From assembly GCA_039630345.1 (NCBI GenBank), contig JBCNVD010000008.1, forward strand, positions 1-64,000: 64,000 nt of DNA. The letters run 5' to 3'. Below are positions 1-64,000 of this stretch, piece by piece. Position 1 is the first letter of the stretch. Each line of letters begins with the position of its first letter. The stretch comes from Aquificaceae bacterium (GTDB lineage Bacteria > Aquificota > Aquificia > Aquificales > Aquificaceae). A program made the position numbers and the translations under genes. The notes under the pieces were generated by a model. That model was given only the letters and a program-made list of their open reading frames with translations, ran no database searches and was not told the origin of the DNA.

Positions 1-2
1 AC

Positions 3-218
3 ATACTGGTTAATGCCATAGCCCTTGGACCTGTCCTTAAGCCAGAGCACTTTGGTCAAGAACTCTGGGAAAGTTATATTCTCAAAACCCCGCTAAAGCG
101 GGAAGTTTCTATTGAGGATATACTAGAGCTCTCTCTCTTTCTCCTTAGGGTCAACTCAATGACCGGGGAGATTATCAATCTCGATAGCGGAAGGCATGTC
201 TGTGGCGAATGTGAATAG
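3..218 (+). CDS. SDR-family oxidoreductase (pteridine reductase/FolM-like), C-terminal fragment; 5' end outside window
   Basis: Manual frame-3 translation ILVNAIALGPVL...TPLKREVS...MTGEIINLDSGRHV, stop TAG 216-218; typical SDR C-terminus (vNaiapG, tGeii.vDgG). Confidence 0.75.
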   Translation: MLVNAIALGPVLKPEHFGQELWESYILKTPLKREVSIEDILELSLFLLRVNSMTGEIINLDSGRHVCGECE

Positions 219-840
219 AGTAGTGGTTTTATTTAGCGGAGGGGTTGAAAGCACCTGTTTGCTATATTATCACCTCAGAAGAGGAGATATTGTCTATCCT
301 CTATATATTCGCGCGGGTCACCCATGGGAAGAGCTGGAGCTAAAAAACGCCCAGAGACTCTGGCGCTTTACTCGCCTAAGATACAAAAACCTGATGCCAA
401 TAAGGGTCAGCTCCTTCCCTGTTAAGACCCTTCGCACCAAGGAGGTTTTTATACCCCTGAGAAATCTAAGTCTGCTTGCCATTGCAGGAGCCTTTGCGTA
501 TTGCCTGAGAGCCAGCTCTGTATCAATTGGCAGTTTGGGCCATTATGATTTTGAAGACAATAACAGGCAATACATGAAGGATTTAGAAACCCTGATAATA
601 AAAGGTGCTCACAGACAAATAAAGGTAGAAGTGCCATTTATGGACATAGAAAAAGCCAAGGTGATAAGGTCCTTTAAAGGTATAGTGCCATTTGAAATGA
701 CGCTATCTTGTATAAGACCCTATGTCCACCTTGGGAAAATTCTGCACTGCCGAAGGTGTCAAAAGTGTAAAGAGCGCTATGGGGCTATATCCGAAGCTTT
801 TGGATATGTAACTAGCAGACCAATCATGCTAATTAAATAA
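196..840 (+). CDS. QueC-family (7-cyano-7-deazaguanine synthase-like) PP-loop ATPase; start may be GTG 211
   Basis: PP-loop LFSGGVES, FIPLRN, Zn motif SC...HCRRCQKC. Confidence 0.75.
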   Translation: MSVANVNRVVVLFSGGVESTCLLYYHLRRGDIVYPLYIRAGHPWEELELKNAQRLWRFTRLRYKNLMPIRVSSFPVKTLRTKEVFIPLRNLSLLAIAGAFAYCLRASSVSIGSLGHYDFEDNNRQYMKDLETLIIKGAHRQIKVEVPFMDIEKAKVIRSFKGIVPFEMTLSCIRPYVHLGKILHCRRCQKCKERYGAISEAFGYVTSRPIMLIK

Positions 841-1196
841 CCGGTTAAAACTATATAAAAATCCCCGAGCGCCACAAATAACAAAAGCCCCATATCAAAA
901 GGTATAGAACATATAGCAAATAGAGTTACATACCTGCCCGTAGCTGAAGAGCTCCAGAGTGGATTTTCAGAAGTTTTGACAGGGAAGAGCTTCTTTTTCA
1001 TACCAAAAGATATCAAAGTCGTTCCTGTTCCAACGATTGATAGCAAGATTATAATGTTTTGTCTGGTAATGTCCGCGATAGGGAGTTTAAAGTAAGGATA
1101 AATAGCAAGGCATCCAACTAGCATCAAAGTCAGAATTGCAAGAAATGCAAAGTATAGCTGTTTTGCGCGCTTTTTATAAAGTGCTGTTTTTTCCAT
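777..1196 (-). CDS. Hypothetical membrane protein (about 4 TM)
   Basis: 139-aa ORF with several hydrophobic segments filling the gap. Confidence 0.65.
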   Translation of the reverse strand: MEKTALYKKRAKQLYFAFLAILTLMLVGCLAIYPYFKLPIADITRQNIIILLSIVGTGTTLISFGMKKKLFPVKTSENPLWSSSATGRYVTLFAICSIPFDMGLLLFVALGDFYIVLTGYLISMIGLLVTYPKASDIAP

Positions 1197-1217
1197 CAGG
1201 TATTAAAATATAAATCA

Positions 1218-1583
1218 ATGCTTAACGCGCTTGAAGAACATCAGCTCGAGGAATGGGCTGAGTTTTTAAAGGCTCTTGGACATCCGGTAAGACTCAGGAT
1301 TATAAAAGTCCTTATAGAGGGAAAGCAATGCGTCAAGAACCTGAGTGAGCTTTTGAATACCTCACAGCCAAACATATCCCAGCACCTGGGGATTTTGCGC
1401 CACAGAGGGATAGTTGGCTGTAAGAGAGATGGTTCTGTAGTCTGTTACTTTATAAGAGACGAGCGAGTTTTAAAAATTTATGAGATACTGAAAAAGGAGG
1501 TAATTTCATATGGCAGTTTTGGTATTGACAGAGAGCAACTGGAACGAGGAAGTGACCAACTCGAAGATACCTGTGGTGGTTGA
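1218..1583 (+). CDS. ArsR/SmtB-family transcriptional regulator
   Basis: [27 protein letters not shown] winged-HTH signature. Confidence 0.9.
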
Positions 1584-1830
1584 CTTCTGGGCCCCCTGGT
1601 GTGGTCCTTGCAGGATAATAGCCCCACTTATTGAAGAGCTTGCGCAGGAGATGGAGGGTCAGGTTAAATTCGCCAAGCTCAACACAGATGAAAACCCAAA
1701 TATCGCAATGCGCTATGGCATAAGAGCAATACCTACTATCATGCTTTTTGTAAATGGCGAGGTCGTTGATACCCGCATAGGAGTCCAGCCAAAGGAAGCT
1801 CTCAGGCAGATGATAAAAAACCACACATGA
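1510..1830 (+). CDS. trxA: Thioredoxin
   Basis: WCGPC active site; AAGGAGG SD upstream. Confidence 0.97.
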
Positions 1831-2762
1831 ACCATTTTGATTGCATCATCATAGGAGGTGGTCCTGCAGGTCTAACCGCAGGGCTCTATCTAGCAAGAGG
1901 CAAACAAAACACTCTTCTTTTTGAAAAGTATGTCCTTGGTGGTCAAATAGCCCTCACTCATCTTGTTGAGAATTATCCGGGCTTTCCAGAGGGTATAAGC
2001 GGTCTTGACCTTACTGAAAGATTTCGTCTTCAGGCAGAGCGCTTTGGTCTTAAAATTAAGCAGGAAGAAGTTTTATCCCTTGAAAAAGAGGGGGATAGTT
2101 TTTTAATAAAAACCCGCGAGTCTAAGTATTTTGCAAAATCAATTGTCTTGGCGGTTGGCTCAAACCCGAGAAAGCTTGGAGTACCCGGCGAAGAGGAATT
2201 TCTAAACAGAGGTGTGTCTTACTGCGCAACCTGCGATGGAGCTCTCTTTGATGGGCTTGACATAGCGGTCGTGGGCGGTGGCGACTCTGCGGCTCAGGAA
2301 AGCCTATTTCTGACGAAGTTTGCAAGAAAGCTCTATTTGATACATCGCCGTGAGCAAATGCGTGCACAGCCTGCGCTCAGAGAAAGGGTTTTTGCAAACA
2401 AAAAGATTGAGTTTTTACCAAATAAAGTAGTGCGCCAGATTCTTGGCAGCACTACCATGACCGGGCTTTTACTTGAAGATACCAAAACCGGAGAGCAATC
2501 CCATCTTTCTGTTGAAGGGCTTTTCGTATTTATAGGTCTTGAGCCAAACACGGGATTTTTAAAAGGCTTTATAGAGCTTGATGAAAGGGGCTACATAATA
2601 ACAGACGAGCGATTGCAAACCTCCGCAAAGGGCGTTTTTGCCGCAGGTGATTGTAGAAAAGGCGCGAGCGGTCAGGTCGCAATAGCCGTTGGCGAGGGCT
2701 GCAAAGCAGCTCTTGAGGTCGAACATTATCTTCAATCACTTGTCCAATGTGGGAAGAATTAG
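1827..2762 (+). CDS. trxB: Thioredoxin-disulfide reductase
   Basis: GGGPAG, CATCDG, GGGDSA, FAAGD motifs. Confidence 0.96.
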
Positions 2763-3601
2763 CGCTCTTTTCTGTCTTTTTGGTTTTTGGTTCTTTGTTT
2801 ACTTTCAATACCTTCTATAAAAAGCCCATCTGGCAACACAGGACTTTAAAGCCCTATGGACTTTCAGAGCGTGAAAGAGAGCTCTTTATAACCCTTGCCA
2901 GCAAAACAAAAGAGCCACATACTTTGCTAAAAGACCCTGAGCGATTTATCGCAAGGGCAAGAGCTCTTTTAAAATCCAGATTCGAGCTCTATCAGGAAAT
3001 TTACGACCTTAAGGTAAAATTAGGGTTTACCCCCAAAAACATATCCATTTCTCGCGATATAGAAGAGCTCCAACCAGGCTTTTTGCTAGTGGAGAATGTG
3101 CTATTTAAATCGGTTGTCTGGCAAAATTGTAATCGTGGCATTGTTTTAATGCTTGATAAGCCAATTTCTGATACATTTTTGCAAAAAAAAGCCCGCTTCA
3201 CATTTTTAAAAGATGGTCAGGCTCGATTTTGCTTAAACACGCAGATCCTTCAGGTTGATTCAAAAACCGCGCTTATAGCACATTCAGATCTAGAGGCATC
3301 AAAAACAAGAGCGTATAAAAGAGTCTGTGTTAACATTCCCGCAAAGGCCACTATTGAAGAAGAGCTAGTAGCAACCATAACCGATCTAAGTCTTGGGGGT
3401 GCAGGGATTTTATTAAATACCTCATCCTCCCCCTCTATCGGGAGCTCTATCACTATAAGGTTTTCAACCCTTGAGCTAAAGGGCGTTATAAGACACTCTC
3501 GCACTTTAGATAATGGAGTCTTTGTGGGGATTGAGTTTCAAAACCTGGATACCAACTCCGCCAAAAGTTTGTCCTCTATCCTATCCAGGGAGTCTATATA
3601 A
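2747..3601 (+). CDS. Membrane-anchored PilZ-domain (YcgR/flagellar-brake-like) c-di-GMP receptor
   Basis: N-terminal TM; RAYKR (RxxxR) and DLSLGG (DxSxxG); GIEF terminus. Confidence 0.8.
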   Translation: MWEELALFSVFLVFGSLFTFNTFYKKPIWQHRTLKPYGLSERERELFITLASKTKEPHTLLKDPERFIARARALLKSRFELYQEIYDLKVKLGFTPKNISISRDIEELQPGFLLVENVLFKSVVWQNCNRGIVLMLDKPISDTFLQKKARFTFLKDGQARFCLNTQILQVDSKTALIAHSDLEASKTRAYKRVCVNIPAKATIEEELVATITDLSLGGAGILLNTSSSPSIGSSITIRFSTLELKGVIRHSRTLDNGVFVGIEFQNLDTNSAKSLSSILSRESI

Positions 3602-3794
3602 GGTTTTTCTTCTTCAGAGCCTTTATTATCCTTTTGCGCGATGCGCGCTCTTTGCGCTTTTTCTTCTCACTTGGCTTTTCATAAAACTGCCTTCTTTTGA
3701 CTTCTGCTATGATGCCTTCTTTTTCAACAACTCTTTTAAAGCGCTTGAGAGCTTTCTCAAAAGGCTCTCCTTCCATAACCTCTATCAGCGTCAA
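3594..3794 (-). CDS. rpsU: 30S ribosomal protein S21
   Basis: EKALKRFKR, YEKPSEKKKRK; TTG start with GGAGGTGA SD. Confidence 0.96.
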   Translation of the reverse strand: MTLIEVMEGEPFEKALKRFKRVVEKEGIIAEVKRRQFYEKPSEKKKRKERASRKRIIKALKKKNLI

Positions 3795-3846
3795 AAAATC
3801 ACCTCCTTCTTAGGTTATAATAATAATACCATAAAACTTTCAGGAT

Positions 3847-6147
3847 ATGCTCAGTCAAGCAAAGGCTCTTGTTGAGGAGTTGCTATCTCTCTCTCCAGAG
3901 GCTCTAATTAGACGAAAGCGCGTGGGAAAGGTCTTAAATAGCTGGATTGGCAGCATTTTACCTAAAGCCACTTCTGAACTCCTGGAGCATTTTGAGGAGC
4001 TCCCTGTTCAAAAACGCCACGCACTCTTGAGAGAGATTCACAAAATTATCAACGATGTTGATATATCCCAGAGTGATTGCAAGATTGTCTTTAGCCCGCT
4101 TGCTGAGTTTCTGGAAGATAAATTTGCAAAAGCTCTTTCAGAACTTGGATTTTATAAATGCTTTGACCTTCTTTGGTTTTTGCCAGAGCGCTACGAAGAT
4201 TATCGCCCGGTAGATTTAAAAGACTCTCTAATCGATAAGCGCGTCACTCTCACTCTAAGGATAGAAAAAACATCTTTCTCGCCTTACGAGCCCTTTCCCC
4301 TTTCTTTAGAGTGTTACCAAGACGGAAAGGAGGTTTTTCTTAAATTTGCATACAAAAATCCGCGCCTTCTGGCGCGATTTAAAAAAGGAGACACTCTTTA
4401 TGTCTATGGCAGACTAAAGAGCTTTAAAAACCAGCTATATATAGTCCATCCAAAACTTCTAAAGCAAGACCTGATAGGTCAGGTTTTGCCATTTTACCAC
4501 TTTGGTCCAAAGCCCTCTGCGAAACTCCAGCCATTTGTAAGAAAAGCCATAAAGACCATACTTCTAAAGCTTGGTAAAACCTGTGACTATTTACCTGAAT
4601 CTACTTATATCAAGCACCACTTTCCAAATCTTGCCCATAGTCTCTGGCAGGTACACTTTCCAGAGTTTTACTCTGAAGAAGAGCTTAATAGCTTAAAAAC
4701 CCCCTCTCAACTGAGACTAATTTACGACGAGCTGATGCTCTTTCAGCTTTTTCTAATCTTTAAGAGAGAAAGTCTTAAAGAGTTTTCTTCTCACAAGCTT
4801 TTAAAAGCCAAAGAAAACCTCCCTAGATTTCGCTCAGGTCTGCCGTTTGAATTAACCCCATCTCAGGAAAGGGTGCTTGAAGAGATTCTAAAAGATGTTT
4901 CAAAAGACAAACCAATGAACAGGCTCTTGCAAGGCGATGTAGGCAGTGGCAAAACCATAGTCGCAATAGCCCTTGCATATCTCTTTGCCTCAGAAGGCTA
5001 TCAGAGTGCTGTCATGGTCCCTACTGAAATTCTTGCCCAGCAACATTTTGATAGCTTTAGAAAAATTCTCAAGCCCCTTGGCATAGAAGTCGGTATCCTA
5101 ACAGGTAGTTCTTCTCAATCTTACAGAGAGAGCGCTCTTAAACATCTAAAGCTAAACACTTTAAAAGTTATCGTTGGCACTCATGCTTTGCTGAGCGATG
5201 ATGTTGAGTTTGCAAACCTTGCATTGGCTATCATTGATGAGCAGCACCGATTTGGCGTTTTGCAACGCAAAAGATTGCTAAAGAAGGGAAAAGGACTCTT
5301 TCCACACACTCTTGTTATGAGTGCAACACCCATTCCAAGAACCCTTGCCCTGTCTCTTTATGCTGATCTGGATATTTCGGTTATAGAAAAACCCCCAGCT
5401 GGCAGAAAGCCAGTTATAACTAAACTCCTGTTTCATAGCGAGCATCAAAAGCTGATAAAACACCTTCAAAAAGAACTTTCCGAAGGACATAAGGTTTACA
5501 TTGTCTATCCCGCCATAGAATCCGAAGAGATAGACTCTGCAGCGATTGAGTTTGAGCGCTGGAGAGAAGAGCTCTCTCCTTACGAGGTTTTGTTGCTCCA
5601 TGGCAGGATGAAAGACAGCGAAAAGCTATCCATAATGGAGAGATTCAAAGATAGCGCAAGCGTTCTTGTCTCCACAAGTCTCATAGAGGTAGGTGTTGAT
5701 GTCCCGGAAGCTACCACCATGGTGATAGCAAGCGCGCACAGGTTTGGTCTTGCACAGCTCCATCAGCTCCGTGGCAGGGTAGGAAGATCCTCTTTGCAAT
5801 CTTATTGCTTTTTGATAGTTCCTGATGATCTAAAGCGCCAAAATCCCAAAGCTCTTGAGCGACTTGCGGTCCTGGTTCGCTCAAACGACGGATTTTATAT
5901 CTCCGAGCAGGATATGCTCCTTAGAGGCCCTGGAGAACTTCTTGGCAATGCCCAGTCTGGATTTTCTGGCTTTCGCGCAGCTGATCTCTCAAGGTCAAAA
6001 GACAGAGAGCTCTTAAATAGAGCAAGACTGGACGCTATGGAGCTTGTGAAAAATCCAGAAGTTAGCGAGCGCCTTGGTCAAATTGTGGCGATGCTATATG
6101 GCGATGAATCCAAATTCAAGGGTGGAATTTACACCCCTGAGAGCTAA
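3847..6147 (+). CDS. recG: ATP-dependent DNA helicase RecG
   Basis: MNRLLQGDVGSGKT, DEQHRFG, SATPIPRT, QLHQLRGRVGR, RGPGE. Confidence 0.96.
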   Translation: MLSQAKALVEELLSLSPEALIRRKRVGKVLNSWIGSILPKATSELLEHFEELPVQKRHALLREIHKIINDVDISQSDCKIVFSPLAEFLEDKFAKALSELGFYKCFDLLWFLPERYEDYRPVDLKDSLIDKRVTLTLRIEKTSFSPYEPFPLSLECYQDGKEVFLKFAYKNPRLLARFKKGDTLYVYGRLKSFKNQLYIVHPKLLKQDLIGQVLPFYHFGPKPSAKLQPFVRKAIKTILLKLGKTCDYLPESTYIKHHFPNLAHSLWQVHFPEFYSEEELNSLKTPSQLRLIYDELMLFQLFLIFKRESLKEFSSHKLLKAKENLPRFRSGLPFELTPSQERVLEEILKDVSKDKPMNRLLQGDVGSGKTIVAIALAYLFASEGYQSAVMVPTEILAQQHFDSFRKILKPLGIEVGILTGSSSQSYRESALKHLKLNTLKVIVGTHALLSDDVEFANLALAIIDEQHRFGVLQRKRLLKKGKGLFPHTLVMSATPIPRTLALSLYADLDISVIEKPPAGRKPVITKLLFHSEHQKLIKHLQKELSEGHKVYIVYPAIESEEIDSAAIEFERWREELSPYEVLLLHGRMKDSEKLSIMERFKDSASVLVSTSLIEVGVDVPEATTMVIASAHRFGLAQLHQLRGRVGRSSLQSYCFLIVPDDLKRQNPKALERLAVLVRSNDGFYISEQDMLLRGPGELLGNAQSGFSGFRAADLSRSKDRELLNRARLDAMELVKNPEVSERLGQIVAMLYGDESKFKGGIYTPES

Positions 6148-6159
6148 AATACAAAGCAT

Positions 6160-7953
6160 ATGGAGCTTGTTAGAAATTTCTCCATCATAGCGCATGTAGA
6201 CCACGGCAAATCAACGCTCGCGGATAGACTGCTTGAATACACAAAAACAGTCAGCTCTCGCGAGCTAAAGGAGCAGATGCTTGATACTCTTGAGATAGAA
6301 AGAGAAAGAGGAATCACGATAAAGCTTCAGGCAGTCAGGATGCTATATAAAGCCCTTGACGGCAGGGAATATTACCTGCACCTTATAGATACCCCGGGGC
6401 ATGTTGATTTTTCCTACGAAGTCTCAAGAGCTCTTGCTGCCTGCGAGGGGGCTCTTCTACTGATTGATGCAACCCAGGGGATTCAAGCCCAAACCGTTGC
6501 AAACTTCTGGAAGGCAGTAGAGCAGGAACTTGTCATAATCCCTGTTATAAATAAAATCGACCTTCCATCCGCAAGACCGGAAAGAATCATTAGCCAGATT
6601 AATGAGGTTTTAGGTCTCTCTCCTGAGGATGTTATCCTGGCTTCTGCAAAAGAGGGCATAGGAATAGGAGACATCTTAGAGGCTATAGTAAGACGCATTC
6701 CACCACCAAGAGGCGAAGTTAAAGCACCGCTAAAGGCTCTGATATTTGACTCTTTTTATGACCCTTACAGAGGAGCCGTTGCTTTTGTCAGGCTCATTGA
6801 TGGCTCTGTTAGCGCAGGCACTCGCATAAGACTTTTCTCAACAGGCAAGGAGTTTGAAGTCACAGAAGTCGGGGCTCAGATGCCAAAGCTCTCAAAGCTA
6901 AACTCTCTTTCTGCAGGCGATGTTGGCTATATTTGCGCCTCTATAAAGGATGTCAGGGACATAAGAGTAGGCGATACCATAACAGATGCGAAAAACCCCA
7001 CCCAGACGGCAGTTCCCGGCTTTCGCCCTGCAAAGCCCATGGTATTTGCAGGGGTATACCCCTCAGAGGGCTATACCTTTGAGGATTTGCGCGATGCTAT
7101 TGAAAAATACGCCATAAACGATGCGTCAATCCAGTTTGAGCCAGAAACCTCACCTGCCATCGGCCTTGGCTACAGGATGGGCTTTCTTGGGCTATTGCAT
7201 ATGGAAATATTCCAGGAGCGCCTCGAGCGCGAATTTAACGTAAGCATAATAACCACTGCTCCAAGCGTTATCTACCGCGTTAATCTAAAGCGTGGCAAAA
7301 CCATAGAGATAAAAAACCCCTCTGACCTTCCTGAAAACTGGGGCGAGATTGACTCTATTCTTGAGCCGTTTGTTATCCTGACTGTCATTACCCCTTCTGA
7401 ATACCTTGGACAGATAATCGGACTTTTGCAGGAAAAGCGAGGCATTCAGAAAAAGTTCTCCTACCTTGATACAAACACCGTGCTCCTTGAATACGAAGTG
7501 CCTCTTAGTGAAGTTATTATGGACTTTCACGACAAGATAAAAGGCCTTAGCAAAGGCTTTGCAACATATGATTATGAGTTTCTGGACTTTCGCAAAGAAG
7601 ACCTTGTGAGGCTAAATATCTTCATAAACAACGAACCCGTGGACGCCCTATCTTTCATAGTCCACAGAGACAAAGCCTACAGAAGAGCAAGACAGCTTGT
7701 AGAAAAGCTCAAAGATGTCATCCCCAGACAGCTCTTTGAGGTAAAGGTTCAGGCAGGGATAGGTAGCAAAATCATTGCTTCTGAGAGAATACCGCCTCTT
7801 AGGGCAAATGTTACCGCCAAATGCTACGGTGGGGACATCACTCGCAAGAAAAAACTCCTGGAAAAACAAAAAGAGGGCAAAAAGCGCCTCAAGCAATTTG
7901 GCAAGGTCGAGCTCCCTCAGGAGGCTTTTTTAACTGTTTTGAAAGTAGATTAA
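6160..7953 (+). CDS. lepA: Elongation factor 4 (LepA)
   Basis: [33 protein letters not shown]. Confidence 0.98.
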
Positions 7954-7976
7954 AAGCGCGCTTCGCGCAATTTTTT
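7952..7976. terminator. Possible bidirectional terminator-like hairpin between convergent lepA and NYN gene
   Basis: AAAA-GCGCG-CTT-CGCGC-AATTTTTT; short 5-bp stem. Confidence 0.4.
7957..7971. repeat. 15-bp intergenic repeat CGCGCTTCGCGCAAT, copy 1
   Basis: Identical to 50572-50586. Confidence 0.7.
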
Positions 7977-8487
7977 ATTCTTTTTCTTCCAGTTTAATAA
8001 AGGGCAAGAGGTCCTTCAGGTCCATGTATCTATCACAGGCATTTACCAGCTCTACAGACGATGCCTCCTTTGTAGAGACACATACTATCTCCTTCCCAAG
8101 GTTTCTCAAGGTCCAGACAAGCCTCTCAAAATCACTATCTCCCGTGCATAAAATTGCAGTATCATAATTATCTCTGGTAAGCAAGATATCAATCGTCATA
8201 TCTATATCAAGGTTTCCTTTAAAAGAGCCATCTTTTAACTGCTTTAGTGGCTTTTTAACAACAGTTATCCCGCTAAAAGCAAGCATTTTCAAAAAAGCTT
8301 CTTGCTTTTCCTCGCCTTCTTTGTATGCGCTATAGAAAAAAGTGTTATATACCTCAAAGTCCTTTTTAAATTGAGCCACCAACTTTACTATGTCTATTCT
8401 CTCTTTCAAAATCTCTTTCTGGATAAAGAAGAGATTAGAGCCGTCAATGAATACCCCGGCTCTTTTTTTTATTCCTTGACGAACCAA
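7975..8487 (-). CDS. NYN-domain (LabA/DUF88) PIN-like nuclease
   Basis: FIDGSN, KGNLDID, TGDSDF acidic motifs. Confidence 0.9.
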   Translation of the reverse strand: MVRQGIKKRAGVFIDGSNLFFIQKEILKERIDIVKLVAQFKKDFEVYNTFFYSAYKEGEEKQEAFLKMLAFSGITVVKKPLKQLKDGSFKGNLDIDMTIDILLTRDNYDTAILCTGDSDFERLVWTLRNLGKEIVCVSTKEASSVELVNACDRYMDLKDLLPFIKLEEKE

Positions 8488-8660
8488 ATCCTTACTCCGA
8501 CTGAGGTGTGGCTATTTCTCTCAAAAAGTGTCTCCACGCTAATGACCTTTACATTGTTTATGTTTATCCAGGGGTTAACCTGCTCGTTTAGAAGTGTCTC
8601 TAAACTCTCTTCCTTGAAAGGGGCAATTTTCCTGTGAAAGTCTTTATATTGCAGGTTCAT
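8469..8660 (-). CDS. Small hypothetical protein
   Basis: 63-aa ORF overlapping both grpE and the NYN gene; fills the gap in an apparent operon. Confidence 0.6.
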   Translation of the reverse strand: MNLQYKDFHRKIAPFKEESLETLLNEQVNPWININNVKVISVETLFERNSHTSVGVRIWFVKE

Positions 8661-9147
8661 CTCTCTTGCAGACTATAACCCTTGCAGCTCTTATGAGCTT
8701 GCCATTTAGCGTATATCCTTTTCTCTCTACCTCAATTACAGTCCCTTCCTGACAATCTTCAACCCACCTGCTATCAACCGCCTCTGCTAAATATGGGTCA
8801 AAAGCCTTTCCAAGCACTTCCACCTCCTCAAGCCCGTGCTTTTTCAACACCCTCAAGAGCTCTTGATATGTTAGCTCTACCCCCTTTTTCAAAGATTCAG
8901 GCTCTATCTGACTAAAATTAAGAGCGCTCTCTAGACTATCGATAACACCCAGTAGTTCTATCATTAGCTTCTCAAGACCAAAGAGTTTGACTGCCTCAAT
9001 TTCGCGCCTGTAGTGTTCTTTGAGTGTCTCAAGCTGGGATTGTAGCTCCATATACCTTGCGTTTATGGCTTTTGAGCTTTGCTCCAGTTTTGATAGCTTT
9101 GCCTTTAGCTCTTCAACTTCATCCCTGTTTAGCGCCTCTTCGCTCAT
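8644..9147 (-). CDS. grpE: Nucleotide exchange factor GrpE
   Basis: Coiled-coil N-terminus, FDPYLAEAV, KGYTLNGKLIRAARV. Confidence 0.93.
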   Translation of the reverse strand: MSEEALNRDEVEELKAKLSKLEQSSKAINARYMELQSQLETLKEHYRREIEAVKLFGLEKLMIELLGVIDSLESALNFSQIEPESLKKGVELTYQELLRVLKKHGLEEVEVLGKAFDPYLAEAVDSRWVEDCQEGTVIEVERKGYTLNGKLIRAARVIVCKRDEPAI

Positions 9148-9229
9148 AGCGACGATATTATATAGCCCTTTAACGCTCTATAAGTAGATGTTATTGGTAT
9201 ATGCCCTTTAGCTCAATAAACTATAAATC

Positions 9230-9616
9230 TTGATGAAGATTTTACTATTTTTGGTATCTCTGGTGTTTGCCAGCCCTCAAAGTGTCGATAGCGCCATAAA
9301 GCTCGCATCCCAGGAGAGGCGTTTAGTTGCGATTTACTTTTATAACAAAAACTGCATCTATTGCACGCAGTTTGAGGATTTTGTCCTAAGTCAGCCTCAA
9401 ACCAGAAGTGCCCTTGAGCCTTTTATATTTGTAAGCGTGGAGCTATATTCCGAAGAGGGGTCTCGCTACGGCAGAAAGTTTGGAGTGGTTGGCACTCCCT
9501 CGGTGGTTTTCTATAACCCTGTTGAGGGTAAAGTCATTGGGAAGACCTTTGGTAATCGCCCTCTGGGCGAGTTTTTGAAATTAATAACCGATGTATGTAA
9601 AAAACCTTTATGTTAA
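9230..9616 (+). CDS. soxW: Periplasmic thioredoxin-like protein (SoxW-like)
   Basis: Signal peptide, CIYC, GTP cis-Pro loop; first gene of the sox cluster. Confidence 0.7.
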   Translation: MMKILLFLVSLVFASPQSVDSAIKLASQERRLVAIYFYNKNCIYCTQFEDFVLSQPQTRSALEPFIFVSVELYSEEGSRYGRKFGVVGTPSVVFYNPVEGKVIGKTFGNRPLGEFLKLITDVCKKPLC

Positions 9617-9629
9617 AGGAGGTTTTGTT

Positions 9630-10067
9630 ATGGATAGAAGAAGCTTTATCCTGATGGGTGCTTCGGCTGGGCTCTTTGCCCTGATTAGCCCAAGGTATGC
9701 TTTTGCATCAAGCAAACTTGAAGAGGAAGTCCGAAAGCGCGTTGGTGTTTCTCTATCGCAAATCCAGCAAAGCGACCAGATTTCAATCAACGCCCCAACC
9801 ATAGCCGAATCCGGTGCTAACATACCTGTAACGGTTGAATCCACCATTCCTGCAGAGAGAGTGGAGCATCTCTGGGTCTTTGCAGACAAAAACCCGGTAC
9901 CCTGGATAACTGATGTTAAAATAACCCCCGCAAACGGGCAGGTTTATTTCTCAACCCGTATCAAAATGGGCGAGACCTCAAATGTTAGGGCAATTATGAA
10001 GCTAAAAGACGGCTCTCATATAATGAACTTTAAAGAGGTAAAAGTAACCGCAGGAGGTTGCGGATAA
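9630..10067 (+). CDS. soxY: Sulfur carrier protein SoxY
   Basis: Tat signal MDRRSFI, APTIAESGA, C-terminal VTAGGCG arm; AAGGAGG SD before ATG 9630. Confidence 0.95.
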   Translation: MDRRSFILMGASAGLFALISPRYAFASSKLEEEVRKRVGVSLSQIQQSDQISINAPTIAESGANIPVTVESTIPAERVEHLWVFADKNPVPWITDVKITPANGQVYFSTRIKMGETSNVRAIMKLKDGSHIMNFKEVKVTAGGCG

Positions 10068-10083
10068 TCAAGGAGGTTATGTT

Positions 10084-10410
10084 ATGTCAGTTGGCACGGG
10101 AATTTTAAGGGTTCCTTCAAATATCAAAAAGGGCGAAGTATTTAGAGTCCAGATGGTTATCACTCACCCCATGACCCCTCCAAGGCGTGACCCTCAAACA
10201 GGTCAGGAAGTGCCTCCTTATACCCTTACGAAGCTTGACCTTTTCTTCAACGACACACTTGTCTCCACAATCAATATGGGCGCAGGCGTTAGTGCAAACC
10301 CATTTATCGCAATTTCGATGGTCGCTCAGGACAATGGAGTTGTGAAAATCGTCTACGAAGATAACCGCGGCGGTAAGTGGGAAAAAACCGCAGAGCTAAA
10401 GGTTAGTTAG
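10084..10410 (+). CDS. soxZ: Sulfur carrier protein SoxZ
   Basis: ITHPM...RRD, VSANPF, DNRGG; follows soxY. Confidence 0.93.
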   Translation: MSVGTGILRVPSNIKKGEVFRVQMVITHPMTPPRRDPQTGQEVPPYTLTKLDLFFNDTLVSTINMGAGVSANPFIAISMVAQDNGVVKIVYEDNRGGKWEKTAELKVS

Positions 10411-10419
10411 GAGGCTTTC

Positions 10420-11241
10420 ATGAGGCGTTATTTAATATTAGGGGCTATTGTAAGTGTTGGGGCAGTGGTTGGGGGCAGCATCTACGCCCAGCAAGATCTA
10501 AGCCCTGAAGAGGAAATCAGGCTAATTCAGGAGTTTAACAGAATGCTCGCTGAGGGTGTAAACCCCGGCGAGGTCTGGTATGAAATTGGAAAAGACTCTG
10601 TAAAGAAATACAACCTTGATAAGTGCGACTTTGGCTTAGGACCCGGGGTTTTCAAAGGCGCCGCTGCACAGCTTCCTAGGTATTTTAAAGACGCAGGCAA
10701 AGTTATGGACCTTGAAACCCGCCTTGGCTGGTGTTTGCAAAAATACGCCAACATGAGCCAGGAAGAGGTTTTAAAATTCGTTCGCCAATGCTGGGGTAAA
10801 TCCGGAAACTGCGTCAGCGAATACGACGCTCTGGTTATGTTCTTAACCATGGAGTCAAACGGGTTTAAAATCTCTGTCGATACCAAAGACCCGAATGTCA
10901 AAAAGTTCTACGAAATTGGCAAGGCGGTCTATCAAACCCGCATAGGTCCTTGGGACTTTAACTGCGCAACCTGTCACGCAGGCAAACAGGAGGTTAGAAT
11001 CCGCGCAACCCGTCTCTGGAGTGCTGATAGAGGCGAAACCGGTCAAGCTGTTTATTACTTTCCAAAATACCTGGTAAGATGGGGTCTTCCAATGACTATG
11101 CACTATCGCTATGCAGAGTGCATCCGCCAGATGCGCTGGCCCGAGTTTATACCACACTCTGACCTTGCCGTGGCTCTATCAACCTACCTCTATGCAGAAT
11201 CAAACGGCACTGTCATAAAAGCCCCCGGGATTGGGAGGTAA
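10420..11241 (+). CDS. soxA: SoxA c-type cytochrome (monoheme type)
   Basis: Single CATCH, active-site CIRQMR, C-terminal APGIGR. Confidence 0.92.
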   Translation: MRRYLILGAIVSVGAVVGGSIYAQQDLSPEEEIRLIQEFNRMLAEGVNPGEVWYEIGKDSVKKYNLDKCDFGLGPGVFKGAAAQLPRYFKDAGKVMDLETRLGWCLQKYANMSQEEVLKFVRQCWGKSGNCVSEYDALVMFLTMESNGFKISVDTKDPNVKKFYEIGKAVYQTRIGPWDFNCATCHAGKQEVRIRATRLWSADRGETGQAVYYFPKYLVRWGLPMTMHYRYAECIRQMRWPEFIPHSDLAVALSTYLYAESNGTVIKAPGIGR

Positions 11242-11244
11242 AGT

Positions 11245-11913
11245 ATGAAAAGGACTGCTCTTTTACTTGCGCTGATGGCTTTTGGCTTTGGTCTGGCTCA
11301 GCAAAAAAAGCCCCAAAAACAGGCACAGCAGCAGAGCTCTTACCAAGAGGCAATTAAGGTCCTTGTGGGCGGTCTTTCTCAAGACCCTCGCTTTACATGG
11401 AAGTATCAGCAAGACGAAGCTCAGATAATCTGCTCTCAATACAAAAGCCGTGAAGCTATGCCGGCCCAGGCAGTTCAGAAAGTCATAGAACTCTCCTCAA
11501 AGTCCTTTAACTATCCCCAGTGGGGCATTTATATGGGGGATTGGAAAGAGGGTAAAAAACTTGTGGAATCCGCAAGAGGCGGCAGGTTTGCAAGTTATGG
11601 CTTTTCGGATAATCCAAACGACAAAGGCGGAAACTGCTATGCCTGCCACTTAATAGAAAAAGGTCAACCGGGTGGCACGATGGGACCAAACCTCTACCAG
11701 TATGGCAAGCGCTGGAACATAACAAAAGAAAACATGAGCACCCCACAGGCACTTGAGAGTATAAAAACGGTTTATCAAATTATTTATAACTCCTGGGCTT
11801 TGTTTCCATGCTCTTCAATGCCGAGATTTGGATATCACGGGAATCTCTCGCCCGAGGATATTGCAAACATAGTAGCTTTCTTGCTACATCCTGATTCGCC
11901 GGTGAACAAATGA
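11245..11913 (+). CDS. soxX: SoxX c-type cytochrome
   Basis: GGNCYACH, GTMGPNL, SMPRFG. Confidence 0.92.
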   Translation: MKRTALLLALMAFGFGLAQQKKPQKQAQQQSSYQEAIKVLVGGLSQDPRFTWKYQQDEAQIICSQYKSREAMPAQAVQKVIELSSKSFNYPQWGIYMGDWKEGKKLVESARGGRFASYGFSDNPNDKGGNCYACHLIEKGQPGGTMGPNLYQYGKRWNITKENMSTPQALESIKTVYQIIYNSWALFPCSSMPRFGYHGNLSPEDIANIVAFLLHPDSPVNK

Positions 11914-13628
11914 ATAGAAGAGAACTTATAAAGCTGACTGCTTTTGGTGCTCTTGGTCTTGCCTCGTTCCCTGCGCAGGCGAGGCGATTGAGTTTTGAAT
12001 CTTTGCTTGAGTTTAAACCCCTTGGCAATGTGACCCTTATTTTCACCTCTGACCTGCATGGACATCTGTCCCCGCTTTACTTTGCAGAGCCTATGAATTT
12101 GCTTGCTCCTGAACCTCTTAAGGGCACGCCGGGCTACCTGGCCGGAATGGATTTTCTAAACTATTACAAAATCAAACCCGGGACTGTGGAGGCTTACACG
12201 GGCTCTTGCGTAGGCTTTATAAAACTTGCAAAAACCTATGGCAAAACCGGCGGGGCTGCGCAGATTGCAAGCGTGATAAAGGCAATTGTCACCGAAAGGG
12301 GAAGAGATAGATGCCTGATCCTTGACGGTGGCGACACCTGGGTAACTTCGGGTATAGCTTTGCTTACCAAAGGTCTTGCGATAGTCGAGTGGCTTAACTA
12401 TGTTGGGTATGACTATATGGTCGGTCACTGGGATTTTACAGTGGGCAAAGAGCAGTTTCTTGACATAATAAAAAACCGCCTTAAGGCGAAGTTTGTCTCC
12501 TATAACATCTCAGAAGAGCCTTTTGGAGATTTGGTTTTTAAACCCTATGAAATTACCGAAAGAGGCGGGGTAAAAATAGGCATAATAGGGAGCTCCTTTC
12601 CCTATACCCCTCTTGCAAATCCAAGGGTCTATACCGAGGGCTGGAGCTTTGGCGTAAGACCTCAGGAGCTTCAAAATTATGTGGACGAGCTAAGACAAAA
12701 ACACAGAGTTGATTTGATAGTTTTGCTATCTCACGATGGACTTGCGCTTGACATTGCCCTCATGAGGCAAATCAAGGGCATAGATGTGGTAATAAGCGGC
12801 CACACCCATGATATTACCCCTGTGCCTGTGAAGGTAGGAGATACTCTAATTATCTCCCCGGGCTCTCATGGCAAGTTTGTGGGAAGACTTGACCTTGATG
12901 TCCAGGGTGGCAAAGTAAAAGACTTTAGGCTAAAGCTAATCCCTGTTCTTTCTGAGTATATACCCCAGGATAGAGGAGCTCTGGAGATAGTAAAGCGCGC
13001 TTACGCGCCACATCAAAAAGAGCTCTCTGAGGTTATAGGAACCACAGAGACCCTGCTTTACAAAAGAGATACTGTCTTTTCAACATGGGACAGGTTAATA
13101 GGTCAGGCTCTTTTTGAGCACTTCCAAGGAATAGATGCAGTTATGGCATCAACCTCTCCGGGTTTTCGCTGGGGAACGACCCTTTTACCAAATTCCCCAA
13201 TAAGGGTCGAAGATGTTTACAATGTCCTTGGCATGACCTATCCTGAGGTTTTTATAACCAAAAGAAAAGGCAAAGATCTGATAGCAACATGGGAAGATGT
13301 CGCGGATAATGTCTTTAATCCTAACCCGCTATATCAACAAGGTGGGGATATGTCAAGAATTTACGGCGTTGAGTATGAGCTAAAAATCAATGCCCGCCAG
13401 GGCGAGAGGATAAGAAATGTCAAAATAGGCGGTAAACCTCTAGAGCCAGAGAGAGAGTATCTGGTGGCAGTTTACGGCGGTCCACCACCAAACGTCCCGC
13501 CAGAAAAGGCCAATGTAAGGGAGATAGTTGTAAACTTCATTAGAAAGAAAAAATCCATCAAAATAGATACCACTCCAAATGTTAAAATTCTTGACCACAG
13601 TTATAACACTAGGTGCTACTGGTCATGA
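11910..13628 (+). CDS. soxB: Thiosulfohydrolase SoxB
   Basis: Tat signal, SDLHG, DGGDTW, GHWDF, SGHTHD, NPLYQQGGDM. Confidence 0.95.
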   Translation: MNRRELIKLTAFGALGLASFPAQARRLSFESLLEFKPLGNVTLIFTSDLHGHLSPLYFAEPMNLLAPEPLKGTPGYLAGMDFLNYYKIKPGTVEAYTGSCVGFIKLAKTYGKTGGAAQIASVIKAIVTERGRDRCLILDGGDTWVTSGIALLTKGLAIVEWLNYVGYDYMVGHWDFTVGKEQFLDIIKNRLKAKFVSYNISEEPFGDLVFKPYEITERGGVKIGIIGSSFPYTPLANPRVYTEGWSFGVRPQELQNYVDELRQKHRVDLIVLLSHDGLALDIALMRQIKGIDVVISGHTHDITPVPVKVGDTLIISPGSHGKFVGRLDLDVQGGKVKDFRLKLIPVLSEYIPQDRGALEIVKRAYAPHQKELSEVIGTTETLLYKRDTVFSTWDRLIGQALFEHFQGIDAVMASTSPGFRWGTTLLPNSPIRVEDVYNVLGMTYPEVFITKRKGKDLIATWEDVADNVFNPNPLYQQGGDMSRIYGVEYELKINARQGERIRNVKIGGKPLEPEREYLVAVYGGPPPNVPPEKANVREIVVNFIRKKKSIKIDTTPNVKILDHSYNTRCYWS

Positions 13629-14500
13629 TTAGGTTGCTGTTTTTGCTTATAATCCCTTTCATATCTGTTGCAATTGACCCTGCGCTGTTTTATAAAACCT
13701 ACACCCTTAAAGAAAAGGACTTTAAAAAAGCAGTCGAGAGTTTAAAGCAAAGCATGCAATCAAACGGTCTTTCTGTTGATAAGGTTCTGACGGTCTCTGA
13801 AGCAATCAAAGCCAGAAACAGCAACACAGACTTTGGCGACTATAGCATCATCTTTGGCTGCAATAGCCCAAAACTTCAGAGCATAACCTTAAAAGAACCT
13901 GCTCTTTTAAACCTTATCCCATGCAGTGTAGCAGTTTACAAAATAGGCAGTGACTCAGTTAAAGTAAGCATCCTCAATCACATGCCTTTGGTTGGAATGT
14001 ATAAGAGCTCTCTAACAGCTCAGGAAGTAAAAGAAATCGACACGACTTTTAAAAAGCTAAATATGGCAATTGCAAAGCTAAGTGCTAAAAATCCGCCTTC
14101 CCAAAAAATGCCATCCAGAGCTTTCAAAGAAAATCTGGTGAAAGAATTCGAGCTAAAAGGACTTGACTACGATAGCGCAAAGACGCTCCTTAAGACATCT
14201 TTGGATGGGGTTAATATGAACGTGCTTGATGTTTTAGAACCTTCAAAAAACCTCAGCGTCTTTCTTGCGTGTAATTTAAGCTACGGAGAAGAAATTCTTA
14301 AAAAGATGCCAGAATTTGGCACTTTCGCACCCTGCAGGGTTTATCTAATATCTTCCGAAAAGGGCCTTAGGGTTGGATTTTTAAACATCCCGGCTTTGCT
14401 AAATCTCTTTTCAGCTCACCTCTCTGAAAAAGAAAAGGAGATATTCCGAAAAGCCTACAGCGACATGCTTCAGGCTTACAAAGATACTTCAGGTCAGTAA
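13625..14500 (+). CDS. Exported tandem DUF302-like protein
   Basis: Signal peptide; two units each with C-N and PC-x-V motifs (GCN...IPCSVAVY; ACN...APCRVY); ATGA overlap with soxB. Confidence 0.7.
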   Translation: MIRLLFLLIIPFISVAIDPALFYKTYTLKEKDFKKAVESLKQSMQSNGLSVDKVLTVSEAIKARNSNTDFGDYSIIFGCNSPKLQSITLKEPALLNLIPCSVAVYKIGSDSVKVSILNHMPLVGMYKSSLTAQEVKEIDTTFKKLNMAIAKLSAKNPPSQKMPSRAFKENLVKEFELKGLDYDSAKTLLKTSLDGVNMNVLDVLEPSKNLSVFLACNLSYGEEILKKMPEFGTFAPCRVYLISSEKGLRVGFLNIPALLNLFSAHLSEKEKEIFRKAYSDMLQAYKDTSGQ

Positions 14501-14901
14501 AGGTAAGTAGCCTCTACACCTATGCAGGCGTTATAGATGATATTTAACCTGTTTGAGTATTCCTCTATCAAATCCATATCTTCTGAGCCGGGCTGAAGCC
14601 AGACATATTTAACTGAGAGCCTAATCGCGTCTTCCAAAACAGGTCTTAAGTGCTTTGGGTTTCTAAAGACATTTAAAATATCTATGGGCTCTTTTATATC
14701 ATCAAGAGATTGTAAAACCTCAATTCCATGAATAGTTTCGCCGGCATACTTTGGATTAACAAGGTAAACTTTGTGCTTTTTTGTGTTAATTAGCTTTAGG
14801 CTTACTCCGTAAGATGGGCGCTCGGGGTCTTTTGAAATGCCAAGTATTGCGACGACCTTTGAAGACTTTAAAACCTCAAGGGCTTTTTCTGAGTGCTCCA
14901 T
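14494..14901 (-). CDS. CoA-binding protein (YccU-like)
   Basis: VAILGISKDPERPS, VNP, NVFR, VWLQPG. Confidence 0.9.
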   Translation of the reverse strand: MEHSEKALEVLKSSKVVAILGISKDPERPSYGVSLKLINTKKHKVYLVNPKYAGETIHGIEVLQSLDDIKEPIDILNVFRNPKHLRPVLEDAIRLSVKYVWLQPGSEDMDLIEEYSNRLNIIYNACIGVEATYLY

Positions 14902-14923
14902 TTTTTAAATTATAAGGGGGCTT

Positions 14924-14942
14924 GCGGGGGCAAAGCCCCCGC
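14924..14942. repeat. GC-rich palindrome GCGGGGGC-AAA-GCCCCCGC in a divergent intergenic region
   Basis: Perfect 8-bp inverted repeat. Confidence 0.7.
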
Positions 14943-14957
14943 GCTTAAATATTTTTT

Positions 14958-17366
14958 ATGAAAAAAATCAATGAGGAGGTGGAGCTATTTTTTGAAGGTC
15001 AAAAGCCTGCACTCCTTGGGGAGGGCTTTAGCTGGAGCTATGATGAGCTATTTAAAAGAGCCTGCGGGGTTAGCGAAAGAGTTAAAAAAGGCAGGATATT
15101 GATATTTGCAGAGAATAGCCCTGAGTGGGTTGCGGGGCTGATTGGAATCTGGCTCTCGGGCGGGGTTGCGGTCCCGGTGGATGTTTTATCAAGTGAAAGA
15201 GAGCTCTCATTTATTGCAAAAGATTGCGAGCCTGAGATGGTAATTTGCAGCAAAAATACGCTCGCTCTGGCAAGGTCTATAGGTGTAGAGACTCTCATTC
15301 TTGAAGAGATTGCCAAGATTAAAGAGCCAAGAGCCACAAGAAGAAGCCTTTCAGAGCCTGCGGTTATTTTATACACTTCAGGCACCACGGGAAGACCAAG
15401 GGGTGTGGTTTTGAGCTTTTTTAACCTCCTTTCAAATGCAGAGGCGGTTGCAAAGACCGGCATTGCAGGTCCTGAGGACAAAACTTTGGCGCTTTTGCCT
15501 TTTCATCATTCCTATCCTCTTATGGTGACGCTGATTTTGCCTCTTTATCTTGGAGCAAGCATAGTCTTTCCAAAGGCTCAGTCTTCTGAAGAGATTCAGA
15601 GAGCTCTTAAAGAGTTTGGAGTTAGCGTCCTTGTTGGGGTTCCAAGGCTTTATGAGCTTATGGCTCTTAGGTTAAAATCCAGAGTTCTTGAAAATCCGCT
15701 TGGGAGGGTCTTTTACTATCTGTCGCCTGCTTTGCCAAGGGCTATTAGAAAGCTTCTATTTTCGCGCGTTCACAGGGCTTTTGGGGGCAAGCTCAGGTTT
15801 ATGGTAAGTGGCGGTGCAAAATTGTCTTTGGAGGCTTACAGGGTTTTGTCAAACCTTGGTTTTGAGGTGCTTGAAGGTTATGGACTTTCTGAAACCTCGC
15901 CGATAGTTAGTTTTAACCGCCCGGGAAGGGCAATTCCGGGTTCTGTGGGTGAAGTTATAGATGGCACAGAGGTAAAGATATCAAAAGAGGGCGAGGTTTT
16001 AATAAAAGGACCAAACGTTATGGTTGGCTACTGGAAAGACCCCGAGGCGACAAAAAGTGTCATAAAAGAAGGCTGGCTTCATACAGGAGACATTGGAAGA
16101 ATCCAGAACGGATATTTATTTATTGAAGGTAGACTCAAAGAGGTTCTTGTGCTTTCAGGCGGTAAGAAGGTTATGCCAGAAGAAATCGAAGGGCTTTTAT
16201 ATAAAGCTGGAGAGGGGCTTTTGAAAGAGGTTGGGGTTTTTGAGTTAGATGGCGTTTTGCACGCAATTTTGGTGCCTGATATTGAATCTGTTGATAGAGC
16301 CGGGATTTTAAACATAGAGGAGTTTTTTAGATGGAAAGTAATTGACAGAGTCAATCAGACCTTGCCTGAATTTAAAAGAATAAGGGGCTTTAAGCTCTAT
16401 TCTGGCGAGCTTGAAAGGACGCGCCTTGGCAAATTAAGAAGGTTTAAGTTGCCAGAGATTTATAAAGCTGCATCTGAGGTCAGAGCCTTGCAAAAAGAGG
16501 TAGCAAAAGGACCTGTAGGGGATTTTCTCAAAACGCTTACTGGAAGAGAGGTTTATCTTGACGAGCATCTTGAGCTGGACCTCGGGCTTGACTCTCTTGC
16601 AAAGGTAGAGCTTCTTTCTTTTATAGAAAAAACTTACGGCATTGACCTGGAAGAGGAGATAAAAGGCTCATGGAAGGTTCTGGATGTTATAAAAGCTATT
16701 GAAAAGGGGGATAAAAGGAGTTCTTTAAAAGAAGAGATTGAATTTTCTGATGCTGACTTTAAGTTTTTCTTAGGAAGAGCGTTGCTAAAGGGTTTTTTTA
16801 AACTCTATAATCGCCTTGAAGTTAAGCTAATTGAGTTTCCGAAAGAGCCTTTTATAATAGTAGCCAATCATGCAAGTTATGTTGATGGCTTTGTTATAGC
16901 GGCAAGTTTGCCAGAGCATGTTGCCAGAAAGGTCTATTTCTTAGGCGCAAGAGAGCATTTCACAGGCCGATTTAGAAAATCATTTGGCAAAATGGCAAGG
17001 GTCATAACGATAGATACCCAAAAAGACCCTAAATCAGCCCTGTCAAATTTAGAGAGAGCTCTAAAGAGCTCTTACGTTGTGGTTATCTTTCCAGAGGGTG
17101 CAAGGAGCAGGGATTCTAACCTCTTGCCTTTTAAAAGAGGCTTTGCCACGCTTGCGGTAAGTCTTGGTGTTAAGGTCGTGCCTGCTACGATAGTTGGCTC
17201 TTTTGAGGTGCTATCCTGGAAAGATAAGTTTTTAAAGCCGGCGAAGCTAAAGGTTATCTTTAGCCCGCCTGTTGAGCCAAAAGACGAAGAGAGCCTTATT
17301 GAGGCGGTTGTTAAGCAAATAAAGTCAGAGCTTGATAAAAACCGCGCTCAATCGGTTTCGGTGTGA
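14958..17366 (+). CDS. Acyl-CoA/ACP synthetase + ACP + PlsC-type acyltransferase fusion (Aas-like)
   Basis: YTSGTTG, GYGLSE, TGD; ACP LGLDSL; NHASYVD and FPEG. Confidence 0.9.
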   Translation: MKKINEEVELFFEGQKPALLGEGFSWSYDELFKRACGVSERVKKGRILIFAENSPEWVAGLIGIWLSGGVAVPVDVLSSERELSFIAKDCEPEMVICSKNTLALARSIGVETLILEEIAKIKEPRATRRSLSEPAVILYTSGTTGRPRGVVLSFFNLLSNAEAVAKTGIAGPEDKTLALLPFHHSYPLMVTLILPLYLGASIVFPKAQSSEEIQRALKEFGVSVLVGVPRLYELMALRLKSRVLENPLGRVFYYLSPALPRAIRKLLFSRVHRAFGGKLRFMVSGGAKLSLEAYRVLSNLGFEVLEGYGLSETSPIVSFNRPGRAIPGSVGEVIDGTEVKISKEGEVLIKGPNVMVGYWKDPEATKSVIKEGWLHTGDIGRIQNGYLFIEGRLKEVLVLSGGKKVMPEEIEGLLYKAGEGLLKEVGVFELDGVLHAILVPDIESVDRAGILNIEEFFRWKVIDRVNQTLPEFKRIRGFKLYSGELERTRLGKLRRFKLPEIYKAASEVRALQKEVAKGPVGDFLKTLTGREVYLDEHLELDLGLDSLAKVELLSFIEKTYGIDLEEEIKGSWKVLDVIKAIEKGDKRSSLKEEIEFSDADFKFFLGRALLKGFFKLYNRLEVKLIEFPKEPFIIVANHASYVDGFVIAASLPEHVARKVYFLGAREHFTGRFRKSFGKMARVITIDTQKDPKSALSNLERALKSSYVVVIFPEGARSRDSNLLPFKRGFATLAVSLGVKVVPATIVGSFEVLSWKDKFLKPAKLKVIFSPPVEPKDEESLIEAVVKQIKSELDKNRAQSVSV

Positions 17367-18493
17367 TGCTCTTCGCCTGTTGGGGCTTTTTTGCCCTCTT
17401 CCAGTTCGTAAAACCTACCCTCTAACTTCTCAAGAACTTTTGGCAAGGTGGTGTATTCCATCTCTTCGGCTGGCAACCTGTGAGGCTCGAATATGCCCTG
17501 CCTGCGAAGGATGTTGGCAATCTCTAAGGCCTTTGACCTTGCCTGATTAAATCCCGGGTCTTCAAAGAGGTCTCTTGGACCGATGAGCTTGCCGTTTGAT
17601 AGTTGATACCCGGCTGCTATCACCCTTGGGGGACCATCAAACCTAGAGGGGGTAGCGTCTTTAAATCCAACCGGCATCAAAGGACCGTTGTGAGAGCCTC
17701 TCATCCAGCCTTCTACTATCCATGGCCTTGCAAAGGGTTCTAAAACTTCGCCAACTGCGGGAAAGCCAGACTGGGCTCTAACTACCATCACAGGGTCGTC
17801 TTTTCCGACATACTTACCCGCTATCAAAGACAGCCTCTGGGTTGAGGCAACTGCGCCTATTTCGCCGTCGAAGTTTCTATAAACCGCCTTTACGGCGTAT
17901 CTTCCAACAGAGCTTATAAGTGCAAGAAGGTCATACAGCTCTGAAGGGGTTGAGAGCTTAACAGCTTTGCCCGTAAAGGTATCCAGAACCTCGAAGGTAA
18001 AACCTTCGTGCATCTTTGGGTCTATTACAAGACCTGCACAGACCATGGGGTCTGCAAACATCTCATAAAGGGGTAGATTCCATGCGCTTGGCGAGGTTTT
18101 ATCCGCAAAAAACACTATAACAGGCTCTGAAGGGCGCTCTATAAATTCCATTTCCGCAACGCCAGGACCAAGACCTTTTACATTTCCTGAAAAGCTATCT
18201 ACCAAAAGATCCTGACCTGCGCCATATAGCTTTAATTTTTTTGCAACATTTGTGCCCTCTTCAAAGGCTTTCCACGCAATTTCGTGCACTATTGGGCTAT
18301 CAACGCCATGCTCGTGCGTCATAACGATTGCAATGTCGTCTCCGCAAATTAGAGTTTGAGCATCAATTAGAGTGCCTTCTTTTACTTTTGAGAGGGCTAT
18401 CTCCTCAACTTTTTTAACCACCTCTGGATGTGCGCTTGAATGACCTACATATCCTCCGATGTCGGCTTTAATCACGCTCAAAGTGAGCTTCAT
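17348..18493 (-). CDS. fbp: Fructose-1,6-bisphosphate aldolase/phosphatase (class V, archaeal type)
   Basis: SVIKADIGGYVGH, LYGAGQDLL, YVGKDDP, GWMRGSH, EMEYTTL. Confidence 0.96.
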   Translation of the reverse strand: MKLTLSVIKADIGGYVGHSSAHPEVVKKVEEIALSKVKEGTLIDAQTLICGDDIAIVMTHEHGVDSPIVHEIAWKAFEEGTNVAKKLKLYGAGQDLLVDSFSGNVKGLGPGVAEMEFIERPSEPVIVFFADKTSPSAWNLPLYEMFADPMVCAGLVIDPKMHEGFTFEVLDTFTGKAVKLSTPSELYDLLALISSVGRYAVKAVYRNFDGEIGAVASTQRLSLIAGKYVGKDDPVMVVRAQSGFPAVGEVLEPFARPWIVEGWMRGSHNGPLMPVGFKDATPSRFDGPPRVIAAGYQLSNGKLIGPRDLFEDPGFNQARSKALEIANILRRQGIFEPHRLPAEEMEYTTLPKVLEKLEGRFYELEEGKKAPTGEEHHTETD

Positions 18494-18515
18494 TTCTCTC
18501 CTCCTTCAAAGCTTA

Positions 18516-18887
18516 TTATAAGCCTTCCGGAGTGAGACCTCTCTGGGATTTTATGAGCTCTTCGAGCTGTTTCTGACTTAGATTACCCTCTATTAAAAAG
18601 CTACCACTCTGTGAAGGTCCTGAGATGGTGAGGCTATTGTCTTTTAAAAACTTCTCAAGCTCGCCAAATTTGACATCCTTTTGTATTTTTACCTCGATCC
18701 CTGCGGACATTGGCTTATATTCGTCTTTTGGGTATATGAATACAAAAACCATCAAGAGGTTGCTAGCAACCAAAGCAAGCGACAGCTTTTTCCAGCGACT
18801 TACCCGCTCTTTGTGAATTTTTTTCAAGGTTGCACCAAGGACTGAGGGCGGGGTGATTTCAAACGCTTGCTTGATTTGTTCTTTCAT
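18516..18887 (-). CDS. Putative single-TM anti-sigma factor
   Basis: Directly downstream of and overlapping the ECF sigma gene; short cytoplasmic N-terminus, one TM, small external domain. Confidence 0.65.
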   Translation of the reverse strand: MKEQIKQAFEITPPSVLGATLKKIHKERVSRWKKLSLALVASNLLMVFVFIYPKDEYKPMSAGIEVKIQKDVKFGELEKFLKDNSLTISGPSQSGSFLIEGNLSQKQLEELIKSQRGLTPEGL

Positions 18888-19392
18888 GGCTTAAAATCTC
18901 CTTTAATTTTCTCTTTGCGTTGAAAACACGCGTTTTGACGGTGTTTTCGGGTATTTTCAGCAGAGTCGCTATGCTTTTGTAATCCATCTCCTCGTAAAAG
19001 ACAAGATAGAGAATCTCGCGCTGGATGGGTGAGAGTTTTGTAAGTGCCTGACGGATTTCCTCCACGGTGGCACTTAATTCCTGCTCCTCTGAAGGGTTGA
19101 ATACAGCGTCGCTTTCTAAAAGCTCCTGAAAGTGAAATTTCTTCTTGCGAAGGTGATTTAGACATAGATTTCTTGCTATACCGAAAATCCACGTTGTTGG
19201 AGTTGAGAGATTTTTGAAATTTGATGCGCTTTTCCATATTTGAAAAAACACATCTGAGGTTATTTCTTCCGCATCTTCGTAGTTTCCAACCAGAGAAAAG
19301 CAATAGGAGAACACTCTTTTTTGCATTATGTTGATAAGTTCCACGAGTGCTGACTCTTCTCCCTTTGCTATTCTCTGGATAATTTCCTGCAT
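18859..19392 (-). CDS. ECF RNA polymerase sigma factor
   Basis: DAEEITSDVF, WIFGIARNLCLNHLR, IPENTVKTRVFNAK. Confidence 0.95.
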   Translation of the reverse strand: MQEIIQRIAKGEESALVELINIMQKRVFSYCFSLVGNYEDAEEITSDVFFQIWKSASNFKNLSTPTTWIFGIARNLCLNHLRKKKFHFQELLESDAVFNPSEEQELSATVEEIRQALTKLSPIQREILYLVFYEEMDYKSIATLLKIPENTVKTRVFNAKRKLKEILSHERTNQASV

Positions 19393-19459
19393 GGCGCATA
19401 TTTTAAACCTCTATATGGTCTGTGGCTTTGAGTTTAAGAAAGGTTCTATACTTTAATCT

Positions 19460-20509
19460 ATGAGAAGTTTCATTGCGTTTATGACAGCACTGAGTTTATG
19501 TCTTTCCCAAACCGTTGAGGTTCGAATACCCGGCGAAAGAGCCCAGCAACAGCCGATGCCTCCTCCGATGCAAATGTCTGGCGGTGGGAGCTCCATGGGC
19601 GCAGGAGCTATAATCATGGGAGTTCTTGGTGCTGTGCTCCTTGGTGCTATATTCTCAGGGGCATTTGGCTCTCAGGGGGGAAAGGCGCAAACAAATAAAG
19701 ACTCAAAAGGCAGATCTATTGCGCTTTTTGTCCCTTTTGAGTTTATAGTGGTGCATACCGGAATTTTGCAAGGTGTTGAGGTTTTGGAAACTTCAAGCTT
19801 TGAAGACATAACTTTTAGCCTAATTAGATGGGAAGATTCTATAGAAGCGCTTGAGAGAGCTCTTGGCAAGAGCGCTATTTTTATCCAGCCCAATTACATC
19901 TATCAAACCTTTGGAGAGGCGGGGCCTCCTCAGGGGATGGTAAATATCTCGCGCCCGAAGGGCGCGGTTTGTTTGCTTGATACAGGGGTGGATAGGGGGG
20001 TGCTGGGAGATAGAATCCTCTCCGTAAGAGACCATATTGGAGGAGCTTATGTCCCTGAGGACCACGGAACCGCGAGCGCTTTCTTAATTGCCAGAGAGGG
20101 GGCTTTTGTCTATGCTCACAGGGTTTGCTCTGAAGGCAGATGCACTTCCATGGCTTTTGCCAAGGGGCTTATAGGGTGCGTAAAAGACGGGGTGAGGGTT
20201 TTAAACACCCCCTTTGGAATGTACGGAGAGGATAGGCTCCTTGAGATAATTATAAGCAGGTTAATTGCAGGTGGATATAGAGTAGTTGCGCCTGTTGGAA
20301 ACAAAGAAGGAAAAGTTGCCTTTCCTGCCAGTTTGAGAGGGGTTTTGAAAGTTGCGGGAGAGCCTTGCTTTCCAAGGGGGCTTTGCGAGGATGCTATAAG
20401 AGAGCCATATAGAGTAAGAGCTCCGGGAGTTGGAGGAAGAGAGGCGGTTTTTGTAGGGACTTCTTTCTCAAGCGCCATCCATGCAGGAAAGATAGCGGTA
20501 TTGCCATGA
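19460..20509 (+). CDS. Minimal subtilisin-like S8 serine peptidase with signal peptide, Gly-rich hydrophobic segment and prodomain
   Basis: Triad LLDTGVD / DHGT / GTSFS, oxyanion APVGN; prodomain FVPFEFIV...QPNYIY. Confidence 0.82.
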   Translation: MRSFIAFMTALSLCLSQTVEVRIPGERAQQQPMPPPMQMSGGGSSMGAGAIIMGVLGAVLLGAIFSGAFGSQGGKAQTNKDSKGRSIALFVPFEFIVVHTGILQGVEVLETSSFEDITFSLIRWEDSIEALERALGKSAIFIQPNYIYQTFGEAGPPQGMVNISRPKGAVCLLDTGVDRGVLGDRILSVRDHIGGAYVPEDHGTASAFLIAREGAFVYAHRVCSEGRCTSMAFAKGLIGCVKDGVRVLNTPFGMYGEDRLLEIIISRLIAGGYRVVAPVGNKEGKVAFPASLRGVLKVAGEPCFPRGLCEDAIREPYRVRAPGVGGREAVFVGTSFSSAIHAGKIAVLP

Positions 20510-21264
20510 GGATGGTTGATGTGTCTTATAAGCCTCTTACTTTGCGCTATGCCAGAGCTGAGGGGTTTATAAGGCTTTTGCCATCTACTGTAGAGCTCAT
20601 AAGGCTTGGGAAGGTTCCAAAGGGGGATGTATTAAAAGCCTGTGAAATAGCGGCTATGATGGGGGGTAAGTTAACCTCTCAGGTGTTGCCGTTTTGTCAT
20701 CCTGTGCCTTATGAGGGTTCAAATGTCGAATCAAGGCTTTTGGATAGCGGGGTTTTTATGGCTTCAGAGGTGTGGGGAAGTGCCAGAACCGGGTTTGAGA
20801 TGGAAGCTCTCTTTAGCGTAAGCGCGGGGCTTTTGACAGTTTTTGACATGTGCAAGGGTTTTGATAGCAGTATGGTCATAGAGGGGATAAGAATCGTTAA
20901 AAAAATAGGTGGAAAGTCAGACTGGGGCATTGACCTGAGAGGTAAAAAGGTGGCTATTTTAGGCTCTTGCGAGTTTTCAAAGGCTCTGGAAGAGAGGTTA
21001 AAGTCCCTTGGTGTTTTAATTGATGAGAGTTTTGATATGTTAATTAGCTTTGAAGAGATTGATATAAGACCTTTTTATGGACTTGGCGCGGTTTTAAACT
21101 TCGAGCTTTTTTCCAAATCTCACGGAGCTATAAAGGATGGCATAAAGGTAGGTGAATATAGAGGGAAAACATGCGTAATTTTAGAGTGTTCACAGATTTT
21201 ATTTGATGCCTTTTTAGAGCTTTTGCCACTGAAAGTGCTATGGGATGGTGGTAAAAGAGCTTGA
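20506..21264 (+). CDS. moaC: Cyclic pyranopterin monophosphate synthase MoaC with C-terminal extension
   Basis: MVDVS, KGDVL, LPFCHP, TGFEMEAL, DMCKG, KIGGKS. Confidence 0.92.
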   Translation: MRMVDVSYKPLTLRYARAEGFIRLLPSTVELIRLGKVPKGDVLKACEIAAMMGGKLTSQVLPFCHPVPYEGSNVESRLLDSGVFMASEVWGSARTGFEMEALFSVSAGLLTVFDMCKGFDSSMVIEGIRIVKKIGGKSDWGIDLRGKKVAILGSCEFSKALEERLKSLGVLIDESFDMLISFEEIDIRPFYGLGAVLNFELFSKSHGAIKDGIKVGEYRGKTCVILECSQILFDAFLELLPLKVLWDGGKRA

Positions 21265-22021
21265 GAGTCTTCCAGAAGCTCTTAAAAACATAAGAAAACC
21301 CCCAAAGAGATTATATTTTTCCAGAGAGATTTCTTTAGGTTCGTATGTTGCCATAGTGGGAACAAGAAACCCATGTCCTGATAGTATTGAAATTACTAAA
21401 AAAGTGGTGAGGCTGGCCAAAAGATGCCAGTATGGGGTTGTTAGCGGAGGGGCTAACGGGATTGACTTTGTAGCGCATCAGGAGTGTCTTGATATTGGCT
21501 GTGAAACCATAATAGTCCTTGCTTGCGGATTAAACAAAGCCCCGGAAAGACTTCTTGAGCTAGAAAAGAGAGGGGCTATTTTGATAAGTGAGTTTGATCC
21601 TGATAAAAATCCCGCAAGGTGGAGATTCAGATACAGAAACAGGCTAATAAGCGCTCTTTCAAATAAGGTAATAATCATTGAAGCCGGTCTAAAGAGTGGG
21701 GCTTTGATAACTGCGCGCTATGCTTTAGAGCAAGACAAAGAGCTCTGGGCTTATAGAGGCAATGATTCTGAGAGATTCACAGGTTGCAAAGAGCTAATAG
21801 AGAAAAAACATGCAAAGGAGTTTAAAACCCCTTCTGAGATTTTTGGTCTTTCAGAGCCTGAAGATGTTGATATCTGGCTCTCAAATTTAAAGTTGCCTGC
21901 TACCTTTGACGAGATTCTTGAAATGTCCAAAATGCCAATGGGAGAGCTAGCGCTAAGACTTATGGAGCTTGAAATTTCGGGCAGGATAAAGCTCTTTGCA
22001 GGAAGGTATTTTCGTATTTAA
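21245..22021 (+). CDS. dprA: DNA-processing protein DprA
   Basis: [31 protein letters not shown]. Confidence 0.93.
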
Positions 22022-22040
22022 TAGTTTAGAATTTTATTTA

Positions 22041-22313
22041 ATGCTGGCAATCAGGGTGTTTGTAGAGGGAAAAGTCCAGGGAGTTGGATTCAGGGCTTTT
22101 ACAAAAGCAAAGGCAACTGAGCTGGGTCTAAATGGATGGGTTAAAAACCTGCCAGATGGGAGAGTAGAGGCGCTTCTAGTGGGTGAGGAGAGGGCAGTCT
22201 GGGAGTGCATAATGGCATTATTTGATGGTCCACAGAGGGCAAAGGTAGAGTCCCTTTGTCTTTTAAAGGAGGTGGCTAATGATGTTAAAGATGGGTTTAG
22301 CATTGTTTATTAG
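22041..22313 (+). CDS. acyP: Acylphosphatase
   Basis: [21 protein letters not shown]; start re-assigned to ATG 22041. Confidence 0.93.
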
Positions 22314-23334
22314 TGCTTTTGCTCTTGCCAAAACTGAATGCAAAATATATACCGTAAAAAAAGGTGATACCGCCTACTCAATAGCCAGAAAGAACGGCAT
22401 CACATTTCAGCAGCTACATAGGGCAAACTCAAGCAAGGACATCAAGTCTCTCAAAGCAGGTGATAGCATCTGCATACCGGTTTCGAAATCATCGCCTAAG
22501 ACTGATGTATATACAGTCAAAAAAGGTGCAAAACTTGAGCATGTTGCCCAAAAGCTAGGCATTCCGGAAAAGGAGCTAGAGCGTCTAAATCCAGAGCTCA
22601 AAAACAAGTGGCTATCGCCGGGGCAGAGCGTAAAAATCCCTGCCAGAAAGCAAAAACTTGATGAAAACAGATCTCCAAACCAGGGCGGGGTATATGTAGT
22701 CAAAAAACGCTCAAAACTTGAGCATGTTGCTCAAAAGCTTGATATTCCAAAAAAGGAGCTAGAGCGTCTAAATCCAGAGCTTAAAAACAAGTGGCTATCG
22801 CCGGGGCAGGTAGTTAGGTTGCCAAAGAGTCAGGTAGAAAAGACTCAAGTGGCAAAGACTCAGCCAGAGAGAGAGAGAGTAGCTGAAGAGAGAAAAGAAG
22901 TGCCAAAACAGACAGAGCAAAGACTGGTTTATAAAGAGCCCCAGAGAGAGTTTTCAGATCCAACCACAAGTTTAAAAGAGATGGGTCTTGAGATGCCGGT
23001 AGAGGGCAAGATGTCAAAGGTTCCAAGAGGTATAGAGATAGTAGCGCCATGCTCAAGCCCTATAAAGGCAGTTGACGGCGGTAAAGTCATCTATAGCGGG
23101 GGAGATTTGCAGGCGTATGGCAACATGATAATAGTAGAGCACGGGAATTTTATATCCCTTTACGCATACAATGAAGAAAATCTGGTCAGGCGCGGTGAAA
23201 GAGTCAGCAAGGGTCAGGTTATAGCAAGGGTAGGAAAGCGTCACAATGCAGAAGAATGTGCTCTAAGGTTTGAAATCCGAAACAGAGAGGGCGTGCCTCT
23301 GGACCCAACTGAGTATATCAAGGGCGTTAACTGA
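22279..23334 (+). CDS. Three-LysM + degenerate M23 domain protein (NlpD-like)
   Basis: YTVKKGDT LysM repeats; M23 GKVIYSG...YGNMIIVEH...[10 protein letters not shown]. Confidence 0.88.
22507..22809 (+). repeat. Internal 120-bp direct repeat (22507-22626 and 22690-22809) encoding LysM2 and LysM3
   Basis: 12 mismatches in 120 nt by manual alignment; period 183 nt. Confidence 0.9.
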
Positions 23335-23710
23335 TTTTTTTTACCATTATAGAGGTTTTTTGAAGGTTTTTCTGGATGATTTTTTTGGTTCTAACTTCGA
23401 ATATCTGATGGTCGCTTTTTATTATGCCTGCTTTTTCCATAACATCCCACAGACTCTTTAGCATGTTGTCTATGTCCCTTCTTCTATTGTCTGGCAAAGT
23501 CAGCTCTACTTCCACACAGACTTTACAATCAAGCGCACTCTTTAGCTGGGTGCTTGCTTGATTTATCAGCTCCCAAAGAGCTCTAACTTCCCAGTTTTTT
23601 ACCCTGTTTGGCTTAAATACCTTTCCGTTTTTTCTGCGAAGATATCTATTACTTTTAGGAATTGGCAAAGAAGATAGTTCAAAGAAGAAGACTTCAGACT
23701 CTTGATTCAT
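23327..23710 (-). CDS. rusA: Holliday junction resolvase RusA
   Basis: PKSN, RRRDIDNMLK, DDxQ-like SDHQI. Confidence 0.9.
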   Translation of the reverse strand: MNQESEVFFFELSSLPIPKSNRYLRRKNGKVFKPNRVKNWEVRALWELINQASTQLKSALDCKVCVEVELTLPDNRRRDIDNMLKSLWDVMEKAGIIKSDHQIFEVRTKKIIQKNLQKTSIMVKKIS

Positions 23711-24590
23711 CCTTGATGGGTAGGTTATAACCCTTTAAAGTTTCCAAGAGTAGATTGTAGTTTTCTTTGCTCATTTCGCAAAGAGGCAATCTCAGTTCTA
23801 ACTTGCACATACCCATCAAGCTACAGGCGGTTTTTACAGGAATTGGGTTGGTCTCTATAAAGAGCACTTTAAAAAGGGGAAGCAAGTAGTAGTGCAGTCT
23901 TCTTGCGTTTTTAAAATCACCGCGCAGGGCAAAGTCAACCATACTTTTGATTGCAACCGGCATTATATTATTTGCTACCGATATAACGCCCTTTGCACCA
24001 AGAGCCATCATAGGCAGAGTCAAAGAATCATCACCACTTAAGATGCTAAATCCATGACCTATGAGCCTATAGAGCTCTGAGATTCTATCCATGTTCTGGG
24101 TTGATTCTTTTGTCCCTACGATATTAGGGCACTCATCGACCAGTCTTTTAATGGTGTTTGGGCTTATTTCAACCCCTGTTCTGGAGGGGATGTTATAAAG
24201 AATTATGGGGATGTCTACTTCTTTTGCTACTGACAGAAAGTGGCGATATATACCTTCCTGAGTTGGACGATTGTAATATGGAGCTACCAGCAAGCAGGCG
24301 TCTGCGCCTGCTTTTTTTGCATGCTCTGTTAGTTCAATAGCTTCATGGGTTGCATTTGCGCCGGTTCCAGCAATGATTTTTATGCGATTTTTTGCAAATT
24401 CAACTGATTTTTCTATGACTTTTCTATGCTCTTCAAAGGTGAGTGTTGGGGACTCTCCCGTGGTTCCGCAAACCAGTATTGCGTCAGTGCCATGCTCTAT
24501 GTGGAAGTTTATTAAACTCTCCAGAGCCTCAAAATCAACATTTGAGTCTTTAAATGGCGTAATGAGAGCTACTATAGAGCCGCTAAACAT
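23694..24590 (-). CDS. dapA: 4-hydroxy-tetrahydrodipicolinate synthase
   Basis: ALITPF, GTTGESPTL, LYNIPSRTG, ETNPIPVK; start re-assigned to ATG 24590. Confidence 0.96.
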   Translation of the reverse strand: MFSGSIVALITPFKDSNVDFEALESLINFHIEHGTDAILVCGTTGESPTLTFEEHRKVIEKSVEFAKNRIKIIAGTGANATHEAIELTEHAKKAGADACLLVAPYYNRPTQEGIYRHFLSVAKEVDIPIILYNIPSRTGVEISPNTIKRLVDECPNIVGTKESTQNMDRISELYRLIGHGFSILSGDDSLTLPMMALGAKGVISVANNIMPVAIKSMVDFALRGDFKNARRLHYYLLPLFKVLFIETNPIPVKTACSLMGMCKLELRLPLCEMSKENYNLLLETLKGYNLPIKDESRV

Positions 24591-24626
24591 AAATGGTATT
24601 TTAACAAACAAAGTTAAAATCTAAAG
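24591..24626. promoter_or_regulatory. Putative bidirectional promoter (two back-to-back TAAAAT boxes)
   Basis: ATTTTAAC-AAACAAA-GTTAAAAT; boxes 7 and 6 nt from the dapA and ymdB ATGs. Confidence 0.6.
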
Positions 24627-25424
24627 ATGAAGTTTCTCATAGTTGGCGACATAATCGGGAAACCGGGCAGGAAGGCTCTAAAGAGCGCATTAGAGGAGCT
24701 AAGAGACTCTTTTGATGTGCTTGTTGTAAATGTTGAAAACTCCGCAGGGGGATTTGGTATAAACAGAAAGGTCTTTCAGGAGCTTAAAGACCTGGGCGTT
24801 GATGTTATGACCTCTGGCAATCACATATGGGACAAGAAGGAAGTTCTTGAGTTTATTGACATCTCCCATGAGCTTTTAAGACCCGCAAACTATCCAGATA
24901 ATGTCCCTGGTAGAGGCTATGGCATTTTTGAAAAGAACGGATTTAAGTTTGCTGTTATTAACCTCATGGGCAGGACATTTCTTGATTCTAACCTTGATAA
25001 TCCCTTCAGTGTCTTTGATAAAATCTATGAAGATATTAAAAACCTAGTAAATATCATAATAGTAGACTTTCACGCCGAAACTACCTCTGAAAAATGGGCT
25101 TTTGGACTCTATGTTGATGGGCGCGCAAGCGCAGTTTATGGCACTCACACTCATGTTCCCACTGCGGATGAGATTATTTTAAAATCCGGAACCGGGTTTA
25201 TAACCGATGTTGGAATGAGCGGATGTTTGTATTCTGTCATAGGTATGCGTCCAAAAGAGGTAATTCACAGGTTTTTATATGGCTTTAGTCAGAAATTTGA
25301 GGTAGAAGAAACTGGACCGATAGTCTTTAACGGGATTTTACTAGAAGTTTGTCAAAATAGCGGTAAAGCCCTCTCTATTAAAAGATTTCGGAAAATCTAT
25401 CAGGAGGAAAAGGTTGCGCTATAG
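24627..25424 (+). CDS. ymdB: YmdB-family 2',3'-cyclic-nucleotide phosphodiesterase
   Basis: GDIIGKPG, NVENSAGG, SGNH, DFHAE, GTHTHV, TDVGM. Confidence 0.93.
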   Translation: MKFLIVGDIIGKPGRKALKSALEELRDSFDVLVVNVENSAGGFGINRKVFQELKDLGVDVMTSGNHIWDKKEVLEFIDISHELLRPANYPDNVPGRGYGIFEKNGFKFAVINLMGRTFLDSNLDNPFSVFDKIYEDIKNLVNIIIVDFHAETTSEKWAFGLYVDGRASAVYGTHTHVPTADEIILKSGTGFITDVGMSGCLYSVIGMRPKEVIHRFLYGFSQKFEVEETGPIVFNGILLEVCQNSGKALSIKRFRKIYQEEKVAL

Positions 25425-26004
25425 AGAGCTCATCCTTGCAACCTCAAGCGAGGGCAAAATTTACGAACTCAGAGCTCTTATGAAAGGCATTAACCTCATC
25501 CCTCCCCCAAAGGTTCTTAAGATAGAAGAAGGTCCACACTCTTACTTAGAAAACGCCTATTTAAAAGCGCGCGCTTATTTTGAAGAGTTTAAAATCCCTG
25601 CGCTTGCGGAAGATTCCGGGCTTGAGATTTCTGCCCTTGGCAATATGCCCGGGGTTTTATCCTCAAGATTTTGCGAACTTGAATTTGGGGGGAAAGAGCC
25701 AGATACGGGAGTTAGCGCCAACATAAGAAAGGTTCTAAGGCTCATGGAGGGAAAAGAAGACAGAAGAGCCCTCTTTAGGTGCATTCTTCTAATCTACGAT
25801 GCCGGTGCCGGTCTTTGGGCAGAGGGTATTTGTAAAGGGGAGATTACTCAAATCCCGCGCGGAGCGCGGGGTTTTGGATATGACCCAATCTTCAAACCCT
25901 ATGGCGAGGAAAGAACCATGGCGGAGCTAAGCCCCGAGGAGAAAAACGCCATATCCCATAGAGCTATGGCTGTTAGAGAGCTCCTTAGGCTAATTAGTGG
26001 CTAA
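25414..26004 (+). CDS. rdgB: dITP/XTP pyrophosphatase (HAM1)
   Basis: EDSGL, PGVLSSR, GFGYDPIF, KNAISHR. Confidence 0.94.
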   Translation: MRYRELILATSSEGKIYELRALMKGINLIPPPKVLKIEEGPHSYLENAYLKARAYFEEFKIPALAEDSGLEISALGNMPGVLSSRFCELEFGGKEPDTGVSANIRKVLRLMEGKEDRRALFRCILLIYDAGAGLWAEGICKGEITQIPRGARGFGYDPIFKPYGEERTMAELSPEEKNAISHRAMAVRELLRLISG

Positions 26005-27457
26005 AGACTCTCTTTCTGGTAAATAGCATACTGATTCCTAGCTCTCTGGCTTTTTCGATAACTTCACGGTCTCTTATAGAGCCCCCAGGCTGGATGATTG
26101 CCTCAATTCCTGCATTGTGAGCAAGCTCAACACTATCGGGGAAGGGGAAAAACCCATCAGAGGCAAGACAGGAGCCTTTTAAATCAAAGCCATTTCTCTG
26201 AGCGCGCATGATTGCGCATCTTAAGCTGTCAATCCTTGAGGTGTTTCCTGTGCCTATAGCCAGAGTTCTTAAGCTCTTTGCAATCACAATTGCATTTGAC
26301 CTTGTTTGGGATACTACCTTCCATGCGAAAATAAGGTCTTGCATCTGGTTTTCAGATACACTCCCGCACACTGCTTGTGGCTCTATATCTTCGTCAAAAT
26401 TATCTTCCTGGAGCAAAAATCCTCCGCTTATGCTCCTTAGGCTATAGCCAATTGAGATACCAAAGCTCTTAATAATTCGCAGGTTTTTTTTGGTTTTTAG
26501 TATTTCAAGGGCTTCATCGGAAAAATCAGGGGCTATAACGACCTCTATAAAGTGTTCTATCAGGGCTTTTGCAAGCTCTGCGTTTACAAGGTCGTTAAAG
26601 GCCACAACCCCGCCGAAGGCGGATTCAGGTTCAGAATTAAAAGCAATTTCAAAAGCATCTATGAGGTTTTTCCCAAGCGCCACCGAAGCCGGCGTTGCAT
26701 GTTTAATAATTGCGCAGGCAGGATTTTTAAATTTTGTAATAAGTTTTTGCGCGCAATCAAAGTCAAGATAGTTGTTATATGACATATCTTTGCCGCCAAG
26801 TTTTATTGGAGTCCCGACTTTCTGAAAGGGATTTGACAAAAGCCATGCTTTTTGATGTGGATTTTCTCCATATCTTAAATTTTCTTGAAGTTTATAAGCA
26901 ATAGCACCCTTGTCTTTTAACTCATAACATAGAGCTCTGGATATTATTGCATCCAGATAAGAGCAGTAAGAAAATGCCTTGCTTGCAAGCGTTTTTCTAT
27001 CTTCCAGAGTTAAGGTATTATTAAGAAGTTTTTTTGCCACCCATTCGTAGTCTTTGGGGTCAACTATGACGCATACCCTTTGGAAGTTCTTTGCCGCAGC
27101 CCTTACAAGTGCGGGCCCTCCTATATCTATAAGCTCCACCAGATCCAGACCTTCTTCAAGACCTTTTTCGAAAGGGTAAAAATTAACCACCACCAGGTCT
27201 ATTGGGTTAATGTTTTCAACCCTGTCTTCCTGACGCATAAGTATTGAGGCAAAAACCATAGGGTGCAGACTCTTTACCCTTCCGCCAAGGAGCTCTTTAA
27301 AGCCTGTTATACTCTCAAGCGGAGTTACCTTATATCCAAGCCCTGCTATGAAATTTGCAGTGCCTGAGGTTGATAAAATCTCAGCGTCTAACCTGTCAAG
27401 AGTTTCTAAAAGCACCTCAAGATTGGTCTTTTCGTAAACTGAAATAAGCGCCCTCAT
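25994..27457 (-). CDS. purH: Bifunctional AICAR transformylase/IMP cyclohydrolase
   Basis: RALISVYEK, IDIGGP, LRYGENPHQ, ASDGFFPF, IQPGGSIRD. Confidence 0.97.
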   Translation of the reverse strand: MRALISVYEKTNLEVLLETLDRLDAEILSTSGTANFIAGLGYKVTPLESITGFKELLGGRVKSLHPMVFASILMRQEDRVENINPIDLVVVNFYPFEKGLEEGLDLVELIDIGGPALVRAAAKNFQRVCVIVDPKDYEWVAKKLLNNTLTLEDRKTLASKAFSYCSYLDAIISRALCYELKDKGAIAYKLQENLRYGENPHQKAWLLSNPFQKVGTPIKLGGKDMSYNNYLDFDCAQKLITKFKNPACAIIKHATPASVALGKNLIDAFEIAFNSEPESAFGGVVAFNDLVNAELAKALIEHFIEVVIAPDFSDEALEILKTKKNLRIIKSFGISIGYSLRSISGGFLLQEDNFDEDIEPQAVCGSVSENQMQDLIFAWKVVSQTRSNAIVIAKSLRTLAIGTGNTSRIDSLRCAIMRAQRNGFDLKGSCLASDGFFPFPDSVELAHNAGIEAIIQPGGSIRDREVIEKARELGISMLFTRKRVFSH

Positions 27458-27474
27458 GAGTAAAATAAGTTTAC
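27458..27474. promoter_or_regulatory. Putative 17-bp bidirectional promoter core between purH and secG
   Basis: GAGTAAAATAAGTTTAC: TAAAAT on +, TAAACT on -. Confidence 0.5.
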
Positions 27475-27828
27475 ATGTATTATATTCTCCTGACAGTTTT
27501 TGTTCTGGTCGCTCTTTTTTTAATTATTCTGGTTTTGCTTCAGCGAAGCAAAGGCGATGTTGGCTCTGCTTTTGGTGCAATGGGTCAGGGGATGTTTGGT
27601 CCCGGTGGAGTAGACACGATTCTTACAAAGGCGACATACTACACAGGGTTTTTACTGATGTTTCTTGCCCTTTTGCTTGCTTTTTTTCACCCTTCCCGTC
27701 AGGGTTCTTTAATAGAAGATGAAAGTAAGAGACCTTCTGAAGCAATTCCCCTCACTAAGCCTCAGGGACAAACTAATCCTGATTTGCCACCTAACAGGTC
27801 AGAGCCAGCTAAGCCTGCTGACAAATAA
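27475..27828 (+). CDS. secG: Preprotein translocase subunit SecG
   Basis: TM1-LLQRSKG-Gly loop-LTKAT-TM2. Confidence 0.93.
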   Translation: MYYILLTVFVLVALFLIILVLLQRSKGDVGSAFGAMGQGMFGPGGVDTILTKATYYTGFLLMFLALLLAFFHPSRQGSLIEDESKRPSEAIPLTKPQGQTNPDLPPNRSEPAKPADK

Positions 27829-28522
27829 CCTTAAGCTGGATGATTCCCAGATAGAAATCTTCTTCTCTAAAGCATCCATGGTTTTAAATGGATACCCTTT
27901 GCAGTATGCGATTGGAAGCTGGGAATTTTACGGACTTGAGTTTTTTTTAGAAGAGGGTGTTTTTATACCAAGACCCGAGACTGAGGTGCTTGTTGAAATT
28001 GTCCTAAAGAGACTCAAACCAGGTTATGTAGGTTTTGAAATAGGCACTGGAAGTGGATGCATAAGCATAACACTGCTAAAGCTCTTTAGTGGGCTAGTTA
28101 TGTGGGGTTGTGATATAAACCCAAAAGCATTCCTGCTTACACGTAAAAATGCTTTCAGGCACGGGGTTTTAAATAGACTTTTTGCCCATATTGGGGATAA
28201 ATTTTCGCAGGTTAAGGGTATGAAGTTTGACTTTATAGTGTCAAACCCTCCTTATATACCTAAAGAAATGTGGAGTCAATTGCCCGTTTGTGTAAAACTG
28301 GAAGGGTATAACTCAACGATTGCAGGTCCGACTGGTCTTGAGTTTTATAAAAGCGTAGTGCCAGAACTCTGTTTTTATCTAAAGCCCGGTGGTTTTTGTG
28401 CTTTTGAAATAGGTCATGACCAGGCAGGTGCAGTGAGCTCTTTGCTTAGAGAGCAAGGATTTAAGGCGATGGTTTTCAAAGACCTATCTGGAAAAGACAG
28501 AGTGGTTCTGGGATGGAGATAG
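27719..28522 (+). CDS. prmC: Release factor glutamine methyltransferase
   Basis: PLQY, FIPRPETE, GTGSGCI, SNPPY, KDLSGKDR. Confidence 0.94.
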   Translation: MKVRDLLKQFPSLSLRDKLILICHLTGQSQLSLLTNNLKLDDSQIEIFFSKASMVLNGYPLQYAIGSWEFYGLEFFLEEGVFIPRPETEVLVEIVLKRLKPGYVGFEIGTGSGCISITLLKLFSGLVMWGCDINPKAFLLTRKNAFRHGVLNRLFAHIGDKFSQVKGMKFDFIVSNPPYIPKEMWSQLPVCVKLEGYNSTIAGPTGLEFYKSVVPELCFYLKPGGFCAFEIGHDQAGAVSSLLREQGFKAMVFKDLSGKDRVVLGWR

Positions 28523-29730
28523 TTGGGCTTTTTATAGCAAGTGCGTTTTTTGTATTGCTTCAGGGGCTTTTTGCCGGCAGTGAGATAGCGCTAGTGAGTG
28601 CAGATAAGGCAAGACTAAGTATCCAGAGCAAAAGACAGGGATATGACTTTTTAAAAGCTTTTCTGGAAAAGCCAGAGGAGTTTGTCACCCTTACTATGCT
28701 TGGTTATAGCATCTCAATAGCGCTTGCATCCACTTTTTACACCCTTGGGGTTTATCATCTTTCACAAAACTTTGAGTTTCTAAAGGGTTTTGAGCTTTTA
28801 CTATCAGCTACTCTTGTTATCTTTAGCGTTACTTTCGGCGAAGTTTTACCAAAGAGTGTTTTTAGACGCTATTGTGATAGACTTATTTTGCCTTCGGTTT
28901 TTATCCTTTCAGGTCTAAGGAGCACTCTTTCTCCTCTTCTTTCGGGTGTTATATACCTTAGCAATTGGATAGTAAGCACCCTTCGTCTCAGAGAAAAAAA
29001 TTCCATTAAATCAGAGGAGCTTATTGAGGTTTTAAAATCCTACTCCCAGGGCAGTCCTGATCTGGATGTTGCTTTTCAAATATGCAATATGCATTTTGTT
29101 AGCGTATCTCAAATAATGACACCTATGTATGAAGTGCCAATTGCAGAAGAGGGTTTTACTGTCAAACAGGCACAGGAGATTTTAAAAGACTTAAAGCGCG
29201 ACCTTTTGCTGGTTTATAGAGGCCGTATTGATGAACTTATTGGCTGGGTAAGACCTTTTGAGATGTCTCTTGAGGCTGATAGTAAAACCCTGAGAGAACT
29301 AAAAAAACCAGTAGCTTTTATATCGGAGTTTTCTTCAGTGGAGTGTTTATTTCAAGAGCTCTCAGCCAGACACGAGGTGGTTTTTATAGTAGTCGATGAG
29401 CGTGGTAATCCTCTTGGCATTCTTACCAGAGATAACATTTACGAATTTTTATTTTCCTTTTCGAGTATTCAGAAAGAGCCTGCCGAAATAATTCAGGTTT
29501 CCAAAGATAGATGGGTGATGAGTTCTGAAATCCACATAGACACGCTTGAGAGGTTGACCGGAATAAAAGTCCCCAAGGGTCCTTATTCTACTGTGGGTGG
29601 GTTTTTTATTTACTTTGCAGGCAGGATACCGGAAAAGGGACATCAGCTAAAGTTTGATAACTTTAGCCTGAGGGTTTTAAAAACAGCAGACAGAAGAATA
29701 ATTCAGCTGATGCTGGAGCGGTTAGTTTAA
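28513..29730 (+). CDS. CNNM/CorC (hemolysin-family) CBS-domain membrane protein
   Basis: FAGSEIALVS, FGEVLPK, VVDERG, CorC-type YSTVGG C-terminus. Confidence 0.88.
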   Translation: MEIVGLFIASAFFVLLQGLFAGSEIALVSADKARLSIQSKRQGYDFLKAFLEKPEEFVTLTMLGYSISIALASTFYTLGVYHLSQNFEFLKGFELLLSATLVIFSVTFGEVLPKSVFRRYCDRLILPSVFILSGLRSTLSPLLSGVIYLSNWIVSTLRLREKNSIKSEELIEVLKSYSQGSPDLDVAFQICNMHFVSVSQIMTPMYEVPIAEEGFTVKQAQEILKDLKRDLLLVYRGRIDELIGWVRPFEMSLEADSKTLRELKKPVAFISEFSSVECLFQELSARHEVVFIVVDERGNPLGILTRDNIYEFLFSFSSIQKEPAEIIQVSKDRWVMSSEIHIDTLERLTGIKVPKGPYSTVGGFFIYFAGRIPEKGHQLKFDNFSLRVLKTADRRIIQLMLERLV

Positions 29731-29741
29731 AATCTAAAGTA

Positions 29742-30383
29742 ATGGTAGGTTTTCTCCAACTTGCCGGCATTGCACTTGATGAATGTCGCTCCTGCGGGAA
29801 GAGATTTGTAGGAATTGGTCAGGGATATATCTGTAGCTCTTGCATACAGGAGATAAAGCCCCATACCCCCATTGACCGCGATCATAAGTTTGAGTTTATA
29901 AGCCAGTATTCTATCTTTGGGCTATACGAGGGTCCTTTAAAAACTGCTCTTTTGTCTCTCAAGTTTGAAGGCGCCAGATACCTTGCAAAAGTTATAGCAG
30001 AGCGCATAAAAGACCATTTCTGGGAGTTTGCATCGAGTGTTGAGCCAGATTTTGTGAGTTTTGCTCCTATAAACTTAAGAAGGTTGTGGGTTCGTGGTTT
30101 TAATCAGGTTGAGGAGATTCTTAAACACCTTGGCGTTCAGCCTGTTAAGCTCTTTAGTCGTAAAGACCTCAAAGGTCCGCTTGCGCGTTATGATGCATCG
30201 CAGAGACAGATGATAGTATCAGGTTTTAAACTAAGAGAAAATGTCATAGACTTAGTGGATGGAAAGAGGATTCTCCTGGTTGATGACATTCTAACCACGG
30301 GTGCCACCATTAACAAACTATCTGAGCTACTTATGTCCGCTGGAACTTCTGAAGTTTTTGCATACTTTATAGCAAAGGCGTAA
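29742..30383 (+). CDS. comF: ComF-family protein
   Basis: CxxC...CxxC zinc ribbon, RGFNQ, LLVDDILTTGAT. Confidence 0.9.
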   Translation: MVGFLQLAGIALDECRSCGKRFVGIGQGYICSSCIQEIKPHTPIDRDHKFEFISQYSIFGLYEGPLKTALLSLKFEGARYLAKVIAERIKDHFWEFASSVEPDFVSFAPINLRRLWVRGFNQVEEILKHLGVQPVKLFSRKDLKGPLARYDASQRQMIVSGFKLRENVIDLVDGKRILLVDDILTTGATINKLSELLMSAGTSEVFAYFIAKA

Positions 30384-30416
30384 AGCTGGTATAATCTCCC
30401 TTTCTGGAGGCAGTGA

Positions 30417-31982
30417 ATGGGCGATTTTGAAAAGCTCTTGCAGGAGACAACACCTCTTAGAGAGCTAAAGAGAGGAAATGTAGTAAGGTGCAAGGTTGTA
30501 AAGGTTGAAGACAAGCTAATTTATGTTGACCTTGGTTACAAGGTTGAGGGTATAATACCGCGCGAAGAACTCCCAGAGGTAAAGCCCGGCGATGAGATAA
30601 AGGCTGTCATATTGAAATTTAGCAGAGGTGGTTCCCCAATTCTCTCTTACAAAAAGTATATTGAAAGCAAGTTATACGCTCTCTTAAAGACGGCTAAAGA
30701 GAAAAACAAATTAATTACCGGAACTGTTTTATCCGCAGAGAAAGATGGATATTGGGTTGATATAAGTGGCTTGAGAGCCTTTTTGCCAGTTGCTGATGCC
30801 GCCAAAGGATTAAAGGTCGGCAAGAAAGTTGTTGCTAATGTCCAGGAACTCCAAGAAACAGGCAACGGTTTAGTAGTTAGGCTAAGTCAGAAGGAATACA
30901 TAAAATCTATTGAGAAAAAGCGAGCTGAAGAAGTAATTGAAAATATCAAAGTTGGAGACATACTGGAAGCAAAGGTTATAAAGGTAGACCCAGAAAAAGG
31001 TATCACCCTTCTAATAAAAGGAGCTCTCAGGGTTTTTGTGCCAGTAGAAGAAATAAGCTGGAACAAAAATGCCGATGTTTCAAGGCTGGTGAAGCTAGGT
31101 CAAAGATTAAATGTCAAGATAAAGAGAATACCAAAAGATAAGCAATTTGTTTTTGCAAGCATTAGAGAGACCCAAGAGCACCCCTGGGAGCGTGCAAAAA
31201 AGACCATCTACAAAGGTGCTACCCTGCAGGTAAAAGTTCTTGAACATCTTGAAAAAGGGCTTTTGCTGTCTGTTATGGAGGGCGTTGAGGGCTTTGTGCC
31301 AAAAGATGAAATCTCCTATGATGGCACTATTCCTCAGAAAGGTTCCAAGGTTAATGCTTTGGTGCTTGAGTTTGATCCAGAGCGAAGAAAGCTCGTTTTG
31401 AGCCTAAAGAGACTCTTACCAAAGCCTTGGGAAGAATACCTTAAGCTAAATCCGGCTGGCACAAGAATAAAAGGTAAAGTTTTCAAAATAGAGGGCTCAA
31501 AGGCGTTTGTTGAGCTAACCAGCGGGGTTCAGGGGGTGATTCAGCGGTCAGACATATCATGGATTAAGTCAGTCAAAATAGAGGATGTTCTGGAGCTTAA
31601 TAAAGAATACGAGTTTATGGTGCTGGGTCTTGATGGAAAGTATGTAAAACTCGGTGTTAAACAGCTAAGTGAAAACCCGCTCGACCTTATATTCAAAAAG
31701 TACAAAGTTGGCGATAAAGTTACTCTAAAAGTTAAAGCCATTCATAGCTTTGGGGCATTTTTGCAGTTTGAAGAGGGTTTAGATGGTCTTTTACCTATCT
31801 CGGAAATTCCAAAAGGCACAAAGCTCCAGGAAAAGCAAGAGGTTGAGGTAAGGATAATAGAGCTAAGTCAGGAGAAAATCACTCTCAGTATGAAAGAAGC
31901 AGAGCCCCAGGAAGAAACTAGCACATCTTCTGGGGACAAAGGCTTTACTCTTGGCGACCTGTTTAAGAAGATAAAAATATGA
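30417..31982 (+). CDS. rpsA: 30S ribosomal protein S1
   Basis: Multiple S1 OB repeats, C-terminal FTLGDL; TATAAT and GGAGG upstream. Confidence 0.88.
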   Translation: MGDFEKLLQETTPLRELKRGNVVRCKVVKVEDKLIYVDLGYKVEGIIPREELPEVKPGDEIKAVILKFSRGGSPILSYKKYIESKLYALLKTAKEKNKLITGTVLSAEKDGYWVDISGLRAFLPVADAAKGLKVGKKVVANVQELQETGNGLVVRLSQKEYIKSIEKKRAEEVIENIKVGDILEAKVIKVDPEKGITLLIKGALRVFVPVEEISWNKNADVSRLVKLGQRLNVKIKRIPKDKQFVFASIRETQEHPWERAKKTIYKGATLQVKVLEHLEKGLLLSVMEGVEGFVPKDEISYDGTIPQKGSKVNALVLEFDPERRKLVLSLKRLLPKPWEEYLKLNPAGTRIKGKVFKIEGSKAFVELTSGVQGVIQRSDISWIKSVKIEDVLELNKEYEFMVLGLDGKYVKLGVKQLSENPLDLIFKKYKVGDKVTLKVKAIHSFGAFLQFEEGLDGLLPISEIPKGTKLQEKQEVEVRIIELSQEKITLSMKEAEPQEETSTSSGDKGFTLGDLFKKIKI

Positions 31983-32227
31983 AAAAAGAAATCCTCCTGG
32001 AGAGGATTTGTGAAAGGACGAATATTTCCAAATCAAGAGCCAACCAGATGGCTAACTTTATACTCATAAAAATTAAAGATGCGCTTCATGAGAGAAATGC
32101 TGTAAAGCTGGCTGGTTTTGGGAGTTTTCGCATAAAGACAAACGGCAGTTATTACAGGGTTTCTTTTAAACCAAGCAGGATGCTTCTTGTTAGGTTGAAC
32201 TCTGAAAGTAAGGCAAATAAAATCTGA
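31979..32227 (+). CDS. HU/IHF-family DNA-binding protein (short arm)
   Basis: VKLAGFGSF, VSFKPS. Confidence 0.8.
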   Translation: MKKEILLERICERTNISKSRANQMANFILIKIKDALHERNAVKLAGFGSFRIKTNGSYYRVSFKPSRMLLVRLNSESKANKI

Positions 32228-32235
32228 TAGTCAAA

Positions 32236-32308
32236 CGGGGTGTGGCGCAGGCGGTAGCGCGCTGGCATGGGGGGCCAGAGGTCACGGGTTCAAGTCCCGT
32301 CACCCCGA
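32236..32308 (+). tRNA. tRNA-Pro(GGG), no encoded CCA
   Basis: Acceptor CGGGGTG/CACCCCG, anticodon arm CTGGC-ATGGGGG-GCCAG, T arm GGTTCAAGTCC. Confidence 0.95.
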
Positions 32309-32337
32309 GTTATGATTATTTTAAAGGAGGACATTAA

Positions 32338-32610
32338 ATGGCTTTGCCAAAAGAGGTTAAGCAGAGAATTATCGAGACTTTTAGAAAGCACGAGCGAGAT
32401 ACTGGCTCAAGTGAGACGCAAATTGCCCTGCTTACTGAAAGGATAGCAAGACTTACAGAGCATTTAAAGAAAAACAAGAAAGATATTCACTCAAGGCGCG
32501 GACTTATTGCAATAATTCACGCAAGGAGAAAACATCTTGAATACTTAAAGAGGCGGGACTATCAGAGCTATTTGAACATAGTAAAGCGACTTAATCTAAA
32601 GGTTAAGTGA
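32338..32610 (+). CDS. rpsO: 30S ribosomal protein S15
   Basis: DTGSSETQIALLT, HLKKNKKDIHSRRGL; AAGGAGG SD. Confidence 0.97.
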   Translation: MALPKEVKQRIIETFRKHERDTGSSETQIALLTERIARLTEHLKKNKKDIHSRRGLIAIIHARRKHLEYLKRRDYQSYLNIVKRLNLKVK

Positions 32611-34667
32611 TGAAGAGGAGTTTCAGAATTGCAAACTCCACGATAGAAGTGGAGGTCGGTCAACTTGCAAAGCTCGCGGACGGCTCAGTTGTCGTAAAGC
32701 AGGGGGATACTGCTGTTTTGGTAACAGCGGTGGTTTCGCAAGAACCCTCCAGCGGTGTGGACTTTGTTCCCCTTACAGTTGATTATAGAGAGCAGTCATC
32801 CTCCTGGGGTAAAATTCCGGGTGGTTTTGTAAAGCGCGAGGGTAAACCAACCGATAGGGAAGTTCTGGTATCAAGACTTATAGACAGACCTATAAGACCT
32901 CTTTTTCCCGAGGGGTTTTTTAACGAGGTTGTTATCACTGCGCTTTTACTTTCGGCGGACGATAAATTCGACCCTGATGTGCTTTGTATAACCGGTGCCT
33001 CTTTGGCTCTTGAGATTTCAAAAATACCTTTTGAAGGTCCTGTTGCGGGAGTAAGGGTTTGTCAGGTTGATGGGCAGTTTGTTGCAAATCCGACATATCA
33101 GGAGAGACAGAGAGCGACCCTTGATATGGTAATTGCCGCAAGTTTTGACTCTATCATTATGGTCGAAGGGGGCTCAAAGGAAGTTTCAGAAGAGACCCTT
33201 CTTTCTGCTCTATCTTTCGGTCACGAAGCTGTGAGGGAATGTCTTGAGGTTCAAAAAGAGATTAGCAGGGAAATTGGCGCTCAAAAAATGACATTTGAGA
33301 GTATTGAGCTGGATAGAGAAATTCAGGAGAGGCTAATTAATAGCTGTGAAAGTGCAATACTGGAATCTATGCAAATTTCTGATAAAAAAGAGAGAAAAGC
33401 TGTTGCTGCAAACGCATTAAAGGCGTTTCTTGACAGTATTGACCAGAGCCTGCACTTCAAAGCCACATATCAGTTTAAAAAACTATCAAGCCAGCTGATG
33501 CGCCAGCAGATACTCAAAACCCGCAAAAGAATAGACGGGCGCTCTCCAGAGGAGATAAGACCTATTGAGATCAAAATACACCCCTTTGAAAGACCGCATG
33601 GAAGTGCAATCTTTACCCGTGGGCAGACCCAGGCTTTTGCAACTGCTACTTTAGGCTCTCCTGAAGAGGCTCAAATGGTAGAGAGCATACACGAAGGCGA
33701 GACCGCAAAGCGCTTTATGCTCCATTATAACTTTCCGCCTTTTTCTTCAGGGGAAGCAAAGCCATGGGGTCCACCAAGGCGCAGGGAGATAGGTCATGGA
33801 GCTCTTGCAGAGCGAGCTCTTGAGCCTTTGATTCCACCTGAGTCTGAGTTCCCATACATAATAAGGGTCGTTTCAAATATCCTTGAGTCAAATGGCTCTA
33901 CTTCTATGGCTACTGTTTGTGCTGGCTCTTTGGCGCTATTTGATGCGGGAGTGCCTCTAAAGCGCCATGTTGCGGGTATTGCGATGGGTCTTATTATCCA
34001 GGGGGATGATTTTGTTGTTCTTTCGGATATTTTAGGGGACGAAGACCAGCTTGGGGATATGGATTTTAAAGTTGCAGGGACAGAAGTTGGCATAACGAGT
34101 TTTCAGATGGATATAAAAGTCAAAGGGGTAACAAAGGAGATACTAAAAAGAGCTCTAATGCAGGCAAGAGATGGAAGGCTTCACATAATAGAGCTTATGA
34201 AAGCCGCTATTTCAAAGCCCAGAGAGCAGGTATCTCAATATGCGCCCATTATAGAGCAAATGATTATTCCAGAAGATAAAGCCACTGTGGTTATAGGACC
34301 GGGTGGTAAAAACGTAAAAGACTTTCGTGATAGACTCGGGGTTTCTGTCTGGATTCACGAAGGTGGCAGGGTTACTCTTACATCAACCAATAGAGAAGCT
34401 ATCTCAAAGGTTCGTAGCATCATAGAGTCGCTTACTTTAGACCTTGAGATCGGAAAAATCTATGTAGGCAAAGTTACCAGGGTTGAACCCTATGGGGTTT
34501 TTGTAGAGGTCTTGCCCGGCAAGGTTGGGCTTTTGCACATTAGCAAGATAGACGGCGGTATAAAAGACGCAAGGGGCAGATTCAATGTCGGTGATGAGTT
34601 GCCAGTAAGAGTCATTGAAGTAGACGACCAGGGCAGGGCAAAACTTGCCGGCGTAGCTCAGAGGTAG
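32607..34667 (+). CDS. pnp: Polyribonucleotide nucleotidyltransferase
   Basis: RLIDRPIRPLF, RREIGHG, ESNGSTSMA, GDMDFKVAG, KH and S1 domains. Confidence 0.97.
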   Translation: MMKRSFRIANSTIEVEVGQLAKLADGSVVVKQGDTAVLVTAVVSQEPSSGVDFVPLTVDYREQSSSWGKIPGGFVKREGKPTDREVLVSRLIDRPIRPLFPEGFFNEVVITALLLSADDKFDPDVLCITGASLALEISKIPFEGPVAGVRVCQVDGQFVANPTYQERQRATLDMVIAASFDSIIMVEGGSKEVSEETLLSALSFGHEAVRECLEVQKEISREIGAQKMTFESIELDREIQERLINSCESAILESMQISDKKERKAVAANALKAFLDSIDQSLHFKATYQFKKLSSQLMRQQILKTRKRIDGRSPEEIRPIEIKIHPFERPHGSAIFTRGQTQAFATATLGSPEEAQMVESIHEGETAKRFMLHYNFPPFSSGEAKPWGPPRRREIGHGALAERALEPLIPPESEFPYIIRVVSNILESNGSTSMATVCAGSLALFDAGVPLKRHVAGIAMGLIIQGDDFVVLSDILGDEDQLGDMDFKVAGTEVGITSFQMDIKVKGVTKEILKRALMQARDGRLHIIELMKAAISKPREQVSQYAPIIEQMIIPEDKATVVIGPGGKNVKDFRDRLGVSVWIHEGGRVTLTSTNREAISKVRSIIESLTLDLEIGKIYVGKVTRVEPYGVFVEVLPGKVGLLHISKIDGGIKDARGRFNVGDELPVRVIEVDDQGRAKLAGVAQR

Positions 34668-34718
34668 AGCGAGGCACTCGTAATGCCTAGGTCGTGGGTT
34701 CAAGTCCCACCGCCGGCT
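34647..34718 (+). tRNA. tRNA-Thr(CGT), no encoded CCA; overlaps the last 21 nt of pnp
   Basis: Acceptor GCCGGCG/CGCCGGC, anticodon arm AGGCA-CTCGTAA-TGCCT, T arm GGTTCAAGTCC. Confidence 0.95.
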
Positions 34719-34726
34719 AAAAGAAG

Positions 34727-35170
34727 ATGATAGTAAAGCTTAAAAGACTTCCGCACTCAGAGGGTTTGCCAGTTCCGAGTTATCAAACGCCTCTCTCTTC
34801 CGGGGTTGATCTATTCTGTGCCTTTTATGAGCCTGTTTGTATAAAGCCCATGCAGAGGATTTTGGTGCCAACAGGGATTGCAATAGAGCTTCCTGAGGGT
34901 CTTGAGGCTCAGGTTCGCCCGCGGAGCGGCCTTGCTCTAAAGCATGGCATTACCATTCTAAATTCCCCAGGGACGATAGATGCAGACTACAGAGGCGAGA
35001 TAAAGCTGATTTTAATTAATTTGGGTGAAGAAAACTTTACCATATCAAGAGGGCAAAGACTTGCCCAGCTGGTTTTTTGCACTGTATTAAGGGTTAGGTT
35101 TGAGATAGCAGACGAACTTTCGCAAACTCAAAGGGGTGAAGGGGGTTTTGGGTCCACAGGTGAGAGTTGA
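34727..35170 (+). CDS. dut: dUTP diphosphatase
   Basis: SGVDL, RPRSGLA, PGTIDADYRGE, RGEGGFGSTG. Confidence 0.97.
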   Translation: MIVKLKRLPHSEGLPVPSYQTPLSSGVDLFCAFYEPVCIKPMQRILVPTGIAIELPEGLEAQVRPRSGLALKHGITILNSPGTIDADYRGEIKLILINLGEENFTISRGQRLAQLVFCTVLRVRFEIADELSQTQRGEGGFGSTGES

Positions 35171-36167
35171 AGAGTTTGACTTTGATTTGCCTCAGGAGCT
35201 AATTGCTAAAAAGCCAGTCTATCCCAGGGATAGCTGTAGATTGATGGTGGTTTCTAGAAAAGATAGTTCTATAAAACATGCTGTTTTTAATCAGCTACCT
35301 GAGTTTTTAAATAGAGGAGACATTCTGGTTTTTAACGACACTAAAGTAATACCTGCCAGGTTTTTTGCCACAAAACCAACAGGTGGCAGGGCAGAAGTTC
35401 TCCTGACTGATTTTATAAAAGACGGTGTTTGGCACGCTCTTGTTGGGGGAAAGGGTATAAAAGAGGGTTTATCTCTGCGCGTAGCGCAGGATTTTAGTAT
35501 TTTGATAAAAAAACATCTGGAAGGACCTAAGTTTGAGGTCGAGATAATTTCTAAGAAGGCGTTTTTCGAGGCTATAGAGCTCTATGGCAGGCTTCCCCTT
35601 CCGCCTTACATTCAGAGAGAGGAAGAGCCCTCAGATAAGGAGGATTATCAGAGTATTTTCGCTAAGGTGCCCGGTTCTGTGGCTGCGCCGACAGCTTCGC
35701 TCCATTTTTCAGAGTCTTTGCTTGATGCTTTGCTAGAAAGAGACATAAAGACGGCTTTTGTGACGCTTCATATATCTTATGGGACTTTTAAGCCGGTGAA
35801 AGTTAAGGAAGTAAAAGACCACAGGGTTGATGAGGAGTTTGTCATAGTACCGGAGGAAACATCTAGGCTGTTAAAAAACACCAAAGCCCAGGGTGGACGC
35901 ATAATAGCAGTTGGAACAACTGTGGCTAGAGCTCTTGAGACTGCAGGATTTGAGAGTTTCATTGGCAGGACTGGATTATATATATATCCCGGCTATAAAT
36001 TCAGGGTTGTTGATGCTCTTATTACTAACTTCCATCTGCCAAGGTCTTCGCTCCTTTTCCTGGTGAGTGCATTTGGAGGCAAGGAATTGATTATGAGAGC
36101 TTATGAAATTGCCATAAAGGAGCGTTATAGATTTTACTCCTTTGGTGACGCAATGCTTATACTTTAA
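35160..36167 (+). CDS. queA: SAM:tRNA ribosyltransferase-isomerase
   Basis: FDFDLP, NDTKVIPAR, PLPPYI, AAPTA, TNFHLP, YRFYSFGDAM; start re-assigned to GTG 35160. Confidence 0.96.
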   Translation: MRVEEFDFDLPQELIAKKPVYPRDSCRLMVVSRKDSSIKHAVFNQLPEFLNRGDILVFNDTKVIPARFFATKPTGGRAEVLLTDFIKDGVWHALVGGKGIKEGLSLRVAQDFSILIKKHLEGPKFEVEIISKKAFFEAIELYGRLPLPPYIQREEEPSDKEDYQSIFAKVPGSVAAPTASLHFSESLLDALLERDIKTAFVTLHISYGTFKPVKVKEVKDHRVDEEFVIVPEETSRLLKNTKAQGGRIIAVGTTVARALETAGFESFIGRTGLYIYPGYKFRVVDALITNFHLPRSSLLFLVSAFGGKELIMRAYEIAIKERYRFYSFGDAMLIL

Positions 36168-36172
36168 AAGAG

Positions 36173-36955
36173 ATGAAAGCCATTTTTGTATTGCTTGTTT
36201 TAAGCTTCTGTTATGGGTTTTTCAGTATAGTCTCTCAAGAGCAAGAGATTCAGATAGGTAAAAGAGAGCTCCCTGTGGTTATGTCCAGCCTTGGTGGTCC
36301 TTTTCCGGATGAGAGGGTTCAGATGTATGTAAGAGAGGTTGGTATGAATCTGGCGAAGAATACCCCAAGGAAACTACCGTATGAATTCTATGTAGCAAAC
36401 AGCACGAAAGTTAACGCTTTTGCATTGCCTGGTGGACCTATTGTTATAACAAGAGGACTGCTCGCAAATTTAAAAACTGAGAGCGAGCTTGCAGCCGTTA
36501 TAGCTCATGAGCTTGGGCATATAAATGCCCGTCATCACGCAAAGTTTTTAGAGCGTCAGATAGGCATTAATGTGGCTATAGGGATAGGTTCTATAGTAGC
36601 GGGCGATAGCAAAATCGGACAAATAGCCATTCAGGCAGGTCAGATAGGGGCTCAGCTCCTTACCCTTAAATACAGCAGAGAGCAGGAAATAGAGGCAGAT
36701 AGACTTGCCATAGATTATATGCGAGCAAGTAATTACGACCCTAATGGTCTTATAAGAGTTTTTGAAACTCTAAAGTCTATGGAGAGGTATTCTCCTCCCG
36801 AATGGCTCTCTACCCATCCGCTTACACAAAACAGGATAAGAGTTGCAACTCAGTATATGAATCAGCAACCACTATCAGGGCAGCTTATCTCTGATAGCGA
36901 GGAATTTCAAAGAATAAGATCAATTATTTTAAGGAGCTTAGGTGGAAGATTTTAA
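36173..36955 (+). CDS. M48-family metallopeptidase (BepA/LoiP-like)
   Basis: NAFALPGG, HELGH, YSREQEIEAD, LSTHP. Confidence 0.92.
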   Translation: MKAIFVLLVLSFCYGFFSIVSQEQEIQIGKRELPVVMSSLGGPFPDERVQMYVREVGMNLAKNTPRKLPYEFYVANSTKVNAFALPGGPIVITRGLLANLKTESELAAVIAHELGHINARHHAKFLERQIGINVAIGIGSIVAGDSKIGQIAIQAGQIGAQLLTLKYSREQEIEADRLAIDYMRASNYDPNGLIRVFETLKSMERYSPPEWLSTHPLTQNRIRVATQYMNQQPLSGQLISDSEEFQRIRSIILRSLGGRF

Positions 36956-38075
36956 CAAAGTTCTTATGGGAACCGGATTTGCGGGGCTAAAAGAGTCTGG
37001 CAGGGATATTCTGGTTGTTTACTTAAAAGAGTCAAGGCCTGCCTCAATACTTTTTACAAAAAACCACGTAAAATCCCAGAGCGTAATTTATACGATGCAA
37101 AACTTCTCTGGGGTCTTAAGAGCTTTTGTCGTAAATAGCGGAAATGCGAATTGTGCCGTTGGAGAGATAGGTTTTGAGCATGCCAGGGCGATGGCTGATC
37201 GGGTTGCCAAAAACTTAAAAATCCCGCGTGAGGAAGTTGCGGTTTTTTCAACGGGAATAATAGGAAAACAACTCGCTATTGACAGAGTCCTAAGTGCTAT
37301 AGATGACGCCTGTTTTTCTTTAAAAGCTCTTGATTTAAAACTCGCAAGCGAAACAATATCAACTACTGATAGATTTCCCAAGCTACATGCGATTTACAGA
37401 AACGGGATTTATGCATGTGGTTTTGCCAAAGGGGCAGGGATGATAAATCCAAACATGGCAACGATGCTGTCTTTTATGTTTTTAGATGCCACTACAGACA
37501 GGCTAAAAGAAATCCATACTCAGACAAATGAAGAGAGTTTTAACTCAATAACTGTCGATGGATGCATGAGTACAAATGACTGTTCTTTGCTTGTATCCAC
37601 ATCTCAGAAGGTTGCGCAGGATTCTCTTTTGATGGACCTTGTGAGGGAGCTAAGTTTAACTCTTGCCAAGATGATAGTCCTTGACGGAGAGGGAGCAACG
37701 AAGATAATAAAAATCTCAGTCCTCAACGCAAGCTCAAGGCAGAGGGCAAAAGCCCTTGCTTCTTTGGTTGCTAATTCAAACCTTGTTAAGACAGCAATTT
37801 ATGGACTTGACCCAAACTGGGGCAGGATAGTTGCAGCTCTTGGCTCTGGGGAAGAGCCAGTTGACATTAACAAAATCAGTATAAAAATCGGGAAATACGC
37901 TATATTTGATAAAGAGCCTCTTGAACCTAATTTAGATGAGATTGCGGATTATCTTAAACTTAGCAAAGAAGTCTCTATATCCATAGACTTAAATGAAGGT
38001 CAGCATAGCTGGAGCGTCTATAGCTCTGATTTAACCCCAGAGTATGTAAATTTAAATGCGAGGTATTCAACATGA
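36942..38075 (+). CDS. argJ: Ornithine acetyltransferase ArgJ
   Basis: NSGNAN, STGIIG, KGAGMINPNMATML, DGEGATK, DPNWGRI. Confidence 0.95.
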   Translation: MEDFNKVLMGTGFAGLKESGRDILVVYLKESRPASILFTKNHVKSQSVIYTMQNFSGVLRAFVVNSGNANCAVGEIGFEHARAMADRVAKNLKIPREEVAVFSTGIIGKQLAIDRVLSAIDDACFSLKALDLKLASETISTTDRFPKLHAIYRNGIYACGFAKGAGMINPNMATMLSFMFLDATTDRLKEIHTQTNEESFNSITVDGCMSTNDCSLLVSTSQKVAQDSLLMDLVRELSLTLAKMIVLDGEGATKIIKISVLNASSRQRAKALASLVANSNLVKTAIYGLDPNWGRIVAALGSGEEPVDINKISIKIGKYAIFDKEPLEPNLDEIADYLKLSKEVSISIDLNEGQHSWSVYSSDLTPEYVNLNARYST

Positions 38076-38557
38076 AAAAAAACCTAAAGTATATCCTACT
38101 TGGTCTTATGTTTGGCGCTTTTATGTATTTTGCCCTCAAACCATCTGAACAGCCAGCGAATATAGAAATCAAAGACTATGCATTTCTTACCCAGGATGGC
38201 AAGGTGCTAAGGCTGTCTGATTTTAGAGGGAAGGTAGTTTTATTAAATTTCTGGGCTACATGGTGTCCGCCCTGCAAGGAGGAAATGCCTATATTCGAGC
38301 AAGAGTATAAAAGATGCAAAGAAAAAGGCTTTGAAATCCTGGCAGTTAACCTCGATAGCTCACAAAGCGCTCTTGAGTCCTATCTTCGTGAAAACAAACA
38401 CAGCTTTTTAATACTAAGACCCTATGCTCAAACTGAATATCCAGTCAGTGGCTTTCCAACCTCATACCTTATAGACAGAGAGGGCAAAGTCTTCAAGGTA
38501 AAACTTGGGATATATAGAGAGCTTGGAAAGGATTTGAATGCTTTGCTTGATTGCTAG
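38072..38557 (+). CDS. TlpA/ResA-family thiol-disulfide oxidoreductase
   Basis: N-terminal TM, NFWATWCPPC, FPTSYLIDREG. Confidence 0.92.
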   Translation: MKKNLKYILLGLMFGAFMYFALKPSEQPANIEIKDYAFLTQDGKVLRLSDFRGKVVLLNFWATWCPPCKEEMPIFEQEYKRCKEKGFEILAVNLDSSQSALESYLRENKHSFLILRPYAQTEYPVSGFPTSYLIDREGKVFKVKLGIYRELGKDLNALLDC

Positions 38558-38560
38558 AGA

Positions 38561-38575
38561 TGTTATAATATCCTT
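38561..38575 (+). promoter_or_regulatory. Extended -10 promoter (TGnTATAAT) 6 nt upstream of rpmI ATG; leaderless candidate
   Basis: TGTTATAAT-ATCCTT-ATG with no SD. Confidence 0.65.
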
Positions 38576-38779
38576 ATGAAAAAGGTTAAAATGAAGTCAA
38601 ACCGTTCTGCCGGGAAGAGATTTTCAATAACTGCCAGCGGAAAGATAAAGCGTCAGCGTGCAGGCGGGTCTCATTATAACACTCACAAGCCAAAAGCCAG
38701 AAAGCGCCGTCTTCGCAAAGCAACCTATGTAAACCAAGGCTGGCACGATAAGGTCATCCTTATGCTAAAGGACTTTTAA
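38576..38779 (+). CDS. rpmI: 50S ribosomal protein L35
   Basis: KMKSNRSAGKRFSITASGKIK...H...K...RKRRL. Confidence 0.94.
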   Translation: MKKVKMKSNRSAGKRFSITASGKIKRQRAGGSHYNTHKPKARKRRLRKATYVNQGWHDKVILMLKDF

Positions 38780-39139
38780 CTACTTTTCCCACTCGAGAGC
38801 TCCTTTTTTCCACTCGTATAAAAACCCAAGGGTCAGTATCCCAAGAAATATAAGACCTCCTATAAAGCCCTCAAGCGTAAGCTCTTTAAAAATTACCGCC
38901 CAGGGAAACAAAAATGCGACTTCTATATCAAAGAGTATCAGCAAAAGCCCTATGGGATAATACCCCTGCTTAAAGACCCCGCGGGCTTCTTTGTCTATTA
39001 ACGGGACTCCGCATTCATAAGGATAATCTTCCATACGCTCTTTGGTTTTAGGACCTAATAGCTCGTTTACAAAAGCAATCAAAAGCCCTAAAGAAACCGC
39101 TATTAAAAAAAAGACCAAAAGCCAGGTATACTCACCCAT
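38780..39139 (-). CDS. nuoA: NADH-quinone oxidoreductase subunit A
   Basis: PYECG, LFDIEVAFLFPWA, YEWKKGALEW. Confidence 0.95.
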   Translation of the reverse strand: MGEYTWLLVFFLIAVSLGLLIAFVNELLGPKTKERMEDYPYECGVPLIDKEARGVFKQGYYPIGLLLILFDIEVAFLFPWAVIFKELTLEGFIGGLIFLGILTLGFLYEWKKGALEWEK

Positions 39140-40323
39140 CAGGCTATACTAAACTCTCCTTTTAAAAATCCTTGCCACACAGAAGGCATCTGCTCTAGCT
39201 CTTCCATGGCAATTTTTCTTGCAGGTTCTTTAATTTTTGCAAGATCATGCTTTGACCTTACCTTTATATCAAGAACCTGTGGCTCGTTAATCGGCTTTCC
39301 AATCTGTGAAACTATGTAACAATAACACTCTTCTACTTCTTCAATCTCTTTTATCACGCGCTTTGCTATCTGGTTTGCAACAGTGTTATAAATTTTGCCT
39401 ATGTGAGATACCGGGTTTTTACCGGCCGCCGCTTCCAGACTCATAGGTCTATAGGGGGTTATAAGACCGTTAACCCTGTTGCCTCTTCCTACCTGACCGT
39501 CATCTCCTTGCTCTGCAGAGGTGCCGGTAACGGTTATATAAACTTCCCCATGCTTGCTATCTGCAGTATTTAGATTAATCTCCACGCTATTGCCAAGAAG
39601 GTCACTCAAATAAGCATTGAGTTTTTGCTTTATGGTTGATTTCTTCTCGTAGTACTCGTTTATATCTTTTAGATATTTACTTACAAAAGCCAAAGCAATC
39701 GTTAGGCGAATATTGTTTGAGATTCTAACTCCCATAACTTTTATATCTTCGCCAACTTCTGGATGCTCTTCTTTGAAACTTGCAGAATTTAGCACTCTTT
39801 CCGCCTCTAAAACCGCTCTCTCTAATGGGTCAAGCGGTGCAAACCCAACCCCAAAAGATGTATCATTGGCAAGCGGAACCTGTCCCTGAGAGCGCTTATA
39901 CAAATCAACCAGATCTTTGCTACCTGGTTTTATTTTGGCATAGACCTTTACATGCTTTTCAAAGTCAAGGTTTTTGAGATTTCTCTCTATCCAGCCAGAG
40001 GCTGTTTTATTAACCAGCTCCTGAATGTCGATTGAATCCTCCAGGGTTGCCCTCCCAACCAGATAGATTTCTATGGGCTCTATTACCTCCCCGCCTCCAA
40101 ACTCCGCCCTTGCACGCCCGCCTACTAACAGGGCTTTATCAACATTGTGATGCATAATCCTTCCAAAAGAATCCATATATACTCTGCACAGGCTTCTTGA
40201 TAGCTCTTCTGCAAGGTTGTCGCAGATTGTATCCGGGTGACCTATGCCCTTTCTCTCTACTATCTCGGCTTCCTGAGAATAAACCGGCTCAAAAGTAATC
40301 GGGGTAAGGACTATGTTTTCCAC
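39139..40323 (-). CDS. mat: Archaeal-type methionine adenosyltransferase
   Basis: ERKGIGHPD, HHNVDK, ANDTSFG, GEDIKVMG, EAAAGKNP; start re-assigned to GTG 40323. Confidence 0.93.
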   Translation of the reverse strand: MENIVLTPITFEPVYSQEAEIVERKGIGHPDTICDNLAEELSRSLCRVYMDSFGRIMHHNVDKALLVGGRARAEFGGGEVIEPIEIYLVGRATLEDSIDIQELVNKTASGWIERNLKNLDFEKHVKVYAKIKPGSKDLVDLYKRSQGQVPLANDTSFGVGFAPLDPLERAVLEAERVLNSASFKEEHPEVGEDIKVMGVRISNNIRLTIALAFVSKYLKDINEYYEKKSTIKQKLNAYLSDLLGNSVEINLNTADSKHGEVYITVTGTSAEQGDDGQVGRGNRVNGLITPYRPMSLEAAAGKNPVSHIGKIYNTVANQIAKRVIKEIEEVEECYCYIVSQIGKPINEPQVLDIKVRSKHDLAKIKEPARKIAMEELEQMPSVWQGFLKGEFSIA

Positions 40324-40415
40324 CTTATGGATTATAAACCCTTTTGCAAAAAAGCTATGCTTTAACTGCCTGGATTTGCAACTTTGCATCTTGAGCTGGC
40401 ATAAACTCCTAAAGC

Positions 40416-41480
40416 ATGATCAGGATAATAGAGCCCTCGCTTGGCGAATGTGAGAAAAAGCTCGTGCTTGAGATTCTTAATAGTCAGCAAATAACAAGGG
40501 GCAAGTGGACCTCTCTTTTTGAAAAAGAATTTGGCGCCTACCTTGGGGCAGAGCATGTATTTAGCGTCTGCTCTGGCACAGTTGCGCTCTTTATAGCCCT
40601 TAAAGCCCTTAATGCAAAGGGTAAAAGGGTTATAGTCCCTGCTATGAGTTTTATGGCAACAATTGACGCTGTTTTGCTGGCGGATGCAGAACCTATAGTT
40701 GTTGATATAGATGAGTATTTCACCATGGATGTTGAGTCTCTGGAGGTTGCTGTAAAGCGCTATAAGCCCCATGTGGTTATTCCGGTTCATCTATATGGTC
40801 AATGTGCGGATATGGAAAGTATCATGACCCTCTCTGAGCGATATGGCTTTTTCGTTTTAGAAGACGCAGCTCAGGCTCATGGCGCAACCTACATGGGCAA
40901 AAAGGCAGGCACTATAGGTCATATCTCAGCTTTTAGCTTCTATGCCTCTAAAAACCTCCCCATGGGCGAAGGGGGAGCCATAGTAACTAGCGACCCTCTC
41001 ATAGCAAAAAACATCAAAAAATGGATAGACTTTGGCGACCACCCGGCTTTTAATGTCAGAATAACCGAGTTTCAGGCTGCAATCGGACTTTGCCAGCTAA
41101 GAACTCTGGAAGAGAGAAACCTAAAGCGCAGGCTAAACGCAGAGTATTACCGCGACTCTATAGGCAAAGACTTTATCCACCCAAAGGTGCGACCACTCTC
41201 TACTCACTCATATCACCTCTACACACTTCGCCACCATCAAAGGGATAAAATAGTTTCATCATTAAAGAGCGCGGGCGTAGACGCCCGCGTTTATTATCCT
41301 TATCTTCTTAATGAGCTTAGAAACTCAACCCATACCCCTTTGCCAAATGCCCAAAGATTCAGAAAAGAAGTCTTCTCAATTCCGGTGCATTCAGAGCTCT
41401 CCCACTCTCAGAGAGAGTTTATTGTAAATGCGATTCTTCAGTCTGTAGATGACTTAATATTTTCTGATGCGCGTTCTTAG
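40416..41480 (+). CDS. DegT/DnrJ/EryC1/StrS PLP-dependent aminotransferase
   Basis: SGTVAL, PVHLYG, EDAAQAHG, SFYASKNL, GEGG. Confidence 0.93.
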   Translation: MIRIIEPSLGECEKKLVLEILNSQQITRGKWTSLFEKEFGAYLGAEHVFSVCSGTVALFIALKALNAKGKRVIVPAMSFMATIDAVLLADAEPIVVDIDEYFTMDVESLEVAVKRYKPHVVIPVHLYGQCADMESIMTLSERYGFFVLEDAAQAHGATYMGKKAGTIGHISAFSFYASKNLPMGEGGAIVTSDPLIAKNIKKWIDFGDHPAFNVRITEFQAAIGLCQLRTLEERNLKRRLNAEYYRDSIGKDFIHPKVRPLSTHSYHLYTLRHHQRDKIVSSLKSAGVDARVYYPYLLNELRNSTHTPLPNAQRFRKEVFSIPVHSELSHSQREFIVNAILQSVDDLIFSDARS

Positions 41481-42639
41481 CGGAATGCGCCCAACGGGCA
41501 GGCTACACCTTGGGCATGTTTTTGTTATAAAAAACTGGATACAGCTAACAGAGCAAAACTCCTGCTTTTTTATGGTTGCGGATTTGCATGCCCTTACCAG
41601 CTCTTACAGAGAGCCTTGCAACATCATCGAAGACTCAATCCAGATGGTAATTGACTGGCTCTCTCTGGGTCTAAACCACTCTTATGCAACTATTTTCAGG
41701 CAGTCCGATGTGCCAATGCACACAGAACTCTCTTTTTTGCTATCTTTAATAACGCCAAAGAGCTGGCTTGAATGGAATCCAACTTATAAAGACCTTCGGC
41801 AAAACCTTCTGAATCTAAAAGATATTACTTCAAAAATCAAAAACCAGCTTGAGGATTCTCTAAGCCTTCTTTTAAAAAGCCTCTCTCTTGAAATTAAAGA
41901 TGTTCAAAAGCTAAAAGATATATTCCTGGATGCAATTTCAGAATCTGTTATAAGAGGGTTTTTCGAAGGTTATGTTGGCTTAACAGAACTCCAAACTAGC
42001 AAAAGAGAATTTTTTGACATTGACACACTTGGATTTTTCAGCTATCCGGTTTTGCAAAGTGCTGACATTTTGCTCTACAGAGCTAATTTAGTGCCCGTTG
42101 GCGAGGACCAGCTACCTCATATAGAACTCTCTCGCCAGATTGCAAGGCGTTTTAATCAGCTCTTTGGCGAAACTTTTATAGAGCCACAAGGGATTGTAAG
42201 TGTCGTTCCCAGACTTCCCGGCATAGACGGACGCAAAATGAGCAAATCTTATCAAAATGCAATCTTTCTGACAGAAGATGCGGAAAGCTTAAAAACCAAG
42301 GTGATGTCTTTTTTTACAGACCCTACAAAACTTAAAAAATCAGACCCTGGCAGACCACAGCTATGTCCGGTCTTTGCAAACCACAGGGTCTTTACCAGAA
42401 ACTGGTCAGTTGAAGAAATTGAAGATGATTGTAAAGCTGGCAAATTAGGCTGTGTTGAATGTAAAAATAGACTCTTTGAATCTTTAAAAGACTTCCTAGA
42501 GCCAATATATACCAGAAGGCAATCTATCAGCAGGCAGTTTGTTATAGATATCCTCGAAAGCGGTGCAATAGTCGCCAGGGGCGAAGCTACAAAAACACTA
42601 TCAGAAGTTCGCAAAAGGCTATGCCTGAGTGGGTCATAG
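41467..42639 (+). CDS. trpS: Tryptophan--tRNA ligase
   Basis: SGMRPTGRLHLGH, YPVLQSADIL, VGEDQ, KMSKS. Confidence 0.96.
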   Translation: MRVLSGMRPTGRLHLGHVFVIKNWIQLTEQNSCFFMVADLHALTSSYREPCNIIEDSIQMVIDWLSLGLNHSYATIFRQSDVPMHTELSFLLSLITPKSWLEWNPTYKDLRQNLLNLKDITSKIKNQLEDSLSLLLKSLSLEIKDVQKLKDIFLDAISESVIRGFFEGYVGLTELQTSKREFFDIDTLGFFSYPVLQSADILLYRANLVPVGEDQLPHIELSRQIARRFNQLFGETFIEPQGIVSVVPRLPGIDGRKMSKSYQNAIFLTEDAESLKTKVMSFFTDPTKLKKSDPGRPQLCPVFANHRVFTRNWSVEEIEDDCKAGKLGCVECKNRLFESLKDFLEPIYTRRQSISRQFVIDILESGAIVARGEATKTLSEVRKRLCLSGS

Positions 42640-43619
42640 CCGCTATTTTGATATATTTTTTGATAGGTTTTTTCTATCCATTAAGGTTTTTTGCTGTAAA
42701 AAAACAAACCTTTTATCCAGTGAAACTTCCGAATTTTTATGTTTATACTTTTGTAATTCATCTTCACAGTCAGTTTTCTTATGATTCTTTGGGGAAACCC
42801 GAGGATATAGAGAGGGCAATGCGCCAGGAAGACATAGATTTTGCCATCGTTACAGACCACAATGTTGACCATATAAAAGCCTTTGTAAGCAACAAAGTAT
42901 ATGCAGGCATTGAGAAAAAGGTTCATACCAAAGATGGAACTTTAATAGGCAGTCTTTTAGAGGCTGGTCCTGTAAAGGTGGTTGCACATCCCTTTAGGGG
43001 AAAATGGAAAGAGATTCCCGAAGGGGCTTTTGTTGAAATCATTGATTTGAAAGATGTCCTGAAAGAAAGAGCTGGTTTTTTATTCTTTCTTTTGCCTTTT
43101 TTGCTTTTGATTTTGCTCTTTGGTAGAAAATTTGTGCGCGAAGCGCTCCTTAGATTAATTAACTTAAGAGACATTCTCAATCGTTATCAAAAACTTGGCT
43201 TTGATGCAAAGCTCATTGGGGGTCTGGACCATCATGTCAAGCTCTATTTAAGAGAAGTAGGCATCAGGTTTCTCTTTCCCGATTACAGAGATAGCTTTGC
43301 GATGCTTAAAAATGTTGTTCTTTGCAAAGACCGCATTAGCGATGCAGGTGAGCTTCTTGAGGCAATAAGCAAAGATGCAAACCTTGGGCTCGTGTTTGGT
43401 GAAGAGGTGCCTCTATGGTGGGTTGAAGATGGCTCTATCAGACTTTTGACATCAAAAAATTGTATTCTTGAGGTTAAAACCCCGGATGGGACTAAGCTCT
43501 TTGAGGGAAGTTTTTTTGAACTTGGGTATAAAAAATGTATGTTGCTGGGTTATACTTACAGGGTTCGCATTTGGCGATTTTACTTTGGGCTTAGGCCGAT
43601 GTTTCTAATTAGGGTCTAA
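42621..43619 (+). CDS. Membrane-associated PHP-domain metallohydrolase
   Basis: HLHSQFSYDS, TDHN, AHP, GLDHH plus two hydrophobic segments. Confidence 0.75.
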   Translation: MPEWVIAAILIYFLIGFFYPLRFFAVKKQTFYPVKLPNFYVYTFVIHLHSQFSYDSLGKPEDIERAMRQEDIDFAIVTDHNVDHIKAFVSNKVYAGIEKKVHTKDGTLIGSLLEAGPVKVVAHPFRGKWKEIPEGAFVEIIDLKDVLKERAGFLFFLLPFLLLILLFGRKFVREALLRLINLRDILNRYQKLGFDAKLIGGLDHHVKLYLREVGIRFLFPDYRDSFAMLKNVVLCKDRISDAGELLEAISKDANLGLVFGEEVPLWWVEDGSIRLLTSKNCILEVKTPDGTKLFEGSFFELGYKKCMLLGYTYRVRIWRFYFGLRPMFLIRV

Positions 43620-43622
43620 AAG

Positions 43623-43691
43623 CACCGCCAGCCGGATTGGGCGGTAAATCAAATGCGCCGGCCCAGGGGGTTTGTCCTTGGTCGCTGGAGG
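43623..43691 (+). promoter_or_regulatory. Candidate structured cis-regulatory 5' leader RNA
   Basis: About 65% GC in an AT-rich genome; two stems plus a possible pseudoknot; 3' arm overlaps the GGAGG SD. Confidence 0.55.
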
Positions 43692-43697
43692 TTTGGG

Positions 43698-44219
43698 ATG
43701 TCAAGAAGAGATGCCCTAAAGTATATCGCTGCAGGTATGGCAGGGTTTTTGCTCCCAAAGTCTCTTCTTGCCAATGAAGGTCTCAGGGTAATTGACCTTT
43801 ATGCAATCAATACAGGAGAGAGACTCAAAACTGCCTACTGGGTAGATGGGCAATATGTAGAGCAGTCTTTGAGAGAGATTAACTATCTTCTCAGAGACCA
43901 CAGAGCCGACGAGGTTCATCCGATTGATGTAAGACTTCTTGATTTTATCTATGCAATAACTTCCTCTTTTGAAGCCAGCAAGATCGTGGTTATATCAGGC
44001 TATCGCACTCCTGCGACGAATGCATATTTGAGAAGAATCTCAAGAGGTGTGGCTCGCGAGAGCTACCACATGTATGGAAGAGCAATAGACTTTTATATAG
44101 AAGGCGTCGAACTAAGTCAGGTTAGAAACTTTGCTATAGCTCTCGGTCTTGGGGGAGTTGGATACTATCCCTCCTCGGGCTTTATACACCTTGACACAGG
44201 ACCTTTCAGAACCTGGTGA
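43698..44219 (+). CDS. YcbK/MepK-family (DUF882, peptidase M15) Tat-exported protein
   Basis: Tat SRRDALK, LRDHR, ISGYR, SYHMYGRAIDF, GFIHLDTG; start re-assigned to ATG 43698. Confidence 0.92.
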   Translation: MSRRDALKYIAAGMAGFLLPKSLLANEGLRVIDLYAINTGERLKTAYWVDGQYVEQSLREINYLLRDHRADEVHPIDVRLLDFIYAITSSFEASKIVVISGYRTPATNAYLRRISRGVARESYHMYGRAIDFYIEGVELSQVRNFAIALGLGGVGYYPSSGFIHLDTGPFRTW

Positions 44220-44776
44220 TGCTAAGGCTTTTTGCCGGATTTTTTACAACCCGCAGGCTCCAGGAGGTTTTAGAGACCATAAGGTCGCAATCAAATCACC
44301 ACCTTAGAGGTAAGTGGGTGGAGCCAGAGAATTTGCATCTTACTTTTCAGTTTTTTGGCGAAGTTGAATCCTCGCGCGTTGTGGAGCTATTGAAAAACCT
44401 TCAGGAAGTGTCTTCTAATGTTAAACCAATAAAAGTCAAGTATATAGGTCTTGGGGTTTTCCCAAGTGTTGATAGAGCGAGGGTTTTATGGATAGGCATA
44501 GGGGATGGATATAAAGCCCTGAAAGACCTGACAAAACAGCTCGTGAAGGTTAATAAAAAGTCTGGCTTTGACGATGGCTCAAAAATCTTCCACCCGCATG
44601 TTACTATATGCAGGATAAATTCCTACGACAAAGCGTTTTTGCAAGAGCTTTTAAACACTTATGAAAATCGATACTTTGGCGAGGATGTTGTTGACAAAAT
44701 AGCTCTTATAAAGAGCTCTTTGAATCCAATTGGACCTGTTTATTCTGTTTTGGAGGAGTTTTCTCTTGGAAGATAG
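44216..44776 (+). CDS. thpR: RNA 2',3'-cyclic phosphodiesterase (2H family)
   Basis: NLHLTF and FHPHVTI (two HxT motifs). Confidence 0.93.
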   Translation: MMLRLFAGFFTTRRLQEVLETIRSQSNHHLRGKWVEPENLHLTFQFFGEVESSRVVELLKNLQEVSSNVKPIKVKYIGLGVFPSVDRARVLWIGIGDGYKALKDLTKQLVKVNKKSGFDDGSKIFHPHVTICRINSYDKAFLQELLNTYENRYFGEDVVDKIALIKSSLNPIGPVYSVLEEFSLGR

Positions 44777-45749
44777 TCTAAGTTACGAAAGGGCAGGAGT
44801 TAGCAGAAGCAGGGCATCGAGCCTGATTGAGTATATTTTCCAGAAAACTCGCGATAGCGAGATTTTGTTAAAGGGCAGTTTCGCAAGTGGAATCTTGCTA
44901 AAGGGGCTGAAAAAGCCTGTAGTTATGATGAGTGCTGATGGGGTTGGCACTAAATTAATCCTTGCCCAGAAGTTTGGCATGCATAAAGAGGTCGGTATAG
45001 ACCTCGTTGCCATGAATGTAAACGATGTTTTGGCGACCGGCGCAAAACCTTTTTGCTTTGTAGATTATATAGCCACTGGTAAAATAGACCTTGAGGTTTT
45101 AAAAAAGGTAATTGATGGGATTTTGCTTGCCTGCGAAGAGTCAGGGGTTTTGTTAGTCGGTGGAGAGACTGCGGAGATGCCTGATTTTTACAAAGATGGC
45201 GTTTATGACCTTGCGGGCTTTTGTGTAGGCTTTTGTGAACAGGAGGAGCTATTAAGCCCGGCCAATGTAGAGGCAGGCGATGTGATTTTGGGACTTAAAT
45301 CAAACGGTTTTCATAGCAATGGTTTTAGCCTTATTAGAAAAGTTATAGATTTAGCAAAAATAGAGCTGAATAATACCCTGATAGAGCAAATTTTAAAACC
45401 AACCAGGATTTATGTTAAAGATATTCTTTCCTTGAAAGAAGCAGGCATAAAGTTAAAGTCAATGGCACACATAACAGGAGGAGGAATTAGAGAAAATCTG
45501 CTGCGCATAGTTCCTGATGGTCTTAGGGCAATTCTGGATAAAAGTAGCATTCCGGAAAATCCTGTCTTTAAATGGTTTGAAAGTCTTGGTATGGTTTCCA
45601 GTGATGAGATGTTTCGCGTCTTTAATATGGGGGTTGGTTTTTGTGTTATAGTAGATGAAAGTAGCGTGAGGGAGGCTTTGTCGATATTAAAAGATGCCTT
45701 TGTGTTTGGAAAGCTAGAAGAAGGGATGCGGGATGTCGTATTTGTTTAG
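44766..45749 (+). CDS. purM: Phosphoribosylformylglycinamidine cyclo-ligase
   Basis: DGVGTK, DLVAMNVND, GGETAEMP, SNGFHSNGFS, HITGGG, FNMG; TTG 44766 with GGAGGAG SD. Confidence 0.95.
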   Translation: MEDSLSYERAGVSRSRASSLIEYIFQKTRDSEILLKGSFASGILLKGLKKPVVMMSADGVGTKLILAQKFGMHKEVGIDLVAMNVNDVLATGAKPFCFVDYIATGKIDLEVLKKVIDGILLACEESGVLLVGGETAEMPDFYKDGVYDLAGFCVGFCEQEELLSPANVEAGDVILGLKSNGFHSNGFSLIRKVIDLAKIELNNTLIEQILKPTRIYVKDILSLKEAGIKLKSMAHITGGGIRENLLRIVPDGLRAILDKSSIPENPVFKWFESLGMVSSDEMFRVFNMGVGFCVIVDESSVREALSILKDAFVFGKLEEGMRDVVFV

Positions 45750-48065
45750 GTTCTTGGCGCTGTTTCTTGTGTTTGCAAGTGTCTCGCTTGGTCGCACCGT
45801 GGCTGGCGTTAAAGTCGAGGGCAACAGATTTTTACCAGACGATGCAGCGCTCGGGCTTTTTGATATAAGGCTAGGCAGTGAGTATAGCCCGGATTTGGTC
45901 CGTGAGAGCATAAGAAAAGCCTACAAGAGTGGCCTTTTTGAAAAAATAGAGGCTTATGAAAGAGTAGAAGACTCCAAGGTTTTTATAACATTTGTTGTAT
46001 CTGATTTGCCAGTTATATACAAGATAGAATTTCAGGGAAACAGGCGCATAAAGCGTGACGAACTTGAAAAGCGCATAGGTATAGAGGTCGAAGTTGGTAA
46101 AGTAGACCCCCAAGAACTTATAAAGGGCTTTACTTCAGGACCCGGCATAGAAGAGAGACTTGAAATCCAGAGGCGCCTGCGCCTTGGCAGGGTTCTCTCT
46201 TTTGAAGAGCTTGAGATTTTAAAAAGAAGAATAATTGAAGTCTATTCCAAAGAGGGTTATCAGGATACTTCTGTCAGATATGAGCTATTACCCAAAAAAG
46301 GTGCTTCAAAAGTCGTCTTTTACATAACAGAAGGTCAACCAAGTGCAGTTAGCCAGATTGCTTTCCGTGGAAATAAGAGCTTTAGCTCTTCCAAGTTATT
46401 AAGCCTTATGCAACTAAAGAATCCCAATCCTCTTTTTTTGCGCTTTAGCGCGCCTTTTAGCGAGGAGATTCTAAAAGAGGATGTTGCAAAGCTTGAGGAA
46501 TTTTACCGCTCTGAAGGCTTCCTTGAGGCAAAGGTTAGCTATAGTCTCAGTAAGAGTGGCAATCTTTTCTCTGTAATTATCCAGATAGAAGAAGGACCGC
46601 GCTACAAGCTTGGTGATGTTAGCTTCTTGGGAGTTACTCTCTTTGGCAAGAGAGAGCTAGTTGATAAAATCCTTGATACAAACCCCGGCGGCTTTTATCG
46701 AAAAGAAGTTATAACTTCTTTAATTAAAAATGTGCAAAACAAATATAGCTCTATCGGCTTTGCCCGTGCCAGCGCAGTAGAAGAGCCAAAAATAGACCCG
46801 GAGAAGAAAAAAGTAGATGTAAGAATCCTTGTAGAAGAAGGCGAACCAGTTTATGTCCAGAGGATAGATATCCAGGGAAACTACGAAACCAGAGATTATG
46901 TCATAAGGCGTGAATTCAGGATTCAGGAGGGAGAGCTTTACACTGAAAGAGACATATCTCGCTCAAGAAGCAGGATCTTTAACCTTGGATACTATCAGGA
47001 TATAACCATAGAACCTTTTGAATTTTCCCAAAGGGGCGTTGATCTAGGTGTAAAACTAAGAGAGCGTTTCACAGGTCAGTTTTCTGTAGGTCTTGGTTAT
47101 AACCAGGTGACAGGTATATCTGGTTTTGTATCTTTGAGGAAGGGTAATTTCCTAGGGATGGGTGATATAGCGAGCGTTTCTCTATCATATGGAGGTAAAT
47201 ACAGAGATAATTCAGTGTCATATACAAGAAAGTGGTTCTTAAGAAAACCCTTTGACCTTAGTGGCACCTTTTTTGACAAAAAGCTTGAACTTGATACTTA
47301 CACTGTAGTCAGAACGGGTATTGAGACAAGTCTTTCCAGGGAGATTGCAGAGTTTTGGCGAGTTAGCTTTGGCTTAAGCGCCCAGAGGGTTGAATACTCC
47401 CGCATATCGCCACTTGCTTCTGTTTTGATAAGACAGCAAGAAGGAGAACGCCAATCAAGAAAGCTATTTACGACAATCTCAAGAGATACCCGTGATAATT
47501 ACCTCTTTCCAACCCAAGGTAGCTTTTCAGAGGCTTCTTACTCGTAGGTGTTGGGGTGCTTGGCGGTGAGGAAAAATTCAACAAAATCGTCCTTTCACAT
47601 CAGAGCTTTTTAAAAGACAAATTCTTTGACAGCGGGTTTGTCCTATCACTAAAGGGTCTTTTGGGAATAGCAGAGCCTTATGATAATAAAGTATTGCCAC
47701 TTGATGAGCGCTTCTTTGTAGGTGGGGACTTTTCTGTAAGAGGCTACAAATACGGGTTTGCAGGACCGGTAGACCCAAATGCTCTAGAACCAGTAGGTAG
47801 TAAAAAGCAGCTTCTCCTATCAGGCGAAGTTTTACGCCCGTTTTATAAAAACCTTATCTATGGCGCAATCTTTTACGATGTTGGACTTGGCTTTAATGAC
47901 TGGCAAGAGCTAAAGTCTCAAAACCTCAGAGGTGGATATGGCGCAGGTCTTAGGTTTATAACCCCACTTGCACCAATAAGGATAGACTATGCTTTTAAAA
48001 CCAAAAAAGTTCCCGGCGATCAATCTCGCAGCAGGATTCACTTTGTGTTAGGATTGTTTTTCTAA
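45733..48065 (+). CDS. bamA: Outer-membrane assembly factor BamA, interrupted by a 1-nt frameshift at about 47523-47544 (ORFs 45733-47547 and 47556-48065)
   Basis: POTRA repeats (GNxx), barrel start, RDNYLFPTQG; second frame has VRGY, GLRFITPLAPIRIDY and C-terminal F. Confidence 0.9.
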
Positions 48066-48868
48066 TGAGAATATCAAAAGCTTTAACGGTTGCAGGTTCT
48101 GATAGCAGTGGCGGTGCAGGTGTGCAGGCAGATTTAAAGACTTTTACCGCCCTTGGCGTCTATGGCATGAGCGCAATTACCTGTATAACTGTGCAGAATA
48201 CAATGGGAGTTTTTCACACGCAGGAAGTCTCGCCTGAGGTAGTTTACGACCAGATAAGGGTCGTTTATGAAGATATAGGAATAGATGCTCTCAAAACTGG
48301 CATGCTCTATAGCGCAAAGACTGTTAAAATGGTGGCAAAAGCTGTTTTGGAATTTGGCCTTAGAAACCTTGTTGTAGATCCTGTTATGCGGGCAAAGTCT
48401 GGCGATTCACTCCTTAGAGAGGATGCAAAATCAGCGCTTATTGAGGAGCTTTTACCTCTTGCTCTTGTTGTCACCCCAAACATTCCAGAAGCCCAGGAGC
48501 TGACCGGTATACCCATAGAAACCATACAGGATATGGAAAGTGCTTGCAAAATCATAAGAGAAAGGGGATGTCAAACAGTGCTTGTTAAAGGCGGACATAT
48601 TGAATCTGGAGACGAAGCTATAGATGTTTTCTTTGACGGTCAAGAGTTTCACTACTTTAGCTCTCCGTTTGTAAATACCAGAAACACTCACGGCACTGGT
48701 TGCACCTTTTCTGCTGCAATAACAGCCTTTTTGGCAATGGGCCAAGAGCTTAAAGAAGCAATAAGGGAAGCCAAACACTATGTCTATGGTGCTATAGAAC
48801 ACTCTATAGACATAGGCAGAGGTCACGGACCTTTGAATCATTTCTGGCATCTTTACTTTAATACATAA
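48065..48868 (+). CDS. thiD: Hydroxymethylpyrimidine/phosphomethylpyrimidine kinase
   Basis: AGSDSSGGAGVQADLKT, KTGML, VKGGH, THGTGCT. Confidence 0.96.
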   Translation: MRISKALTVAGSDSSGGAGVQADLKTFTALGVYGMSAITCITVQNTMGVFHTQEVSPEVVYDQIRVVYEDIGIDALKTGMLYSAKTVKMVAKAVLEFGLRNLVVDPVMRAKSGDSLLREDAKSALIEELLPLALVVTPNIPEAQELTGIPIETIQDMESACKIIRERGCQTVLVKGGHIESGDEAIDVFFDGQEFHYFSSPFVNTRNTHGTGCTFSAAITAFLAMGQELKEAIREAKHYVYGAIEHSIDIGRGHGPLNHFWHLYFNT

Positions 48869-49197
48869 GCCACTGCGATTGCGTAATCCCCATCGTGGGA
48901 TATAGAAACCTTTATTCTGGTTGTGATACTTTTTCTTATTTTTACTATCGGTTCTCCCTCTTTTCCTTTTATGACTTCTATTTGTTTTAAATTTAGTTTT
49001 ATTCCTGTTGATACATAAACTGCTTTAAAAATAGCCTCTTTACAGGCCCACCTTCCCGCCAGGCACTTTTCTGGCTCTTTAAAAACCAGGCATAGCCTAA
49101 GTTCCTCTTCAGAAAACACCCTTTTTAGGAATCTCTCACCGTGTCTTTCCAGCGCTTTTTTAATCCTTGGTATATAGATTATATCAACTCCTATCAT
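48853..49197 (-). CDS. acpS: Holo-ACP synthase
   Basis: IGVDII, AGRWACKEAIFKA, SISHDGDYA; start re-assigned to ATG 49197 or 49200. Confidence 0.93.
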   Translation of the reverse strand: MIGVDIIYIPRIKKALERHGERFLKRVFSEEELRLCLVFKEPEKCLAGRWACKEAIFKAVYVSTGIKLNLKQIEVIKGKEGEPIVKIRKSITTRIKVSISHDGDYAIAVAYVLK

Positions 49198-49219
49198 CAT
49201 AAAATTAAATAGCAAAAAC

Positions 49220-49738
49220 ATGAAACTAGAGAGGATATTTCTGGTAGGATTTATGTGCTCTGGTAAGTCGACTGTGGGCTCTGCACTCTCTAAAGCTCTT
49301 GGATGGCGATATCTTGATACAGACCTCGAGATTGAAAAAAAGCTCGGAAAGTCCATAGATAAAATCTTCAAAGAAGAGGGCGAGGCGTTTTTCCGAGAAT
49401 TTGAAATAAAAGTTCTCAAAGAGATTATAAACAATCAAAACATAGTTATAAGCACAGGTGGTGGCCTTGGTGCGAACATAGCTGCGATGGAGATTATGTT
49501 AGGAAGCGGGTTTGTTGTCTGGCTAAGGATTGATTTTGAGACCTTTATCAGTCGTTGCTCTAATACACATAGGCCTCTCCTCTCAATAAAAGAGGTCAAT
49601 CTAAAACAGCTTATGCAAAACCGCGAAGAGGTTTATAAGCTTGCACACTTGGAGCTCGATAGCTCAAGGGATTTGGATGATGTGATTAAGGATTTACTTC
49701 ATCGCCTCGACCGCGTTTGTGATATCAATAAGCTCTGA
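49220..49738 (+). CDS. aroK: Shikimate kinase
   Basis: GFMCSGKST, GEAFFREFE, STGGG, RPLL. Confidence 0.94.
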   Translation: MKLERIFLVGFMCSGKSTVGSALSKALGWRYLDTDLEIEKKLGKSIDKIFKEEGEAFFREFEIKVLKEIINNQNIVISTGGGLGANIAAMEIMLGSGFVVWLRIDFETFISRCSNTHRPLLSIKEVNLKQLMQNREEVYKLAHLELDSSRDLDDVIKDLLHRLDRVCDINKL

Positions 49739-50557
49739 AGTTATTGATTCTTGACGGGCTTTATTAAAAATTAGCGTCCAGGTTTTAATAAGCTGGTCTG
49801 CGTTTCTTGTAGCATTATCCATAGCGAGCATTCTCGCTAGATGCTCTGCAGCGCTTGATTCAAGCAAAGCCCTGTATATCTGGTAGTTAAGATATAGCTC
49901 TATTAACCTATTTAGAAAATCTTCAAGGTCTCCTTCAAATTCATATTTCAGTTCCTGACCCCCTTCCAAAAGCTTTAGGGGCAAAAATTGCCTCAGAACT
50001 GGTTGAAAGCTTGCTCTGGTTTGAAGCTCGTTATTGAGTATAAAAACCGCATCACAGCTCTCTGTCAGGAATCTATCTTTTAAAAAACTTCCTATTTGCT
50101 TAACTGCTTCAAAATCAACATCTTTTTTAACCACCTCTTCGAGTTTAAATATGACCTTCCCTTTACGCTTTGATAGCCCCTGGATTGCCTTTCTACCTAC
50201 CAAAACAAAACTCACCTCTCTGCCAAGGGCGTTTTGCTCTTTTACTATCTCTTCCGCGCGCTTTATTACGCTTGAGTTAAAAGCCCCTGCCAAACCTCTA
50301 TCGGCGCTTATTACAACAAGGTCAACTCGCCTTACTTCTCTTACCTCAAACATCGGATTTTCCAAAGCTCCTTCCTGAAATGCAACCGCTCTTACCATAT
50401 CGTAAAGGTAATCCGAATAAGGCCTTGAGGAAAATATTAGCTCCTGGGCCCTTCTTAGCTTGGCAGCAGAAACCACCTTCATGGCCTTTGTTATACGCCT
50501 GGTGTTTTTGATCCCCTGGATTTTTCTCCTTATTTCCCTTGGAGATAATTTTGGCAT
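49694..50557 (-). CDS. atpG: ATP synthase F1 gamma subunit
   Basis: ITKAMKVVSAAK, DRGLAGAFNS, ARMLAMDNAT, NKARQESIT. Confidence 0.96.
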   Translation of the reverse strand: MPKLSPREIRRKIQGIKNTRRITKAMKVVSAAKLRRAQELIFSSRPYSDYLYDMVRAVAFQEGALENPMFEVREVRRVDLVVISADRGLAGAFNSSVIKRAEEIVKEQNALGREVSFVLVGRKAIQGLSKRKGKVIFKLEEVVKKDVDFEAVKQIGSFLKDRFLTESCDAVFILNNELQTRASFQPVLRQFLPLKLLEGGQELKYEFEGDLEDFLNRLIELYLNYQIYRALLESSAAEHLARMLAMDNATRNADQLIKTWTLIFNKARQESITSELIDITNAVEAMK

Positions 50558-50571
50558 AGAATTATTATAAA

Positions 50572-50586
50572 CGCGCTTCGCGCAAT
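50572..50586. repeat. 15-bp intergenic repeat CGCGCTTCGCGCAAT, copy 2
   Basis: Identical to 7957-7971; last 2 nt are the AT of the next start codon. Confidence 0.7.
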
Positions 50587-51013
50587 GAGACCTTTTGAAG
50601 AATTCTTTAGATTTAAAGCCTGGTCAGAACGCTACAAAGAGGAATTTAAGCCCCCCTCCACAGCCTCCCGCTTTGAAAAGGCTATGGAAGCTATGCGCTT
50701 TGGAGGAAGAAAGGAGCGTCTTTTGGATAGTAGAGTTCTCTACTGGACAGATTTTTGTGGGAATTATACCTACAGACTTTTTAACTCTTTTGAAAACCTG
50801 ACTGACGAAGAGCTATGCTTTGTTTTTTATGTCCTTGGGAAGTTGTTTATTCCTCTATTGCTTCACGAGCGAGGCGTATGCTCAGAAGCCTTTTCAAAGC
50901 TCTCCGAAAAAGAGCAAGAAGAAGCAGTTCTTGAAGAAATAAACGCAATACTGGAAAACAAAATTGTTGGTCTTTTGCAGTCTTTACCCTATCTTAATTT
51001 AAACTCCAGATGA
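50585..51013 (+). CDS. Hypothetical protein
   Basis: 142-aa ORF filling the gap; no recognised motif. Confidence 0.65.
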   Translation: MRPFEEFFRFKAWSERYKEEFKPPSTASRFEKAMEAMRFGGRKERLLDSRVLYWTDFCGNYTYRLFNSFENLTDEELCFVFYVLGKLFIPLLLHERGVCSEAFSKLSEKEQEEAVLEEINAILENKIVGLLQSLPYLNLNSR

Positions 51014-52482
51014 AATCCGCTATGACTAGCGAAAGCTTTTGTTTCCCATCCGTGTAAATTGGCTATGTGCCTTACGATAGCAAGACCAAGACCCATCCCT
51101 GATTGCTTTTTAGAATAGTAAGGCTCAAAAATAAGTTCTTCCTCGCCCTCTTCGATGCCTTTACCGTCATCTTTATAAACTATTTCTCTTGCAGAGAGCT
51201 TTACTGAAACATTTTTTGCTCCCCATTCGACGCTATTATTCAAAAGGTTTAAAAAAAGGTCTTTCAAAAGTTTTCTATCCGCTTTTATGTTAGCTTCTCC
51301 AATTACTTTTAGGGTAATTTCAGGATAAAGCACAGAAAACTCTTTCAAAAAAGTCTCTAGATTAACATCTTCTGGTTTTATATCTATGTTGTCCGATAGT
51401 TGAGAAAACTGACTGGTGGTTTTGGCTATTCTTTCAACTTCTTCTATAAGGTGTTTTATAATATCTTTTAGCTCTTCTCTTTGCATAAGCTTTTCCAGGT
51501 TTAAGCGAATCGGCGTGAGGGGATTTTTGATCTCATGGGCTATTCTTTTGACCGCATATTGCCATGTTCTGAACCGCTCTGCGAGCAATATTGGCTCTAA
51601 GTCTTCATAGATTTCTATTTGTGCGCTCTCTATCTGAGTTTTCTGAACATGCACATTTGGTTTCAGGCTCAGCTTTTTGAAAGTGTTGTTTTCAAGAGTC
51701 TGTCCGTCTAAAGAAGAGTATCTTATGCCTATTGGCAGGGCATCAAAGACCATTTTTAAAATGGCTCTTTCTTTTTCTATCTTTTCATAAAGTCTTTTTA
51801 GCTCCTGTTTCATATTTATAAAGCTCTCAGATAGTTCCTGTATTTCATCAGAAGTTTTTGCAGGCTCTAAAATTGTGTCGAAATTTCCCCTTGAGAGCTC
51901 TCTTGCCCTCAAAGTTAGCTTCTCTATAGGTATACTGATGTGCCTTGCTATTAAGTTGCCAAGCCATATTGCACTTATAAAAGAAATAAATGCAAGAAGG
52001 ACCACAAACTGAAGATAAACTCCGCTTATTATGTCGCGTGCTTTTACCATTGCTCTTAGATTGAGGGCTGTTTGGTGGGCTTTTAGAGCTTCTTGCCAGC
52101 CAGGATGGTTTTTATCTATCTTTTGAATAAGCGCATTCGTAGACTCTGATATGTATCTTAATTGACTGCTTACCATCGTTTTTGTAGACTGAAGTAAAAC
52201 TATAGCGGTTGCAATCTGCAAAAATATCAATGGAACAACCACATAGAAACTAATCATAGTTGTTAGTTTCTTTCTCAGTTTACCTTTCTGGCTTAGGTAA
52301 GTCTTGATTGCTTTTCTGAAAAAAACTATCAGGGCTATGATTAAAACAAGAAGGTCAAGATTTATTACCAGAAGGACAAGAGGATAACCTATAGGCCATA
52401 TAGTCCTTAAATTATCCAGAAAGGCTATATTTATTGCAATAAAAACAAAAAGGAAGAAAAAAAATGCTAAAAAAAGCTTCAA
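50989..52482 (-). CDS. HAMP-domain sensor histidine kinase (NtrY-like)
   Basis: TM helices, HAMP DEIQELSESF, H-box IAHEIKNPLTP, DDGKG, GMGLGL. Confidence 0.92.
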   Translation of the reverse strand: MKLFLAFFFFLFVFIAINIAFLDNLRTIWPIGYPLVLLVINLDLLVLIIALIVFFRKAIKTYLSQKGKLRKKLTTMISFYVVVPLIFLQIATAIVLLQSTKTMVSSQLRYISESTNALIQKIDKNHPGWQEALKAHQTALNLRAMVKARDIISGVYLQFVVLLAFISFISAIWLGNLIARHISIPIEKLTLRARELSRGNFDTILEPAKTSDEIQELSESFINMKQELKRLYEKIEKERAILKMVFDALPIGIRYSSLDGQTLENNTFKKLSLKPNVHVQKTQIESAQIEIYEDLEPILLAERFRTWQYAVKRIAHEIKNPLTPIRLNLEKLMQREELKDIIKHLIEEVERIAKTTSQFSQLSDNIDIKPEDVNLETFLKEFSVLYPEITLKVIGEANIKADRKLLKDLFLNLLNNSVEWGAKNVSVKLSAREIVYKDDGKGIEEGEEELIFEPYYSKKQSGMGLGLAIVRHIANLHGWETKAFASHSGFHLEFKLR

Positions 52483-53138
52483 TCCTGTTCCTTGTGCTGG
52501 TGTTTAACCACTTCTCCTTCTGACCAGTAAATAGCCATCTCTGCTATGTTTGTTGCGTGGTCTCCCATACGCTCTAGGTTTTTGGATATAAAAGAAAGAT
52601 GTATAGAACGCTTTATGTTTCTGACATCTTCGAGCATATATGTTATTAATTCTCTCTGAAGCTGGACATATAACTCGTTGATTATAGAGTCTTTTTCAAT
52701 TACTTTTTTTGCAAGTGCTACGTCTCTTTGGAAAAAGCTAAGAACTGAGTCCTCTATCATGCTTTTAACATTTGCAGACATTAGATTTAGATTGACATAT
52801 GGCTTTAAAGGTGGTTCCTGAGCCAGCAAAATTACTCTGTTTGCTATGTTTTCTGCCTCATCTCCTATGCGCTCAAGGTCAGAAACGACTTTATAAATTC
52901 CCATAATTAGCCTGAGGTCTACTGCCTCTGGTTGATATAGGGCTACCATTCTTATGCATCTTCTTTCAATCTCTATTTCCATTGCGTCGATGCTATCGTC
53001 TGATTTTATAACTTCGCTTGCAAGGTCTGTGTCATGCCTGTTCATACAGTCGATTGCTTTATCTACCGCTTCTTTTACTGCCCCTGCCATTTTTAGCACA
53101 AGACTCTTGGTCTCTTCGAGTTCCTGATGCAGTTTCAT
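52479..53138 (-). CDS. phoU: Phosphate signalling protein PhoU
   Basis: QPEAVDLR, DLERIGD, LERMGDHATNIAE. Confidence 0.96.
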   Translation of the reverse strand: MKLHQELEETKSLVLKMAGAVKEAVDKAIDCMNRHDTDLASEVIKSDDSIDAMEIEIERRCIRMVALYQPEAVDLRLIMGIYKVVSDLERIGDEAENIANRVILLAQEPPLKPYVNLNLMSANVKSMIEDSVLSFFQRDVALAKKVIEKDSIINELYVQLQRELITYMLEDVRNIKRSIHLSFISKNLERMGDHATNIAEMAIYWSEGEVVKHQHKEQD

Positions 53139-53165
53139 CTGTTCCCTCCTTTATAGTATTTTATA

Positions 53166-55859
53166 GTGGAAATACAAAAGTGGCTTGAGCGCTGGTCTTT
53201 CAACCTTAATCGCACGCTTGAGGATATAAATTCAATGCTCTGTAGGTGCGAATCTCTCAAGGAGCTAAACGAAAGAAGATTTGCTCTGCTGGTTAGCATT
53301 CTTGAGAACTCTTCTTGCTTAAGGAGTTTTCTTCTAAAAAACCCGCATGAGTTTATGAAAAGCATTCAAAATCTGTGGTATCTGGTTAAAACAAAGGAGT
53401 ATTACCTTTCAGAGCTTAAAGAACTGACAAAAGATGTCTCAAATGATCAGGAGTTTGTTAATATCCTTTCTTATTACAGACATCGCGAGCTTTTAAGAAT
53501 CTTTTCAAAAGAGTTTTTAAATGTCAGACCTCTTAAAGAAATACTCTCTGAATATTCCGCTTTACCTGACGCTATGTTAGAGCTTTGCTACGAAAGGGCG
53601 CTTTTTCAAATGACTATGTCTTTTGGAGAACCTCTTCATAATGATGGAACGCCTGCAACTGGTTGCATCGTAGCGCTTGGTAAACTCGGCAGTAGCGAGC
53701 TTAACTACTACTCTGACATAGACCTTATGTTTCTCTATTCTTCTTCTGAGGGTAAAGCGGGGAAGCTGACTTTAACAGAGTTTTTCACCGGGGTTTTTCA
53801 AAAAGTTGTTAAATTTATGTCAAGCCCCGGAGAAAGCGGGGCTCCTTTTTTGATCGACCTTGATTTAAGACCTTTTGGCAAATCAGGACCTTTGTGCGTT
53901 TGTCTTGATTCCGCAGAGCTTTATTACGAATCCCAGGCAAGGCAGTGGGAGAGGTTTGCACTCCTTCGTGCGCGCTACTGTGCAGGCGACAGGAGGCTAT
54001 TTGAGCGCTTTAATACCCTAATTAGAGAGCCTTTTGTATTTAGAAAAAGCCTTGATTATCAGATTATTGACGAGATAAGACTTTTAAAATCTCAGCTTCA
54101 GCTTCTATCGAGCAAAAACATAGGTTACTGGGATGTAAAGCTCGGTGCAGGAGGCATAAGAGAGTTAGAGTTTGGTCTTCAGACGCTGGTTTTGCTCCTT
54201 GGTGGCAAGGATCCGTTTTTAAGAGAGAGCAACACCTTTGGCATTATCTGGAGACTTATGCAAAAGGGGATTATTTCACCAAAAGAGGCAAAAGAGCTCG
54301 AGATAGCTTACGAGTTTTTGCGAAAGGTAGAGCACCGAATCCAGCTAAGTAATTGCAACCAAACTCATAAGCTAACTGACCAGCCTTCTGTTGCCCGTTC
54401 TATGCTTTTGGATGTTGAAGAATTTTCAAAGGAACTTTCTTATGCGAAAAGTATAGTCGAGAGGTTTTTCAGCTCTGCCCTGCCGGCAGTTCGCCAAATC
54501 GATGGCTTTGAAGGTGCTTTGCTTTTTGAGGATTTTGACACCTGCGTTGGTTTTCTCGGGGATATGGGTTTTTCCTCAGTTGAAAATATATGTAGAGGCT
54601 TATTTCGCCACATTCGTGAGCTCTCTTCAAAAGAGAGAGAAAACTTTGCTGGTATTGTTAAAAGACTTTTAGAGATTTTAAGTAAAACACCAGAGCCTGA
54701 TGCCGCGTTTTCGAACTTTGATGTGTTTTTTTCCAATCCATCCGGTAAGAGGATACTTCTCAGCGAGAGTAAAGCGGATTTTCTTCCTGGTCTTTGTAGT
54801 ATCTTTTCAATTTCGCAATATCTCTCTCTTTTAATTTCAAAGTTTCCGGACCTGGTTGAGGATGTCTTGACACTCTATCAGGAATTTCCATCTCCTGATG
54901 AGTTATTAAGTGAATTTGACCGCCTTTCTATGCGTCAGAGCCTTGAAGGCGCTTTGAGAAGATTCAAGACCCTTTGGGAGGTGAGACTGTCCTTGCTATA
55001 TACCTTCAGGGCGCAAAATAGCAGTGCCCCTTTAAGGGCTTTTGTAAGAGCCCTTTCGGATGTTGCGGATTTTATCCTGCGAAAGGTTATGCAGGCACTT
55101 GAGGCCGATAGAGAACTCGCTCTCATAGCACTTGGTAAGCTCGGTGGCAGGGAGCTTGGTCTTGGCTCTGATATTGATATAGTTTTTTTAAGCCCTGAAG
55201 GAGACGAAAAGAGTCAGAAGCTTGCGCAAAAGGTGGTTTCGTGGCTTGTTAAACATACCGCCGATGGATATTTGTATCAGGTTGATCTGCGACTTCGTCC
55301 GATGGGTAGTAGCGGGGTTTTATCCCCGGGGGTGGATTTTGTAAAGAATTATTTTAAAACAACCGCACGCCCATGGGAGTTTCTTGCCTGGAGCAGAGCA
55401 AGGTTCATAGCAGGCAGAGAGGACATCTGGGAAGAGATCAAACCATATCTTAGGCGCATGGGGCTTAGCAAAGAGGAAAGGTTAGAGATCGTTGCAATAA
55501 GACAGGAACTTTCCGCTCAGGTCAAAAGAGGTGAGTTTGACATAAAGTTATCGCCCGGGGGATTAATAGATGCGGAGCTTGCCACTCAGGCTCTTGTTCT
55601 TGAAAGAGGTCTAAATCAAACCTCAACCCTTGATGCTCTTGAGATTTTGGGCCAGGAGCAAGAGTGGTTAAAATGCGCGAAGCGCGCTTATGAATTTTTA
55701 AGAAAATTGGAAATTATGCAGAAGTTATCGGGGGGTAAGAGTATAAAGAAAAAGCATTTTGCTATGCTGGTGGGTTTAACGCCTGAAGAGTTTGAGAAGG
55801 CTTTAAAAAGTGCGCGTGATACATTGCAGGAAGTTTTTAACCGTGTGTTTGGCGGATGA
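53166..55859 (+). CDS. glnE: Glutamine synthetase adenylyltransferase/removase
   Basis: Two nucleotidyltransferase domains (LGKLGSSELNYYSDID; LGKLGGRELGLGSDID), DLRLRP. Confidence 0.9.
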   Translation: MEIQKWLERWSFNLNRTLEDINSMLCRCESLKELNERRFALLVSILENSSCLRSFLLKNPHEFMKSIQNLWYLVKTKEYYLSELKELTKDVSNDQEFVNILSYYRHRELLRIFSKEFLNVRPLKEILSEYSALPDAMLELCYERALFQMTMSFGEPLHNDGTPATGCIVALGKLGSSELNYYSDIDLMFLYSSSEGKAGKLTLTEFFTGVFQKVVKFMSSPGESGAPFLIDLDLRPFGKSGPLCVCLDSAELYYESQARQWERFALLRARYCAGDRRLFERFNTLIREPFVFRKSLDYQIIDEIRLLKSQLQLLSSKNIGYWDVKLGAGGIRELEFGLQTLVLLLGGKDPFLRESNTFGIIWRLMQKGIISPKEAKELEIAYEFLRKVEHRIQLSNCNQTHKLTDQPSVARSMLLDVEEFSKELSYAKSIVERFFSSALPAVRQIDGFEGALLFEDFDTCVGFLGDMGFSSVENICRGLFRHIRELSSKERENFAGIVKRLLEILSKTPEPDAAFSNFDVFFSNPSGKRILLSESKADFLPGLCSIFSISQYLSLLISKFPDLVEDVLTLYQEFPSPDELLSEFDRLSMRQSLEGALRRFKTLWEVRLSLLYTFRAQNSSAPLRAFVRALSDVADFILRKVMQALEADRELALIALGKLGGRELGLGSDIDIVFLSPEGDEKSQKLAQKVVSWLVKHTADGYLYQVDLRLRPMGSSGVLSPGVDFVKNYFKTTARPWEFLAWSRARFIAGREDIWEEIKPYLRRMGLSKEERLEIVAIRQELSAQVKRGEFDIKLSPGGLIDAELATQALVLERGLNQTSTLDALEILGQEQEWLKCAKRAYEFLRKLEIMQKLSGGKSIKKKHFAMLVGLTPEEFEKALKSARDTLQEVFNRVFGG

Positions 55860-56505
55860 TAAGACCGTCTTTCACTTCAATTATCCTTCCTGTATAGCGC
55901 GTTAGTTCAAGTTCATGAGTTACCATAAGGATTGTTGTGCCGAGTTCATTGACTTTTTTGAATATTTCCATTACCTTTTGTGTGTTTTTACTGTCAAGAC
56001 TGCCGGTTGGTTCGTCCGCAAGTAAAAGTACAGGGTCGTTAATAAGAGCTCTGGCTATTGCAACTCTTTGCATTTCACCGCCTGAGACTTGATATATGCG
56101 TCTGTTCATTTTGTCCTTTAGACCCAGGAATTCAAGAAGTTCAATAGCCCTGTTTTTAATATCTTTCTGGTTTTTGTCGCCTTTGAGAGCCGGTAGCATT
56201 ACATTTTCAAGCAAAGTAAATTCGGGCAAAAGAAAGTGGAACTGAAAAACAAAGCCCAGGTACTTGTTTCTTAAAAAACTCAGTCTAGATTTTTTTGAAA
56301 AGTCAACTTTTTCTTCAAGAAGAATTACTTCTCCTTCAGAGGGGGCATCTAGGAGTCCTGCAATGTATAAAAGAGAGCTCTTTCCAGAGCCACTTGCACC
56401 AAGGATGGCGGTAAACTCACCTTTTTCTATGCTAAGGTCTATGCCTTTTAGAATTTCTTCATTGCCTACTCTTTTTTTAATGCCTGAAAGGGTAAGAATT
56501 TTCAT
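55837..56505 (-). CDS. ABC transporter ATP-binding protein (LolD/MacB type)
   Basis: GASGSGKS, VSGGEMQR, LADEPTG. Confidence 0.94.
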   Translation of the reverse strand: MKILTLSGIKKRVGNEEILKGIDLSIEKGEFTAILGASGSGKSSLLYIAGLLDAPSEGEVILLEEKVDFSKKSRLSFLRNKYLGFVFQFHFLLPEFTLLENVMLPALKGDKNQKDIKNRAIELLEFLGLKDKMNRRIYQVSGGEMQRVAIARALINDPVLLLADEPTGSLDSKNTQKVMEIFKKVNELGTTILMVTHELELTRYTGRIIEVKDGLIIRQTHG

Positions 56506-57722
56506 TGGCTTCTGAATATATCTACCGGATTTAGTCTGCTTGCTCTGTATGCCGGATATATACTTGCTATCAAAGAGAAGAAGAAAGAAAACGCAATGCC
56601 ATATATGTAGTGGACTATGTCTCTATCTAACACAAAGCCCTTGCTTCTTACTAGCCCTTCGACATCGAGGTTTATCGTTTCCAGGTATTCTTGCATGCCA
56701 TAGCCAAGTATCACTCCAAGCAAAGAACCAATAGTTCCTATGAATAGTCCCTTTATTAAAAAAACCAGCATTACATCTCGTGGCATAAAGCCAAGTGCCA
56801 TAAGTATTGCGGTATCGCGCTTTTTCTCAAGGACTGTCATCATGATTATGTTAAATATTCCAAAAGAAGAGACAACCAGTATTGCAAAAACTATCATAAA
56901 AGTTATAGTATTTTGTATTTTAAAAATACTCAGGAAGTTTTTATATGCTTTTTGCCAGCTTTCTACCTCATATTCTGTTTTTTGTTGTAGCTCTCTTGCT
57001 AACTTCTCTGCTCTATTCACATCCTGTATTTTAAAAACTATCTCATTTACTTGATTGTGCTTATTTAAAATTCCTTGCAGTGTTTTTATGTGCATATAAA
57101 CTCTTACATCGTCAAGGTTTGTTATGCCAGAGTCAAAAAGGTCCACCACCTTCACATTAAGGGTTTGACCATCAGGTAAAACCAAAAGTAGAGAGTCTCC
57201 AACATCTTTAGCGCCAATACTCTTGGCAACCAGGATACCGGGAATAACCCCCATTCTGTTTGATTCAAGCTCTCTGAGGTTTTTAAACTTTAAAAACCTC
57301 TCTATAACAGAAGCCTCGGCTTCCTTTAATGGGTCTATACCGACTATATTGACCGGTTTTTCCTTAATTCCCTGTTTTAATATCCCTCTGGTAAGCAAAT
57401 GAGGGGCCGCTCCTTTTATCTCTTTATGTTTGGAGAATTCTTCTATCAGGTCTTGCCACCCCATAAGTTTGTCCTTTTCTTCTGATTTATAACCAAGTAT
57501 TAGCTCATTTGTTGATGCCTGGATAGGATTCTCTTTTGGTTTTATTTTAATGTGCGGCTCTATGTCTATAACTTGCTGAATAAAGAATTTTTGAAAACCA
57601 AACATCAAAGAGCTCATAACTATGTAGGCACAAACCCCTATTGAAACACCGATAATTGAAATAATTGTCTGACGCTTTCTTTCAAATAGCAGTTTAGAGG
57701 CAACAAAAAGAACATGCCTCAT
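56502..57722 (-). CDS. ABC transporter permease (LolC/E, MacB/FtsX type)
   Basis: TM1, large periplasmic loop, EKKRDTAILMALG, YPAYRASRLNPV. Confidence 0.92.
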   Translation of the reverse strand: MRHVLFVASKLLFERKRQTIISIIGVSIGVCAYIVMSSLMFGFQKFFIQQVIDIEPHIKIKPKENPIQASTNELILGYKSEEKDKLMGWQDLIEEFSKHKEIKGAAPHLLTRGILKQGIKEKPVNIVGIDPLKEAEASVIERFLKFKNLRELESNRMGVIPGILVAKSIGAKDVGDSLLLVLPDGQTLNVKVVDLFDSGITNLDDVRVYMHIKTLQGILNKHNQVNEIVFKIQDVNRAEKLARELQQKTEYEVESWQKAYKNFLSIFKIQNTITFMIVFAILVVSSFGIFNIIMMTVLEKKRDTAILMALGFMPRDVMLVFLIKGLFIGTIGSLLGVILGYGMQEYLETINLDVEGLVRSKGFVLDRDIVHYIYGIAFSFFFSLIASIYPAYRASRLNPVDIFRSQ

Positions 57723-58810
57723 CAGGGCTTTACCAGCTTTGCACCGGCTTTTAATGAACCTTTTACAAGGACTTTATCACCTTGCTCAGACTCTAATTTT
57801 ACCGGCACTTTAACTTTTCTCACGCCGTCAAAGACTATAACAGACCCATCTTTATAATAATCTTTTGGCACAGCAAATACCTTTTCTGTCTTTACCTCTA
57901 TTTTTGCATCTATACTTGCATCAAAGGGCGTGTTTGGAGGTATAGGCGCATCCACTTTCAGGGTTATTAGTTTTCTTGAGCGGTCGACCCTTGGCAATAT
58001 TTCCTTTACTATTCCCTGAAAAGCAGCGCTTTCGCTCATATCAAGTCTTAATTCTGCAATCTGACCTACTTTAACCAAAGAGGCGTATTCCTCGTCTATT
58101 TCAAGAATGATTTCCCATTCAGGTCTGCCTATTATAAAAAGAGCTTCGCCAATTTGGACTATATCTCCTTTTGAGACCTCGCGTTTTAAAACCACTCCGT
58201 CTATAGGGCTTCTTACTTCATACTTTTTGCTCTGAGTTTTTAAACTCTCGAGTCTTGCGCTACTTAAACTAACTCTGTCTCTTGCACTCTTTATTGTGTC
58301 CATAAGAGAGTTTTCCAAACTCTCAAGCTCTTTTTTGTTAATCTCGTAATCTGTTCTTGCTCTCTCGAGCGTCTCTTTTGCTATTAAACCCTCTTTGTAT
58401 AGCTCCTCTCTTCTTCTTAAAATTTCTCCTGAGAGTTCAAGACTCTTTCTTGCGCTCTCTACCTTTGCTCTCAGGCTTTTGATATGCTCTGAGTCTTCAG
58501 AAGCTCTCTGTTTTGCTATGCTTAGCTCTATGCTAGCTTCTTTGATTCCTGAGTTTATTATGCTCTGGTCTATTCTTGCAAGTATTTGTCCGCTCTTTAC
58601 AGCTTGACCTTCTTCCACCAAAACCTCAAGCACTTCCCCGCTAACCTCGGCTTTGACTCTTGAGCGAACTTTCGGACTTACAAAACCAGAGCCATACACA
58701 AAGGTCTTAACGTCCCTTTCCTCTGCTTTTGCAAATTCCTGTTTTTGTGACCTTGTAGCTAAAATAGCTATTGCAATCACCACAAGCACAAAAACTATGA
58801 AAATTCTCAC
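57722..58810 (-). CDS. Efflux periplasmic adaptor (MFP/HlyD family)
   Basis: N-terminal anchor, VEEGQAVKSGQ lipoyl half, coiled coil, SPIDGVV. Confidence 0.9.
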   Translation of the reverse strand: MRIFIVFVLVVIAIAILATRSQKQEFAKAEERDVKTFVYGSGFVSPKVRSRVKAEVSGEVLEVLVEEGQAVKSGQILARIDQSIINSGIKEASIELSIAKQRASEDSEHIKSLRAKVESARKSLELSGEILRRREELYKEGLIAKETLERARTDYEINKKELESLENSLMDTIKSARDRVSLSSARLESLKTQSKKYEVRSPIDGVVLKREVSKGDIVQIGEALFIIGRPEWEIILEIDEEYASLVKVGQIAELRLDMSESAAFQGIVKEILPRVDRSRKLITLKVDAPIPPNTPFDASIDAKIEVKTEKVFAVPKDYYKDGSVIVFDGVRKVKVPVKLESEQGDKVLVKGSLKAGAKLVKP

Positions 58811-58874
58811 TTTAATATATTATCCTGCGACAATGTAAGTTCATTAAGACGGGCTTACCCCTTAAGATAAGCTG

Positions 58875-59822
58875 ATGGAACTTAGACAGCTCATTCTCTC
58901 AAGGGCAAGAGAGCTAAATCTAGACCTAAAACCGCGCGTCATAGACCTCATTTACAGAAACATCCACGGACTTTTAAACCCAAATATAACAAATATAATT
59001 GCCAAAACCGCCTTCGGCGAAACCACCCTTATACACCCCAAATATGGAGAGCCTTATCATAGCCTGAGTGCAGGAGTTATAACTGAATGTGATTCAAAAT
59101 TTATAATCCCCAGTAAGTTGCTTGATAAAGCCAGAATCTCAAAGGAACTATCCATACTTGAAATTGGTTTTGGTCTTGGCTTTTGTCTTGCAAGAGCCTT
59201 AAATCTTTTAAAGATGATAAACTCTAGCATAAAACTGAGGCTAATTAGCATAGATTCAGAGCTGCCTAAAGTATTTCCCCCTCCGCCGGAAGTTATTTCA
59301 AAAGAGCACTCAAGGCTAATTTCATCTATACCATCATTGTCAGAAAGGGATATTGAGTTTAGCCTTATTCTAAAAGATGCAAGAGAGGCTCTAAAATGTG
59401 TCATAGGTGAGTTTGATGCGATTTTCCATCATGGGTTTTCTCCTCTGAGAAACCCAGAGCTCTGGACAGAGGATATTCTCAGATTGGCTATAAGATACCT
59501 AAAGCCAGATGGGGTTTGGGTATCTTTTACCTCATCCTTGGCGGTTAGAAAAGCCCTTTTGAATTTAGGTCTTAAAGTGCAATCAGTCTCTCCAGTTGGC
59601 AGAAAAAGCCCATCCACCAGGGCTGGGTTTAATCTTTCACAAAATCTTTCTTGTGTTGAACTAAAAAAGCTAAATACTTCAGCTTTTGCAATTCCTCTTA
59701 AAGACCCTGAGTTAAATTGGTCGCGGGAGAAAATCCTTGCGGACTACTTAATAAGGGTTATGGCCCAGGGCGGACTCGAACCGCCGACACCCCGGTTTTC
59801 AGCCGGGTGCTCTACCAACTGA
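58875..59822 (+). CDS. mnmD: Stand-alone MnmC2/MnmD-type tRNA mnm5s2U methyltransferase (DUF752)
   Basis: YGEPYHS, ILEIGFGLG, GFSPLRNPELWT. Confidence 0.82.
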   Translation: MELRQLILSRARELNLDLKPRVIDLIYRNIHGLLNPNITNIIAKTAFGETTLIHPKYGEPYHSLSAGVITECDSKFIIPSKLLDKARISKELSILEIGFGLGFCLARALNLLKMINSSIKLRLISIDSELPKVFPPPPEVISKEHSRLISSIPSLSERDIEFSLILKDAREALKCVIGEFDAIFHHGFSPLRNPELWTEDILRLAIRYLKPDGVWVSFTSSLAVRKALLNLGLKVQSVSPVGRKSPSTRAGFNLSQNLSCVELKKLNTSAFAIPLKDPELNWSREKILADYLIRVMAQGGLEPPTPRFSAGCSTN

Positions 59823-59833
59823 GCTACCGGGCC
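59761..59833 (-). tRNA. tRNA-Phe(GAA), no encoded CCA
   Basis: Reverse complement GGCCCGG...CCCGG-CTGAAAA-CCGGG...GGTTCGAGTCC...CTGGGCCA. Confidence 0.95.
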
Positions 59834-59846
59834 TATAAGTTGATGA

Positions 59847-60485
59847 TTATAGTCTAGAGTTTACAATTTCCAGCGCCTTTTTGAGAACTTCCTCTGGGCT
59901 AAGGCCCGTGCTATCTATAACTATAGCGTCTTCTGCCTTGCGAAATGGATATACAGGTCTTGTTTCGTCTCTTATATCTCTTTCTATCAGCGCTTTCGTG
60001 ATTTCCTCTAAGCTAAATATCTGGCCTTTTTCCTTTAGCTGTTTTTGTCTTCTTCTTGCTCTTTCTTCTATGCTTGCGCTTAGAAAGATTTTAACCTCCG
60101 CATTTGGAAATATGTATGTACCTGCATCTCTGCCTTCTGCTACCAGATTTTTACCTGCAACTGAGCGAAATAGCTCGTTTAGCTTTTCCCTAAAAGCTGG
60201 ATTTGTAGCTATTTCTGATGCCTTTTCCCCTATTTCTTCAGAGCTTAGCTCTTTGGTTATGTCAAGGCCTCTATAAAGTATTAATGTTTTACCTATGCAT
60301 GGGACTATTTTTATATCTTCGCCAAATAGCTCAAGAGGGTTTGTTACTTTTTCTCTGATGGAAATTAGCGCAAATGCTCTATAGCATAGCCCTGTATTTA
60401 GATAGTTAAAGCCAAGAGCTTCTGATAGGCTCCTTGCCAGGGTACTCTTGCCACTTGCAGCTGGTCCGTCAATTGCTACTATCAC
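59847..60485 (-). CDS. cmk: Cytidylate kinase
   Basis: AIDGPAASGKST, AEGRDAG, ERARRR. Confidence 0.95.
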   Translation of the reverse strand: MIVAIDGPAASGKSTLARSLSEALGFNYLNTGLCYRAFALISIREKVTNPLELFGEDIKIVPCIGKTLILYRGLDITKELSSEEIGEKASEIATNPAFREKLNELFRSVAGKNLVAEGRDAGTYIFPNAEVKIFLSASIEERARRRQKQLKEKGQIFSLEEITKALIERDIRDETRPVYPFRKAEDAIVIDSTGLSPEEVLKKALEIVNSRL

Positions 60486-61588
60486 GAAAAGTATCCGCCT
60501 ACTGCACCTCCTGAAGACACGCCTCTTAGTTTTAGCTCGAGGTCTGAAGGTTTTGAGGCATACATCATGGCGGTTTTGAAATCTATTACCCCTTCTCTAT
60601 AGAGAATTTCAAGATGCTGGTCGAATGTTTGCGTGCCATATATAGGACGACCTTTTTCAAGTAGCGCAGGAATTTCCTCGAATTTTGAAGGGTCTAATAT
60701 GCATTCTCTTATAGATGCTGTGTTTATTAAAATCTCTGCTGCCACTCTAACCCCGCTTCCATCTGCTTTTGGCACAAGTCTTTGAGAGGATATTGCGACT
60801 ATAGTGTGTGCTAGTTGCATTCTTATTTGTTCTCTTACTTCAAGGCTAAACATGCCAATGATGCGGTTGATCGTCTCTTTTGCATCCAGAGTGTGAAGCG
60901 TTGACATAACTAAATGTCCGGTTTCTGCTGCCTGAAGAGCAATCAGCGCAGTCTCTGCGTCTCTTATCTCACCAACCAGGATTACATCTGGGTCTTCACG
61001 AAGTGCGGCTCTTAGACCTTTTGCAAACGAAGAGGTGTCTAATCCTACTTCACGCTGGACTATAAAGGATTGTTTGTCATTATGTAAGTACTCGATAGGG
61101 TCTTCTATAGTTACTATAACCCTGTCTTGAGATGAATTTATTGCGTCTATGAGTGATGCAAGAGTGGTGGATTTTCCAGAACCGGTTGGACCTGTTACAA
61201 GTATAAGACCTTTTGTGTTTTCCAGAGTTGTAGTTTTTAAAACCTCTGGTAAGTTGAGAGTCTCAAAAGGAGGAATTTTGTATGGAATTGTTCTCAGAGC
61301 CATTCCAATTGTTGACCTCTGTTTATAGGCGTTTACCCTGTATCTTGCAACCCCGGGAAGAGAATAAGAAGTATCCACCTCTCCGTATTCTTCAAACTCT
61401 GCTACCTTTTTTCTATTTTTCTCTATGATTTCTCTGAGTATCATCTCCATAACTCGCTCGTCCAGGGTAGGAAAATCTTGGAGCTTTACGAGCTTTTTCT
61501 TTGCCCTAACAATAGGCACGCTTCCGGTTTTCAGGTGTATATCCGAGGCGCCAATCTCATGCGCTTTTTTAAGAATCAGTTGAAGCAA
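60482..61588 (-). CDS. pilT: Type IV pilus retraction ATPase (PilT/PilU family)
   Basis: [35 protein letters not shown]. Confidence 0.9.
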
Positions 61589-62573
61589 TTCCTGCTACCT
61601 CCCTAAGTTTAGTTATTAATTCTTTCATAAGCTCCTGGTTTTCTATTATAAATCTCTTTGCCTGTTCTCGCCCTTGTCCAAGCCTTAAGTCTCCGTAGCT
61701 AAACCACGAGCCACTTTTTGATATGAGTTTTAGATTGACCGCAGAGTCGAATATATCACAGGGTTTACAAATACCCTCTCCGTAGTTTATCTCCAGCTCC
61801 GCTTCCTGAAAGGGCGGGGCAAGCTTGTTTTTGACTATCCTTATCTTTACTCTGTAACCTATGCGGTCTTCTCCTTCTTTTAAATCCGGGCCTCTTCTGA
61901 CATCTATTCGCATATCTGCAAAAAACTTGAGTGCTCTCCCGCCGGGCGTGGTTTCTGGATTTCCAAACATTACCCCTATTTTTTCCCTGAGCTGATTTAT
62001 GAATATGACCGCAGTGCCGCTTCTGTTTGCAACCCCTTTGATTTTGCGAAGAGCCTGAGACATCAGTCTTGCTTGCTTTCCAACATGAGCTTCCCCCATT
62101 TCACCTTCAAGCTCATCTCTTGGAACCAGGGCTGCGACTGAGTCCACAACCACTATGTCAACTGCGTTGCTACTTACAAGAGTCTCTACAATTTCAAGAG
62201 CTTGCTCTCCAAAATCTGGCTGAGATATATAGAGTTTTGTTATATCAACGCCAATCTTCTGGGCGTATTTTGGGTCAAGTGCATGCTCTGCGTCTATAAA
62301 TACGGCTATCCCGCCACTTTTCTGGGCTTCTGCGATTGTATGAAGCGCAAGGGTTGTTTTTCCAGACGATTCAGGACCAAATATTTCAACTATCTTGCCG
62401 CGTGGAATGCCCCCTACGCCTGTAGCTATATCAAGCGCTATAGAACCGGTTGATATTGCTTTCACGTTTATACTCTGTGCGCCAAATAGTTGCATAACTG
62501 CGTTTTTTCCAAATCTTTTCTCTATGCTTGCAAGCGCACTTTCAAGTGCTTTTTGTCTCTCTGGGTCTTGCAT
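61569..62573 (-). CDS. recA: Recombinase RecA
   Basis: [37 protein letters not shown]. Confidence 0.98.
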
Positions 62574-62576
62574 CTT

Positions 62577-62837
62577 TTAATGCTCCAGTATTCTCTGGAC
62601 GCGAAAGTACCCATCTGATAGTTTTAAAAACCTTCTGTCTAGTTCAAATCTCTCCACCGTGTCTTCTCTTAAGTTTTCTAACTTTTCAAAGGCAAAAAAT
62701 GGTTCTACATTCTCTGTGTCAATCTCTTCAAGGGCTTTGACGAAGCTGATTATTCTCTCCAGGTCTTTTTTTAGTTCGTTTTCCTGCTCCTGACTAAGCT
62801 CAAGCTTTGCAAGCTGTGCAACTCTCTTTATATCCAT
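62577..62837 (-). CDS. gatC: Asp/Glu-tRNA amidotransferase subunit C
   Basis: VAQLAKLEL, IDTENVEP, LRED, GYFRV. Confidence 0.9.
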   Translation of the reverse strand: MDIKRVAQLAKLELSQEQENELKKDLERIISFVKALEEIDTENVEPFFAFEKLENLREDTVERFELDRRFLKLSDGYFRVQRILEH

Positions 62838-62847
62838 CAAAAATATA

Positions 62848-63327
62848 TTAACGCCCTTTTGAGAAAATCTCCTTTATTAAAATCCCTGAAACTGCAATAC
62901 TTATACTTGCATCTGCCAGATTGAAAGCTGGCCAGGAAAACCAGCCATAGGATATATAGATAAAGTCTCTGACCTGGCCGAGAAAGAGCCTGTCGTAAAA
63001 GTTCCCAAGCGCACCTCCAGCTATAGCACCAAGAAACAGGGCATTATAAAAATCTCTTGATTTTACTGCGTAATGGAGCGTAATCAAAACTGCAATAGGG
63101 GGAGTTAACAAAATAGCTGGCAGACGGATAGCTTCAGGCGCATCAGATAAAAATCCAAACGCAACTCCTTTGTTATAGACCATCACAAATTGTAAAAATG
63201 GCAAGATATTTATGCTTTGGTCGATTAGTTTGTCCTCTGCAATCTTTTTGCTAAGCAGGTCAAAAGTAAGCACCATAGCAGTGCAAAAAAAATAAACTAA
63301 AATATATCTGATAGACTCTCTTCCCAC
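62848..63327 (-). CDS. lspA: Lipoprotein signal peptidase II
   Basis: NKGVAFG, GGALGNFYDR, VRDFI, WPAFNLAD. Confidence 0.95.
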   Translation of the reverse strand: MGRESIRYILVYFFCTAMVLTFDLLSKKIAEDKLIDQSINILPFLQFVMVYNKGVAFGFLSDAPEAIRLPAILLTPPIAVLITLHYAVKSRDFYNALFLGAIAGGALGNFYDRLFLGQVRDFIYISYGWFSWPAFNLADASISIAVSGILIKEIFSKGR

Positions 63328-64000
63328 AGCTTTTTTAACTCCTCTATACTAAGGGATAAAACCTTTTCGCAGTTGTTACTTATTTCAAGTGTGTTGTTTT
63401 GATTTACCCGACCTATGAGTAACCACTCTAGTCCGTATGACTCTGTAAGATTTTGAAGCTCTGCGGATTTTTGCGGTGATACACTCAAAATTACATTCGT
63501 AGGGCATTCTGAAAAGAGAAAAAGGTCAAGTCTATCTTCGATATAGAGCTCTAACTCTATGCCAAGGTTTGTTTCAAAGACGCTCTCAAGTGCCGAGATT
63601 ATTATTCCGCCCAGTGATACATCGTGACAGGAATTTAGAATATCTCTTTCTGAGAGCTCAAATAAAAGCTCGTGAAGAGCTCTCTCTTTATCGAGGTTTA
63701 TCCTGGGGATAGGCCCTGCTGTCTTTTTGTGAATGTAGCTTAGAAACTCACTGCCTCCTATGCACGGCTCTTTGCGAATGTCCCCGACAAGGTATATAAG
63801 GTCTGATGGCTCTTTGAACCTGTGGTCGTAAGTAGGTGTTCCTTCGCGCCAGCCAACCGCAACCACTATGGGCGTTGGGTAGATGTTTCTAACAGTTTCT
63901 CTGGTTATGGTTTCATTATATAAAGAGACATTACCGCTTATTACTGGCACTGAGAAAAACTCACATGCATAGGCAATACCTTCAATAGAGCTAACTAGCT
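63297..64000 (-). CDS. purL: Phosphoribosylformylglycinamidine synthase subunit PurL, C-terminal part; 5' end outside window
   Basis: Frame open to the window edge (IEGIAYAC...PVISGNVSLYNE), IYPTP, HDVSLGG, LFSE. Confidence 0.93.
   Translation of the reverse strand, partial: LVSSIEGIAYACEFFSVPVISGNVSLYNETITRETVRNIYPTPIVVAVGWREGTPTYDHRFKEPSDLIYLVGDIRKEPCIGGSEFLSYIHKKTAGPIPRINLDKERALHELLFELSERDILNSCHDVSLGGIIISALESVFETNLGIELELYIEDRLDLFLFSECPTNVILSVSPQKSAELQNLTESYGLEWLLIGRVNQNNTLEISNNCEKVLSLSIEELKKLWEESLSDIF

Follow-up and report, generated by a model that had tools for sequence, protein, structure and literature searches.

Gene order and the pnp/tRNA-Thr junction

The stretch of DNA analyzed in this study, referred to as the window, comprises 64,000 nucleotides from an Aquificaceae genome of 1.16 Mb (96% complete, 41 contigs). 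On its forward strand, a HU/IHF-family gene (ihfB-like, Pfam PF00216; 31979..32227) is followed by tRNA-Pro(GGG) (32236..32308, ARAGORN), rpsO encoding ribosomal protein S15 (32338..32610, Pfam), pnp encoding polynucleotide phosphorylase (PNPase; 32610..34667), tRNA-Thr(CGU) (34647..34718, ARAGORN and Rfam RF00005), dut encoding dUTPase (34727..35170, Pfam), located 8 nt 3' of tRNA-Thr, and queA (35136..36167, Pfam; likely start GTG 35160), oriented in the same direction as dut. The TGA of rpsO overlaps the pnp start (ATG 32610), and an in-frame GTG at 32607 represents an alternative start. The 685 amino acids of PNPase feature RNase_PH, KH, and S1 domains (Pfam), the latter covering residues 612-676 (about 34443-34637).

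As determined from the window sequence and by means of a script, the pnp frame continues for 21 nt into tRNA-Thr(CGU) on the same strand. The overlap (34647..34667) consists of the codons GCC GGC GTA GCT CAG AGG TAG, which specify AGVAQR and the stop and correspond to tRNA nt 1-21. The initial annotation was correct in placing 34647 at codon position 1 of pnp, in assigning AGVAQR to tRNA sequence, and in locating the stop inside the tRNA, where it occupies nt 19-21 (34665-34667). The tRNA itself, for which CCA is not encoded, reached 73.2 bits with Rfam RF00005, ranking third among the 35 tRNAs of the genome.

The assembly of the window genome into 41 contigs raises the question of whether a sequencing or assembly artefact masks an upstream stop. 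This explanation is virtually excluded, because the arrangement recurs in genome G001 and 42 further genomes, giving 44 overlap genomes in all. G001, belonging to the same genus, carries an identical tRNA and the same in-frame 21-nt overlap with differing synonymous codons. Moreover, the overlap was found in 31 out of 31 metagenome contigs in which pnp precedes the tRNA.

The initial annotation also described rpsO-pnp as bracketed by two tRNAs. This bracket is present in the window, but was absent from nine out of nine other overlap genomes with available flanking sequence. In 5 out of 30 non-overlap loci, a tRNA (-Arg, -Leu, or a divergent -Thr) precedes rpsO, and tRNAs therefore appear to land there sporadically; the position of tRNA-Pro upstream of rpsO is likely incidental. 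A predicted sigma70 promoter for tRNA-Pro, TTGAAC-17-TAAAAT (32195..32223, 9/12 matches), lies in the 3' end of the HU/IHF-family gene. Sites of this kind occur in the region at the number expected by chance, but the -10 element of this one is located at -18, the usual spacing of tRNA promoters here. A candidate -10 hexamer of the rpsO-pnp-tRNA-dut operon, TATGAT (32311..32316, score 4.5), follows 3' of tRNA-Pro.

Conservation and origin of the overlap in Aquificaceae

In a PNPase search covering 41 genomes, tRNA-Thr(CGU) was found behind pnp in 11, and the pnp stop lay within the tRNA in all of these. A wider survey comprised 71 loci, distinguished into 45 with pnp upstream of the tRNA, 3 with short upstream sequence, 21 with the tRNA located elsewhere, and 2 representing tRNA-Thr(TGT). 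Conservation of the overlap, which marks an entire branch of hot-spring Aquificaceae, was complete, the stop being located inside the tRNA in 45/45 pnp-upstream loci (44 genomes, six genera). Overlaps of 10 nt dominate (34 loci), followed by 44 nt (7 loci), 21 nt (2 loci), 45 nt (1 locus), and 1 nt (1 locus); all three reading frames are used, and the tail peptides are unrelated. Among 82 pattern matches, pnp was upstream in 33 of 47 named records and in 31 of 35 metagenome contigs, with an overlap in every case; these matches and the 71 loci draw on mostly identical organisms and do not form independent sets. The same tRNA, 94-100% identical throughout the clade, is present in records titled Aquificaceae, Thermocrinis, Hydrogenobacter, Ca. 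Pampinifervens, and Aquifex. Overlap records include the titles Thermocrinis, Hydrogenobacter, and Ca. Pampinifervens, and the two titled Aquifex carry the tRNA elsewhere.

A quick tree was calculated from 70 PNPase rows with SH-aLRT support only, leaving aside a single short row and any row that lacked a long match; genome G000 formed a long branch. All 41 overlap rows fell into a single clade (SH-aLRT 97), in which 10 nt is the widespread and basal state. The quick tree thereby shows that the arrangement arose once, and implies an ancestral overlap of 10 nt that subsequently underwent three frame shifts. In outgroup Aquificaceae, dut directly follows pnp at most loci and the tRNA is missing there, and for this reason a relocation of the tRNA to the pnp stop is likely. 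Two gains of a stop were noted, in genome G100 and in contig L324 (outside the tree), both of the form TA|G, in which one base is still shared with the tRNA. Throughout these three frame shifts and two stop gains, no genome returned to a stop lying entirely before the tRNA. The missing clean stop is the main fact favoring selection for the overlap, although it reflects few independent events.

The tRNA brings a suitable stop codon along. TAG occupies tRNA positions 8-10 in 137 of 150 tRNAs, and an open reading frame that reaches the tRNA in one particular frame of the three encounters a stop after 10 nt in 136 of 150. Since U8-A9-G10 is nearly invariant, the commonest (10-nt) overlap needs no regulatory selection. 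The arriving tRNA may thus have supplied the TAG of the 10-nt state, and later indels may have shifted the frame to other TAGs of the tRNA.

The base preceding the tRNA (nt -1 of the pre-tRNA, 34646) is T in the window genome, C in G001, and A in all remaining overlap loci (43/45), which include all three frames. A-1 is the norm of the family (39, 36, and 38 of 43 tRNAs in three genomes), compared to 6/30 and 10/28 tRNAs in two relatives possessing RNase P RNA. A preference for A-1 is reported in PMC12439589 for HARP, the protein-only RNase P; combined with the retention of A-1 across frames, this points to maintenance of the junction for processing.

This retention also bears on the idea that tRNA-Thr(CGU) is rarely made and represents a near-silent passenger. 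ACG is a minor codon (1432 of 12,989 Thr codons), and a tRNA-Thr(UGU), which reads ACG by wobble, was found in three out of three complete genomes. In the window genus, the non-A at -1 coincides with a predicted hairpin that would sequester the cut site. However, the identity of 94-100%, the score of 73 bits, and an A-1 placed within pnp codons in three frames indicate purifying selection on processing, and a silent tRNA is considered very improbable.

Promoter signals, processing machinery, and packing at other genes

Promoter signals were scored with a -10 matrix, for which the leaders of 101 stand-alone tRNAs served as training set and the 95th percentile of coding background as cut-off. 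In a leave-one-out evaluation, 92% of the 101 leaders exceeded this value. The signal was detected for 15 of 21 Thr(CGT) genes located elsewhere versus 2 of 44 behind pnp (window genome, -5.8). No shared promoter was found within 1500 nt of pnp, no position recurring in over 12% of the 41 loci. A strict -35/-10 scan of pnp returned just four scattered sites, all more than 800 nt away. The absence of a tRNA promoter from the pnp tail, as initially noted, was thus upheld in three scans. As positive controls, the matrix identified a strong -10 element 30-50 nt upstream of rpsO in 40 out of 41 overlap loci, as well as a TTGACA-17-TAAAAT site within ispE. Because no tRNA promoter signal was found, while the rpsO promoter was detected, tRNA-Thr likely derives from the rpsO-pnp transcript, as far as can be deduced from sequence.

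Alternatively, an internal or non-sigma70 promoter that escaped detection may be the main source of the tRNA, or it may derive from decay fragments once RNase E/G has cut farther upstream in pnp. The family does build internal promoters, as seen for ispE; the strict scan is not fully sensitive, since it missed the rpsO promoter in 41/41 loci (0/41 found); and -10 scores above 6.3 are more frequent in the last 400 nt of pnp (11/41 loci) than in a control stretch (2/41). However, the 11 high-scoring sites are scattered, with a shared position in at most 12% of the loci, the best score in the final 600 nt of pnp in the window genome is just 3.2, and the matrix does recover the rpsO and ispE promoters. 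This alternative is therefore regarded as unlikely. Under it, HARP would rarely cut intact pnp mRNA, and the conflict between message and tRNA would be nominal.

Concerning the processing machinery, the initial annotation had assumed HARP in Aquificaceae, and this was corroborated: the window genome and each of the family relatives (24/24) carry a HARP gene (PF08745), and a search for RNase P RNA returned none in these genomes. In a sister family, RNase P RNA was found in seven of eight genomes, a pattern agreeing with PMC4227106. In vitro, HARP is reported to cut a substrate whose leader measures 50 nt (PMC12217051). Both tmRNA and SmpB are encoded in the window genome. A cut at tRNA position +1 would therefore leave a non-stop pnp mRNA. 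The link between HARP and overlaps is only suggestive: in two genomes of the family with RNase P RNA, 1/30 and 0/28 tRNAs were overlapped (two edge loci skipped), against 6, 5, and 3-4 of 43 in three clade genomes, but two HARP-only outgroup genomes yielded just 1/30 and 0/30. An overlap of 18 nt is also present in a genome with RNase P RNA.

The overlap is not special to PNPase. The same packing occurs at ispE/tRNA-Gln, rpmG/tRNA-Trp, and sporadic other genes. In 47 of 50 ispE loci, tRNA-Gln(TTG) is the next gene, with an overlap in 47/47; 38 of these overlaps measure 10 nt, and in nine the entire tRNA is nested in the reading frame. This tRNA is the sole Gln tRNA in three out of three complete genomes. 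A near-perfect promoter-like site, with a predicted start some 225 nt ahead of tRNA-Gln, lies within the ispE codons in 44 of the 47 genomes with this tRNA (exact TTGACA in 41), and was not seen at the three ispE loci lacking the tRNA. The indispensable tRNA-Gln thus contrasts with the minor tRNA-Thr(CGU), for which pnp holds no such site. The distance between rpmG and tRNA-Trp in 21 Aquificaceae is -1 in nine, 0 in two, +1 in seven, and 13-15 in three cases, compared to 2-15 in eight members of the sister family. Isolated cases of overlap concern lpxK, pepA, a SpoVG-like gene, an amidohydrolase, and a class IV aminotransferase; some of these cases show a -10 signal of their own. Counting reading frames of at least 100 codons, plus rpmG, overlapped tRNAs amount to 6/43 in genome G066, 5/43 in G097, 3-4/43 in G075, and 3/35 in the window genome. 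Free-living bacteria can accordingly hold canonical tRNAs, even a sole tRNA-Gln, fused to the stops of core genes clade-wide, some of them fully nested.

Functional interpretation and comparison with known systems

The overlap is probably a by-product of tight operon packing that is tolerated, with excision of the tRNA simply ending the life of the mRNA. According to this explanation, the tRNA arrived once at the pnp stop. Ribosomes would translate the rpsO-pnp-tRNA-dut transcript before HARP cuts it at 34647, and since translation comes first, excision would do little more than terminate the transcript. The initial annotation had proposed that each transcript yields either PNPase or tRNA; this alternative is overly strict, because translation can precede the cut. 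The stop-less upstream piece would be degraded, similar to secG mRNA once leuU is removed (PMC2241853), and ribosomes left on the cut pnp mRNA would be rescued by tmRNA. The cost appears affordable, because Thr(CGU) is a minor isoacceptor with a backup, and an indispensable tRNA in the same packing, such as tRNA-Gln, would instead be served by the strong promoter-like site inside the upstream gene.

Several observations sit less comfortably with tolerated packing. No clean upstream stop was regained, which could mean selection for the overlap. In the E. coli case, PNPase itself destroys the upstream fragment (PMC2241853), so that a loop exists by construction. The window genus combines a non-A at -1 with a predicted hairpin over the cut site, a hint of local tuning, and the 82 available reads showed no end at +1.

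The initial annotation had interpreted the overlap as a feedback between translation, tRNA processing, and PNPase. In a selected version of this feedback, terminating ribosomes would keep the tRNA unfolded, and low translation would lead to HARP cleavage, tmRNA tagging of the final PNPase chains, and degradation of the pnp mRNA by PNPase itself, which would couple the supply of PNPase to translation and tRNA processing. In its favor are the overlap in 45/45 loci without any clean upstream stop, the lack of an internal promoter in pnp, unlike ispE, the genes for HARP, tmRNA, and SmpB, and the arfA precedent, demonstrating that cut non-stop mRNAs can regulate (review PMC3985003). On the other hand, unrelated housekeeping genes share this layout, overlap depth varies between 1 and 45 nt, an invariant tRNA motif accounts for the stop, and outgroup genera do without the arrangement. 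Signs of selection for feedback were not seen: three frames are tolerated, and neither a conserved competing fold nor an enrichment of ACG codons was detected. Among 45 loci compared with synonymous shuffles, no clade-wide structure competing with the acceptor stem was found; the acceptor-stem probability was 0.73 in native versus 0.69 in shuffled sequences at 37 °C, and 0.85 versus 0.81 at 70 °C, and 3/45 (37 °C) and 5/45 (70 °C) loci fell into the lowest tenth of shuffles, which corresponds to chance level. The predicted hairpin of the window genome, formed by the pnp tail and tRNA nt 1-3 (34632..34649; nt -15 to +3), is not conserved, was observed post hoc, and is weaker at 65-75 °C with short context. 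ACG is not enriched in the last 40 pnp codons (9/71 versus 147/1114 Thr codons). Selected feedback is thus considered rather unlikely. Of the initial interpretation, the conserved overlap, the presence of HARP, tmRNA, and SmpB, and the lack of an internal promoter remain, whereas a conserved tRNA bracket, PNPase specificity, and selection for feedback found no support.

A broader proposal, which we likewise rate as doubtful, is that tRNAs of HARP-only Aquificaceae act as translation-gated cleavage switches, providing 3'-end autoregulation of PNPase, the main exoribonuclease, and being reused across the family at ispE/tRNA-Gln and rpmG/tRNA-Trp. Ribosomes terminating in tRNA-Thr would shield it from HARP, and a fall in translation would release the tRNA at the expense of the pnp template, nascent PNPase then being directed to tmRNA-tagged decay. 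At UA|G ends of ispE and rpmG, A-tailing might even rebuild a UAA stop, as it does in mitochondria. If regulatory, the arrangement would connect RNase P with trans-translation and RNA decay in a new way; if neutral, it would offer a measure of the non-stop mRNA load that a cell tolerates. The natural variants of 1, 10, 21, 44, and 45 nt and the promoter contrast between ispE and pnp represent built-in comparisons.

Nine RNA sequencing runs were listed; four runs were mapped on L112 and four on L066. The four runs on L112 yielded one flat contig and 16 reads. On L066, 82 reads in X6, originating from a 90-99% identical relative, were obtained; these few reads were mostly sense to pnp and dut, and no cluster of ends was listed. 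Depth was 0.18 in the bin containing the last 210 nt of pnp, compared to 1.8-9 in the pnp body and 1.1-2.7 across the tRNA and dut. This dip carries no weight, because 3' decay after a cut and drop-out of divergent reads fit equally well.

The closest known system is selB/selC, where tRNA-Sec is nested in or overlaps the selB reading frame. Mukai (2021, PMC8124441) proposed that its processing generates a non-stop mRNA, making protein and tRNA alternatives, and described the tRNA-Sec within selB as the first case of nesting in bacteria. The feedback considered undescribed in the initial annotation therefore has a precedent in this either/or model. As at selB/selC, a same-strand tRNA holds or precedes the upstream stop at pnp, conserved over lineages (45/45 loci, one clade). 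However, SelB is the dedicated factor of tRNA-Sec, and some lineages regained a stop; in Aquificaceae, canonical tRNAs overlap core genes, no clean stop was seen to be regained, and neither PNPase nor the partners in ispE/Gln and rpmG/Trp are dedicated to their tRNA. HARP-only thermophily and the use of three reading frames further set this case apart. The HARP enzymes of this group have already been characterized biochemically (PMC12217051, PMC12439589). No account of these tRNA overlaps in Aquificaceae was found in the literature searched, which covered few subscription papers; tRNA contexts of Aquificales are shown in the supplements of PMC4227106 and PMC12439589, where the overlaps might be mentioned.

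In E. coli, secG-leuU is co-transcribed from the secG promoter and a single RNase P cut frees the tRNA, after which secG mRNA decays rapidly, mainly by PNPase and poly(A) polymerase (Mohanty and Kushner, PMC2241853). As predicted from sequence, pnp likewise precedes a promoterless tRNA, with a transcription start before the protein gene. According to the same source, secG keeps its stop plus 14 nt, whereas pnp would lose its stop together with 0-14 sense codons, and the message hit by the cut encodes PNPase itself. For arfA, an RNase III site upstream of the stop gives rise to a non-stop mRNA and a tagged product, which is proven regulation according to the review (PMC3985003). The window genome possesses tmRNA and SmpB as required for such tagging, but at pnp the cleavage would fall to HARP with a tRNA as target, and any regulatory role would be hypothetical.

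In mitochondria, tRNA excision sets mRNA ends, a principle known as punctuation, and protein-only RNase P performs the cuts. Mitochondrial tRNAs lie at most junctions of few long transcripts, whereas just 3-6 of 35-43 tRNAs overlap a gene in the overlap genomes counted, and 92% of the 101 stand-alone leaders have a -10 signal. In Armadillidium mitochondria, nucleotides shared between a tRNA and a coding sequence force alternative processing (as cited in PMC8124441). Polyadenylation restores stops in mitochondria, but A-tailing would be unable to replace 10-45 nt at pnp, such repair being geometrically possible solely at the UA|G cases.

Reading frames enclosing tRNAs and split stop codons

In several loci (L357, L361, L362, and L370–L375), the ispE reading frame was found to enclose the entire sole tRNA-Gln, with its stop codon located 89–92 nt past the first tRNA nucleotide (+1), and the ispE product thereby gains a tail of approximately 30 residues. 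This nesting of a canonical tRNA-Gln in the ispE ORF resembles the arrangement of selC in selB. Furthermore, in G097, the genome of a relative, tRNA-Pro(CGG) and tRNA-Leu(TAA) lie entirely inside the ends of two ORFs (L425:1527–2945 and L427:1507–2361), one for an amidohydrolase and the other for a class IV aminotransferase.

Other frames end on the first base of the tRNA. At the rpmG/tRNA-Trp loci (L393–L421), the TAG stop codon is split after TA, its G representing tRNA +1, in 9 out of 21 Aquificaceae rpmG genes, and likewise in pnp at two loci (L126 and L324). A cut at +1 of such stop codons would yield an mRNA ending in UA, and it may be speculated that A-tailing could turn this leftover UA into UAA, as in mitochondria.

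A promoter-like site within ispE

Across the ispE loci L343–L392, the ispE codons (for Leu-Thr ... Asp-Lys-Ile) contain a near-consensus sigma70 promoter-like site (TTGACA-17-TAAAAT), frequently featuring a TG extension, in 44 of the 47 genomes with tRNA-Gln downstream. It was not seen in ispE of the three genomes lacking a downstream tRNA-Gln. In the genome of the window, the site is located on contig C13, approximately 237 nt upstream of tRNA-Gln.

PNPase architecture and accompanying observations

The linker following the S1 domain (TNIGIDQ-like) is deleted in the genus of the window, but is kept by all other overlap genomes; the tRNA-encoded AGV within window positions 34647–34664 is similar to the Gly-Ile/Val motif of the lost linker. 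PNPases of the tRNA-overlap genomes possess one S1 domain, whereas this domain is duplicated in several outgroup genera (L011–L015, L018, and L020–L022). The PNPase of the window's genome forms a long branch in the tree.

Only 35 tRNAs were found in this genome, tRNA-Phe(GAA) and tRNA-Gly(GCC) occurring twice each. Thr(TGT), Thr(GGT), Tyr, and Ile tRNAs were not found among them, and probably belong to unassembled operons. On contigs C4, C33, and C37, tRNA-Pro(TGG) is flush with the stop codon of a gapA-like gene (gap of 0 nt), tRNA-Ala(CGC) and a 633-codon ORF overlap by 1 nt, and gaps of 2–3 nt precede tRNA-Pro(CGG) and tRNA-Ser(CGA).

The record of L092, titled 'Acidobacteria bacterium', carries an Aquificaceae-type pnp/tRNA-Thr junction, and its title is therefore probably wrong. 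Several copies of the pnp/tRNA-Thr locus within single assemblies (L130–L132 in G094; L103 and L116 in G104) suggest that these two genomes of relatives are mixed-strain bins.
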